DNA of 64,000 bases from Calcarisporiella thermophila CBS 279.70 (GCF_041956535.1 NW_027192194.1:1271531-1335530), one strand, 5' to 3'. Shown: positions 1 to 64,000, counted from the first letter of the stretch. Numbers and translations are program-made. Notes: generated from the letters alone by a model not told the origin.

Positions 1-89
1 AGAAAACACAAATAAGATCCTCCCGTTCCAATCCACCATCCCCTCCTTCATCCTACCATTACGCGCCTCCCTCCCTCTGTATCTAATTA

Positions 90-1378
90 ATGGAGTCTGA
101 GAAAACATTCCATCAGCGGGCATGGTTTCGCCGCACCGTCATAGTGGCCATCCTCGTGGTCATTTGTGCAGGAATCACCATCCCGGTCTACTTCGTGTAC
201 ATGACGGAGGGTCAAAAGTTCCAGAGTTTTGTTGAACGAGTCCCCAGTGGAGTCGCAGACTATATCCTAGTTGAGGTAAACTGGAATGCCCTGCGGTCTT
301 CTCCGCTTCTCCCGCGATAACCTCCGGCCTTTTCTGGTTGCAGGCTACTATAAGCAGTGTCAATTTGGATGATCGAATCTTTAAAGCACACATGGAATTT
401 ATTCCCCAGGGAAGATTAGCGGGCCCCCACGGGGTTCTGACCGTGCCTGTTAATCTGAATCTATATACGGAGACGGTCGCATTCCCCGCCAATGAAAACA
501 TGTAATGTCCCGCTTTTCTAACCCGTTTCACTGTCGGCCTAACTCTTGTCCATATTTTTATGGCTATAACAGGAGGACCATTGAGAAGTCATTTTCATAC
601 TATCAGGGCAACGTCGTCGGCTATCCTTTCGATCAATACAAGGGCTATTTTGAAATGTACGCTCATTTTAGTCAGAACTTATCTCTACTCGTACCGCTCG
701 GACTCAAGCTGGATGCTTCGCTACATACCTTCAAAGTTACCCCAACCCTGAGGCAGTTTTCTTTCGACACTGAAAAGATCGGAATAGACCTGCTAACAAG
801 GCGCTCCAACACGACCATCGGGTTCAGTATTTGGGTGCAAATCATCATGTGGGCTCTAGTATGTCTCTCTGTCACTAGGGGGTAGATGCTTCGTTCACCA
901 GATCTAACTCTGCCTTCTCTCTTTTATTGCCCAGGCTTTGTCACTTGCCTATGTGACTGTCCAGGCCATAGTCAAGCGGCGTCCTGTTGATGCACACTTT
1001 TGCTCCCTGGGAATTGCCATGCTTTTCGCCCTGCCTGCGCTCCGCGAGGCACAGCCGGATATTCCCAAGACGGGATGCGCGGCCGATGTCCTTGGCTATT
1101 ACTGGAACATGGCCATCATTGCGGGCAGCTCCATCATGGTCATGCTTACTTTTGGGCTGAGGTGGAAAAAAGGCGATCCGGAGCACCACCATCACCATGG
1201 TGAGACAATGCCGTCTCGACCAAGGCAAGAGATGGACTACACGGAACGACCCATGACCCATGCATACCCCTATATACCTCCCGAGGGACAAAGATATGCC
1301 CCCTCTTTTGCAAGCTCTTCCTATATTCCAAGGGAAGAATACGAGAAACGCATTTCAAGTCAACGCTCTCTTGTATGA
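90..1378 (+). CDS. DUF4436-like membrane protein (4 exons)
   Basis: N-terminal TM, then YPFDQY motif and C-terminal TMs with LFALPALREAQP..G...D..GYYW, typical of DUF4436. GT-AG introns near 276-343, 502-573 and 859-934 join the ORF pieces. Confidence 0.7.
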
Positions 1379-1714
1379 TCACCGTGAGGAACCCGCCTTA
1401 GATAAGGCTCCCTACCTCTTTCGAACGTACTCTATATCCAATCTTCTGTTTCTATTTCCTTCAGCATATTTCTATTTCATTCCTTGCTCCATTCCCATCC
1501 AAATATAGATATCTCAGTTCCATAAGGACTTTCTTTCACTTACTCGCGCTCCCGTTTTCCCATGAGCAACAAAATTAGTCTATTCATCACAAAAACAAAT
1601 GTTCCAGAGGCGTAGATTGCTGCACATATATATATAAAACGACTAAACGTGAAGAAAGAAAGAAAGAAAAGAAGAGAGAAAACAAAGAAAGAAAAAAAAA
1701 AAGTGGTATTAAAG

Positions 1715-3001
1715 CTATGCCTGTGCTGCTGGAGCCAACCCAACCCGTAAATTTCCCACATCATACACGATGTAATGGCTCTTTAAAAAGGCCACGCCCA
1801 AAAGCCAGACGCCATCCTTGGTCCCCACCAGGGATGAAAAGCAATATCCATCTCGGCTCTTCACCTGCTCCCTAATCAGGTCTCTATGGGGAACTTTGAA
1901 CTCCTTGCCGCTTATCCAGAAGGTGAGCTGGCTCTTTGTTTTGGGCGGGTTGCAGGGGACTAGCCAGCCAAGCCGGTCGTCATGAACGGACCCGGGGAAG
2001 AGGCTAGCGTGGACTTTGGGGAGATATTCCTTTGGCAGAGCAATCACGGTGCTCCCTGTGTCGAGCACCGCCTTGGATGGCCCTATCAGCTTTTCATTCC
2101 CCACCGTTAAGCGGTCGATGTCGATGGTCCAGTATTTTGCCTGCACCAGCGGGACATACGTGAGCGCACCGGTGTAGTACCTTGAGTCGGCGCCCCCGAA
2201 GATAATCTCGCCTCCGCCGCCCTCGGATTGCCGTCCAAGAAAAATGCTAAAGACAGGGTTGGGAACCAGTTTCTGCGATATCATGTTCTGGAAAAGCGGA
2301 GGGGCTATAGCAGGGAAGAAAGGTCAATACGCAGGGAACGTGGGGGCCGAGGAAAAAGAGAGAGGGGGACCCAACTCACCCTTCAACCGCGATATCTCCT
2401 GGAATCCTAGCCCTAGGACCCCATCCACGACATCATCCTTGAACTCCTTGGAAGCCTCGGTCGCCAAGCCGATGGTCTGCTGCCGCACGTTTATCCCGCC
2501 TAGCTCCACCGTGTCCACGCCTACGGCCCCTCTGACATAGCTTCCATCCACATAATGAATAATCCATGGGTCGCCTGTTGCTCTGAAGGTGGCGGATCTT
2601 TCTGCGTTGAACATTTGGTGCCACTCGGCCTTTCTCCTCTCCTTTCTTCTGGGAGTGGCTTTTCTCTCCTTGACCAGCCTCGCCTTCTTTTGGAAGTCTT
2701 GCTGCGTGTATATCCACAAATCCGCGGAGCCTGTGTCTAGATCCAGTCGGAAGACCTGCCCTGGGGTTCCAACCGTGACCTCTGCGTAGTACTCGATATC
2801 TTTGCCCACGTCCGTAAGCTGCATGGCAGTAGGGGTATCGGGGACAAAGCCTCTGCGAACGAGAGTGGACCAGGCCCGGAACGGGGTGGGAAGCGAGAAG
2901 TTGCGCTGATGTACGGGGAGGCGGACCAGCGAGTCACATAGGGAGAGCTGGGCCAGCGAGAGCAGGAGAGTGGGAGCAAGAAGCGACGACCATGGTTTCA
3001 T
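1715..3001 (-). CDS. Secreted pepsin-like aspartic protease (A1), 2 exons
   Basis: Signal peptide MKPWSSLLAPTLLL; two catalytic motifs LDTGSAD and LDTGST; flap YVDGS; DGVLGLGF; intron ~2305-2379. Confidence 0.95.
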
Positions 3002-3554
3002 ATTAATATTAGGAAATAGCAAACAAATAAAAATAAAACAAAAGCGCAAGCAAGGGCAAACGTTTGTGGAGAAACATCGAGGTTTTTAAAGTGGAAAGCT
3101 GAACCAAAAAAACTGCCCGAGTTTTATGTATCCGAAGTTATATTTCCGAAATCACCCAACTCAAACCATACTAGAGGTTAAGATATCAACTAGTTAAGGG
3201 GACAGGGCGCGTTTCAGACGCCGGGCTGAAGGCTGCACTGGAAGAGGATATCGAATCGAAATACGCCTGACCAAACTTGTCCCCTAGGGATTTAGGGGCG
3301 ATCCGGATTTTGGTGGGATTTGGGGGGGAGAGCTGGAAAGTTTTCGGCCTGTAGCACTTAGCTCAGGCGCTCTCCCTCTGACACACCAGCCTCTTTGGTC
3401 GGATACTTTTGCTCTGTCAATTTTCTCCGCCTTCCTTTCGTTTCTTGTCTGATACCTCCTCTTCCTGATCAAGTGACCAACTTTCCAAACATTCGATCCC
3501 TGCTTGTTTCCTCTTGTTTTCCGCCGCCAAACCTCACCCATTTTATTTTGGATT

Positions 3555-5553
3555 ATGCCTCAAGGCGATTCCGATTCTATATCGCCTTTTGTCCTGAAGA
3601 ATCGTCGCTCCGTCACATGCCCCTCTATTATGTCATCATCCTCTTCCCATGACAATACCTCTGCTCAATCCCCCACCGCAATCACATCCAGATCATCGGA
3701 CAGCTGCCCCACTACCCCTATTAGCTCAACCTCCCCCTCCACATCGAATGCCTCACGGCGATTGATTTCTGCACTCACCAATGCATTCCATTCTCCAAGC
3801 ATTAAATCGGCTGTGACCGCTGAAAGTGCAGGCACCACGGGGGGAGATTCCAAGCGATCGCTTTTAAAACTAAAGGAGCTCTCTCTAAGAGATGAAAATG
3901 GTGTGCCGTTTTTCAGGCTGAAAAAGCCAGCCAATCCCATGGAGGAGGGGAAGCCGGTGGGGCTGCGAGGGGTTGCATCGCCCCTCGATCCAGAGGGATT
4001 AGCGCACCTGTTGAGAGAGTGTGAGGGGCAGGATGTGGATGAGGATGAAGCTGAGGGCGATGTCGTAGAGGAGAGCGAATTTAATCAAACAAACAATCAA
4101 GCGGGAAAGGGTCGGTGTAGCCAGGGCGAGGATTCGGAAATGAAATTACCCAATCGCAAGCGCAAGCGGCGCAAGCTTGGCCCTCTCCTGATTGACATGC
4201 GGGATCTCTCCTTCTATCAACAACTTCATATACGCACCTCTTTCAACATCAATTTGCCGTCATTGCTTATCAAGCGGTACAAACGCGGTAGTGTGTCGCA
4301 TCTCTCGCTCGAAAATTTCATCACCTATCCGGCCGAAAGAGTCGCTTACCGGCAGAGACACAAGAGCGCCGATTCGGGTTCCGGCGCCGGAAATGAGGGG
4401 CTGGTGCGGGATGTTGGCCTGCTCGAGGAGGAAAACATTGTGGTTTACGACGATCTCATGGAGCCCGGAGAGGACACCGCGGGGTGGACCTTGCTTGCCG
4501 TGCTGGAGAAGATTGTCTCGGAAGCTTGTGGAAAGGGCCCGCGGCTTTACTGGCTTGTAGGCGGATTTGAGGCATTCAGGGCCTGGGACGGGGCAAGGGA
4601 GTTTGTCGAGAGCAGGTATGGTGGCCATTCTCCTGGGCAAGCTGGCGGGGGGGGTGGGGGCAGGAAGTTTACCTCTCCAACCTCGGTCTCTTCGAGCGAT
4701 TCGAACGGGTTTCGGCGCTGGTTCCCCCGGCGGATGTCGGTGAGTAGTGGGCCCTTGGGGGGTGGGGGTAGGGACTCGAGGCAAAACCTGTTCACTCTCG
4801 ATACACACCGTCGAAAAGGAGGGGGCCGGCACGCCTCCAAGGCATCGGCTCTTTTTCCTCCTCCCACAGCCTCGCACCCATCGATCCCCACGGAGCCCTG
4901 GTCGCCACACACTTCCGCCTCTCCGCCCCTAAGCACTAGCCGATGGGGAAATGATGGGCCGCCGCCAACCACGTTCGAGGTGTCCGAAATACTAGCGGGT
5001 TTCTTGTATCTCGGCTCGGAGTTGACACGCCCTTCGCAATTAGACGAGTTGGCGTCGCGAGGAATAAAGCGCATCTTGAACATGGCCGAAGAGTGCCCGG
5101 ACGATGTGGCGGGGTTGAGGGACCGGTTTATCTACAAGAAGGTGAATGCGAGCGACAACGTGGAGATGAAAGACGTGGATGCGTGCATCACAGAGGCCAT
5201 TCAGTTCATAGGTAGGTTTGGAGAGGATGTGGTGTTTGGCCGCGGAGATGGCTAACCGGGGCTGTGTACCCTAATTTTTAGACGATGCACGAAACGCCAA
5301 CGAGCCGATCTTTGTGCACTGCAAAGCTGGAAGGTCGCGTTCCGTCACTGTGGTGCTCGCCTACCTTATCCGCCATTACCGTTGGCCGTTGAAGGCCGCC
5401 TACCGCCATGTGTTTCGCGTGCGGCCGGGCATCTGCCCCAATCTGGGCTTTGTCGCAGAGCTTTTGCGCATCGAAGAGGGCGAGCTCGGGGTCGTGAGCA
5501 GTCTGGGAAGCCCCCTGACGCCCATCAAGGACTCCAAGATGATTTGCCGATGA
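3555..5553 (+). CDS. Dual-specificity (MAP kinase) phosphatase with rhodanese-like domain
   Basis: LLIDMR...HIRTSFNI and LVGGFEAF rhodanese motifs; catalytic HCKAGRSRS and ICPNLGF; intron 5212-5281. Confidence 0.92.
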
Positions 5554-5916
5554 CTCTCTCTCCTCGGCCTTGCATGTTTGGTGATAATGGACTGTGTTTA
5601 TCTGTTTCCTCTTTTTTTTTTCTTTTTTTTTTCTTTTTTATTTCTAACTATTTAACTTAGTTATCATTTCGTCCTTTCTTGTCGCATGTTGTTGTGCATT
5701 AGATTGTGTTTTTTTTTTCCTCGTTTCGTTTCATGCTCATCATTTTTTTTTGTTCATTGTGTTTATTTTTTTGTTCATGTTTTTCTAGTTGCATTTTCTT
5801 ACATTACATCTCAACACTTTATCCAAGCTTGACTAGAATGGAAAAAAAAAGATCATTACAAAAAAAGAAACTATAGAGAAAGTGGTTTTATACATATGAA
5901 ATAACAAAAAAGATAT

Positions 5917-6527
5917 CTAGACCTTCAGTGAACTCTGGTCCACCATACTCTCTCCCTTGATCTTACGCATTTCAAACCGCTGTTTGATATCCATTGGGCC
6001 AATGTATTCGATGAGGGCTTTGGGCGCATGGTCGCCGTAGCGATGCCCTATGCGTAGGACCCGGGTGTACCCTCCAGGGCGGTCGCGGAACCGTTCTGCG
6101 AGGGGACCAAAAAGCTTAGGGATGGTATGGTAATGTTCCTACCGGGGCGATGGGAGAAGTAGTGAAAAAAAGGGGGGGGGGTGAGTGGATGCTGTGATAA
6201 ATCAATGTTCAGATCGACTTACTCTGAGGTAGGCACGAGCAAGTTTTTTAGAATTTTCATCGCCACGCTTGCCAAGAGTAATCATCTGTTCAAGCATTTC
6301 ATTATTTTCTTTGTTAGCCATTCCATCACTTTCGCATCGCCTCCGATAGGTAAAGTAAGCAAGGCGAATTATGATACCTTGTCGGCAATTCGCTTCAGTT
6401 CCTTTGCCTTAGCCAGAGTGGTCTCTATTCGCTCATGTCGGATAAGAGAGGTGGCCATATTGCGTAGCATGGCATTGCGATGAGCCGAGGTGCGGCTCAA
6501 GGTCCGGACGTGTTTGCCGTGATGCAT
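5917..6527 (-). CDS. MRPL17: Mitochondrial ribosomal protein bL17m (L17), 3 exons
   Basis: [34 protein letters not shown]; spliced exons continue MITLGKRG and [21 protein letters not shown]. Confidence 0.93.
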
Positions 6528-6793
6528 TGCTCTGGATCGGAAGGTAGGCTTCACTTCACCTTAGATTCGCGAGTTGACTGCCCGAGTTGTTTATTAGTGG
6601 CGCAGCATGACTGCCCGGAATCCCACGCGGATCTTCAACATTGAGGTAAGTTCAACTTTGGGACTGGAATTTTTGTGCGGGGGGTTAGAAGGTCTCTGTT
6701 ACGCCTAACTTCAGGGTTCGTTGTATTTTTTTTCACTTAGGGCTAAGCTTTCAAGCTCTTTCCACAACTGAGTTTTCCTCGTCAACTCTTAAT

Positions 6794-8275
<1,482 letters not shown>

Positions 8276-8832
8276 GGAAAATAGAGATGGGAAAACGGGG
8301 AGGGGTTTTAGACGCGGGCTGAAAGATGTAATTAGGATGTGGTGAGAGCTGTGTTTTGTACGCAATATGCTCCTTTCAATCCAAGTAATACAGAAAAGGC
8401 AACCAAAGCTGCCAACTTATTGCCCCTTGATGGCCCTTGTGCCGCAGGGCCTGCTGGCGCGTCCGCTCTGCCTGAATTCCGGTTGACCCAGGCCGCCAGC
8501 TCACTCTCATTTGGCGGCGGGCCTCCTGATTAGCCCAATCTCGGGGGCCATTTGGGCCAGGACTCGCGGGAGTCTATGCCTCCGGCCCCTTAAGGAAGGG
8601 ATCGCCCTTGATCCTCGCAATAGCACAAACCTAAAGCTATAAATGAACAATAGCCGTTTAGGGTGTTTTTTTCCCCTCTCGCCTTCACCGTGCTGATCAC
8701 AGGCTGCCCCCGAGCCTTCTTCTGCCGTGGTGCCCCGCCGCTCCCCATTCCCAGCAAAAGCTTCTCTTTCTCATCCCTGCCCATCCCCGCCTCGATTCAT
8801 GCCCCATTCCCCTCGCGTGTTCTCTGACAAGC

Positions 8833-10005
8833 ATGTCCTTGCCATTCCTTCTCCAGCCCGCGGATTTCGCGCAATCTCCCCCAAAACTCGATCAGGCCCC
8901 CGCCGGTTCTACGCCCATGATCAACGCCCAAATCCTTGATTCCTCCTCCCCTGCATTTTGCGCCTCTGATCTCGGCGAGTTCTCGCCTGTAGCCCGGTCC
9001 CGGCCCGAGGATTCTCTGTTCGGCCCCCCCTTGCAGGTGAGCGAGACCGGCGAGGATATGGGCGCTGAGCAAGAGTGGAGCGTGCCGCAATGGTCGATGA
9101 TCCGTTCTGAGAGCAAAGATATCGCCTCTGCGAGCGATCAGGCGGTATGGGGGTGGGTGGCCGAGTCCGATGACGCCGGGAGTGTTGCCCCGCCGAGCTC
9201 TTTGCTGAAATCAGCCATGAGGTCCTTGTTGACCACGAACACGGTGAAACATGTCGACGAGAATAGGCTTGATCTAGACTTTACAGCTGCGACGACGCCG
9301 ATGGCGGAAGCGAGCGCCGCATCCGCGTTGGATGAGCTTTTGTCTTTATTTGACCCCTTTGACCAAAGCAATATTGTCATGGCTGGAGAGGACGTGCTTC
9401 CGGAATGCCCAACTGGGCCCGAGGACATGTCAATGTATCCCTCGCCATCTGCTTTAACCATGGCTGCTCCTTCGCCCATTCCCTACGCAATGGCTCCCGA
9501 AAACTCATGGGAAAAGAGTTTGCTTCCGCTAATTGAAGGGATTTCGATCTCCCCTCCTGAAGCCTCTCACCAAGGTGCCCACGAGGCACTTTCCCCTTCT
9601 TCATCTTCTTCTCCGCCGAACCGGTTCCACTCGCCAGAGGTTATTAGCATCTCAAGTGCTCTCGCTCTGATTGCCCCCTTGGCTTCTCTCATCGCCTCCG
9701 CGGCTAGACCCTTTCCTGGGCCGTCAGCGGCGGCGAGGAAACGCGCTCGCACTCCTCGCAACAGGAAATACATATGCGATCTCTGCGGTAAGGTTTGCAG
9801 CCGACCCAGCGAGTTGGCGGTCCACCGCAACAAACACACGGGCGAGCGGCCCTACAAGTGTCCGCGCGTGGATTGCAAAAAGGCCTTCACTGCCCCCGGA
9901 AACCTGTCGCGCCACGTGCGCGCACACGCCAAAAAGGAGCGGCTCGATCCAGAGGAGGGCCTAGAGGCAGGCAAACTGCTTGCAAAGCGGCGCCGAAGAA
10001 ACTGA
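8833..10005 (+). CDS. C2H2 zinc-finger transcription factor (two C-terminal fingers)
   Basis: YICDLCGKVCSRPSELAVHRNKH-TGERP-YKCPRVDCKKAFTAPGNLSRHVRAH; acidic Ser/Pro-rich N-terminus; basic KRRRR tail. Confidence 0.9.
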   Translation: MSLPFLLQPADFAQSPPKLDQAPAGSTPMINAQILDSSSPAFCASDLGEFSPVARSRPEDSLFGPPLQVSETGEDMGAEQEWSVPQWSMIRSESKDIASASDQAVWGWVAESDDAGSVAPPSSLLKSAMRSLLTTNTVKHVDENRLDLDFTAATTPMAEASAASALDELLSLFDPFDQSNIVMAGEDVLPECPTGPEDMSMYPSPSALTMAAPSPIPYAMAPENSWEKSLLPLIEGISISPPEASHQGAHEALSPSSSSSPPNRFHSPEVISISSALALIAPLASLIASAARPFPGPSAAARKRARTPRNRKYICDLCGKVCSRPSELAVHRNKHTGERPYKCPRVDCKKAFTAPGNLSRHVRAHAKKERLDPEEGLEAGKLLAKRRRRN

Positions 10006-10558
10006 CTCGAATCGAAAGCATAAAGCCATGGGCTGCGTGCGACATGTTTTGTTTGTACCATACATTTTTCACTGTGTGTTTTTGATACCGTTTTCTGTTT
10101 CTTTGCTTTGTATATACCACGATAGTTTCGCTTCATTGGAATGTTTTTTTTTTTTGGAATAATCGTCTTTGTATATCCCTCAACATGTTTTGATATGTTT
10201 TGATTTTTATTTCCTATTGTGTGTTTTTTTTTTGTCTTTTTTATTTTGATTTGCGTTTCGTAGCTTTCTCTTTTTTTCTTCTATACCTTCTCAACGTATG
10301 AATGAACAAGCTGGGCATAGATACCTACCAGCCCAATGCAGTGCCCCCCCCCCCCCTAAGACGCAGTGTCTCAAAGGACCGTTGGTTCAGTACATGATCA
10401 AATGGATTTCTTGTCGATTATAGTAGTATCGTAAGAATAAGTAGTAAAATATGACACAATTAAACAGAGAGATGACAGACGGGTGGGTGGGGGAAGAGAG
10501 AGGGGAATGGAGAAAGGAAATAGGAGAGGAGGGAGGGAAGAATGGCAACCATTGTCTA

Positions 10559-12735
10559 TCAGCTGGATTTCTCCGTGCCCGCGTTCTCCCCCTGGTCCTT
10601 CGCGCTCGGGGCGGCTTGCTTGGCGTCTGCCGTCCCTGTATCCTGCTCGTCAGGCTTCAATTCGATTGACTTTTCCTCCGTTTCTCGTAGATTGCTGTCA
10701 AGATGGTCCTCAAGGTCGCGTGCGCGGTGCTCGAACCCAATTGCGGTGATCACAATCATCAGGAAGAAAATAATGGCCATGAGGATGGCCTGGGTGAGGC
10801 CGTAGTCGGCTTTGCCTTGGGGGGTGGGGAACTTTTCGCCAAGGGTTGCTATGCAAACGGAGAGAATGGGGGAAGTGGAGAGTGAGGTTAGCGTCGCCTG
10901 GGTTTGAGCTCGGCGGGGACGCCAGGCATCCCCGCTGACGTCTCTCGTTACCTTCGATCTGAGCCGCGCTAGCGGAGATCAAATTCCCGATTTGATAGGA
11001 GAGCCCGGTGTAGGTCCCCCGGAATTCCGCAGGCGACAACTCGTTTAAATGCACGGGCACCACACCCCAAGCCCCTTGCACGAAAAACTGCAGCATGAAG
11101 GCTCCAAACTGAAGCAGCCCGATGTTCTCGCGGGGGAGCACCCACAGCGGGATGAAGCATCCCCCCAGGAACGCACAGATGATGATGGCGCGACGACGGC
11201 CGAAATACTGCGAGTAGTAGCCGAGCAGGGTGCCCCCGACAATGGCGCCAAGATTGGCAAGAACCATGGTGACCGTGAGCTGATTTTCATCGAGCCCAAC
11301 CTAGTGCAGCCAGGGGGAGAGGGGAGAGAATTAACGCGTTGTTATTTGTTGACGAGGCATCGTCGAGAGCATCGGATCGAGTTGGATTGGATCCGAGAGG
11401 GACGTACCTGAGATCGCAGGAAGGAGGGGTAGAGGTCTTGGCTCCCGTGGGACATGAAGTTGAAAAGCGTCATCAGGACAATGCCATAGATGACGCGCAG
11501 CCAGTGCTTCTGGAAGACGGTCTTGACTTGCGTCAAGTAGGAGATCTTCTTCATGCGCCTCTGTTGCTCCGTCTTGCGCCAGGTGTCGGACTGGATGGCA
11601 TGGCATTCAAAATCAATCCGGTTAGCTTAGGGTTGTGCAGAGAAAGAGAGTTTGAAGCTTAACCATACTTCTGGGACAAAGAATCGGATTAGGATGGTCA
11701 GGAGGGCGGGTGCGGCACCAATATAGAATAGCGGACGCCATCCATTCGCCTCGATGTTCACGGCACGAGCAATCACGGTCTATAGATGGCAACCCGGCGA
11801 TGAGCCGATGGGTGATGCAGGGAAAGAAGGGGAGAGGAGAGATTGCTTACCGCAAGAAGATAGCCAAACGCATAGCCCTACATACCGATACAATAAGCCA
11901 AAATGGAAAAGATTAGGAGGTGCTTTTGGGCAGCAAAAGAGCTTGGAATCCTAACCTGCTGCAGAATGCCACTGTAGAGTCCTCTGCACTCAGCAGGCAG
12001 GACCTCCATAGACAGACTGGCGCCTAGCGCCCATTCGCCCCCCATGGCTACTCCAAACAGGCTGTTGGCATCGGAAAGGGTCAATAAGCCATCCTCAAAA
12101 GCCACGGCCAGCGAGCCGTATGTCCTCCACCTACCCTCTTAGTACGATGAACGTTTCCCAGTTGGGAGCAAATCCCGAGGCAAGCTCAAAGGCGGAGTAG
12201 AGGATGATATCTAGCATGAGCGGACCCCGTCTGCCAAAGCGATCCGCGAGCGCCCCAAATATGAGCGCACCGATGGGACGAAGCATGAGGGTGGTGGTGA
12301 TGGCCCCGGTCACCTCTGAGATGGGGCGATTGTTGAATTCCTTGGCAATGTACGAAATGGTCAAGCTGACGGTGAAGAAGTCAAAGGCGTCTAATAGAGA
12401 AAAAGCCGGATAAAAGTTAGATTCCGAATGTCATGGCTGGGCGGCCAATCCATCTACCTAGCGTCCAGCCCAAAAAAGCAGCTAGAAATGTAAGATGCTG
12501 TTGCCGATTCAGTTTCGCAATCAAGCGGAAGGGATTTTCGGGCTTTTCGTCTAAACGCAGAGAGAACAAATCCCTGAGGCCACTGGTGCTCTTACTCTAG
12601 AGCCCCATCGGGAGAATCAGCGTGAGCCGGAGCATTCAGGAAGCAGGGGCAACCCACCTTTTCAACATGCTCGATTTGCTTTGCAGCAAACCCATGGCCA
12701 TTGTCTCCCCGTTCAGCAGTAGCAGGATCCGCCAT
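10559..12735 (-). CDS. JEN1: JEN1-like carboxylate:H+ symporter (MFS), multi-exon
   Basis: AFLGWTLDAFDFF, LMLRPIGALIFG..ADRFGRR, GVAMGGEW, and JEN1 signature NFMSHGSQDLYPS; YQIGNLIS. Confidence 0.88.
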
Positions 12736-13080
12736 CAGTGCGAGAAAATCAAATAGGGAAGAGTTATGGACAACTAACTGGCAGATATAGATGGTCGGAG
12801 TTCAAAAGCATGAACCGACTGGAATTTTCACAATGCGATTATGCGCAGGACTTGGCGGGGTTCATCTCGCCCTCATTGGGATTCTCTTGGAGCGCTCATC
12901 TGTTCTCGTGGGAAGCCCAGCCTCCAACTCAGCCCGCTGCCCCTCTCGTCATCCCCGCTCCTCCCCTTTGTGACACGCAATTTAGCTCTGGTCACGGGGA
13001 AAATCTCTCGGCATTCAAGGGTCTTTATTGATTGGAACAGAAGTCGGCGCTAGATCCATTGCAGCCGAAAGAATATATAA

Positions 13081-16000
13081 TCAAGTGAAATAGGACATCC
13101 TCGTCTCGATCCGCCAGGCGTTTGTATAGTACCTAACGTAGGCACGCAAAAAAGGGGCCCAACCGCGCCGCGGTTAGTTTAAAGCACTACTCCTACTCGC
13201 ACTCTTGGATACATACCCGGTGGCCAGGATTCCCCCCGCTCCCTTCCAGTCCATCTCCTTTCCCACGACCACTAAGAAACACAGGAAAAGTGGGCCAGTC
13301 AGCCTAAATCCAATGACCGGTATGGGAAAAGAGGGGCCATTCAGCAGCTTACCAAATTCTGGCAGCATCATGCTCGTTCTGCGTGGGAACATGCGCGCAG
13401 CCCGCTGCACCCCGGCTACGTCCGTGCCCACGATTCTGAGGGCAAGCCGCTCGCTCCCTAGGGGCTCCAGGTAGAGGGCTCCAAGGCCTGGGCCGGAGTA
13501 CTCTCGTTCGCCGACGTGAAGGACCCCCTCGGTCATGGACAAAGGGGGCTCGAACGCCTGCTCACCGCGCCTCTCCGCCACCCCAACATAGATGATGTTG
13601 CCTTTCGCCTCGGGTCGCTGGGATTTCTCGCTCTGCACCACGATCTCGCTGTCAATACCCCCATACAGGTATAGATCGTGGGCTATAGTCTGTGCCATGC
13701 GAAGATAGTCGGGGTCTTCTGCCGTAATGATGAGGACGGGGCCGGCCGATTCGAGAATGCGGACAATGGGCCCATACGTACCGGGGTGTCTTTCTTGGGA
13801 GCGCCAGCTCTCATCGGCAGTGTGCTACGTCCAGAGGAGAGTATTCGGTGAGACCAAATCGTCAATGGATAAACAGATCAAATATATCGGCCAAACTCTA
13901 CCCTCCATTTCCCCTCCTCTCTCACCAACCATCCCCCCTGCAGCACATTGCCACTTAGTTCCGTCCCATCCACCACGATCCCTTGTATCGGCCCTCTTCG
14001 CCCCTCCTCGGTAGGCTCGAAGGCCAAGCGCCGGACATTGGTTGTGTTGATGGCCATGCGGCCCCCGGTGGCTTCCACCTCCACCTTCCCCAAACGAAAA
14101 GGTATTTCGAGCTGCTCAACACGCACCCCCCCCTTGCTTCCCGTGTACGCTGGATTGAGGACCGAAAGGGTGAAGCGTGAGGGGAAACTTGGCATGCCTT
14201 GCGCGACCTGCCGATCAATATAGGCCTGCATAAAGTCGTCATCCATAACGGTATCGAACCAATGGCTCTGGTCAGGAACCTCGGACATTCTACAAGAGTT
14301 TGGGTTTTTTGTGCAGGGTTAAGGCTATGGGTAGGGAGGGGGGAGTTCTAGCGATATTTACCTCACTGGCGCGCTTATATTATGTGAGTGCTCAATGGCC
14401 AGTCGGACCAATTTGCGCGAATTCCAAGGAGGCACGTTATCGTCGATGGCGCCAGCCCTCGCGAGGATCGGTAATCCCACCAAATTCGACGTGTGCCGGT
14501 CCGCATCGTCCTGCGCAACCGCGCTCTGCAGAATGCCCAAGAGCATGGGATCGACGTGAGAGATACCGGCCCAGAGGTAAAAGGGCACGTAGTCTCGCAC
14601 CGTGAAACCCGCCGCCGGATTGGCTTAGAGAGTAAAGCGTCAGACAGGGTATCAGTGGATGCGAAGAGTAGGAACATTACCGGCTAAAACCAGATCGGGA
14701 TAATGCGTGATAAATCGCCATGCGCCTTGTCCCCCATTGCTATGCCCTGTGATAAAGAGCTTGTTTCCGTCTCCAACACTCTTCCACTGCTCCTTGAGCT
14801 GGGGCGGAATCCCTGGCATGTTCTTGATAAAATGGGCCAGAGCTCTGAGGACGTTGACTCGGCTCGCTCCGCCCCAGTCGAAGCCCCAGGGGGTGCGACC
14901 GGTAGGCTGCAAAACCCACATGTTCTTCTGCTGGCGATAGGCGCTTGTCCAGAAGGGCATGGACGCTTCAACCCCGGCCCCATGAAGGGCGACGAGGATT
15001 GGGCTTGTGGAGACGCTGGGTTGAAGTGGGGGTCGTGCCATACAGTATTGGACGGTTCCATCCGAGTCAAGAAAAGTGAACTGGTAAGGCTCGCCCCAAG
15101 TACGCTTGGCTAGCATCACAGGGTGGGTTAGCACTTGGTAGGTGTGGGTTGGCGTGCGGAGATTGAAGGAGAGTTGGAGCGTAATATTTCCTTGGACAGC
15201 CAATCCTGAATCTGGAGGAGTGAACTTGACGGGGATGAAGCGCTGTTGCGAGGGCGCAATACGCAAGGCTTGGTCATTCTCACGGAGCAGCTCCACTCTC
15301 AGGGGGGTCGAGTCGCCTACCACCTTGACCCCCGTCACTTCTTCCCACTCACTCTCTAGATTGAGCAGCGGAAAGCGGCCCAGCTCGCCCGAGAGCACCG
15401 CGTTTTCTACCACCTCCGGCAAAATTGCGCCGTCGGGGGGAACCAGCGCTCTCACTTCAGAGGGGAGCCCGGTGAGGGTACACCCAAAGGTGACATTATT
15501 CATTCCATTCATCCCAAAAATCCTGATCTCGTTGACGACCCGCACACGGATGGTGTGCTGACCAGGGGAAAGATGCAGGACGTGAGCAGCTGATTTGTAA
15601 GCATACCAGTCGCCGCTATACCGCTTGGAATCGACATAGAATTCACCGACATTGAAGCAGCGCGCGACCACCTTGGCCACGTTTTGGGGAACCGTGAACG
15701 TGCTACGCGCCCAGGATTGGAATTGCGACGATGCCCAGCCGAAGGGGATGCGGTTGAAATCCCACCTATTCAGATAGCGTTAGTTTGGTTGTTTTTGCTT
15801 ACTCTCTCCCCAGGAGTAGTGTGTTGAAAATGGGGCCCAGCAAGAGGTACTACGCACCGCACGTTATCATATTTTACCGGTCCAACGGTTTCCCGGTCCG
15901 ACATCGTGTTCACCTTCATCCAAGTGGTGAAGCCTCCATCCACCAATTCTGAAGGGTACATATCGCTCGGGTTATACGACAATGAGTCAATCCCCCCGAA

Positions 16001-16334
16001 TGCCTCTAGAGGGTCGGCGCCAAAATCCTGCTCGCGCATCCCAGTCGGAAATGGGCCCAGCACCTAGCCATTAGGAGATATCGTGTTTTAGGCTTATTAT
16101 ACAAAGAGCATGAGAAGGTTCATAGTCTTGCTGAATTACCTCCCATTCTGAGGGTAAGAGATTGACGCCGGTCATTGCTTCCTCTCTTTGAGGCTGTGGT
16201 TGTATCCCTGTTATGCATAAAGGGTCAATAAAGAGTCAACGCAATGGACAGACACGCGTACCATCACTTGGGAACGCCAAAAAACTAAGCAATAGCACGA
16301 AAAAGATCATAATTAATACAGTGTTAGATAGCAT
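13081..16334 (-). CDS. Large secreted alpha/beta-hydrolase (S9 peptidase/esterase-like), multi-exon
   Basis: Hydrophobic N-terminus MLSNTVLIMIFFVLLLSFLAF; LHGAGVE; nucleophile elbow GHSNGGQG; DDNVPP and HWFD. Exon junctions inferred. Confidence 0.75.
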
Positions 16335-16590
16335 GAGGATGGCCACGACTCCCAACCTTTTAAATAGTGGGCCACAAATGACCGCTTCAGGGAACAGAGG
16401 GAAAAAAAAATTACTGATTATTTTGCCACTCCCCCAAATTCCTCGGCATCTTAAATTCCTTCCCCCTTACTGGCGAGCGAAAAGAAAACGCCGTCACATT
16501 GTGACACGTCGACGAGGTTGCATCGCAATAAGGTTATAGCCAGTTGGGCATGGGAATGAGAGCACTTTATTTACACTATGCAAATACACA

Positions 16591-17998
16591 CTAGAGTTTC
16601 TCCCCGAGCAGCTGCTCCCGCTTATGCCACCGCACAATCTCCTCGTACACAGTCCATGCGATCGACGAGTTTAGGGTTTTGCGTAATAGCCGCATCGACA
16701 AGCCGTCAAAGAAGCCGATGAATCCTTCCTCCCGGTACACCTTGGCGGCCGACTTCCACGTGTTCGTGTACACCTGGGGCCTTAGTTGCATGCGTGTCTT
16801 CAGCATGTCAAAGGGATGGGTGATCAGGGTTGCGGAAATTCCCGCGATGACTCCTAGTTGGTTCGGAAAAGCAGTCAATAAGTGCCCGCCTCGTAATGAA
16901 GGGGGGAACAGAGTAACACTCTACCTGACGACATGTGCACCGCAGCAGGAGCGACATCGATCGAGCGCGTTGAAGCGTATGCTATGGGAGGAGGAGGAGG
17001 AGGAGGAGGGGAGAGAGTGAGAAGAAGTTCGAGCTTCAACACAACATGCTTCTAGCTCTTACAACTAAGGTGCCGTTTCATCGCCTCGTAGAACAGCACA
17101 TAGATTCCCGCAAAGGGTGCATCGCGCATAGCGGTTGCCCCGTATCCCGCAAACAGTCCTATAAAGACGCATGTAACTAGGAGGATACAGCTTGTTCAAA
17201 AGAACGCTCCATTTACCCTTGATACCCTCCTGTCTAACTATGGACGTCAGCGCATCGTATATGTTTCTATAATTGTAAAAGTTGCTCTATTCCGGTGCAA
17301 AATGAAAATGCAAAAGTTAAATTGCTTGGTCACTTCGTGCCCATGCTGAAAAACGTATCTACCTCATATCGTACTTTCACGATCGTGATCGGCATCAGCA
17401 AGAATCCCACCAGGGCTCGTGCTGTGGCACCCGCCACAAGATTTTCTCGATTAGATAGTGTGCCCGAGGGACGATGCTGCAGAAAGAATTGCCGAATTTC
17501 ATTTAGCGTAAAGAAGTACAGGGAAGATCCAGGCACATTTCTAATGAAAACGCGAAATGAAGTAGCAGGAGAATGAGCGGGTAATATTGGAGGAGTGATT
17601 TTTCTTTTCCGCAGCGCTTACCTGACTATCGTTGGAATGGTTCCTCTCCAGAGTCCGAGGGCACTTTCATTCTTAATAATGGATTGTACGGTTGTATACA
17701 GTGTACTATTATCAAGAGGGGGAGGGAGGGAGAAAAAAAAGGGGAAGGGAGAGAAGGAGAAATTATTCCATGCCCCTTACGAATCGATACGAGCAAAAAT
17801 ATCACACCTGTTATAAGGTGTAATTCCCTTTGTCCCATTGGCGGCCGCTTCGCGAAGAAATGCTAGGTGCTGTTGCCGCTGTTGCTGAAGGCGAGTTTTC
17901 AAAAGGTCGAGCGGCTGTAGTATGACGCAGGCGGCTAGGCCAGAGGTAGCACCAGCAAAGAGATGCACCGCGGGATCCACCTTCTTTTTTTCCGTCAT
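16591..17998 (-). CDS. HEM25: Mitochondrial glycine carrier (SLC25A38/Hem25 family)
   Basis: Three carrier motifs [22 protein letters not shown] and [11 protein letters not shown]; [14 protein letters not shown]; C-terminal IAWTVYEE typical of SLC25A38. Confidence 0.88.
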
Positions 17999-18231
17999 GA
18001 GGGCTTTTGAATTTAGGCTTGAATGGGTTGAGAAGTCGGAAATAGCACCGAGTTTGTATATATATATAGAGCTTGGTGATCCCGTCATGATTGTCAGATT
18101 GACTCGAATTCCGACGAGGCGCAGAAGGGGGGGGGAGGATTCTGACAAGAATTCGGAAAATTTTTGGTCCTTATTTACTCAACTGGACTACATCCGATAG
18201 ATCGAGGAAGCACCGCCTAGAGCTAGACACG

Positions 18232-19510
18232 ATGAGCGACTCAGAACGTAAGCAATAAAAAGATTAACCACCACCTCCAGTCCATTCTGCCCTATATCGC
18301 ACCTGCCCTTGGAATTTCGTTTTTTGATTGATATGGACCTCCATCTCAACGCTTTCCATCTGTTCCTATAGAGCAAAATGGCTACAATGAGGACAGCCGC
18401 TCCCCCACACCACGCGGGCCCTCCCCAGTTCAACACAGCCAACGCCGAAGCGCATCTCCAGATGAAAAAGATCACCATGCGCGAGAGAGAAGCCCCGAGA
18501 GAACTAGGGATGGCTGGGAAGGATCGCTATCGCCTGAACGCGAAAGAGAGCGATCACCTATGAGAGGACGCGACCACGACAGGAGGGACTACGAGAGGTA
18601 ATTCTTAGAGGATCGACGGAAGTGGCGGTCCCTAATTGATCGATCCACCGTGTTCTGTATTTATATTTATTCATATATGCTTTCTTGTTCTAAAGAGGAA
18701 GATCCGCCGAGAATCCCGGCAATAATCTCCACGTGTCAAATATCTCATCTCGGGTTGAAAAACATGAGTTGGAAGAGATGTTCTCAGAAGCTGGCAAGGT
18801 AATGGCGCATTTTGTAATTCGTCCCCCTCCCTTGCCCCGATTGGGTGCTGAATTTTATTTGCATTAGGTTGAAAAAGTAGAGATTGTGACCGACCCCCAC
18901 ACTCGGGAAAAACGTGGATTCGCATTCGTGCGCATGGAGACCATGGAGGAGGCCGAAAAGGCGATCGAGCTGCTAAGCGGGGCGCAGTTACATGGGCGCA
19001 CCATCACAGTGTCGAAGGTACTTTGGAATTTTTTTTTATGAGGATCTTTTTGAATGGGCTACTTAAATTGGCTTCGATGTAGGCCCGACGATCGAGAGCG
19101 CGAACCCCGACACCAGGTCGCTACAATGGCCCAACTTTCAGTAGGCGAATCCTTTAGTATGGATGGTTTATCAGGTTTTTATATATATTTTTGCATTTTA
19201 TTTTTTTTTAGCTGCTCGTAACCCTAGGGACCGCTTCACCCATGCCTACATCCCCCGGGGATCTCGCTATGATGACTACCATTACCGCCGCCCTCCCCGC
19301 GACGATCGTTATCGCGGCGGTGACTCCTATGGGGGCTATTATGGTGGCCGAGAACGAGACTATGGACGCGAGCGAGGTTGGCCGGATCGAGATTATGGGC
19401 GAGAGCGAGACTACGGGCGGGAGCGCGACTATGGTCGCGGCTACGACGAGAGATACAGGCGGGACTATATGGGACGGGGTTACGATGATAGGTACCGCCG
19501 CGATTATTAG
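18232..19510 (+). CDS. Transformer-2-like RRM RNA-binding protein with RS/RD-rich termini
   Basis: Spliced NPGNNLHVSNIS, DPHTREKRGFAFV (RNP1), ARRSRARTPTPGRY, then RERDYG repeats. Confidence 0.85.
19349..19445 (+). repeat. Coding tandem repeat (RERDYG / RDYG units, ~18 nt)
   Basis: Imperfect gagcgagactatgg-like units encoding RERDYG several times in the last exon of the Tra2-like gene. Confidence 0.7.
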
Positions 19511-19877
19511 TGGGTCAAAGGCGAGACACGATTTCGCTTCCACTTAAAAAGAGCCAAAGCAACCATGAGCTGTGTATGGATTTCAAGGTCCCCTCCCCCT
19601 CCCTAGGTGCAGTCTCTTTAATCTCTCTTTTATTCATGCATGCTAGTTCAGATATTAATAAATAATAAAAGGATTGTTTTGTATTTACGTAATTTGCTAG
19701 GGGGGAGTGTGATTAAACTGAGGTGGAAAGTAGATATGTATAAAATAACAATAGCCATTGTAAAGAGGATGGATAAATAGTAGGAACAAGAAACAATTAA
19801 TACTACATACACATGATTAGAGTGACCAAGAGAGAAGAGGAGGAGGAGGGAGGGGGGGGGGGGAGGAAGAGGAGGGC

Positions 19878-22549
19878 TTAGATTAGAGATTTTAAGATGT
19901 CCACAAACCACGGGCGCTCCTCGCTCGCGACCGGAACGACCACGTGGCTGAGGAGGGCGGGGTTCTGCTGCAGGTGCTGCAACGAATCCGTACGCTGTCG
20001 ACCGATGTGGAAGTGATTCTGCTCAAGGTCGGGGCCATACCCGTGGCTACCATGGTGGTGGAAGTACGCGTTGGCCGGGGGGGGAAGGGGGCGCGAAGGC
20101 ATTGTTTTTGGCGCCATGCTCATCGTCTCCTGCGGCGTCTGCCTTCTCCAGCCGGGTCTGCAGCTGCTTGGGCAACTCCTTTTGGCTTAAGCGAATGGGC
20201 GCGAAGAGGTTCGACACCGGGCTGGTTTTGGGGGGAGTGTTGACGAGGGCGTGGAAGGTTTGGAAGAGGGAGAAGGGGACCACACACACGTTGTCCGATA
20301 TAGCACGCGAGTTGAGGGCATGGTGAAGCGGTATAATGGCCTTGAAGAGGAGGGAGTAGGAGCGGTTGGCCAGCGGGATGATTTCGGGGTGGAGCGTCGC
20401 CTCGGCGGACACGACGGTGTCGCCGAATTGCTTCCCTAGCTTTTCGACGCTGAGGGCCGCGCTGTAGGCAAAGAGGCTGCGAAGCCGGTGGAGGCTGGGG
20501 TCGGAGTTGGGCGCCGGGCCGCCGGCCAGATGGCGCACCTCGCGCAGCGCACTGATCACCTCGGGGAGGGCCAGCCCCTGCAGGGACTGGGCCATCTGGC
20601 GCAGCTCGGCCACCGAGTCGAACTCCTGCGATTTTTCCTCAGGGCTGAAGTCCGGGGGCAGAATCTCCACGGTCGGCACTCTGGCTCTCGAGTCAGCATC
20701 GGCGAGGACGTGCAGGCCGCCCGCCAGGGTGGGCCAGACGATGAAGGCACTCGCGAACACACTGCCGGGCAGGTAGTCGGGCCGCTTCAGTCCGTACGTG
20801 ACGAACCGGTTCATGTCCTGGAACGACTTTTGCAGGACCGAGCCGGGCACCTGGAGGAGAGGGCTGACGTTGCGGGCCATGATGTCGGCGGGGCCGAAGC
20901 GGAAGCCGCGCGACGTAAAGTGGTCGGGGCCGTAGCGGTCGCTCGATTGGATTCGGCGGAGCAGGAAGAGCATTTGGCCCTTGCCCTCGGGGAGCATGAC
21001 GTTGTGCAGCGTGGCCAGAGCCTTCTCCGAGTCCACCTCCGGCTCCAGCGTCTGTTTGCCGTCCTTGGCCGGGACATTCCCACGCATGTAGCCGGTGGTG
21101 AGCATCTGGTCGTAGAGGACGCCGGCGTTGCCGAGGGGGACACCGAGCTCATCGGCAAGGCGCTCCGCCGTCACGTGGAACTTCTTGAGGAAGCTTACGT
21201 CGCGTTCGCGAGCCCCCTCCTTCTCCAGCTTGGCGAGGTCGCTGCGGAAGGCGCCCCAGCTCCAGGAGGTTTTGAAGAGGAACTGGAAGAGTGGGTGGGC
21301 GGGGGTGAGCTCGGCGTCGGAGCCCTGCTGGTAGAACTCGTTGTCGATGGTGCGGACGGGGATCATGCCGTCGTTGTACACGAGGATGCGGCCGTGCTCG
21401 TCGAAGTACGCGCAAGCAAGCACGATCTTCTTGACCCGAGACTTGAGCTTGCGCGCACGATGGTTGGCCACCAGCGCCAGCGTCAGCAGGATCAGGCAAC
21501 CCGAGGTGGCGATGCCGGCGATGAAACCGACCACGGAGTTGGGGGGGAGCACGGGGCCGACGTCCAGGTTCCTGTTCTCCCCGTTCGTCCAGTAGTGGGT
21601 GGCGCTCATGCCGCAGTAGTGCATGCCGCACACGGCGACGCCCATGATCAGGGCGCAGCCGAAGCGTTTGATCCACAGATCCTTCCACCGCGACTTGAGG
21701 TAGAAGAAAATGACGAGGGCGGCGCTGAGGGCCGTGACTCCGATGAAGAACGAGGCCACCACAGCGCCGACGTCATAGTAGATGCGGTAATGGGCGATGG
21801 CAAATTGGCCGACGTAGTGCTGCACATGAAGAAGAGAACGTTAGGTTTGTCGTAACATAGTCTTGGCAGTCATGCAGATATCAACTTACCATACTGGGAA
21901 TTCCGAGCTATTGAGTGCAGGGGGAGGGGGGAGGATGGATTCAAAGGCAAATGAAGAGTTGAGTTAGCATACACAGATTTGTTAGAACGGAATGGAAACC
22001 CCTCACGGTTACATACCCCGGCCAGGATACCGACAAGGCCAATACGCATCAGCGAGGCGTCCTCGACGCTACCCACGAAGTAGAATGCTATGCCGACGCA
22101 GAAGACGGCGACGAAGAACGATAGAAGCGTGTAGCCGGGGGTGTAGATGAGCTGGAGAGTGGTCGCGGGGTTTTCGCCGAGCACTAGAGCGTTATTTCCG
22201 ATGAAGTGCTAGATTGGATTGGGAAAGTAACAGAGCGCAGAGCGTAGGCAAGTAAGAAACAGCTATGGATAAGCGCCTCTCCTCTCTACACAGACAAAGA
22301 ACCATGCGGTCAGCTTACCATCGACCAGATCCCGCAGCCGCCCAGCGACAGGGCGGCTCCGAAGAGCAGGAGCCAGTTCTGCCATCCCTTCCGGGCGCTA
22401 CGGCGGTGGAGCAGCTCGAGGGTGGTGAAGGAGCCGATGACGGAGACGATGTAGGAGAGCACGATGATGGCGGGCTGGAAGCGCTGCGAGACTTCATGCC
22501 ACTCCTCGTCGGGAGATGTGGCGGCGGCGAGTTGCGAGAGATCGACCAT
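19878..22549 (-). CDS. MHYT-domain membrane sensor protein (C-terminus probably extends to 19878 through a homopolymer frameshift; in-frame stop otherwise at 20047)
   Basis: Three MHYT-type repeats: GIWSM|HFIG, GIPSM|HYVG (18-nt micro-exon LGIPSM) and VCGMHYCGM, followed by the fungal-type cytosolic region VLACAYFDEHGRILV..DG.IP. Confidence 0.88.
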
Positions 22550-23224
22550 CCTGGTCTTTCGCACAGAAGATGAAAGCAAGGATAATGAGGGAGGGGAATA
22601 GAGGGGAGGTTTCCGGAGAGTCGGAAAGAAAAGAAAGGAGAGGAGAGGCAAGAGGATCGAGAAATTTATTCTAACCGCAATTTATTGCTAAATGAACCGA
22701 TCGAAATACCAGAATCAATATTATTAAGTCAAAATGAGCCTGTGGTACGCACTCTGAAACCATGTGTCTGGTTGATAAAGACCAAAAACCTGAGCAATGG
22801 GGCCGGCGCAGGGCCGTGGCCAGAAATAGCAACCGTAGGAACCTTTTTTGAGGCCCAGAAACCAGCCCGAGCGTTCGCCAGTGATCTTCCACGGCTTGCT
22901 TGGACCAGACCCAGAAAGTGGCCGCCCTCTGACCAACCACCTGGGCGAGTGGTGACGCTGCCGGCCCAATTTGTGCATGGAGGTTTGGTAAGCGGTGGGT
23001 GGGGCCGGCCCAGCTTTCCCTGCACGGTGGTCACGCTTACCGAGCAAGGAGCCTCGGCCCCCATTGGTTCCGGCACGGAGCATGGCCTCGGCCAGCGCTG
23101 GCCATAATAGGGAGGCCAATGTTTCAATTTAATGCCGTTGGGCTGCCGAATGATTCGATTTCCTCTCCCCGTACCTATTCGCCGATTTCTAGCCCCTCGT
23201 GCCGAATACAGCCCCCCTCCCGGA

Positions 23225-24606
23225 ATGCGAATCTTGGTCCTTGGTTCGAGATGTTTACGAGAGGAGTACAAAATCCTTGAAGACAACCACGAAGTCACGG
23301 TACCTCTCCCTGCTAAGGATCCTCTGGGGGGCCTGCTAGCCACCCAGCCCTCGTGATGATGCTCTAACCCTCCCCCCTCTGCCCTAGTATGTGGACGTCC
23401 GGCAGCTCGACATGGCTCGGGACCGGCTCTTGCACGTCATCCGGGAGACCCAAGCGGACGTACTCCTGCGGACCTATGTTCCGGCATGGAACATGTCTTG
23501 GAGGGTGAGGCTTGATGCTGGAACATGTTAACAAATACTAATCACACGTGCCACCTTTCGACTAACGGTTTAGTTTGACGAGGAATTCATCGCGAGCCTG
23601 CCCCCATCCGTCAGGCTCATCGCTCTCTCCACCGCCGGCGCGGAGTCCACGCATCTGAGAGCGTGCAGGGAGCGCGGCATTCTGGTCAGTCATTCGGGCG
23701 GGGCCAACAGTGCTGGTATGAGCCCGACATTCCCACGCGACAGGGTGTCCGTGGTGCGTACTCACTGGTCTTTGTGCGTGTATTGACATAGCAACGGCCG
23801 ACACGACTCTCTACCTGCTGCTCTCCTCAGTCCTGAGGATGCCCCGAGCACACCACCAGCTGTCACAAGGTGACCTGACGCTTTTCGTAAGCACCGCCTC
23901 CACCGGTGTTTAACCCCACACCACATTCCTAATATAGGCAGGTGGAGTCAAGCCTATGAAACTCCTCGAGGCTTGAGCGAGCTCACTCTTGGCATCGTCG
24001 GTATGGGCCATATTGGCAAAGTAAGCACGCTGCTTCCAGCACTCGATGTCTGGAGCCTTCCCCTCCTCTTTCCTGCTCGTTTCTCACCCTCTCCCCTCTC
24101 TCAACTAGCAAGTGGCTTATCGTGCAAAAGCCTTCGGCCTCCGCCTCCATTACTACTCCCCCACCCCCTTGTCTGCCGAGGAGGAGCAGTCGCTTGCCCT
24201 CACCTTCGCCCCGCTCGACACGCTGCTGCGCACCTCCGACGTCATCACCCTGCACGTTCCCCTCACCCGCGCCACCTACCACCTGATCGATGCGGCCGCC
24301 CTGGCGAAAATGAAGCGCGGCGCCGTGCTCATCAACACCAGTCGAGGCAAGATTGTGGACGAGGAGGCCCTGGTGGCTGCGCTGGAGAGCGAGCACCTGG
24401 GAGCCGTCGGATTGGACGTGTACGAGCACGAGCCCCACGTGCATCCCGGTTTGCTGGGGCGACAGAATGCCACGCTCCTGCCGCACATTGCCAGCTTCAC
24501 CTCGGGCGCCTTCCGCAGCATGGAGAGAAGCGCGATTGAGAACGTCCGGGCCTTTGCGGAGACGGGCAAACCCCTCCATCCTATCAAGTACCAGGAGCAG
24601 CCGTAG
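23225..24606 (+). CDS. D-isomer-specific 2-hydroxyacid dehydrogenase (glyoxylate reductase-like)
   Basis: LGIVGMGHIG Rossmann motif, LHVPLT, MKRGAVLINTSRG, GLDVYEHEP, LLPHIAS. Confidence 0.92.
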
Positions 24607-24937
24607 CGTCGCACGGGAAGGGCGACCTTGTCTTAATTCTTTTTAATACTTTTTCGTACTATATAGATGTTAGACTCTAATTTAGATCCAACCTAATATT
24701 TTCTATTTATTTCATGGTTTAATATACATAATGCCTAACCTCCCCCACCCCCCCCATTTGGCTGAAGCTGAGCTCAACTTGGAGGAGAGACGGGATGGTC
24801 GGCGACACAAGGCGAGGAAAAGCGAATCTCAAGCAAAGACGAAAAAAAAAACGATAAATAATGGAAATAGGCACACGCAGGATAATGCACAAACGAAAAA
24901 TAGAAAATCGAAAAAAAAACACCGCTCCATCCCAGAA

Positions 24938-27097
24938 TTAGCCCCGGGTCAAGTGGTTCGGCGCATTGTGAAACAGACTCTTCCACATGAAGGCCTCGGA
25001 TAAGAGCAGCTCCACCTCCTTGTCCGTCCAATGCTGAGTCGGGAGGGCCTGCAAGAACATCATGATCTCCTGGAAATCCATGGAGCGGAGCTGCTCGCTC
25101 CACTTCACAAGGAACGCAGCACACACATACAGGTGGAATACGGAGAACCCGTCGGGGCCCTCGGACAGATAGGCGTCCCACATCCGTATTGTGTGGCGCA
25201 ATTGGAACTCGCGCATCAGCAAGCAGTTCATCCATCGGAATGCAAACTGAAGAAACTCGACGCCCTCGGCGTCAAGGTGGGAAGCCAGTGGGACTGAGGA
25301 TCCGTGATTGAAAGAAAAAGAGATAAAAATCAATACATAGTCGAAGTCCGGAGAACCGTCAACAAGTAAAGGCAAAGAAAATGGAACCAATAAAAAACCA
25401 AGGTTCTCAGAGCGGGTCAATGGCAATTGAATTTGTACTTACCATCAATCCGGTATATCAAATCCCTGAGCATTACAATCTGGCGCTGAATCCCAGGCTG
25501 TGCAAAGGTATAGTTATCTTGAATCCCTCCAAGTAATTTGGTTAAGCACCAGAAACTATCGGCCTCCACCACACTTAGCACCTCCCGGGGCAGCTTCGAA
25601 GAGTCGCAAGTCTCTGGATTGCCATCTAAATACCCGATAGAAGAGGGGACTCCTTGAGTCTTCGCAACGCTTTATAGAGGAAGGATGCCATGTTTCGCTT
25701 ACCTATATACGAGGACAGAAATACTTGGAAAAAGGGTGTCACCAAATCGTTGATACCCTGCACATAACCGCTGGCGGGGTGCCGAATGGCCCATACGTAC
25801 AATATCCGTTCTAGACTCTGCTGTGTGGTGGGGCACTGGTACAGAGGGATTCCGGGGTTGGTGCGGGGAACATCAATGCGAATCTACCATAGGCATCGGT
25901 AAATTTCTTGCTTGCTTAAGCAAGGTTAGCATGAAAACAATACCTGATGCCAAATCGTCTGGTCCAGCCCGGATTGACCTCGTGCAAATGCCTGTGCAAC
26001 GCTATCCTCATACTCTTTGCGTTTCCGTGCAAGAGTGGCCGCGCGTCGGTCCGAATTGCAAGGGAGATATCCCTAGGAAAGATGGGGCTTGGTTAGCTTG
26101 AACACAAAGGAGGAAGCGAGAGGGGGGGGGGGGATAGAATCCAGCAGAATGACCTACCAAGAGCAGCTGCCACACCATTGGCCGCATTTTCTCCGGAACC
26201 CCATTCCAGCTCAACTTGCGCAATGCTGTCAGGTCCACGTTGGGAGCCTGTAGCAAGTCTTGGAATTTGCGTAGACGCGTGCCGCTAGCGCTGAGCCGCA
26301 CTTGCTCTGCTTCGTCAAGCTCTTCGTCGGGTCGTGGGGGGAGCCTAAGAAATGCCCTAGAATCACGAAGCGACCCACTTAGTGTCTGATGGCTGGGTAC
26401 CTCGGGCGCGGCTTCCCCCCGCTTTTCTTCAAGGTCGGCTTCATCACCCTCTGCTCGCTCCTCAGCTTGCTTACTTTGCGCGGCTTCCCCTTTCGAAGAC
26501 GGAGCCTCCCTCTCCATTTCGCCCTCAGTCTCCTCACTCTCCCGCATCATCCCAGCTATGCGCCTAGCCTCCCTCAACTGCCGTTCGTCCTCCTCAGAGT
26601 TCCAAGCCTCCCCCTCGTGTGCATCCGCCATAAACTCCGAAAAATCCTTGATAGGCGGTGAGATAGAGGTGGCGGTAGAGGTGGATAACGATCGCATAGT
26701 CCGTATGGTGAGGGGGATGGGGGTGTACGAGTAAGCGGCTCCAGACATGGATGGGGCTGTTGCCCCGGATTTTGATGGCACGAGCTTGACACTATGTAAT
26801 GGATGGACGGGTGAGAGGGATACTCAAATCCTTCGAACATGGAGAATGGATATAGTACCTGCCGGGAAGTGTACCAACATGCTTCCGCCAGAAAGGCTGT
26901 GCTGGCATTCTGTAGGTTGAATATATAAGAAAGGGAATTACAATGCTTTAGCTCAACCTTTGGTCAATGCTCGTTGGTAGCGTTGAAACTTACACAGGAA
27001 TTTGATCTGATCCAAGAAAAAAGTTATCAATAAGAGTAAGCAAACGGTATTAGAAAACACGAGAAAAGGGGACTTGAGATTTACCGCTCTCCATCAT
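24938..27097 (-). CDS. GYP1: TBC-domain Rab GTPase-activating protein
   Basis: LRKLSWNGVP, IRIDVPRT, AIRHPASGYVQGINDLVTPF, FLQFAFRWMNCLLMREF, HLYVCAAFL. The 5' exons are approximate. Confidence 0.9.
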
Positions 27098-27919
27098 CCG
27101 GCACCAGCGATGAACACAATCACGTATAGAGGATTTTCCTAGTGCTCTCCAAAGGAAAGAAATGTCAAAGAATGTGGCGCAGACTTCCATTCCCGTGTCA
27201 AGTGAAATTCATCTATCTTTAGACATGGTCCTCAAGCTTTACAGATTTGTCGGATAGAATATTTGGATTAGAATATTATGATTTATGCAAGAGCCATTCT
27301 ATATATTAGAGGCTTGAAAAGATATAGATGGAGGCTTTATCTGATTATATTCATAGAAGCTTTGCAAAGGAAGCACGCGGCTAGACTACGATTCGTTTTC
27401 TTCGATGCCCTCTAGTTACTAGTCGCATTATATCTTTAGGAATATCCGGAAGATCCTTTGTTAACACACAGTTCAACATAAATAGGGATACAGGTCTAGT
27501 AGTAGATGCAATTACCCTATGCGGGAATGTAAAATTTTACACCAACAGGGTCGGGTTGATGTTATGAAGGGAAAAGGGGGCTTCTTCTAGGTAAAAATGA
27601 CGAAATTTTGGGCTATTAGGGTCGTTGAGGTGAGGGATTGGCTTCTATCCACCGACAAGTCCTGTTTTCTTTTTGCAGACGGGACCGAGAGAAGGGAGAG
27701 AAGGCAGAAATCCAGACAGAAAAGGCCCTTTAAGAGCGGGATTCATTGATATACGCTTGACATTTTTTCTATTCATTCGAGAAGGAAGAAGACTAAAATA
27801 TTCTCAATCGTACAAGCTATCCTCCTCCCTCATTTTTACTAAAAAAAAGGACTTTTTTCTACCCTGTCTTGAATCTTGTTCCGTCAAGGGGACGTCCCCA
27901 GGTAAGAAAGACGGGAACT

Positions 27920-29036
27920 CTATTGCTCGCCCGGGTAAATCAGCTGGTTTTGCCGTCGGATTTCGTCGACACACTCCATAATCGCAAGGGACTCGTCCAG
28001 GCTGACGGCGTTGCTCTCCACGGCACCTCGTGCCAAGCATTCAGCCACATGGTCCGCCTCGAAGTGCATGCCGAAGCCTGGGAAGGGGAATTCGGCGGCG
28101 GAGCGCTTGCCATCATGCGTCTGAATGCTGTAGCCTCCTACTTGGTAAATGGGCTCCTTAACGACCAACGTGCCTTTGGTTCCCGAGATGACCACCCCCA
28201 AGCCGGTGTTGCAGGTAAAACTGCATGAGACACTAGCCAGAGTACGCCCGAATTGCAGGAGGATGGCGGCGGTCTCGTCGACACCCGTGACTTCAGACTT
28301 GACGACGGCACTAGAAACCTTGGGTTTTGTGCTTTGGTTGCGTTTGTAGAGCAACATGAACACCCATGCGAGGGGGTACACCCCAACATCTAGCCAAGCG
28401 TGGAAAATTAGGCGAATGAAATTCCACAGACCGAGCATCCCATGCTCGGACAAGAAACACAAAGTGCTTACCGAGGAGCGCGCCACCTCCCAAAGCCGGA
28501 TCGAGTAGCCGGTGCTGTGGCGTGAGGAGCTCTGCCGGGAAATATTCTCCAAAGTCGGCGCGGATATGCTGAATCTCCCCCAGAGTCCCGTCTTCAATCA
28601 CCTTCCTGATCTCAATGGCGCCCGGGAAGCATCTCGTCCACATTCCTTCCATGAGGAAGAGCCCCTTCTCTCTGGCTAGCTCTATCAGATCCTTGAGCTG
28701 GAGGGCATTAATTGTGATGGGCTTCTCGCAGAGCACATGCTTGCCATTCTCTAGGCACAGACGCACATGGGCATGGTGGAATGTATGAGGGGTAGCGACG
28801 TAGACGACCTGCACGTTGGGATCGCGGACAAGTTCCTCGTAGCTCCCGTAGCAAGCAGGCGGTGTAGCAAGGGCGAATTGCGCCGCAAACTGTTGAGCCT
28901 TGGAGAGGTCGCGCGCCGCCACGCCCTGCACAGTGTGCGAGATGGATGGGTTTGCGCGGAGGATGAGATCGTTGACGAATTTTTTGGCGATGTTTCCTGC
29001 TCCCAGGATACCCCACCTGCATTCCAGAGATGCCAT
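27920..29036 (-). CDS. Gfo/Idh/MocA NAD(P) oxidoreductase (dihydrodiol/D-xylose dehydrogenase-like)
   Basis: WGILGAGNIA, YVATPH, KHVLCEKP, LMEGMWTR, LGGGALL|DVGVYP; one intron ~28391-28472. Confidence 0.92.
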
Positions 29037-29428
29037 GTCGAGCGTGTGGTGAATTGGATCGTCGAAGGGTGAAGAAACAAACGTCGGGAAACGTCACTGG
29101 GTAATCTTTTAGATTACAAAGCGTGGGAGGAGATGACTTCGAGCGACAGATGGTCATCCACGTTACACATGCACAAGCACAGTAGCTCGAGAGAGTTGGG
29201 GGAACGAGGCCCGGTGCAGGAGACCAAATGACTCAGTCGAATCGGAAAATTTGAGCGCAGCCTGCTATATAACTTAAACGTTGCTTGCTGCCCTTCTTTT
29301 TCGTAGCTTGTTCTTTTTCTCTTTCCGAGGAACAACTTCGAATTAAGGTAATCCCCGGGGACCCTTTCCCCCTCCCACTTTCGCCATCCTCCCCATTGAC
29401 CCATCTCCATCTCCATCTCCATAGCACT

Positions 29429-30600
29429 ATGACCTCCTCTTCCGACCTCAAAACCCTGCACCAGAAGCTCGAAGAAGACGGCTACGTCGTCATTGACGGC
29501 TTAGTGCCTCCCGAGCTCCTCCAGCCTCTGCGTGATGCGTGTGAGCGTGCCGTCACTAAGGCTCGCAATGATGAGTGGAAGCACAGGTCCATTGAGCTCT
29601 TACAATAGGACGCTTGTTTTTGCATTCGACTAACGGTCTGTTTCCATTCATTAGGCGTTTGGTCGGGGTCCAGTTCCCCCCGTGGCCTGAAGAGGGGCCT
29701 GACGTGTGGGGTGTCCAGCATATCATGTAATGGGTCTTTTGTGCTTTTGCTTGCTTCCTCTACCGCACTTATGTCCTAGCGCTTACTGTTTGCAATTTCA
29801 ACAGGAACCCCGAACTCGGAGAACCAATCTTTGCCCAGTGGTATAGCTCGGAGAAACTTATCGAGGTGGTGCGCGAAATCCTTGGTGTGAAGGAGGAGGA
29901 GATCCAGCTCGGTGGGTATCCCGTCTTCGCCCTCTCCCCTGGCCGAGCCGGGTGGGATGAGCTGGCATGACTTAACTTTTTGTTCCCTCTAGAGCTGTTC
30001 AACCTGCTCATCAACCCTGCCCAGACCGACTACCAGATCACCTGGCATCGTGACGCCATCGTTCCCGAGGTATCGGAGGAGGAAGAGAAGGAGAAATTGA
30101 AGATTCCGCACTACGGATGCCAGTGGAACACGGCCCTGTATGGTAAGTATCATTCCCCTCCTCCCCCCATTCTCCAGTGACAGACGCTGACTTGGGCTGC
30201 TATTTCGACAGACGACCCATCCCTCATTGTTGTACCTCGTTCCCACAACCGCATTCGCACCCCGGAAGAGCGTCGCGTGACTCTCGAAGACCCCAATGGC
30301 CCCATGCCTGGCCAAATCAACGTCGAACTTAAGGCAGGGCAAACCGTCTTCTACAACAACAACATTCTGCACCGTGCGGTCTACAGCAAGGACCGCAAGC
30401 GCGCGACTCTCCACGGGTGCATGGGATGTGTTTCTGGGGGCTCACACCGCGCTCAGAACATTTTGCAGCACGGTCTGGCTTGGATGAGGTCGGAGGAGTT
30501 CCGAAACTCGCTTCCTGAGAGGATGCACGAGAAACTGGACAATCTCATTCGACTTGCGGATCAGCACACGGATGTAGGCTACTCCCACCCCCGGGCCTAA
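29429..30600 (+). CDS. Phytanoyl-CoA dioxygenase (PhyH)-family 2OG/Fe(II) oxygenase
   Basis: EEDGYVVI, WHRD (HxD), VVPRSH, LKAGQTVFYNNNILHR. Confidence 0.85.
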
Positions 30601-30882
30601 ACTCGGGAAAAGCGCTCTCTAATTTTCTATGTGTATAACCCAAATTTGATTTTATGTTGTTTATTTAAAACCGTATACTACTGCTGTAAACCCATTCCCT
30701 TAGTCATGTTACGATGTATGCAAGGCGGATTTTAAAGAAAGTTCCTGGCGAGAAAGTGTAAGAGATCAAAGTACATTGACTTTGGGCTTGAAACAGTGGG
30801 GGCAAATAAATCCAAAACCAGGGAATATACAACAGCCGAAAATTAATCAATCAACTACTCCAGCTTGCCGAACACCAGGGGC

Positions 30883-31950
30883 TTAAGTTATGCGATCATA
30901 GCTCTCGTGCTGCACATGAGTTTGCAGGTAGGATTGCTGCTTAGCCTCATCCCATCGCCCAAGCAGGGTTTCGCCCGGCGTTCGTCGAGGGCTGGGGTAC
31001 GGCTCGTCGAGCTCAAGCTTATCCCCTCCTTTATATCCGTCTTCACCGTCATACCCCTCGGTCGAGCTCTTTTCGAAAGGCCACCAAGGCACGGTCTCCA
31101 TGGCGCGACGAAACGCCGGATTCAGGGTGAACACCACCAAGTTGAGAACTCCTAGCAGGCCCAGGAGGACGGCGTCGATCTCGACGAGGATCTTGAGAGC
31201 GGGCAAATTGGAATCGCTGGTAATGATGAAGAGCCAGTCCAGGATAATACCAGTAGGCTGTGTAATGATAAGGACGACGGGGTAAAGCAAGATGCGCAAA
31301 ACGGAGGCGATCAGGCGTCGCTCCCTCCTACGGACGTTCTCGGGCACCCCCTCACTTCTCAGCCGTTGCGTTTCTCTCCGTACGCGAATCAGAATCAACA
31401 GGACGACCAAGATAGAATAGAGGATGGCAAGGGCGCTCCACAAGGTCACGCCAAAGAACATGGTGAGAATGGAGGTGCGACGTTCCCAGCCCGGCACGAT
31501 GGTTTCCCACTTCTGGACATAGTCGACCCTGCTCTCGGCCAGCCAGGGGGTATTGACACAAAACGCAATCAGGAATGAGATGGGTGTGTACCACCGCTGA
31601 ATCTTCTTCATGTTGTTGCGATTATGGATAAATGAGAGCTGCAGATCAAGGGCAATGCACATGATTATCAAGGAGCACCACACCCTCAGGAATACACGAG
31701 CAAAGGCAAGGAGTCGAACAAACCAGTGGTGCTGATTGGCTAGAGGGAACATGATCTCATTTGAGTATTCAAGGATGTACTCTATACGCCAGAGAAAATC
31801 AATAAAGCCGATCCAGAATGAGAGCGTGAATGAGATTGTATTGGCAATGTTTGGAAGCGTAAAGCGGAAGTAGGCCACCGTGAACATCATCACTAGCCCG
31901 CTGAATGCTGAAATGGCATTGAGAACAACATGAGGCATTGAAATGAGCAT
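30883..31950 (-). CDS. 7-TM GPCR-like receptor (cAMP-receptor-like), paralog A, intronless
   Basis: About seven hydrophobic segments; CIALDL, RILLYPVVLIITQ and NLVVFTLNP motifs. ATG at 31950 aligns with the start of the paralog at 49373. Confidence 0.78.
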   Translation of the reverse strand: MLISMPHVVLNAISAFSGLVMMFTVAYFRFTLPNIANTISFTLSFWIGFIDFLWRIEYILEYSNEIMFPLANQHHWFVRLLAFARVFLRVWCSLIIMCIALDLQLSFIHNRNNMKKIQRWYTPISFLIAFCVNTPWLAESRVDYVQKWETIVPGWERRTSILTMFFGVTLWSALAILYSILVVLLILIRVRRETQRLRSEGVPENVRRRERRLIASVLRILLYPVVLIITQPTGIILDWLFIITSDSNLPALKILVEIDAVLLGLLGVLNLVVFTLNPAFRRAMETVPWWPFEKSSTEGYDGEDGYKGGDKLELDEPYPSPRRTPGETLLGRWDEAKQQSYLQTHVQHESYDRIT

Positions 31951-32712
31951 GATGCATTCCCTCCGGTAGGCTAGGGCTGAGTGCAGGTGGACAATTGCGA
32001 GGAATGAACAGAAGAGCACGAGGAAACCAGCTGCGGCCCAGTGACTTCTCCTAATGGACTTCTCTGGCTGCTTCGCAATTCTAGGCGACAAACAGCTCCC
32101 CTAACTCTGACGACAAGGTTCATCTAGGAATAGATCAAACTCTATCTCGCTCCAAATTTAATACTCTCTTATACGAAATTGAATTTTGAGATAGACTTCC
32201 GAATTTGGAAACTCAGCATCTTGCATTCATTCGTTGCATTTCACTATTGCAAATTTCAGAGAACGAACTCCTGTTCGAATACGAGAGGCCCGGCGGAAGG
32301 TTTAACCTCAGCTGGCTAGACATTCACAGCGATGCCAGGTGATAGAGGAGGAGTCCTAATAAAAAATGGGCGTCTTGACCCTGAGCGTGAGCCTAGCTGA
32401 ACAGCTTGCTCTGGCACAACGGCCTTGCCATTAAGACAACAGTAGAGAGGGACACGTTCCTTCGCGATAATAACAAGAGAGGGAGATGAAGCATTTCCTT
32501 TCGAAATCCCGGGAACATCGGAGGACACGTTTCTCCCAGAGCGAACACGAATAATCTTTATTTGGCTTCATCGAAAGCTATTAAATAAAAATGATTGACT
32601 ATCTATCCAAGCTTCATCGGGATCATCAGCGGTTGCTCAGTTGGAGGATATGGTTTGATGACAGTAGGGATACAAAACTTTGGTCAGGTAATTGGGCGGA
32701 GCTCATTTCGAA

Positions 32713-33564
32713 TTATTTGCGAGTGATGATATCGATGGTCTTGGTGTGATCATACGGAGGAGTAGACTCGGTGAACAACGAATCGACGCAATGGCTGTGG
32801 AGGATCTCCTGATCATTCTTAGTGCGGAGGTCGTGAATTTCCAGAACCCAGCCAGAAACACGACAAAAGTAGAGGTTGATTGTATTGGATGGATCACGGG
32901 TGACGTGCCAGGCAATCGAGTAAGTGGACCGGTCATCCTCATTAAAGTGCTCCAAGAAACGATTCAAGATATCACCGAACTATCCTCGGGGGAGGGGGGG
33001 GAGGAGGAGGATTATTGGGTGCATTAGACTTTCATTTGACAATCATATCACTATTATCGCCGGGCTTGATACTTACGGCCATAAATTTCCTTATTACACG
33101 TCTCCTTGTTAGATAGACCAAACAAGCAATGATTGGGACCCAGAGAAAAGGCACCAGAATAAATATGATCTGCCACTCATAGTGATAACGAAACTCCCAA
33201 GGAGAGATGATGGCGATGAGGAGGAAAGTAACAAAATAAATGGCGAAACTAGCAATGTTAAGCAGCATGAAGACCGTGTAGGGGCAGAGGACAGGAAGTT
33301 TGTCGGCAGTGAAAAGCTCGATGATTTCGATGCGTCGCTCGAATATTTCTTGTGGAAGCTAAGGGTGGGGAGACAAGGGGGAACATCATCAAGGTTAGCC
33401 GCCTCCTCTTTCGGATTAAAATAGGCCGCGAAAGGATGCATTACCAGCTTGGGGAGCTGAGAATAATACGGGAGTACCACTTTGAACCGGTACCTCATGG
33501 AAAAGAGGTTTGGTTTGGCCAGAGGGAAGAGGGCCAATACTTTGTGGTTCTCCAAAGTTTCCAT
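32713..33564 (-). CDS. Uncharacterised 2-TM protein with C-terminal PPxY, paralog 1 (~222 aa, 3 exons)
   Basis: Exons 33445-33564, 33077-33358 and 32713-32979 join in frame via GT-AG introns. Clear homology with the gene at 35208-36008. Confidence 0.75.
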
Positions 33565-35207
33565 TGTATTATAACTGAATGACTCGTCACCGAAAGGTCT
33601 CATTTGCGATATGGCTACCATCAGCGAAATCGTGTTTATATAATTCAAGGTCGCTTTTTGGTTATGGATATTTTTCTTGGCCAAAGCTGTTTATGAACTT
33701 TGTCGAGCAGACTAGCATAACTACGGCCTGTCTCTCTCTCTCCCAATTATACCCATCTCCATCCTTTTTTTGTGCACCTCGACCTTATTCCTCCCCCTCT
33801 TTTTCTCAAACCTCATTGCAATTGAACTGCTTGGGATCTAACCCGAGGGAGGCTAGGTTGGCGAATCAAAAGCAGCCAAAACAATAGGATGCAACACCGG
33901 CACGCAGTAGATAAATTGGGATAAAGTCGACCCCGTTGGGCTCCCATTCAACCACGTTTCAAGGGAGTACAGACGGCTTATAAAAGCCTCCTTATGCTAA
34001 TCCTGTAGGATTTTTGACCTCCGATGTCCAAGGTCCATTCCACTGAATCCTGGAGGCCATCAGTGTACCGATTGCTCTAGCCTTTTTGATGGGCAACCTG
34101 CAGCGTCATATTTGAGCTTGGAAGAGAGGGATACCGCGGTCCTAATATGCTTAAAGTTGGCGCCCTTTGGATACCGGTTGGCCTGTTTTTGTTTCCAAAG
34201 AGAGAGGAAATTTGCCATCTGCTCCAAAAGACGTTCATTAACAGGCAGGTTTCATATACTATATAGATGTTCACTTGGAGAACAATATTTATTTCATATG
34301 GGAAACCACGAGTTGGACCCCACTTCCATTGCATCTGTATATTAATTCTTTTCGAATCGATCAACATTGATGTAATTGGGTTTGTTGTATTGAAAACCAT
34401 TATAGAAAAAGTGAGGCGTACTCGTAAAGGAATTTCAAGTAGAGGACGGAAAGCTTAAATTGAGCCAAGTAGATTCCACAAACCTAAGTCTGCGGTGGAG
34501 CGCGACCGTGTTTGCAAAGTATTATCAAGAACGAATTCTATACTTACATCTCTTATCTCAGCATTCCCTGGTTAGCGGTAAACTCACAATAAAACTGGGA
34601 CACATAGGCGATAATAGATTATCATCATGCAACACAGATAGAAGGCCCTGCACAAAATATAGCCACAGCTAAGGAGAAAGGGGAGGTATAGTAGAAGTAG
34701 TACAAGGCTTCTGGACCTATTTTTATATTTCAAATCTCTAGTGGACACGTTGAAATTTTATTGCTAGGATTTCAACACCGATAGAAGCTTCTGAACTCGT
34801 GATGATGCTCGGAGGGAATTACTGTTTTGAGGAACGCTAAGCATTACATAGAGGTAGACGACCTGATACGGCAATAGAGCACAGAAGCTATTAATAAAAG
34901 AGATACCGAAGCCTGAAGATACAATCTGAAGACCTAATGAACATACTCCGAAAAAACATTGCTAGTGCATTCCAAATTGTCGTTAACAACAATACTATTC
35001 TCGGTTGAGATACTATTGCGTGGACGGAGAACGAAAATATATTTTATTAGTTCCTTGGATGGCTTAATATGGCAATGGAGTTTATTGAAGACTTAAAAAA
35101 AATTATACAGAATGCATCGCCAGACGATGGCCTTGAAAAACAAAAAGTCGATCTTGACTTCAAGCGATTAATAAAATACCTTCTGTTCAAAATTAAATAC
35201 ACTGGTG

Positions 35208-36008
35208 CTAGAATCGATCTTTAGGTACAATTTTAATGAGCGGTAACTCTTCATACGGCGGGGCCGATTCCACGGACACTTCTTCGGGTTCGGTTTGGGG
35301 TTCAACTCCATAACGAAGGTCATGCACCTCAATGACCCAGCGGGGTAGCCGACGCAAAAAGAGACGAACTGGCCTTTGATCATCCCGAACCACTCTCCAG
35401 GAGGTCATATATTTTGCACCGTCTTCTTTCGTGAAATGGTTCAAAAGGTCGGCAAGAGCGTCTCCGAACTGATGTGGATACAAAAGTAAAAATATAAATA
35501 AGAGGGTGATCTTTCGGTCTTTTAAACCATTATTTCTTATTACCGTAAGATATTTCTTGGCTGCTAGGCCTCCTAAATATACAAATGCTCCAATGAACAG
35601 CGTGGACCACGCCACTAAAGACAGGAAAACGTTAAGGAGATACCAGGACTGATTATGCCACTGTGATTGTTCTAATCTAACAATGCCAGTGTAGAGGATA
35701 TGCAATAAATAAGAGGCGATGATGAGGAAGAGGACTGAGGCATAGTATGGAAAAAAGGAGAGCTTGGCTTCTATCAAGTGCCCTATTAGTTTCATACGCA
35801 GTTCAAAGTCTTCTTGCGATACCTGTCATTGAATAGATTAATTAAAGCAATGTAAAGGGAGGCGTTAAGACAAGATGAGTGTCTCAGACTCGCTGTTCGT
35901 ACTTACGATTCTAAAGAGTGGGCATAAAGCCAAATCGAACTTTATTTCGGTCGAGAATATCGACGGCTGAAGGAGTGGAAATCTTGCTAGGACACCTGGC
36001 TGTCGCAT
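35208..36008 (-). CDS. Uncharacterised 2-TM protein with C-terminal PPxY, paralog 2 (~213 aa, 3 exons)
   Basis: Exons 35907-36008, 35544-35822 and 35208-35468; same phase-0 intron positions as paralog 1. Confidence 0.75.
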
Positions 36009-36571
36009 TATTTCATTCAAGGAGCAGGAGGTAAAAGTAGAAAAAAAATAAATAGAGAAAGTAATTGAAGGGGGAAGAGGCTTTGATAATTATATTTTAT
36101 ATCGCTCGGAGAGCAGACCGAACTCCTGCTTGAGTTCATAATCAAGGTTATGGAAATTTTTCTTGTCTGTGTTTAGATTCCATTTTGTAGGACGAGCGCA
36201 ATTTTGCCGTCTAACTTACTACCAAGCAAATTAATTCATACCAACCAACACTCTCGGAAAGTGGGTGGGGTAGGGATCTATTGTTCAAAGCATCCACCTT
36301 TCTCAACCGCCCTTTGCATTGAGCCATTTTGTATGTGATGTCTACCTGTTCTATTTTAGAAACGTGATGGAAAAGAAATAATCCCACAGTTGTGAAAGAT
36401 CAATCATCTATTGTTCAAGTAGGATAACTCAGTAGAGTCCGTGGCAAGGAGAAGAGAAATAAAATAGGTGGAGATATAATAGAGTCCATTGTTTTTTTTT
36501 TTCAGTAAAAGTACAAGCGATGTGAAGAAAATAAAGTGACAAGAAGATAAACGAAGCCGGTGTGAAGTGTG

Positions 36572-39500
36572 TCATCTCTCGATGCACTCCATTTCTTCAA
36601 GCACCCTCTTCCAGGGTTTCGCAGTCCTCTTTTTCCTGAAACGATCCAAGCATCCGGTGAGTATTGGGAACAAGTACTTCTCAGAAAGGTAGGCAAACGC
36701 AAAATAGCCCACCACCGCCCCCAGGATTGCTCCGCGCCACGAGTACGGGGTGTCCACGACCTGCAAGAAGGCAAAGGCGTGCGTGGGGGACATGAGGATC
36801 GCTAGCGTCAAAAGGAAAACGAGTGCTGTGAACACAACGTACGGCACATTGGTCCACATTGGTTTACGATATGGGGCTCCGACACTAAGCACGACCGCCA
36901 GCGAAATGTAGAGGAAGGAGCTGAAGTAGAAGAGGGAGGTGTTCTGGTAGTTTTCAATATTCTTCCCCTCCGGATCATACTCTGGGGGGGTATACCAGGG
37001 TTGAAGGGTCACAGTATAGTAGATGATGAGTTGGAATACCATTTGGAGTACGGCCTGACCAATCATCGAGAGGAGGACGAGGGTGGAGACGAGGGAGGCC
37101 GTAGGGGGACGGGGGTCGATCCGGCGGTAAGCCCCGGTGCGTCCCATCAGCACGGCTAGAGGCAAGATGAGGAGCAAATCAATATAGAGGAATTGGAAGT
37201 CACCCAGGTCCGAGGCATAGTTGTAGAGCGAGATCGCGGTGGTGAATTGGATGACAGAATAGAGGGCCATGTACTTGAAGCAGCTGAAACTCGTCACCAA
37301 GGCGCATCGTCCTTCCCGAACTAGCTTGATGACGGAGCGAATGTCCATGGTGCGACTGGTAAAGGGAGCCGCGACAGATGCCTCGGCCTCAGAAAGAGAA
37401 AGCCCTGCATCGGCTGCCCGCAACGCTCCGCAGTCATTGGCACCATCACCACAAAAGCCAACCACATAGCCCAAACACTGCAATAGCTGTACGAGTTGCT
37501 TCTTTTCGTCGGGTGACATCCGCGCGAATACCACCCCTTTTACAAGAACTCGATTCATAATGTTTCTATCAACATAGTTGATAAGGTGGTTAAACGCTTC
37601 GCCAGTTACTGCCAGATCGTAATCCAAAGACGCGCCCTTAATGGAATTCGTAGGACGAAGGGTGATGGGGTCTAGACGATCCATTGGATCTTTGGTATTT
37701 TCCCAGATCACCCCCTCACCCGGCGAGAGCTGGGATACATAGACCCGGCCCTGCGCAGGAAGCAATGAACAGCCACGAGCCACGCTGATGGCCGTCAGCA
37801 CATTATCTCCTGTGCACATAACTTGTCGAATCTTGGCTGCGTGCAGCGTAGCCACTACGGGGGCAGTCTCTGGTTTGAGCTTGTTCTCAAAGATAACAAA
37901 TCCAACAAATTCAAGGTCGCTTTCTGCTTCCTCGCGAGCCATTTGATGCGCAAGCGCCCAATTCACACGACCCTCCGATCCTTTTCCGGAGCCGTTCGCG
38001 AAATCAAGCGTCTTTACCCCCACTGCAATTACTCTAAATCCGCGGTGAGTGTAGTAGCCCAGCTCCTCGTCAAAATCCTCGGGGATGCCTCGGGTGCAGA
38101 GGCTACGTATCACCTCGGGCGCACCTTTAACATACACGCTTAGCGATGATTCACCCAGACGCTTTGCGATAACACTCATGCGACGGAGCGAGGGGATGAA
38201 CTCAAATCGACGGAGGACTGCGCATTCTACCGAACCCCACTCGACCGAATATTCGCCCCTTTTCTCTTTTGGAGGAGGTGATCTTACCACAGTGATGGCA
38301 ACTTGAGATTGATCCTCTTCATCGGTCTTCATCACCTCTAATTCATCCATGACACCTCCTCTCGTTCCACTGTCATTATCGTTAGGTTGCACCACGTTTT
38401 CTTCCAGCGTCCAGCCGGTGAATTCAAACATACGAAGCTCGAGCGGATCTCCAATGAGCTGGTCGTCCACGTAAGAGAGCCCCTGACATGAGGCCATCGC
38501 GCATACTAGCTGATGGGCCGATTCCTTTTGCTTTTCCTTGGCAAGGCAGGTGCTCAAAGCATCCATATTGGCATGTAAATCAGAAAATTCGTTTTCTTCC
38601 GAGTCGACCAGCCGCACGCCCAGGATGTCAAGCCCATCCTCAGTCAGGGTGCCCGTTTTGTCGAAGCAAAACATATCGACCTTGCCCACTGCGTTGATAT
38701 GGTTTGGTGAGATACAGTAGATTTCTTTGCGACGAAGACGCCCGAGAGCAAAGTTGATCCCAACGGACATGGCCGCTGGCAGTGCAGGGGGGACAATAAT
38801 GGTAATGAGATCCAGGGCGCGTAGGATCATGTCCTTCGTCGAATACTCGAGACGCACATAGAGATAGATGGATGCGGCGAAGCCACAAAGTGCTTATAAA
38901 CAATAGAGTAGAAATAAACAACCGCTCCAATGGCCACAGGCTGATACGCATATTTAATTATTACCTAGCACTGCTAAAACACCAAGGAATTTGAAGGAAT
39001 CGCGGTAGAATTTGAAAACATTGGGGCGCGGAAGAAGCATAGAGCGAATTAGCGAGCCTTTGTTCGTATTAAACCCTATTATGTGAGGGAAATTAGGAAA
39101 ATTAATATTTATATTCATATTCATGTTTGTATATCTATAAAAAGAAGCGACTCCTAACCTGTTCTCACCACCAAGGCGAGAGCCCGTTGTTCTATCTGAC
39201 CATTGCCAATGGCCTCCGAGACTCCCCGAGCACGCACTATCCGGGTGCCTGAAAACAAAAAGTGTCGTGCCACATCGGGGGGAAGATTTCCAGTGGATAA
39301 GTCGAGTTTTTCCAGAGCTTGGTTGGACGCCGCTGTCTTTCCTACCGGTACGGATTCACCGGTGAGCATCGATTCGTTAACAATGCAGTCACCCGAGATA
39401 AGAATGCAATCGGCAGGAAACGTTTGCAAACGTGCCCCCGTAATGTCGATGATATCTCCAGGAACAAGTTCTTCCGACGAGGCAATCCTCCATTTTTTAT

Positions 39501-40715
39501 CGCGAAGTATACTCACATCGCATAAAAGACGCGACATTTCACGCATACGGCGATAGTTTCGACGGGTTTCAATAAGCGTGATAGTGATACTGACTACGGA
39601 GATAACAAAAATACAGCTTGCGTAATAATAATAGTCGTAAGCGCTCCATAGGCAGATGGAGAAGAGTTGGAAAATAAAGAAAGGGTGAAGGACCTAGTTT
39701 ATGGATAAACCATTTGTTATTAGATTGAAAATCACCACCATTGAGGCATGGAAATGCTCACCTCATTAATAAGAAGCGAAATGTTGGATTTTTCATGGAT
39801 ATCAATCTGGTTTTTGCCAAACACCAGCTTCCTTTCGGTATATTTCTCTTGCGATAAACCAATACGCAAAACCTTCAAGTCCGTCCACTCAATATCCTTC
39901 CACCCCCTATGAGAAAAACAAGTGCAAATGAATACTAAAACACTCCTATAGGGGAAAACGAGTGGGTGCGTTACCCATTTAAGAAGAAACGTCCAAGCTC
40001 TGGATGGTATATAAATCGAATATAGCGATAATCGAAATATTTCAGTTGTGACATCGTCTGAGCCGCGTCAAGGACGGCATCTCCAGAAAAAGCAGAAGAA
40101 ACTTTGCCATTAAAAGCGAACGAATTAATTTTTACGATAGAAACTTCACCCCACTCGTTCTATTCCATCGGGTACGTCAGTGAGCCCCAAGAACAAAGAG
40201 ATAAGATGGATATGACTGTGAACTTACTTTGATAACAACATAGTCGGCTTCTCCAAGTGGAACTCTTCGCCCCGTCAACTTAATGTATAGCTTCGGCATC
40301 CATCGACCGAGTAAAAAAAGAATTCCCGCCGTGATAAGACAAAGGGTATAATAGAGGATAAGCAAAGGGAGAGAGAAGCGATAGCCATAGATCCATAACT
40401 AAACATTAAATATAAAAAATAATCAGAATTAGAAATTAAATATGCTTCCCCAATCAGATAACAAGGGGAACTGGAATGCCGGATAGATGGCTTACTTTCA
40501 GCTCTTCCTCTTCCAGGTATGCCACCTGACATCCTGGCTCAATTAAGCCAATATTATCTATGTGGTCCAATACATTTAGTGAGGATTCCTCAATACACAA
40601 GCTCGCTTTTTAAATTGCTACCTAATTCCTCAACCTGCACATGTTCTAGTCTATAGTTTTTCTTTTCACCTATTTCAATGTAGGCATCATCGGTCTTATC
40701 GGGGGGAACACTCAT
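36572..40715 (-). CDS. YPK9: P5B-type ATPase (YPK9/ATP13A2 family)
   Basis: PPALP in TM4, DKTGTLT phosphorylation site, LTGES, KGAPE, TGDN, GDGAND, EVLHPFFIFQ. Confidence 0.92.
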
Positions 40716-42310
40716 TTGCAACGGCGAGTTTGTGAGACGAGAGACACACAGCAAAGGGAGAAAACCTTACAAAAACTGGAATAAAAAAACAAAAAAGCAA
40801 AACATTAACTGCATTCGTGGCGATAAATTCCCAAGTGACTTCTTTTTGGACCCTATTTAATGTTTGTATCGTGCCTTTGCGGCGCAGTTTACTCCCCTTT
40901 TCTCATACGATTTAGCCCCTGCATATAAACTTAATTTTCCCCTTCCGATAGCCTGCTTAGGACCCAGCAGCTACTAAATTGATCCCGAAATACGAAGCCA
41001 GGTCGAATGGTCTAGTGTTCTGATGATGCTTAGATGGAAATAAACATACGATGCTTCCAAAAGTGCTACGCATGACACCCATCAGCAGCTGAGTAAGTTG
41101 CACAATTCCATTTGATAACCGTCGCAGGCAATTTGCAACTGATAAGAAAACATCGTGATAATCAGAGCATTCTGTTCACGCCACTCTGACTAAAAAATAA
41201 ACGTCGAGCACTCGGGGAAAAACTAATGGTTGTTAACCTGAGGACCTGGTAATTGAGAATGCTTACGCACACACACATGAAACTATGATTGAACGCCACC
41301 ATTCTATTATATGAACACAAAACTATGCGTGGATTATATCCTGCAACATCCTGAATACGCAACACAACTGTGCAAAATGGAGGCATCTTTCCAGATGTTC
41401 AGATCCAATTTCGTAGGTTAATAGGGTCTACTTCTACCTGTAATTTTCTGCATAGTCGATTTCAGATTGATTCACGGCTAGCAAAGATGAGAATTTCCAA
41501 TATATACACAGCACTAAATAAAATATTCCAAACAAGTATTTAGAATCGATAGATTATACTCTACACTCGACATTTCAAAGTATATGATATTGAAGTAGAA
41601 TAGAGGATTTGTATGCCAGCTTAGCCCATCAGTTTCTTGTTGAATAAAGCACTACTTGTAATCCCTATCATTCTGAGGGGTGTCTGTGGATTTGTTTTGT
41701 CCACCAATAATAATTAAGGTGGCTTATTAGGTTTTAGATAGGGTCTTAGTAAATTTTAATTGATCAAGAAATTCCATGTTAATACATTGATCGTGGGCTG
41801 GTCTCGAGTGTTAAGACCGGCGTTGAGGAAAAGGGGACTGATGACGTGTCCAACCGTAAATAATTGCTAGAATCGTCTAGTTTGGAACAGGCCTATGCAA
41901 ACCTTATGCCAGTAGAGATGGGGGTTTGTTGATATATCAGGGCCCATGGTGATAAAAACATAAGAGAATCGATATCTGCAAACTACTCGATTTAGCATTG
42001 TATTATGAGCAGTTAGAATTGTCTAGAAATAATTGCCCCATTATCCTCTTACTTCTTTTGGGCGTGTCTTGCTTATCTTTTTACTTTCTTGTGAATTTCC
42101 TTGGCTTATTGATAATCCAAGCAAATAAAACTATGACTTAAGTGCCTTGCCATATAACGAATGGTGAGCGAGTACCCATTTTCAATAATGTCGCACAAAC
42201 CTTGACACCAATCCTGTGATATTCACAATAAAAAGAGGAAAGAGATTTCAAACGGATTACATTCTTCATTCTCCATTGTTTTCTAATCCAACCCATTACA
42301 AGATCTCATC

Positions 42311-43101
42311 ATGCGCTTATTTGCTCTGGTTAGCATATTAGCCATAGTCACTCCTTTCTCTTCCGCTTCCCCTTTTGTTCAGCGCGGGCTACTGGACAGC
42401 TTGGGAGGCGTCTTAAATAACGGTCCTATTTTGGGGGGCGAGAATGAGCGACAGGTAGGTTAAATTTCTCCTTGTAGAGCACTTTTTTTGCGTGGAAGTT
42501 CACCTGTCGAGTATTTTTTTTTTTTCGCCAATTCAATTAGCCTACCGATACAATCTCAACTAAAACAAGGGAAAACCGTGGTTTGCTCGGCGATATTGTA
42601 GGAGAGGTTACCTCACGAGTCGGCGATATTTTCGACCGACCTCTCGGGGCCAAAGAGACCAGAAAGCCTGCAACTGCTAGAACAACCTCCCTTTTGACTG
42701 CTACACCAGAAGGATCGCTTGTGCCTGCCACAACCTCTCTTCCTAGTGCGTCGAGTACCGTTACTTCAGGAATTTCTTCATTGCCGTCAAATTCGATGCC
42801 TCCATTGAATGCTACTGGCATTGCATCAAATTCGTCTATCTCTGCCCCTCCTACGTCCACTTCTCTTGTCCCTTCATCATCGCAAACACTCCCTTCACAA
42901 GCTCAACAGCAACCTGGAACTCCTCCAGAGGTGGTACCGGATGTTGTGGTAGTCACTCGCACTGCGTCCCCACCTGCTGCATCAACCACACAATCTTCAC
43001 TCTCATTGCTTAACAAATCGAGTGCTGGTGATCCGCTCGTTGGTTTCAACGTTAAGCTGGTGACTTTTATTGTGTTGAGTAGCTTAGCTGCATTGATGTG
43101 A
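42311..43101 (+). CDS. Secreted Ser/Thr-rich, probably GPI-anchored cell-surface protein (2 exons)
   Basis: Signal peptide MRLFALVSILAIVTPFSSA; intron 42455-42540; S/T/P-rich body; hydrophobic C-terminus after SSAG. Confidence 0.75.
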
Positions 43102-44322
43102 GTATTACATTCATAGCTATTTTATGCATTCTCGGTTTTGTCCATTTATTTGAAAAAAATATCCCTTTTGAATATCCTTAAATATCCCAAATAAAATAAA
43201 TGCTAAATCGATTCGAGTTAAAAATTTTGGTAAAGTAACCAGTGAATGACACGAGATTAGCAGGAAGGTTGAAAGTGATTATGTTACCATCCAAGCTCTG
43301 TACATCCCCCTAAGAGACCTTAATTGTCTTCGGAGTGCATTGGACATAAAAGTGGCTGATCGGGGTATACCAGAGGATTACAGAACAGAGAACATTCCAA
43401 CCCCCAAGCTTAGGCGACTATTTTCTAGTGCGAGGTAACGGACCAAAGGTCACTACATTTTACACCCGCAGTCAAATGGATAGAGAATTATCCAGCTTAA
43501 AAAAAAACTAATGCGTCTAACTGCGATTACGGTAAAAGTTAAGAGGCTAGAGAGGAGTATGCGCTCCTATTTGATATCCAACGATTCATCACATTAATAT
43601 GTTAAGAACAATTTGCGCTAGAACATTATATGGTTATATGTTATTAGAATGTGCACCTGTTATCTAGGCTTGACTTTATATATACTCTATTTATTACAAA
43701 TGCTATTGATATAATTTAATTCAATCAATGCAATCGAATGTACTATCATAAATATCTTATTTTTCAATTCAATAACTGCATTTCTCAAGTACACTTAAAC
43801 GTAGTAGTCTTGAAAAAGCACTCGTCGGGGTACTGAATTGATGTCTGTAAAATATCCAATATTTTTGCTTCAACTATATTAGTTAAATGTGCCCTCTTTT
43901 ATTGTTATAAACACTTCAGCTATGAAATACTTGTGGTATTTTTTTGAGAAGTGGGAGCATATTACATGTCCTAAATTTGCGAAGTCTAAAATGGATAACG
44001 TACTGTTTAAAGAGAAAATTTTAAAACCGACGATCAGAACTTGGCATGTGAAGAAGCTTAAAAAATTTTCCGTAATGACTAAAACCCATTCTTCATTATG
44101 AATCTAAAGGTAATCTCTGATGTTTTTATCCTGCAGCCTATCTCTATTATATCAATATATTTAATTATTAATGAACAATATGTATGACATGGCTGGTACG
44201 ACATGAAGATAGAGATGGCGTGTTAAACTCATAAATTCGAATTAGCTTGGCAGAGTGTATTTAAAGTGCAGTCAAAATTGGACTATTTAAATTAACTTTA
44301 CTATTAATAAATTTATATCAAC

Positions 44323-45788
44323 ATGATAGAAATGTCTATTCCACGTACAAAACTCGGTATTATTAACGAAGAGATATCTGCCATTGGTAATTTATCTTTT
44401 ATATATATGATTTTATAATTTCTCCTCAACATCCATATCTATTTAATCAGGACTCGGATGTATGTCCATGTCTCCAGTCTACGGAGCGTCTGTGGACGAC
44501 GAACACAGTGTCCAAACCTTAAATCATGCACTTGATCTCGGTCTTAACTTTTGGGATACAGCAGGTGAATTTTCTCACAAGTTTCAAAAGATGTTACTAC
44601 AACAATTGGAAAGAATGCCGAACAATTCCGAACTTATATATTTTTCTCTACATTAAGATATCTATGGGATTGGCCATAACGAGGAGCTTATTTCTCGTGT
44701 ACTCAAAGACAGACGTAAAGAAGTGTTTTTGTGCACTAAGTTTGGCATTCGCGCAGGTCCCGAGGGGATTACTATTTGCGGCACCCCAGACTATGTAAGA
44801 GAAGCCTGTGAAAAGTCACTAGAAAGACTTGGAGTTGAGTGCATAGATTTGTATTATCAACATCGAGTTGATAAGAACACGTAATTGTGCTGCTTAAATT
44901 GATATAGAGTTGGCGATTGTATTAAAATACATATTCTTTTGTTTAGTCCAATTGAAGTTACGGTAGGTGCAATGGCCGAGCTGGTAAAAGAAGGGAAAGT
45001 ACGTTACTTAGGGTTATCAGAATGTAGCGCTGAAACCCTAAGGCGTGCTCACAAGGTACATCCGATTGCTGCTGTACAAGTGGAGTATTGAAAGTTTATA
45101 TCCCGCAAATCCACTTTTATTTAAGTGAGCAATGAGGGATGGAGTAGTCGATATTATTATATTATAACACTCACTTATTCTAATAGCTCTCTGGACCACC
45201 GATATTGAAACAAACGGTCTACTTAAGGCTTGTCGTGAACTTGGAGTTACAGTAATAGCATATTCCCCTCTCGGGCGCGGCTTTCTTACTGGATCGATAA
45301 AAAATGCCAGTGAGCTAGATGGCGGAGACTATCGTCGTACTATCCCAAGGTTCCAAGGCGAGAATTTAGATAAAAATCTGGATATCGCCCAAAAGATAGA
45401 GAAAATAGCAGAGAGGAAAAAATGTACACCTGCTCAGCTATGTATTGCTTGGGTATTAGCACAGGTATACCACCCTTTCCAGTTCAATGCATGCAAGATG
45501 GGTTGTATAGCTCACATTGGTTTATTTATTTTAGGGTAAAGATATTATTCCTATTCCAGGAACAAGGCGCGTAATTCGACTTGAGGAGAATGTGGTAAGT
45601 GTTAATTGCATTTTTATTTCGAAACTCGAGACCAAACTTATTCATTTATTTGTCATTTACTTTGTTAGAATTCTATCAATATCCTACTAACTCAAGAAGA
45701 ACTCGAAGAGATCCGAAATTTGATAAAGAGTTTCAATATTCAAGGAGACAGATATTTCAAGAGAGAGATGGAATATATCAATTGTTAA
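44323..45788 (+). CDS. Aldo-keto reductase (AKR13/YakC-like), 7 exons, one with a non-canonical GA donor
   Basis: [61 protein letters not shown]. Confidence 0.9.
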
Positions 45789-46762
45789 GAACATTGAGCC
45801 GAAGATTCTGACCCTATCTCCATAAACTTATTTTCTTATATTTTAAATATGATCTCTACCATTCGTCGTTTTACTTTCTCTTCTTGCTTAAAGCCTCTTG
45901 CTCCTTGCTGTTTTACTTGAGATTCTTATTATCGGAATTATTTTGCATATTCAAGTCATTCTTAATAAACCAGTGCAATTGATATTTAAAAATGCTACAC
46001 ACTTATTTATGTTTGATATGATTCTCGAATAATCATCTACTCTGAGTGGCGCCGAGAGATAATATGGCAATAATTCATTTTCCAGCAAACTGGTTATGCA
46101 TCATCTCGAACCATTAATATCCGATCAACCCAAAACCCCATTTAACAGAATTTATCTGAATGGGATATTATTACCATACTGTAGTAACTATCTGATTAGG
46201 TATCAGGTAATTTTGTTCCAACTACACACATATAGCTGAATCTCATAAGGTGATTAAACAAAGAGGTTCATTTAGTGAATGATCTGTAGTCGTTTTCCAG
46301 TTCATCATTAATGAAAAATGCCAGCAACAAGAAGCATAAAAAGAAACCTGGTAATTAGGATTATATCGTATAGGTTAGCTGCGAGAGTGGTGTGCCACAG
46401 TGCATTCTGATTTAGCAGCATCTTGACGTTTATAATTAAAATATCCCCCTTCAGATAGTTATAAATATCCCATTTATTAATTACACTTTCAAGGGGAAAA
46501 GATAACGTTTGTGAAAGGGGGATTATATTTTAAAAAAATCTAATCGTTATATACATTTACATTTCTCCAGGTTTTGTACAATTGTTTCTTTTTTTTTCTT
46601 TTCCTTTGGTGTTTTATACATCCCTCCTCCATTTGTTCGTATATATTTCAACATTTTTTTCTTTTTGTTTTTTTTTTTTTTACTTTTTTTTGTTTTTACA
46701 TCAAAAGCTGTTATTTTTCACAATCACTTCCCTATGCTTATCAAAGTTGTATTTCTACTTAA

Positions 46763-48316
46763 ATGGTGTATATAAACGGGGTCAAATTCGCATGTGGGAC
46801 ATGTATTAAGGTAGATTCTCGGTTCTGGGGTGTCATCTTTATTCACTTAGTAGATTTTACATTTTTATTCTCTCCAAAAGGGGCATCGTTCCTCACAATG
46901 CCATCATAGCGATCGCCCGCTCTACGAAATACGAAAGAAAGGTCGCCCCGTAAGCCAATGCTCTCAATGCCGTGAGCTTCGCAAAACTCGTCATGCCCAC
47001 GTCAAATGTCTCTGCGATAAGAGTAAAGAGGAGAGTGTAGAAAAGAAGCCAAGTGTATTACCAAATGGAATTATTGACTTGGTGGGATCGCGCAGCGATG
47101 ACTCGGTGGAAAGACAACGAGGTAAAGCTTCGATCTCAAAAGCTCTCTTAATTTATTATAATAAATTTTCGTCGCGATAGTCGAATCATTGCTGAATCCA
47201 TGCAATTGCACAAGAGGAGGGAAATGTATATGTTGTGAGCCGATCTCAGACGTTTACAAAGCTGCTTTCGAGGCGCTTGCCAACAATTCACTAGTGGCAG
47301 CGGCGGTGCAGTCCCATTCGGCAGATGCTGCCACGAATTCTGCACCCAATCCCTTTCTTCCATTACTTCCCACAAGCGGTTCCTTGCCTGTTAATATCGA
47401 TCAGCATTCTCATATATCAGCTCTTGGTTCCAATGCACAGTCTCTTCTTTCTCAGCCTAATTTCTCGTTAAATACACCCACTCAACACCGTGCCGTATAT
47501 GTACCAGCCGACTCAAATCCTTCGCCAATTTCACACCTTCCCTCTCAACATGGAACTCTTCCAAGCATCACTATTCCGCAAACGATGGACGATGACGATG
47601 TTGCTCAAAGAAATACAAAATTTGCACCCCTCCCACTGCATGAAGCTCCGCTAAACGATGTCTTTGGAGACTTAAACCAACTGCGAAATGAAGCGTTGAT
47701 GCGCCTAATATATTCCGGGTATGCGAATGCCAGCGGTAGCGGAGGGTGCTGTGGTTCCGCAGGAGGAGGAAGAATATCAGCATGTCGATGTGGGCCAGCA
47801 TGTGTTTGCTCGGGGTGCAATTCTGAGAAAGTAGAACTTCCTTCGCCTGCTGGGATCGAGGGGAAAGTATCGATCCCCTCGAATCCATCAACACCGAAAT
47901 CTTGCTGCGGTAATAATAGCTCACCGACTGCCACCACTGTGGTTTCCAATTCTTCAGCTTCTGCTTCAAAAACGTGCGATACAGGCAAATATAATACATA
48001 TGGGAATGGGGGGAGGTGCTGTGCAAGTGAAAAAGAGTATGGCGACTCAAATTGCAGTTACGAAAACTTGACTTCCTCAAACAATGGTGGGTGCTGCAAC
48101 AGCAGGAATCAAGCTATAGCGATACCCGCATCTGTGCCACAGGAAACAGCTTCGCTTCAATCGCAGCTATTCCAGCCACGGCGTCGCCACCAGGTAACAA
48201 TGGACGACAACGGGGTTCTTGTTTGTGCCTGTGGATGCCGTAAACCGCAGATGGAATGCGGGACTTGTGTAGCAGATCTATGTGAGGAGCTCCTGTTAAA
48301 GCAGCCGCCATCATGA
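46763..48316 (+). CDS. Copper-fist transcription factor (Ace1/Mac1/Cuf1 family)
   Basis: MVYINGVKFACGTCIK|GHRSSQCHHSDRPLYEIRKKGRPVSQCSQCR copper-fist domain; multiple downstream CC/CxC clusters. Confidence 0.92.
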
Positions 48317-49372
48317 ACGCCCTTTCATCTCTATTTATCTCTTCGCTCTTCATGTTACTATTTATACCTTTACTTTGGGCCGTCGATTCGATCATTTTTT
48401 TAAGGTTAAACAACCTAAATCCTTTTTACTTTTTAATTTTTTTTTTCCTTTTTGACAGATTATCTTCATACTAATATAAATTCTTATATTTATGTGACAA
48501 CATGTATAATTTAGAAAATATTATTCATTTTAGAGATTACTTCTTGACTAGAGAAAAGAGTTCTGATGGCAAAACAATTAATAACTAAAGCTTTTCATCG
48601 TACCTAAATTCTACTCGACACTTCGTAATAGTGATTGTGTACCTGGGTCTATGCGATATAACGACAAATATTCGATAATTGTCGCTTGCATATATCCGAT
48701 GTATTGACATTGATTAGAATATTATTCATTATTAATTGGTTACTGTACAATTCACTTGGGATTCCCACTTGAATGCTGAGTCAACAGAAGATTAAATAAG
48801 AAGAAGCACCATAATGCTTTAACCTTAGGATGGGATCTGTCCACTTTGGGTTCCCCACCTTGAATAGGATCGATTAGATATCAATGTTCCCAAAGCCTCC
48901 TAATAATCGACTCTCTTGTCATTCCTTCCACTTTGTCCAATATAAACCGGAATTTTGTTTTAACCAATACTCCTATGGAAAGGGATGGCGGAATTCAAAA
49001 GGTCAAAACTTAGTATGGTTTATTTTTTTGCTCGAGTAACACAATTACATATATTAGTGGGTAAGCTCTTGGTATAAGCTCTCGCAGTTACCATTTTTAT
49101 ATCCGAAAACTTTTTTTCTCATCTTAACCTTTCCCTTGTTGCCGCCAGGGTTCGCTTCATCTGCATATCGTAGCTGTCGTTTAATCCTTCTGCTTGCAAT
49201 TTGATCACTGAGACGTCAGTACCGTTTCCCCTTCTAGCTCAATTTGAACTTGCAAGCTGCTACTCACATATGTTTTCTTAACCTGTCTTCCTTATTTCCT
49301 CACTTTTTCATGCCACACTTTACTTCTATTCCCAGTCCTTTCTAATCAATACCAACCTAAAAAATATATACC

Positions 49373-50365
49373 ATGCTGATATCGCCTGCACATATAGTCA
49401 TAAATGTGCTTTCTGCGCTTGGTGGCCTCTTGATGATGATGATTGTCGTCTGGTTCCGATTTACCCAGCCTGATATTGCAAAAACAATGTCCTTTAGGCT
49501 CTCATTTTGGATTGGATTCGTAGATATGCTCTGGCGCACTGAGTATATCCTTGAGTACTCTGATGAAATCACTCATCCTCTCGCAGGACAACACCACTGG
49601 TTCATTCGTTTGCTCGCATTTGCGCGGGTTTTCCTTAGGGTGTGGGGTGTGCTGTTAGTTTTCTGTGTAGCATTTGACTTGCATCTCTCTTTTATACGTC
49701 AACGCCCTGCTACAAGAAGGCTTCAGCGCTTTTATACTCCTATCTCATTCCTGATCGCATTTTGTGTTAATATTCCATGGCTAGTTGAGAGGAGGTTGGA
49801 TTATATAACAAAGTGGGAAACAATTGTTCCTGGTTGGGATCGACAGGAATCCTATTTAATCATGACCTTTGGAGTGACGATTTGGATCGTAATCACTATT
49901 TTATATTCAACAGTAGTAGTAGTTATGGTGCTCTTACGAGTTTTAACCGAGTCAAGGAAATTGAGGAAGGTGCAAAACGTAACAGAAGACTTACGGATGA
50001 GAGAACATCAGCTAATAACATCTGTCCTGCGGGTTTTGCTATACCCAGTGGTGTTGATTATCACTCAGCCAACTGGCGTAATTCTTGATTGGATTTTCAT
50101 CACAACCACAGATTCTGATTCTCCTTCACTTAAAACCCTTGTCGACATTGATGCAGTACTCTTAGGTCTTATCGGGATCCTCAACTTGATTGTCTTTCTT
50201 CTTAATCCTGCATTGCATCGTGGATTGGAGCTAGTCCCATGGCTCAACAAACGATGGCCATTCAAACCCGATCCTAGGAACATCGAATACTATCCAAATA
50301 CTTCACCAAATAAACCACCATTGATATCTAATCCCGATGATCTCTCAGGAGAGGAGCAAGAATAA
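49373..50365 (+). CDS. 7-TM GPCR-like receptor, paralog B, intronless
   Basis: Colinear with 30883-31950, sharing long identical blocks (EYILEYS, RLLAFARVFLRVW, YTPISFLIAFCVN, KWETIVPGW, LLYPVVLIITQPTG). Confidence 0.78.
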   Translation: MLISPAHIVINVLSALGGLLMMMIVVWFRFTQPDIAKTMSFRLSFWIGFVDMLWRTEYILEYSDEITHPLAGQHHWFIRLLAFARVFLRVWGVLLVFCVAFDLHLSFIRQRPATRRLQRFYTPISFLIAFCVNIPWLVERRLDYITKWETIVPGWDRQESYLIMTFGVTIWIVITILYSTVVVVMVLLRVLTESRKLRKVQNVTEDLRMREHQLITSVLRVLLYPVVLIITQPTGVILDWIFITTTDSDSPSLKTLVDIDAVLLGLIGILNLIVFLLNPALHRGLELVPWLNKRWPFKPDPRNIEYYPNTSPNKPPLISNPDDLSGEEQE

Positions 50366-51017
50366 TCACCATTCTCAGCTGTTCGTTAGAATAGAAACAA
50401 GGATATCTTAATCTTATACGCGTGGAGCAGAGTGGCAGCAAACACACGATTCACAATAAGAAGCAATCACAAGAGTTCACTTGTATTAAAACTATCACTT
50501 GCTGCATCAGGCATTTAAACGTCTAATGCAGCGAATAATTGTGCTATATATTTAATTTTACAAAACTTGTTTTATGATTGATTTGCCACGCATTTTTAAT
50601 TTATATTTTCATTGCTCACCTGTAAGCTTGTATCTCTCCACAATAAAATAGACTTAGATTGCTAATTTCAGGTTAATTCATTTTGCCTAAATATACCACT
50701 AGTCTTCATACGCAAAAAAGCTGTTAAAATTGAAAGAGAGAGTTTTGATAAAGTTTGTGGGAGATAATGTAACCTAGGTTCATTAAACTCAAGTAATAGA
50801 GAGGAAAGTTTTAAAATTTCTACAATTTTTATGTGTGTCTATTTCGCTAAGGATCTTTATTGAGAAAATCCTTATGCCAATCCAAATCCCGTGAAAAAGT
50901 AAGGAAGAAAATATTGGGAACCATAGTAAAATGAAAAAAAAAAAGATAAAAGAAATATATACGGCGAAGAGTAATAAACACAAGCGAAAGTCCAGGGATT
51001 TTATTTTATTTTTTTGT

Positions 51018-52204
51018 TTATGCTGTTTCCGTTGGATGCAAATAGATACACCGATCTCCCCAAACGCAGTTTGGATAATATCTGTTGAAATGGCAAGTAA
51101 AATAATTAGATAGTGAATATTTAATGGTTTGAAAGGATGTGAATTGCTTACCTGCAAGGCTTCGATGGGTGAATAAACTTACAGTTTTTATTTGTACAGC
51201 GAGGGAAAAATCGGCATCGCTGCAGCTTGACTTTACTTTGTAGAGGGATAGATTGCGGCTTGGGTGGATCTTTGTTAGATATTGATCATATTAGATTAGT
51301 TGAAAAGGAAAGTCTCAAAGGCGTTACGCTTACCAGCTGTAGCAAATACTGGAACGAAAACAGGCGCGTTCACATTCAGTGGAGCACCTCTATACGCAGA
51401 TGAATCTGTATTGTATTCTATCACAGAGACCACATTATCAGTACTTCTTTCTTCATCCTCCTGAGTTTTAACTTCATCATCGTCTTCGGCGCTAGCTCCT
51501 TCACCGGTTTCTTCAGACGCCGTTTCTTCCTCAGACCCCTTAGAGAATTCTACATGTACTTCTGGGACTAGAGTTGGGGTTGAAGTTTGTTGATTCCCTG
51601 GTTCCTCTACATTTTCCCTTGACTTTTCAAACGTCTCTTCAGTTTCCATTATATTCTGCTTTGTTACAAACTCCCCCACTTTTTCTTCACTTGCTATTTC
51701 CACCAATTCATCTTTATCCTCGAAAGCAACCTCCTCAGTTTCCTCAGAAGCTGCTTTACCCTGGTCCTCAACCGCCACCTCTTCTAGTTCTTTCTCAACA
51801 GATTCTTTGGTTTTCTCTAATAAGCCCTCTTCATTCTCCGCCATTATCACGTCAGAGATTTTGGTACTATTGAGTTCCTTAGCTTCTTGGTTATCAGGGG
51901 TATTTTCACACACTATTGCCTCCGAGGTATGCTCTAAATCGGACTCCATTTCCTCCACTGCTCCTTTCTCCTTCACGTCGGAATTTTTAGTTAAATTTTC
52001 TGCTTCATTTACTGAACTATTCTCTTTATCTTTTTCGTTCAATCTCTCTTGCTTAGTTGACGATTCTTAACACGAAAAATTACTTAAAGCGTATAATAAA
52101 TAGAAAAAGATTTACTTACGAATTGATTTCAAATAAACTATGGCTACGAGCGCACCTACTGCTGCCACCACTGCTGCTGAGTACGGCTTTGACAACGTCA
52201 ACAT
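51018..52204 (-). CDS. N-terminal membrane anchor + acidic linker + PAM2 motif + two Nab2-type CCCH zinc fingers (4 exons)
   Basis: Exons 52120-52204, 51334-52065, 51152-51269 and 51018-51081 splice in frame: AAVVAAVGALVAIVYLK, LNVNAPVFVP, CRFFPRCTNKNCKFIH, CRYYPNCVWGDRCIYLH. Confidence 0.8.
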
Positions 52205-52574
52205 TTTGTGTTTGGACCCACTGAATAAAGAATTTTTAGGGATGATAAATGAATGAGAAAAAAATGTATAAAAAAGAAAGCTATATATGTTTTTTAAGAC
52301 TTATGGAGAGGGATGAGTATTAAAGATAGAATAGGAGAGGAATTACACTTCTATTGTACTCTAAATTCTGCCTTTTTCTTCACTTTTGCTTTACTAGAAC
52401 AACACAAAAGAATGAAAACAATTGCAGTTTATTGACTTCTTTCTCGAAACCAGCCAATAAAGACCCGAGTAAATATCCTACAATGTCATGATTATAGATA
52501 TGTATGACTGCGTAGATTTATTTACACTTACTATTGAAGCTCCCAGGATCTAGAGCCATCCTTTTCCATCAACT

Positions 52575-53342
52575 ATGTTATCTCGAAACATCTCGTCAAC
52601 ATATAATAACATCCGATTAGTATCAAGACCATTCCTGGTTTCTCGATCATTTTTCAATTCAACCCAATGCAATGCTGAATCGAATCGTGGTTTTATCGAT
52701 GCCCGTCGTGAATATAAAGAAAAGATGAGTGCTCTACGCACGAAGTATGCAAAGGAGGTCCATAAACAAAACGTGGAAAAGCAATTGATGCAGGAGTCGA
52801 AAAGAATCAAAGAACAAGAGCGTGCACAACAGTTGCGTCAGGAGCGGAAGAAGGAGTTGGAGCGAGAAATTATAGCGGAACAGCGTCTGCAAGATGAGCT
52901 GGAAAAGCGAGCCGAACTTGAAAATGTTATTGCACACCGTCACACCGCAAAGGCTGAAAAAATGGAAACGATCGATCAGCGTGCACAACTTCGCGCCGCT
53001 AATCGTCGATCTCGCTTGGAAAGACTCTCACAACATCGGCTCAATCAATTAATGAAATTATATCATAACACGGAGGAATTTGTAACACCATCTAATCTCG
53101 AAGAGAAGCTTGATGCATTTATGCGAAGCCCTCGAGTGCCATTCAGAGAAACACTGGATGATATGATTTCGCAACAACAAGGAGCAGCGCAGCGAGACAA
53201 ACTTGTCCGAAGCAGAATGGAGCAGTTGAGAGAAGTGCTGGACGGAACCGTTATGGGCGGAAAGCTTGGAGTGGATGGAATAATAGACTGGCAAGTGAAG
53301 GAGGATGAAAAAGAAAGCTCAAAGAGGGCCGATAACCACTAG
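52575..53342 (+). CDS. Mitochondrial coiled-coil protein, probable ribosomal protein mS26
   Basis: Arg/Ser-rich presequence, long charged helix, and LYHNTEEFVTPSNLEEKLD resembling the mS26 conserved motif. Confidence 0.55.
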   Translation: MLSRNISSTYNNIRLVSRPFLVSRSFFNSTQCNAESNRGFIDARREYKEKMSALRTKYAKEVHKQNVEKQLMQESKRIKEQERAQQLRQERKKELEREIIAEQRLQDELEKRAELENVIAHRHTAKAEKMETIDQRAQLRAANRRSRLERLSQHRLNQLMKLYHNTEEFVTPSNLEEKLDAFMRSPRVPFRETLDDMISQQQGAAQRDKLVRSRMEQLREVLDGTVMGGKLGVDGIIDWQVKEDEKESSKRADNH

Positions 53343-53654
53343 GACAATAATAGGAATACCGATTGTAAAAAATAAACCATTTCATTTTATATTACTTCTT
53401 ACTTTGCTGATCAAGTTTGAGTTTTATATGATAAAAATATTAAAAGCCTAAGCTGTCCAGAAATACACTATGTTTCTTGTAACATTTTCCGAGCATCAGT
53501 AGCTATATAGTAATATAGGATGCTAATCCATTTACTGTATATTTGTATATGATAACGTATGATTGTAAATTCTACATACTAGATAATATATAATAATACA
53601 CAGCTATTGATAATGTGTTGAAATAATGGAAATGCATAAGTATGTTGAACTCAT

Positions 53655-54497
53655 CTATTCACTAGCCTTTGCCTCAGCTTTGGGTTTCGCTTCAGCAGCT
53701 TTGGCACTTGTAGTAGCGGTTTTAGGCTTTGCAGCCTTTGCCTTCGACTTAGTCTTTGGCTTGACACCCTTAGCTTTCGCTTTCTTTGCCCCGGCGAGTT
53801 GAGCGGCCCCGACTGCCTTTTCGGATTTTGCGCCAGCGCTACCGGCAGGTGCGGTCTTCTCCTCAACCATCTTGACGGCATCCTTTCCAAAGTCGAAAGC
53901 CATTTGGATAATTTGGCCAATTCCATCACCGAGTCTAGTGCCCACTTCAGTTGCCTGGGCGTCGCTCACATTGCCCTGCTCCTTTGCAACCTTCTTGGCA
54001 ACCTCCACACCTAATTTACGCGCATCTTCTATACTGCTTGTGGGAGTCAAAAGGGATTGGGCGTCTTTCGCGTTGCCTTTCAAGGTAGTTTCAGCGGTCT
54101 TTCCCAGGTTTCCTCCTGCTTTATTGCCCAAATCTTTCCCAATTTCGCTGCCGACTTTCTGCCCATACTCTTCGCTTACACCAACTGCCTTTGCAACCAA
54201 TTTACCAAACATACCTCCTCCGTTAGAGCCAATTAGGGATCCAACCGTGGGGCCGAGTTGGCCAACAAGATCTAAGATGCCATTGTCTCCGCCCCCATTT
54301 TTATTATTGGAACCCGTCGCGGCATTCAGGAGACCTTGCAAACCTTGTCTTTTCTCAAGTTCATGAACTTCCGAGATTCCGACTGCCTGGTTAATGTCCA
54401 CCGCGCTCACTCCTTTACTGGTTGGAACTGCGCTCACTCCAGATACGAGATAAAGACTTCCCACGATAGCAAAACAATAAGGAATGACTTTGACCAT
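53655..54497 (-). CDS. Secreted Gly/Ala/Lys-rich protein with Kex2-like site and cationic tail
   Basis: Signal peptide ending VSA|VP; ELEKR|Q; Gly-rich amphipathic segments; K/A/P-rich C-terminus; TATAAAA ~90 nt upstream. Confidence 0.75.
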   Translation of the reverse strand: MVKVIPYCFAIVGSLYLVSGVSAVPTSKGVSAVDINQAVGISEVHELEKRQGLQGLLNAATGSNNKNGGGDNGILDLVGQLGPTVGSLIGSNGGGMFGKLVAKAVGVSEEYGQKVGSEIGKDLGNKAGGNLGKTAETTLKGNAKDAQSLLTPTSSIEDARKLGVEVAKKVAKEQGNVSDAQATEVGTRLGDGIGQIIQMAFDFGKDAVKMVEEKTAPAGSAGAKSEKAVGAAQLAGAKKAKAKGVKPKTKSKAKAAKPKTATTSAKAAEAKPKAEAKASE

Positions 54498-56529
54498 ATT
54501 GAAGACAAATATAAGTTGAGATATACAAAAAGAATTTGAAATATGCTGATGTTGGAGAAAGACATCGAGAGAAAACAGGGCTTCTTTTATATTATCTAAA
54601 GTATAAAACTTCTATTCCAAATTAAGGAACTTTTCGGATAGGATTTTTCGGCCCCTGCGTTTGTTGCGTAGAAAAAGCTCAGGGTATCCCTCAACTCAGG
54701 TTTAACGAAGCTGTTTAAAATCCAAGAGTGCGAGGTGAAAACGATCACATTGTGGGAAGCAGAATAAGCTCGAATCTTATTAATAACATATTTTAAGTAT
54801 TTTTGTATTAAATATTGACATCTAAGGTAAACAAGTTTCCAGGCTTTTGGTACTTGAAGTGTCAGTAAAGAGAAACTCTTCTGAATGTTTCATTAACTTA
54901 TAGTATAACTAAGTGGTAATATGAACAGAGAATGCATTAGTTAGTTCACTTAAACCTGTCAGTTTGTAAAACTATATGGCGAACTTAGGAAATGAGGGAA
55001 AAAAATTTATTTCATTAATACAATATAATAGTCAGGATTTTGTTCACTATTCTTTTGATATGTGGAGACCAAATCTATAGTGATTAAGCATGGGTCATCT
55101 TATGTGCAAATTTAGTTAAATTCTTTTGCACCCTTTCCTATTTTACATGATCATAGACAGTGATAGCGCACGGTCCACCTTTTGATCCATGAAAATCCGA
55201 GAAATTTGGTAATTTGCGGATACGCGATTGCACGTTCAGATTCATAAATTAGTATCCCTAATAGCTTAGGTTAACACAAAAAACTTAGAGACCCATTATG
55301 AAATTATAATTCAAAAGGAGGAATGCACCCGATAGTTTATTCATCGCTTCATATAGAAAATGACGGTTGAACTCATTGATATGCGATTCATTCCGCTTGA
55401 ACCCGCTGTCGGAATACAACTTGAGTTGAATACTACTTCCATATCTCTAGGACTCTTGCCAAACTTTTACTATTTTATATGGTCAAAATAGCAAATACCC
55501 TATGCTAAGAGTCAGCTAATCCTGAACAAAAATTACAGTGCAACCCCACTTTATGCGCACTATAAAACATGAACTTCTCTCGTCAAAATGTTTTGTCAGG
55601 GTCTCATTGGGGGAATATTGAGCTTTAGTATACCGATATTTTTAATACCATTTGAAAAAAAGTTGGCCTTTCTATTTTAGCAGGTAGGACTGGTGGGATA
55701 AATACGATAAGTGTCTAAATGCAAGACAAGTAAAATAACGCGCATAGTGATTCTAAGGGATATATTCGTCTTTTTAGCAGGTTCAAACGCATATGCGACT
55801 CGGAACATGACATCTCCTCGCAAAGCCTACTAAAAAAAGCAAATTCAAATCCTGTATATAATACAAGCGAGCCCTTAATAGTGCTAGTGATATAAAGTGT
55901 ATCGTCCCTACCGACTCATCCAGTAGTTAGAGGGACCAATAGATCAACTTCATATTTATTCATCTTTGTGATATTTTTCAGTACTCCTTCTAAAGACTAT
56001 ACGAGAAATTTGGTCAAATTTTCTGGATTTCACCTACTCTGAAGTTAATCAAGTACAATACAAGGAGTGGTATTTTTAGGAGCGAGGAAAGTTCAAGAAT
56101 ATTTCAAAATATTTGTGGATTACTATGCCTAACTATAAAACAATCCATGGGAGAGGGTGGTAGGAGGGTGGCTGAGTTATTTTTAGGGTCACAGAAGAGC
56201 TTTCAAGTTTGTTTTGGCACGTGTGGGTCTCCAAGCCAAAAATGGTGACTATTAAATTACTTGTATTTTTGAATGTAAAGTATATAGTCCAAAAAACAGG
56301 TCCTATGCATCCAAAACTCTTGTCAATTGAATGCATATATCTACCTAAGATTTCTGAAACACCATAAATCGGTGGCTTTAGGCACATGTGCTAATCATCC
56401 TCTAATGCAGTAAATTAACAGGGGGCTTTGCAGGTTTCTAAATGGTTGGCTGGAAAACAACTTTCGATGCATAATATGTTACTACGTCGTATGTTATTTA
56501 TATCCTAGTTAGAATTTCTATATTCTTGC

Positions 56530-56537
56530 TATAAATA
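56530..56537 (+). promoter_or_regulatory. Putative TATA box of the amine-oxidase-fold gene
   Basis: TATAAATA 57 nt before the ATG at 56595. AT-rich context lowers specificity. Confidence 0.45.
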
Positions 56538-56594
56538 AAGTCCATCCACAATATTTAAAAATTTAGCACTTTTTAGCAGACTCTTAAAGACAAT

Positions 56595-58232
56595 ATGAAA
56601 ATCAACCTAGTCTTGTCATTGTTGCTCTTAATCTGGATATCTTGCGTGTTGGCACACAAGGGAAATACTGAGAAGAAACTGAAGATATATTTCGATGATA
56701 TCAAGGGACCAACACAAGAACAATTGGACAACATTGCAATAAAGGCGTTTAAAGATCGTAGGGTGAAGAAGTATCTTAAAAATAACCGCTATAGGCTTCT
56801 CTCCGTCGAAATTGTTAATGAAGAAAATGAAGAAAAGGGTGAAGAATATATTCCAAGCGAGTATTTAGCTACTGTCTACGATTACACAAACAATCGTGCC
56901 ATCTTAATAAGAGGTTCAATTAGAAATGGCAAAGTTAACTTGGTGGAAGAATCAGGATTACAACCTCATCCAAACAATGAAGAATTTGAAGAAGCGGTGG
57001 AAATATTGAGAGAGAACGGGAATTTTTCATATCCACTTCAGCATAATCTTACGAACGTGTTTTTGGATATCGTGCCAACTATCATAGGCGAATTTCCTGA
57101 TGGTCGAACGGAAAGAATCTTAGCAATGCACCTTCACTCAGAAAATCCAGAATATCCTAATGAAACTGTGGGCGTGAACATGAGCCGCAGGACCGTAGTA
57201 AGATATGGGCTGGATCATCCTCATGGATCTTGTGGAATAGCTCCAGGAATGGATAGAGGAAGTAAGGAAGGGTTGATCGGGTCAAAGCGGATTCGAGTTG
57301 TGAGAGGAAATACCAAACTATGGGAGTTCGAGGTAATTAGGCCTTCCTCTTCATCGGGTACAAAAACAAAGAGATCTGGAGTCGAGTTAAGAGGAGTGCG
57401 ATACAAAGGAAAAAAAGTCTTGTATCGAGCTCATGTGCCAATACTAAATGTCAAATACGAAAATACTTCAATCTGTGGGCCTTATCGGGACTGGCAATGG
57501 GAAGAGTCAACATTCGAAGCTTATGGAGTGGATATTGGCAGAGGAATACGCTTTTGTAGTCAACCTCCGAGAACTATTCTGGAATCCAAAAGTGACACAG
57601 GAAATTTCCGTGGAGTCGCAATATATGTTGTAGGACAACAAATTGTATTAGTTAGTCAGTTAAAAGCGGGATGGTACCGTTATATAAGTGAATGGAGACT
57701 GCACGCGAATGGAACCATCCAACCTCGGTTCGGATTTACAGCAATAAACAATCATTGCGTGTGCAACAAACATACTCATCACGTTTATTGGAGACTCGAT
57801 TTCGATATCCGTACAGCAGGAAACAACATTGTGAGAGAGTATAATGATCCGCCCATTTTTTCCAGTAAATACCACACGAAATCATATGAAATCAACAGAC
57901 TAAAAAGCGTATCCCATCGCAGGCATTGGGAGATCAGAAATGCGGCAGGCGGAGACTCGTACGCGCTGATTCCAGGATCACAAGATGGCATGGCGGATAA
58001 CGAATTTGGATATGGGGATCTATGGGTACTAAAATATCACAAAAATGAACTGGACGACGGGAGAACACTAATACAGGGGGAGGATGCAAAGGCGGATTTG
58101 AAACGATTCGTTAATGGAGAGTCAGTGTACAAGAAAGACGTAGTATTGTGGTACGCTGCGCATTTTAGTCACGTGATACATCATGAATTAGGTAGAGTAG
58201 TTGGACCCGACTTAACCCCCATCAAATGGTGA
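56595..58232 (+). CDS. Secreted copper amine oxidase-fold protein with variant cofactor motif (GWYRY), intronless
   Basis: Signal peptide; AGWYRYISEWRLHANGTI, HTHHVYWRLDFDI..GNN and DVVLWYAAHFSH align with the CAO catalytic-domain motifs. Confidence 0.78.
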   Translation: MKINLVLSLLLLIWISCVLAHKGNTEKKLKIYFDDIKGPTQEQLDNIAIKAFKDRRVKKYLKNNRYRLLSVEIVNEENEEKGEEYIPSEYLATVYDYTNNRAILIRGSIRNGKVNLVEESGLQPHPNNEEFEEAVEILRENGNFSYPLQHNLTNVFLDIVPTIIGEFPDGRTERILAMHLHSENPEYPNETVGVNMSRRTVVRYGLDHPHGSCGIAPGMDRGSKEGLIGSKRIRVVRGNTKLWEFEVIRPSSSSGTKTKRSGVELRGVRYKGKKVLYRAHVPILNVKYENTSICGPYRDWQWEESTFEAYGVDIGRGIRFCSQPPRTILESKSDTGNFRGVAIYVVGQQIVLVSQLKAGWYRYISEWRLHANGTIQPRFGFTAINNHCVCNKHTHHVYWRLDFDIRTAGNNIVREYNDPPIFSSKYHTKSYEINRLKSVSHRRHWEIRNAAGGDSYALIPGSQDGMADNEFGYGDLWVLKYHKNELDDGRTLIQGEDAKADLKRFVNGESVYKKDVVLWYAAHFSHVIHHELGRVVGPDLTPIKW

Positions 58233-59550
58233 ACTATTCCTTCACTAGCATCAGAATATTAAATCAGAGTAAATTTTATTCTTACCATTAATTTATTATT
58301 ACGAATAAGTAAAATATAGTAGTAGTATCTTATAGTGCTATGCAAAAGGTTATTATGTTTGCTAAGCGAATAGTTTTAATAAAAAAATAAATACATGTGA
58401 TTTAAATAATGGGTTTCAATCATGGGTAAAATTTCCTTAGAGGAAAGGGCAAAAATAAACGCAAAGTGTAGACGAAAGAATTGGGCAAACATTCGAAAGC
58501 TTAAAGATTTTCGTGTATTAATATTTTTGCATTCGTTTAATTTATGTTAGGATATAATCATATTTACCACTATTATTCCAACCATCCTAAAGCTATCATC
58601 ATTTTCAATCTATATGTCTTCATTCACATATGCTATGACATTAGTGCATTTAATTTTCATATTTGATATGTATATTATATAGTTAAATTAAAAGAACAAT
58701 TAAAATATCACGATTTAATATGATAATCCACTCCTATCCTTAGAATGAGACGAATTGGAATGGACCTTCCCAATATATACTGCAGGGATCAATTTTGAAA
58801 ATCACCCTTACAATAAATGCTTTAATAGCTAATAGAAATATTTCACATCGTATACTGATCAAATGGAGCTTAAATTCAAAAGCTTGTTTTTTATACTATT
58901 CCGCAATTCAGCATGGTGAGGCATACAGCTATAAAAGGCTGTAACAAGTATATACATGTATTGCCCATACCATCGCGAGATTTGCATTAACCAGCGTGGT
59001 ACTGGATTATGGATTTGCGATGATACAGAAAACTCATGTTTTGGTGGTATAACCAAAGTCAATGTATTTAAATTGTCGGGTTGTACTTGAGCTTTTAATA
59101 AGATATAAAGTGAAGGTGATCTCAGTAATCATAAATTATTTATTTTAAAAAAGGTTGATACAATATTAGTTTTCTTGAATAATAGTACAATATATTGTAA
59201 TATTATCTATATCTATTATAGCAGTAAACTTATCAGAGTTTATGCGTTACAAAGATATTCTACAAATCAGATTTAGTTAAACTGTAATTTAGGTTACAGT
59301 AGTTGACAATTACAAAATGAAACTTCATAAATCTCAATCACATTGTCAAGTCACTTTTAAGTTTATACCAACAATAGTGTATATTCCTTTCAATCTTAAG
59401 TTCGCAAACGTTTAAAAATTTGCATAAAAAGTGTCATTTGAAGCATATAAGTCATATCTAAATATTCGAGAGCAAATCTATATTTTATTAACAATATTTT
59501 TGGTAGAATTTATAAATAAAAGTAACGCACATTTTCAGATCCTATTGATT

Positions 59551-59811
59551 TTACACGCAATCATAATGAGGGACACCCAACTCACGGCAGCATACTGGGA
59601 ACCAGCCATTCAAGGAATTGTCATTCTTCACGCAATATCCCTTATAATCCGAATAAACTCCTTTTTTAATCTCACAGCAGCGTTTAGTTTGGGAATCAGC
59701 CCGACTATCGTTCTTCCACTGACAGCGACAGACCGAGCTGGCATAGACTTGCCCAAATAGCGCGATTAAGGCAAAAAGAAGGGCGAAAGAAACAGCAATC
59801 TTGGAATTCAT
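59551..59811 (-). CDS. Small secreted cysteine-rich protein (8 Cys: CxC..CC..C..CC..C)
   Basis: Clear signal peptide MNSKIAVSFALLFALIALFGQVYA; ~62-aa mature peptide with an even Cys number. Confidence 0.78.
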   Translation of the reverse strand: MNSKIAVSFALLFALIALFGQVYASSVCRCQWKNDSRADSQTKRCCEIKKGVYSDYKGYCVKNDNSLNGWFPVCCRELGVPHYDCV

Positions 59812-61436
59812 ATTGCAATTAATAAAATTAATGTTTTAGCTAGTGATAATGCAAGAGACATTTGCATTTGAGCGGTTCATTTAAATATTGATTGTCATCG
59901 GATTTTTGTGATATATCTGACTCATAAGTTGTGGATAAAAAAGAATTCTTTAGAGATTGAGGGAACGTGAAAGTTAGCAAAAAATCTCCTGATTTCGAAA
60001 ATGATCCCGCCACGCAATCCAGCCACAACCTTCCTTTATAGAGGGCTAAAAGATAACTGGCCAGCCTTCAAGGTTTACATCGTAATTTTCAACTCAGTTT
60101 TCCCACACAAAAATACTTTTATATTCATTCACTATTTGGGCAACTTAATCGAAATATCCGGGATTTTGGAATATCTAAATTAGTTTAATCTCCAATTTAC
60201 ATTGTTACATATTAATCTCGTTTCGTTATATTTCTACAATAGAATTAGATTAGGAAGAAATCTGATGGAAGAGCTTTTACTTTGTTTCTAGTTAGAATTG
60301 CCATCTCTTCCTTGGTTTTCTTTATTTCATTTAATATAAAATAAGGATCATATCTATTTCATGTCGCAAATGTTTCCTCGAATATTTATATTATTTTCAT
60401 ATATATTCTACTATGTATGATGTATAATATTTGTGTAATGAAAGAATATCTCTAATTGATGGTACTAAATTTGATTTCAATTGTAAAGAAAGGAACAATA
60501 TTCAAAACATTTTGATGTCTAAAACAATATACATCATCTAATATTTTCTGACTATTCAGTTCTAAAAATATATACCACTATCTTGTAGCTTCAAATTTTA
60601 CCAAATTAGAGTTTTCCACTTCGATTTCTTTTCTATTTATTCGACCGCTTATTTTTTTAACCAAACTTTTCTCACTTAATCATCTCACTTATCGGGGACT
60701 AAACTATTAGAATATTATGAAGCCCTACATTGCGCCGCTATTTGGTTGTTAAAATTTGTTCAATTGTGGCTTTACCATTGTAATCAACTGTTTCTAATAA
60801 TTATAAACTGTTCATTTTATTATCAAAAATGTGTATTGAAAACATTCTTCATATTGGTAGCGCAACAATACAAAGTGTGATTGATTTCCTAGATACAGAT
60901 ATCTATAGATAGGCTTCATCACATTAGCCAGAGTATTATAATAACATCGTTTATCGTTTTACCGTTTTTTTCAATTATATAATTTACTAAATTTATTCTC
61001 CATCTGCTGTCTGTACATGAACTTAAATAATTGGGGGTACGAATGAATCCCATCGTCAAAATCGAACCCAAAGTTTTCATTAAAAATTTAATGAACTTTG
61101 AACTACCTGTTTTCTATAACTAAAATGGTATATTGCGTGGTGAGTCATTCAGCCAACTGTTGAGAAAAGCAGTATGGTATGTTAATGTGTATACAGTATT
61201 AGGTATACATAATCATCTTAAGTAATCAATGGCGATGCTTTAGATATTATCATATTAAACTTAGCCAATGAACCTGATTTAAATATTAAATATGACTTCA
61301 TATTATGATAAATAAAATTATAAAAACGGGTGTGACAGTATCTTTTTGGTATTAACATTGAGCTAAGCCTGAAATCACTGTATCTCAATTGAGGAGCTGA
61401 TTTGCTTAACTTTCAATCCGATTCCCAACATCTGAA

Positions 61437-61444
61437 TATAAATA
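61437..61444 (+). promoter_or_regulatory. Putative TATA box of the M15 peptidase gene
   Basis: TATAAATA ~76 nt before the ATG at 61521. Confidence 0.45.
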
Positions 61445-61520
61445 GAAGTTATTTACTTTGAAACCATTATAGAAACCGCAATTATTCTTTGTCCACAGGC
61501 TTAGTCATTCTTCGTTATAA

Positions 61521-62129
61521 ATGCGTTTAGTTTTGTATGTCGGAGTCTTAATCCTCGGGTATGCAGGTGTTTATGCCCAAGATTACAGCAAACTGGTTCC
61601 ATTGCCAGGAAATCTAGGGGTCCAAAACGGATTAACTTACTGCCCTCCTAATATTATAACTTCCATTCTTGGCACTCCTTGTACTCTAAAGCCAGATTGT
61701 TCCCCTGTCACTAATCCAAAAGTAAAGAGACTTCTTGTAACAGGAAAAGTCGGCCATATAACTCTCTATGGTTTAAAGCCAGCTATTGAGGCAGCTGTTC
61801 GAGCACTCGTTAATGTTCAAAAGGAAAAGCCAGATCTATTCAAAGCCCTTGGGTATTCAGGAATGCTATGCTGTCGCCTAATCCGTGGATCTTCCACAAG
61901 TCCATCCAATCACTCCTGGGGGACAGCCATTGATTTTAACATTAATGGTAAACTTGATCCACGGGGAGACGGTAAAACTCAGCAAGGTATGCTTGAGCTC
62001 TATCCCTATTTTAACAAAGAAGGTTTTTACTGGGGTGGAGGATTTAGCAGTGCATCTGAGGACAGCATGCATTTTGAGGTCGCAGAACAAACACTTCGTC
62101 GCTGGCAAAGTGAAGGAAAGTTCGACTAG
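61521..62129 (+). CDS. Secreted M15-family Zn peptidase (peptidoglycan L-Ala-D-Glu / D-Ala-D-Ala peptidase-like), intronless
   Basis: Signal peptide; R119, SNHSWGTAID (H131, D138), WGGGF and EDSMHFE (D181, H184) form the complete LAS/M15 Zn site. Confidence 0.88.
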   Translation: MRLVLYVGVLILGYAGVYAQDYSKLVPLPGNLGVQNGLTYCPPNIITSILGTPCTLKPDCSPVTNPKVKRLLVTGKVGHITLYGLKPAIEAAVRALVNVQKEKPDLFKALGYSGMLCCRLIRGSSTSPSNHSWGTAIDFNINGKLDPRGDGKTQQGMLELYPYFNKEGFYWGGGFSSASEDSMHFEVAEQTLRRWQSEGKFD

Positions 62130-62509
62130 CTTCAATATTTAATTTATAAATAGTTGGTGCTTTAAATATTTTAATCAGCAGTCTATTTTTTCCTAGTACA
62201 ATAAATGTCTTAATATAATGCGCAAATTCAAATTGTGGTAAATGATGATTCAATTCAGTCTAAATACAAAAATATACATAATAATAATTAAATGAACCTA
62301 TATGCTAAGAGAGGACACTAGGATTCATAAATGCCTAAAATCCTAGTATAGTCCCAGTATCCGGGCCAGATCGGATAAATACCAAGAAGTTGAATCCAGC
62401 AATGTATCCAGTGAAGCTACAAGATCTTGATTCTTCTAATAAAATTGGCATGAATGATGGTTAAGAATAGCAAAGAGTAATGATTTTAATTGGGAAGAGT
62501 TTTAGTCAA

Positions 62510-63180
62510 TTTAAACGCATTTATTGATCCATAATACTTCAAAGACTCTAGGTGGTCTTCAGAAAAAATAGTACAATATGCAGCATTAAGCTCTCCATCG
62601 ATACGGCGCAGATTTCCAGTCCCATGATCAATTACACAACCTCACAACAAAAATTCATTTCATGCCTGTTTTAATGTGGGCTGAATATATCTAATACGAA
62701 GCGGTTCTCCTTTACGCTTGTAGTAGTATTGATTTCTTATTGCATTCGTGACATTAATTTTTGGAACATTTCCAATCTTCCACAGTCCAATTTAAATGCT
62801 TTCTCGCAAACTTCAGGTGCCATCTACGGTGCGCAGCTAAGAGAAGAGGCTTTTTTGGGCGCGCTCGAGTCAGTACCTCTTCTATATGGATTACCCTCCT
62901 CACGGTATCAAAGGTCAATACTGTTGATTCCTCTTTGAAAATCCTTCTCACATCGGTTGAGTTTTTTGCGCTGACCCGAAGTCACCAATGTTTCTATCTT
63001 TCTCTCTTACTCAAAATACGAAGGCGACAAGCGGGTCGCTTTTAAGATCGGGGCGTCGCCTTACTTCTTATCTTACTCTCTTAGCTGCTGTAGTGAAATG
63101 AATGTCCAATGCATCGGCGAGTTGATAAAAAGCTTTTCCCTCATTTGCGAAATGAATAATGCTAGCGCAGACCGATTTTG
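62510..63180 (-). mobile_element. Degenerate Tc1/mariner transposase remnant
   Basis: TVRRVI....ARPKKPLLLAAHRRWHLKFARKHLNWTVEDWK (Tc3-type HTH/linker); upstream LADALDIHFTT; downstream GTGNLRRIDGELNA fragment; broken by stops and frameshifts. Confidence 0.8.
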
Positions 63181-63521
63181 TTTAAAAAACACAAGTAGTG
63201 GTTAAGTTGTTTTAATAAACAAGAAAAGAGAGAAAAGCATCAAATAGATGAACAAAGAGCATCAAATTTACAAAAATATTTTATTATCCAAAACACAGCA
63301 ATATACAGATATTCACTTTTTCAAATTCAGTACCCCGGTAAACCAGTTTTCTTTCTTTAAGCCAGGATGGCACATACCTCTGAAAATAGTGTAGGAGTTG
63401 TAGTTTTTTCTCAACAAATTTTCACTGTTCCTCTGAAAAATCATTTAATATCAAATATTACCAAAGGTCGAAGATATATTACTGCGGTTGAGCTGGAGGT
63501 TAAGATTTCACCGTTCTCACT

Positions 63522-63872
63522 TCAGTAGCACCTGTTGTTTCCAGTGCATTTACCCCGCCAGCAGTATACCTGCTCGGCACGGCCACAATTTCTTAAGTCA
63601 TGGTTTCCCGCGCCACTGATTGCCGCAACTAGCTTACCCGCGCCTTTTATTAATTTGCACTCATTGCAGATATTGCCCGGACGAGGCCAGAGTTTCGCGC
63701 TTAAAACGCAATCATTACTGGGACCGTTGATGTCTTTCCAACCCTCTTGGTTTACGCAGCGAAGGAAAGTTTTACCGTTGCAAGCCGTGAACTCCACGGA
63801 AATTTGATCGTCTGTGCATGCTGCTGCGACAGAAGTCAGGAAAGGAATGATAATAAATAGCGAGAGTTTCAT
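63522..63872 (-). CDS. Small secreted cysteine-rich protein (10 Cys)
   Basis: Signal peptide MKLSLFIIIPFLTSVAA; ~98-aa mature region with 10 Cys; intronless; higher GC than its flanks. Confidence 0.75.
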   Translation of the reverse strand: MKLSLFIIIPFLTSVAAACTDDQISVEFTACNGKTFLRCVNQEGWKDINGPSNDCVLSAKLWPRPGNICNECKLIKGAGKLVAAISGAGNHDLRNCGRAEQVYCWRGKCTGNNRCY

Positions 63873-64000
63873 CTCTTGATTTATTCGTAGAATCAGTCGA
63901 AATTGAGACAGCTACATGAAGTAATTCACAAAATTAATCAGATATTGCTAATTGCAGTCAATATACTTGATATGCCCCAGTGACGAAGGCTACCTACTAA

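Follow-up and report, generated by a model that had tools for sequence, protein, structure and literature searches.

Telomere-adjacent clusters of secreted, orphan and xenologous genes, interspersed with transposable-element (TE) relics, are a familiar genome-compartment pattern that does not require functional coupling between the genes, and two-speed architecture has been described mostly from Dikarya pathogens. Eukaryotes have also taken antibacterial genes from bacteria, including those for GH25 lysozymes and Tae/Dae amidases. The beta-gamma-crystallin fold occurs in small secreted proteins such as WmKT (the killer toxin of Williopsis mrakii), Streptomyces SKLP and AFP1, MiAMP1 from plants, spherulin 3a and Neurospora APP. 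Among copper amine oxidases (CAOs), ECAO depends on an essential catalytic Asp, and Glu in its place lowers kcat 6.4e4-fold. The three Cu-binding histidines of CAOs are strictly conserved (PMC3382800). Among xenologs of early-diverging fungi, 33% have signal peptides versus a background of 7.7%, and more than 50% are intronless (Ciach et al. 2024, PMC11291939); M15 and Calcarisporiella both go unmentioned in that survey (PMC11291939).

Calcarisporiella thermophila is among the listed thermophilic fungi (PMC11393059). We analysed a 64,000-nucleotide window (the whole stretch of DNA under study) from strain CBS 279.70, in which a sequence-only reading had proposed a run of intact, intronless genes for secreted proteins. 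Between positions 53655 and 63872 lie five ORFs, intact and free of introns, whose N-termini look like those of classical signal peptides; all five agree with that proposal in coordinates and strand, their signal peptides being called heuristically. The features are listed below by window position, followed by the paralogs that lie further along contig C4.

53655-54497, minus strand: g1, a 280-aa orphan secreted protein (predicted), recognized by its ORF and signal peptide; no family
56595-58232, plus strand: g2, a 545-aa CAO-fold protein (bacterial W-Y-R-Y family) that carries a signal peptide, recognized by PF01179 and its predicted structure
59551-59811, minus strand: g3, an 86-aa secreted (predicted) 8-Cys mini-protein, recognized by its ORF and the pattern CxC...CC...C...CC...C
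61521-62129, plus strand: g4, a 202-aa secreted (predicted) Zn peptidase of bacterial/phage type (Peptidase_M15_4), recognized by Pfam and its Zn ligands
62519-63439, no strand: a decayed Tc1/mariner-like relic, the only repeated DNA of the island
63522-63872, minus strand: g5, a 116-aa secreted (predicted) 10-Cys protein, the first of four tandem paralogs
C4:1336416-1336775, minus strand: g5 paralog, beyond the window
C4:1339424-1339774, plus strand: g5 paralog, beyond the window
C4:1341518-1341865, plus strand: g5 paralog, beyond the window

Signal peptides were identified with a hydrophobicity heuristic that combines a basic n-region, a hydrophobic core of 10-15 residues and a small-residue c-region. 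The cores of g1-g5 reach maximum Kyte-Doolittle 10-mer values of 2.3-3.1. The whole window contains 99 ATG-initiated ORFs that reach 80 aa or more; only 8 of them show this kind of N-terminus, g1-g5 accounting for five. The absence of introns is borne out by end-to-end alignment with bacterial homologs for g2 and g4, and with its paralogs for g5.

Contig C4 is 1.35 Mb long and terminates in a (TTAGG)n telomere 11 kb past the end of the window, which makes the island subtelomeric, at 11-21 kb from the telomere. Elsewhere in the genome, (TTAGG)n is confined to contig ends. Beyond the window the island goes on, first with three additional 10-Cys paralogs and then with transposon relics, and the final ~21 kb of the chromosome contain eight intronless genes for predicted secreted proteins with no other kind of gene. 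The telomere, the three further paralogs and the bacterial origin of g2 had not been part of the sequence-only reading. TE relics in this compartment derive from Tc1, gypsy (RT) and MULE elements. The Tc1 relic had been recognized earlier, and we found at least 25 copies of it in the genome, diverged to 64-85% identity; within it, an ORF piece at 62754-62951 on the minus strand matches HTH_Tnp_Tc3_2 at E = 8.5e-6, under the Pfam cut-off. Another copy lies near a paralog of g4 on contig C50. Spacers between genes are AT-rich, as had been described, with 26-35% GC versus 41-50% in the genes. GC content of the window as a whole declines gradually, from ~53% to 37%, from about 32-43 kb onward, and low GC extends outside the island.

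A telomere, TE relics, a GC gradient, and orphan and tandem secreted families are thus all present, the hallmarks of a subtelomeric accessory compartment. We consider it probable that this compartment gathers secreted, lineage-specific and horizontally acquired genes that are independent of one another and do not form one system. It resembles two-speed fungal compartments in its telomere-adjacent position, low GC, long spacers and Tc1, gypsy RT and MULE relics, and also in its orphan genes and tandem Cys-rich secreted family. It differs from them in occurring in a thermophilic early-diverging saprotroph and in that two of its eight genes are bacterial xenologs.

The orphan and near-orphan genes illustrate the lineage-specific part of this compartment. 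g1 is indeed the cationic protein with a Kex2 site that had been predicted: after the signal peptide, KR at residues 49-50 forms a Kex2-like site, the middle part is amphipathic and rich in Gly, the tail is basic and rich in Lys/Ala, and the net charge is +12. It is a single-copy gene, has no Pfam or NCBIfam family and no homolog among 5.8 billion proteins; the Atlas yielded no usable relative, and its own model has a pLDDT of 0.60. g3 and g5 correspond to the two Cys-rich small proteins reported before, with 8 and 10 Cys respectively, and both belong to real gene families. One distant paralog of g3, on contig C16, is 33% identical and retains the Cys frame. g3 has no Pfam, NCBIfam or PHROG family, and its Atlas neighbours, at 0.87 or less, are nothing more specific than small secreted proteins. 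We rejected g3 as a hydrophobin on its Cys pattern (CxC-CC-C-CC-C in g3 and the C16 paralog versus C-CC-C-C-CC-C) and the lack of a Pfam match.

Could some of these genes be non-functional, silent or decaying subtelomeric ORFs, the orphan g1 above all and g3 perhaps? The region is TE-rich and telomere-proximal, and g1 lacks both a paralog and a homolog anywhere searched, which would favour this explanation. Looking for RNA runs, we found none listed, and any of the genes may be silent. However, a 280-codon frame with 50% GC inside DNA of 26-35% GC is very unlikely to arise by chance, and g1 carries a canonical signal peptide (by the heuristic) along with its KR site. Conservation of the g3 Cys framework in so divergent a paralog, together with purifying selection on g4 and the g5 family, likewise speaks against decay, which we regard as highly improbable.

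g4 is the M15 peptidase that had been anticipated. It matches PF13539 with 53.4 bits (cut-off 25; E = 3.8e-14) over profile positions 2-70 of 70, and also gives weak endolysin matches in PHROG. Residues H131, D138 and H184 align with the Zn ligands of Ply500 (2vo9), a Listeria phage L-alanoyl-D-glutamate peptidase, and do not vary among 14 aligned family members from fungi, protists, cyanobacteria and alphaproteobacteria. The motifs SxHxxGxAxD and D/ExxH are present. The paralog on C50 (VTP21DRAFT_9659) is 81% identical, with a dN/dS of 0.09, and an ortholog in Basidiobolus is 65% identical. By its sequence, g4 is a duplicated Zn-dependent M15 peptidoglycan peptidase under strong purifying selection; the proposal of a bacterial-type enzyme of this kind holds: the Zn ligands are intact, and purifying selection acts on g4 and its paralog alike.

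Compared with other M15_4 proteins (Ply500 and VanY-type D-Ala-D-Ala carboxypeptidases), g4 has the same motifs and Zn ligands and scores above the family cut-off, but its gene lies in a fungal nucleus and its product bears a eukaryotic signal peptide. It also lacks a cell-wall-binding domain, whereas its relatives include SH3_3 or PG_binding_1 fusions, and the eukaryotic clade has extra cysteines (C54 and C116, with C41 in fungal copies only). In our tree, the fungal clade containing g4 has a clade of protist SH3 fusions as its sister, with bacterial sequences surrounding both, which identifies g4 as a bacterial xenolog acquired horizontally. Like the GH25, Tae and Dae transfers, g4 is an intronless gene with a signal peptide, comes from a bacterial wall-degrading family, has been retained under selection and is patchily spread among eukaryotes (Calcarisporiella, Basidiobolus and one protist clade). 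It differs in belonging to another enzyme family, M15_4, and in that its antibacterial role is only a candidate one.

g2 has the copper-amine-oxidase fold ascribed to it before, and is the genome's only match to PF01179 (E = 3.3e-14). Its AF2 model (pLDDT 78.6) finds AGAO, ECAO and HPAO as best Foldseek matches (E about 1e-20, 12-16% identity), and superposes on AGAO, ECAO, HPAO and pea CAO with TM scores of 0.46-0.53, in agreement with the CAO fold (D2/D3 plus the catalytic D4 beta-sandwich). Residues Y361, H393/H395 and H526 align with TynA Y496, H554/H556 and H719; H393/H395 match the H-T-H of DAO, and the three Cu-binding histidines are invariant in 29 family members. With the TPQ CAOs (AGAO, TynA, HPAO-1 and human DAO), g2 therefore shares the full-length fold, the precursor Tyr and three Cu-binding histidines. 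In a pairwise alignment, Y288 (VKYEN) is also probably equivalent to the active-site Tyr of VPYGD, TynA Y399.

Beyond the low identity, g2 departs from these enzymes around the active site. The TPQ consensus T-x-x-N-Y-D/E is replaced by an invariant G-W-Y-R-Y (K-A-G-W-Y-R-Y in g2), W-Y-R-Y standing in place of N-Y-D/E-Y, in which the precursor Tyr is kept, T, N and D/E are lost, and W360, R362 and Y363 are invariant across the family. An invariant C-x-C directly precedes HxH, and the loop from Tyr to HxH spans 32 residues compared with 58 in TynA. The catalytic Asp has no alignable counterpart: hhalign spans residues 351-525 only, TynA D413 falls in a gap of the pairwise alignment, and near this gap lie an invariant E304 and a common D313. 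Classical amine-oxidase chemistry in g2 is doubtful on these residues. The oxidative attack proposed for this protein consequently fared poorly, with the Tyr and three histidines retained but T, N, D/E and an alignable Asp missing. The W-Y-R-Y family has no NCBIfam equivalog, and we found no relevant paper on a characterised member.

Homologs of g2 occur at no fewer than 577 bacterial loci (at least 577, with 41-50% identity), and no other fungal match appears among the best 120. The tree places g2 as sister to a bacterial protein from a groundwater metagenome, nested among bacteria, and so marks it as a bacterial xenolog. Bacterial members differ from g2 in lacking signal peptides, and a hydrophobic N-terminus is absent from 118 of the top 120 homologs; judged by the heuristic call, g2 gained its eukaryotic signal peptide after transfer. 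The suggestion that the island was partly built by horizontal transfer is upheld by both trees, with g4 and g2 each nested within bacterial sequences. Contamination was rejected for these two genes: they are integrated, because their GC3 is low (0.34-0.38), as in the local DNA, and they reside on a 1.35-Mb contig ending in a telomere.

The 10-Cys family has six members, in all of which the ten cysteines are invariant, and only 5 matches among 1.84 billion representatives. dN/dS is 0.3-0.6 where measurable. The AF2 model of g5 (pLDDT 84.8) is all-beta, and about 20 of its 25 top structural neighbours are beta-gamma-crystallin domains, including MiAMP1, WmKT and SKLP. VIA-align gives Z scores of 6-7.1 (rmsd 2.3-3.4 over 69-85 residues), values below 8 being within chance range; the best Foldseek E is 0.016-0.02, and no Pfam family, Crystall included, matches at E up to 1. 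The nearly orphan g5 family thus models as a beta-gamma-crystallin-like sandwich at Z 6-7, below the level of a safe match. g5 resembles the small secreted proteins of this fold in its predicted single-domain, all-beta sandwich of ~90 residues; it differs in the modest Z score, the lack of a Crystall match and a ten-Cys frame unique to its family. Together, g1, g3 and the 10-Cys family are lineage-specific, and the last is tandemly expanded.

These proteins had been proposed to form a co-located system, an integrated and co-regulated antibacterial or symbiont-control arsenal that combines wall lysis by M15, H2O2 and aldehyde from the CAO-like protein, and membrane-active or toxic Cys-rich peptides. 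All eight genes encode predicted secreted products, g4 comes from a family of true peptidoglycan peptidases, keeps its ligands and is strongly constrained, g1 is strongly cationic, and antimicrobial or killer proteins (MiAMP1, WmKT and SKLP) are among those structurally close to the 10-Cys fold. Linkage, however, is not conserved. The M15 gene of Basidiobolus sits among kinase, PPR, hydrolase and P450 genes, which are of housekeeping type, and around the C50 paralog no block has been duplicated, only the CDS (plus a TE relic) being common to that locus and the g4 locus. Basidiobolus is the sole relative with comparable context and is very distant, its M15 being the one ortholog seen in another fungus; we found no fungal orthologs of g1, g2 or g3 for linkage comparison. 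Upstream regions of the eight genes share no 8-10-mer in at least 4-5 of the eight beyond shuffles, a weak test in AT-rich DNA. The loss of T, N and D/E from g2, and the lack of an alignable counterpart of the Asp that is essential in ECAO, count against the oxidative arm, and membrane activity is without support, g5 modelling as a beta-sandwich. The clustering needs no shared function, being accounted for by the subtelomeric position and the TE relics. We judge an integrated arsenal improbable.

In the accessory compartment that we favour, eight intronless secreted-protein genes would have accumulated before the telomere together with Tc1, gypsy and MULE relics. g4 would be exported and cleave the peptide stems of bacterial walls, for competition with or feeding on bacteria. 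g2 may act as a secreted Cu-dependent oxidase, possibly with a non-canonical cofactor environment, and the 10-Cys proteins may be stable beta-gamma-crystallin-like binders or toxins. The genes would then lie together because new, dispensable secreted genes persist and duplicate in such places, with no common pathway behind it.

A role in nutrition or the fungus's own biology is a less likely alternative, though one we give some weight. C. thermophila is a thermophilic saprotroph, and in hot, bacteria-rich compost the M15 enzyme could digest peptidoglycan of bacterial necromass for N and C, with the CAO-like protein harvesting amine N or cross-linking wall proteins and the Cys-rich proteins serving structural, adhesive or spore-surface roles. 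Purifying selection on M15 suits any conserved enzymatic role, and some fungal and slime-mould proteins with beta-gamma-crystallin domains are non-toxic (Neurospora APP, spherulin 3a and DdCAD-1). Yet orphan, fast-diverging tandem families are more typical of interaction than of structural proteins. Classical fungal CAOs are nitrogen-scavenging enzymes; this genome has no canonical CAO, and a nitrogen-scavenging role for g2 is therefore possible.

As a separate observation, the run of eight consecutive secreted genes is striking, though four of them are tandem duplicates, and there may be a functional reason for their linkage.

All five open reading frames (ORFs) described in the sequence-only reading as intact secreted-protein genes were found where it had placed them. 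In each, a basic residue at the N-terminus leads into a hydrophobic core of 10-15 residues, which is followed by a cleavage region of small residues. Of the 99 ORFs in the whole window that begin with ATG and reach at least 80 aa, 8 have such an N-terminus, and g1-g5 make up five of these. The pattern runs on past the window, where three further 10-Cys paralogs are followed by gypsy-type reverse transcriptase and MULE transposase fragments and then by the telomere. We therefore take the unit to be eight secreted-protein genes (g1-g8) rather than five.

Features of the island and its continuation on contig C4 (window positions unless marked C4)
53655-54497, minus strand: g1, 280-aa basic orphan protein
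56595-58232, plus strand: g2, 545-aa protein with a copper amine oxidase (CAO) fold
59551-59811, minus strand: g3, 86-aa protein with eight Cys
61521-62129, plus strand: g4, 202-aa M15 peptidase
62519-63439: Tc1-like relic
63522-63872, minus strand: g5, 116-aa protein with ten Cys
C4:1336416-1336775, minus strand: g5 paralog
C4:1339424-1339774, plus strand: g5 paralog
C4:1341518-1341865, plus strand: g5 paralog
C4:1346463-1346566 (L006:1960-2067 in the stretch examined): (TTAGG)n array

Searching the genome (28 Mb, 116 contigs) placed the island close to a chromosome end. Contig C4 is 1,346,566 bp long and its terminal ~100 bp consist of (TTAGG)n, a repeat that elsewhere is confined to contig ends (C10, C13, C38, C67 and C87) and points outwards in all cases. 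This restriction and orientation identify (TTAGG)n as the telomere, which lies 11-21 kb from the island. The telomere unit of C. thermophila is thus the pentamer TTAGG, the 'arthropod-type' unit, rather than TTAGGG. The island had also been called AT-rich, which holds for its spacers (26-35% GC, compared with 41-50% for coding sequence) but not for its boundary: GC is ~53% over the first 32 kb, drops to 44% and then 38%, and reaches 37% at the end nearest the telomere; AT-richness begins 10-20 kb before the island, and the gradient spans more than 20 kb with no sharp step at 53.6 kb. The sole repeated DNA within the island is the anticipated Tc1 relic, a 0.9-kb element with at least 25 decayed copies genome-wide.

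Partial assembly of the island by horizontal transfer, proposed earlier, is supported, and for two genes (g2 and g4) instead of one. g2 has only a partial Pfam match (PF01179), and its AlphaFold model (pLDDT 78.6) resembles classical CAOs along the entire length at 12-16% identity. Its nearest relatives, at 41-56% identity, belong to a very large family of ~530-aa prokaryotic proteins, with 2,197 matches in the protein collection and at least 577 loci in species-representative genomes. The family spans Acidobacteriota, Actinomycetota, Chloroflexota, Nitrospirota, Bacteroidota, Bacillota, Proteobacteria and Myxococcota, plus one archaeon; no fungal sequence occurs among the best 120 homologs. 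In a FastTree phylogeny, g2 forms a long branch within bacterial sequences, and its sister protein (99) is encoded on a contig, assembled from a groundwater metagenome, with back-to-back prokaryotic genes. N-termini are hydrophilic in 118 of the 120 best homologs, while that of g2 reads MKINLVLSLLLLIWISCVLA; the signal peptide was thus most likely gained after transfer. GC3 values of g2 (0.38) and g4 (0.34) match local rather than bacterial composition. A canonical copper amine oxidase is absent from the C. thermophila genome, in which the bacterial-type g2 is the sole PF01179 match.

g4 scores twice the curated cut-off against Pfam Peptidase_M15_4. Its H131, D138 and H184 line up with the zinc ligands of Ply500, an endolysin from a Listeria phage, and are invariant among its fungal, protist, cyanobacterial and alphaproteobacterial relatives. 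Its 363 homologs come almost entirely from bacteria or metagenomes; named eukaryotic homologs comprise a paralog on contig C50 (81%; NCBI protein VTP21DRAFT_9659), a Basidiobolus ranarum protein (65%) and MMETSP transcripts with a C-terminal SH3_3 domain. In a quick IQ-TREE analysis with SH-aLRT support only, the three fungal sequences form one clade (93) whose sister is the clade of protist SH3 fusions (98), and the pair is nested within a clade of cyanobacteria-like sequences (94). C54 and C116 are restricted to eukaryotic sequences, except that C116 also occurs in one cyanobacterium, a distribution consistent with a single eukaryotic lineage of the M15 gene. Bacterial relatives likewise have hydrophobic N-termini, so the M15 enzyme is predicted to have been extracytoplasmic already before transfer. 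The two Calcarisporiella copies differ with a dS of 1.4 and a dN/dS of 0.09, and both would, judging by sequence, have been long maintained as functional. The protist clade (proteins P0004, P0007-P0009, P0011, P0012, P0018 and P0051, from MMETSP and metatranscriptomes) carries a Ser-rich linker ahead of the C-terminal SH3_3 wall-binding domain. Literature searches on M15 in fungi and on C. thermophila found nothing specific. Lying 4 kb from the M15 paralog is a 169-aa ORF (C50:36016-36525; L007:17-526) that combines a signal peptide with a repetitive body rich in Tyr, Gly and Cys.

The remaining genes have few relatives. The g5 family comprises six members, four in tandem at the C4 end, one on C47 and one on C12, and its ten Cys are invariant. 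Where synonymous sites are unsaturated, pairs give dN/dS values of 0.3-0.6. When 1.84 billion representatives were searched exhaustively with the family profile, a single credible outside relative emerged, a 105-aa protein (P0245). Matches to giant proteins (P0242-P0244) were judged repeat-inflated and non-homologous, P0243 being a Cys-free bacterial Ig-like repeat protein. The g5 model is an all-beta sandwich (pLDDT 84.8) that in structure searches overwhelmingly matches beta-gamma-crystallin domains (MiAMP1, Williopsis killer toxin and SKLP among them), at Z scores of just 6-7; its Atlas neighbours are small, unnamed Ascomycota proteins of ~116 aa (TM ~0.6). A single distant paralog of g3 shares its CxC-CC-C-CC-C frame, and we rejected a hydrophobin assignment because this frame differs from the hydrophobin pattern. 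PHROGs and NCBIfam searches gave no credible match for g1, g3 or g5, and Atlas searches with g1 and g3 returned only generic or low-TM entries. g1 has no relatives in the C. thermophila genome or among 5.8 billion proteins; both the length of its open frame and the difference in GC from flanking DNA argue that it is a real gene. In the 10-Cys protein encoded on C12 (C12:839200-839643; L017:1495-1938), a pro-region of 30 residues ends in RR directly ahead of the first Cys, and g1 has KR at residues 49-50. Together these dibasic sites suggest that several such proteins may undergo Kex2-type processing.

The earlier proposal of an integrated antibacterial arsenal finds no support. The Basidiobolus g4 ortholog is intronless and neighboured by kinase, PPR, hydrolase and P450 genes, so the expected linkage does not extend to this relative. 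We rejected the idea that the island had been copied to C50 as a segment: the two loci have only the M15 coding sequence (78% identity) and an unrelated Tc1 relic in common, and on C50 these stand in a different arrangement. In a comparison that is weak in AT-rich DNA, the eight genes share no upstream k-mer beyond what shuffled controls give. The consecutive run of secreted genes is real but inflated through tandem duplication, and it lies where fungi typically keep fast-evolving secreted genes. The most defensible reading is a subtelomeric accessory compartment housing independent secreted-protein genes; a new kind of defence system is not established. Across 44 early-diverging fungi, horizontally acquired genes are often intronless and four times likelier than background to encode a signal peptide (PMC11291939), and both g2 and g4 follow this rule. 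The island offers a clean, telomere-anchored case from the little-studied Calcarisporiellales of how early-diverging fungi assemble their secretomes out of orphan genes, tandem duplicates and genes captured from bacteria. For g2, the capture step can be inferred from a signal peptide present in the fungus and lacking in bacterial relatives. Two subjects stand out as the most interesting for bench work. One is the clade of M15 peptidoglycan peptidases found in fungi and protists; the other is the very large, uncharacterised bacterial family to which g2 belongs, which combines a CAO fold and an altered active-site motif with, in g2, a signal peptide most likely gained after transfer.

CAOs have four defining features (Klema and Wilmot, PMC3382800): a T-x-x-N-Y-D/E motif, three His that are strictly conserved, a conserved Tyr in the active site and a catalytic Asp that is invariant. 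Profile and pairwise alignments with E. coli TynA and human DAO set Y361 of g2 against the TPQ tyrosine, and alignment with the same two enzymes sets H393/H395 against the HxH pair and H526 against the third His; all four residues are invariant in the family. The consensus flanks of the Tyr are replaced by an invariant G-W-Y-R-Y (hence the W-Y-R-Y family), C-x-C stands before HxH, and the catalytic D413 of TynA falls opposite a gap. Changing the consensus Asn to Ala leaves only 5-10% TPQ, and the sole, weak substitute for the catalytic Asp is Glu (PMC3382800). For these reasons, we do not regard g2 as an established classical amine oxidase. It is a CAO-fold protein, predicted to bind copper, with a probably Tyr-derived or Tyr-centred active site. 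We see a slim chance of something larger: that W-Y-R-Y proteins are an unrecognised copper-enzyme class on the amine-oxidase fold, keeping Tyr and three His, with invariant Trp, Arg and C-x-C around them suggesting a different cofactor or substrate; and that a thermophilic fungus turned a signal-less bacterial member into a secreted protein, encoded next to the captured peptidoglycan peptidase and the killer-toxin-like family, the three together forming an antibacterial toolkit that acts outside the cell and is turned on from within subtelomeric chromatin. A literature search on 'copper amine oxidase-like' proteins found nothing specific.

Bacterial neighbourhoods gave no clue to the function of the W-Y-R-Y gene, which has no conserved neighbour across 80 loci. 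Small ORFs ahead of the gene in two bacterial contigs raised the idea of a RiPP-type partner, rejected given this lack of conservation, and recurrent neighbour 'clusters' proved to be shadow ORFs within the gene itself. In Nitrospira sp. SG-bin1, the g2 homolog is flanked by two 55-aa ORFs (L020:5745-5912 and L020:8166-8333) with ~50% mutual identity. These look like IS3-family OrfA fragments, and their presence on both sides hints that g2-family genes can occupy mobile DNA in bacteria. At 7 of the 80 loci (L089:5599-7746 and six more, Solirubrobacterales-type), a galactose-oxidase-like protein, a copper oxidase with Kelch and GO-like E-set domains, is encoded directly downstream of the W-Y-R-Y gene.
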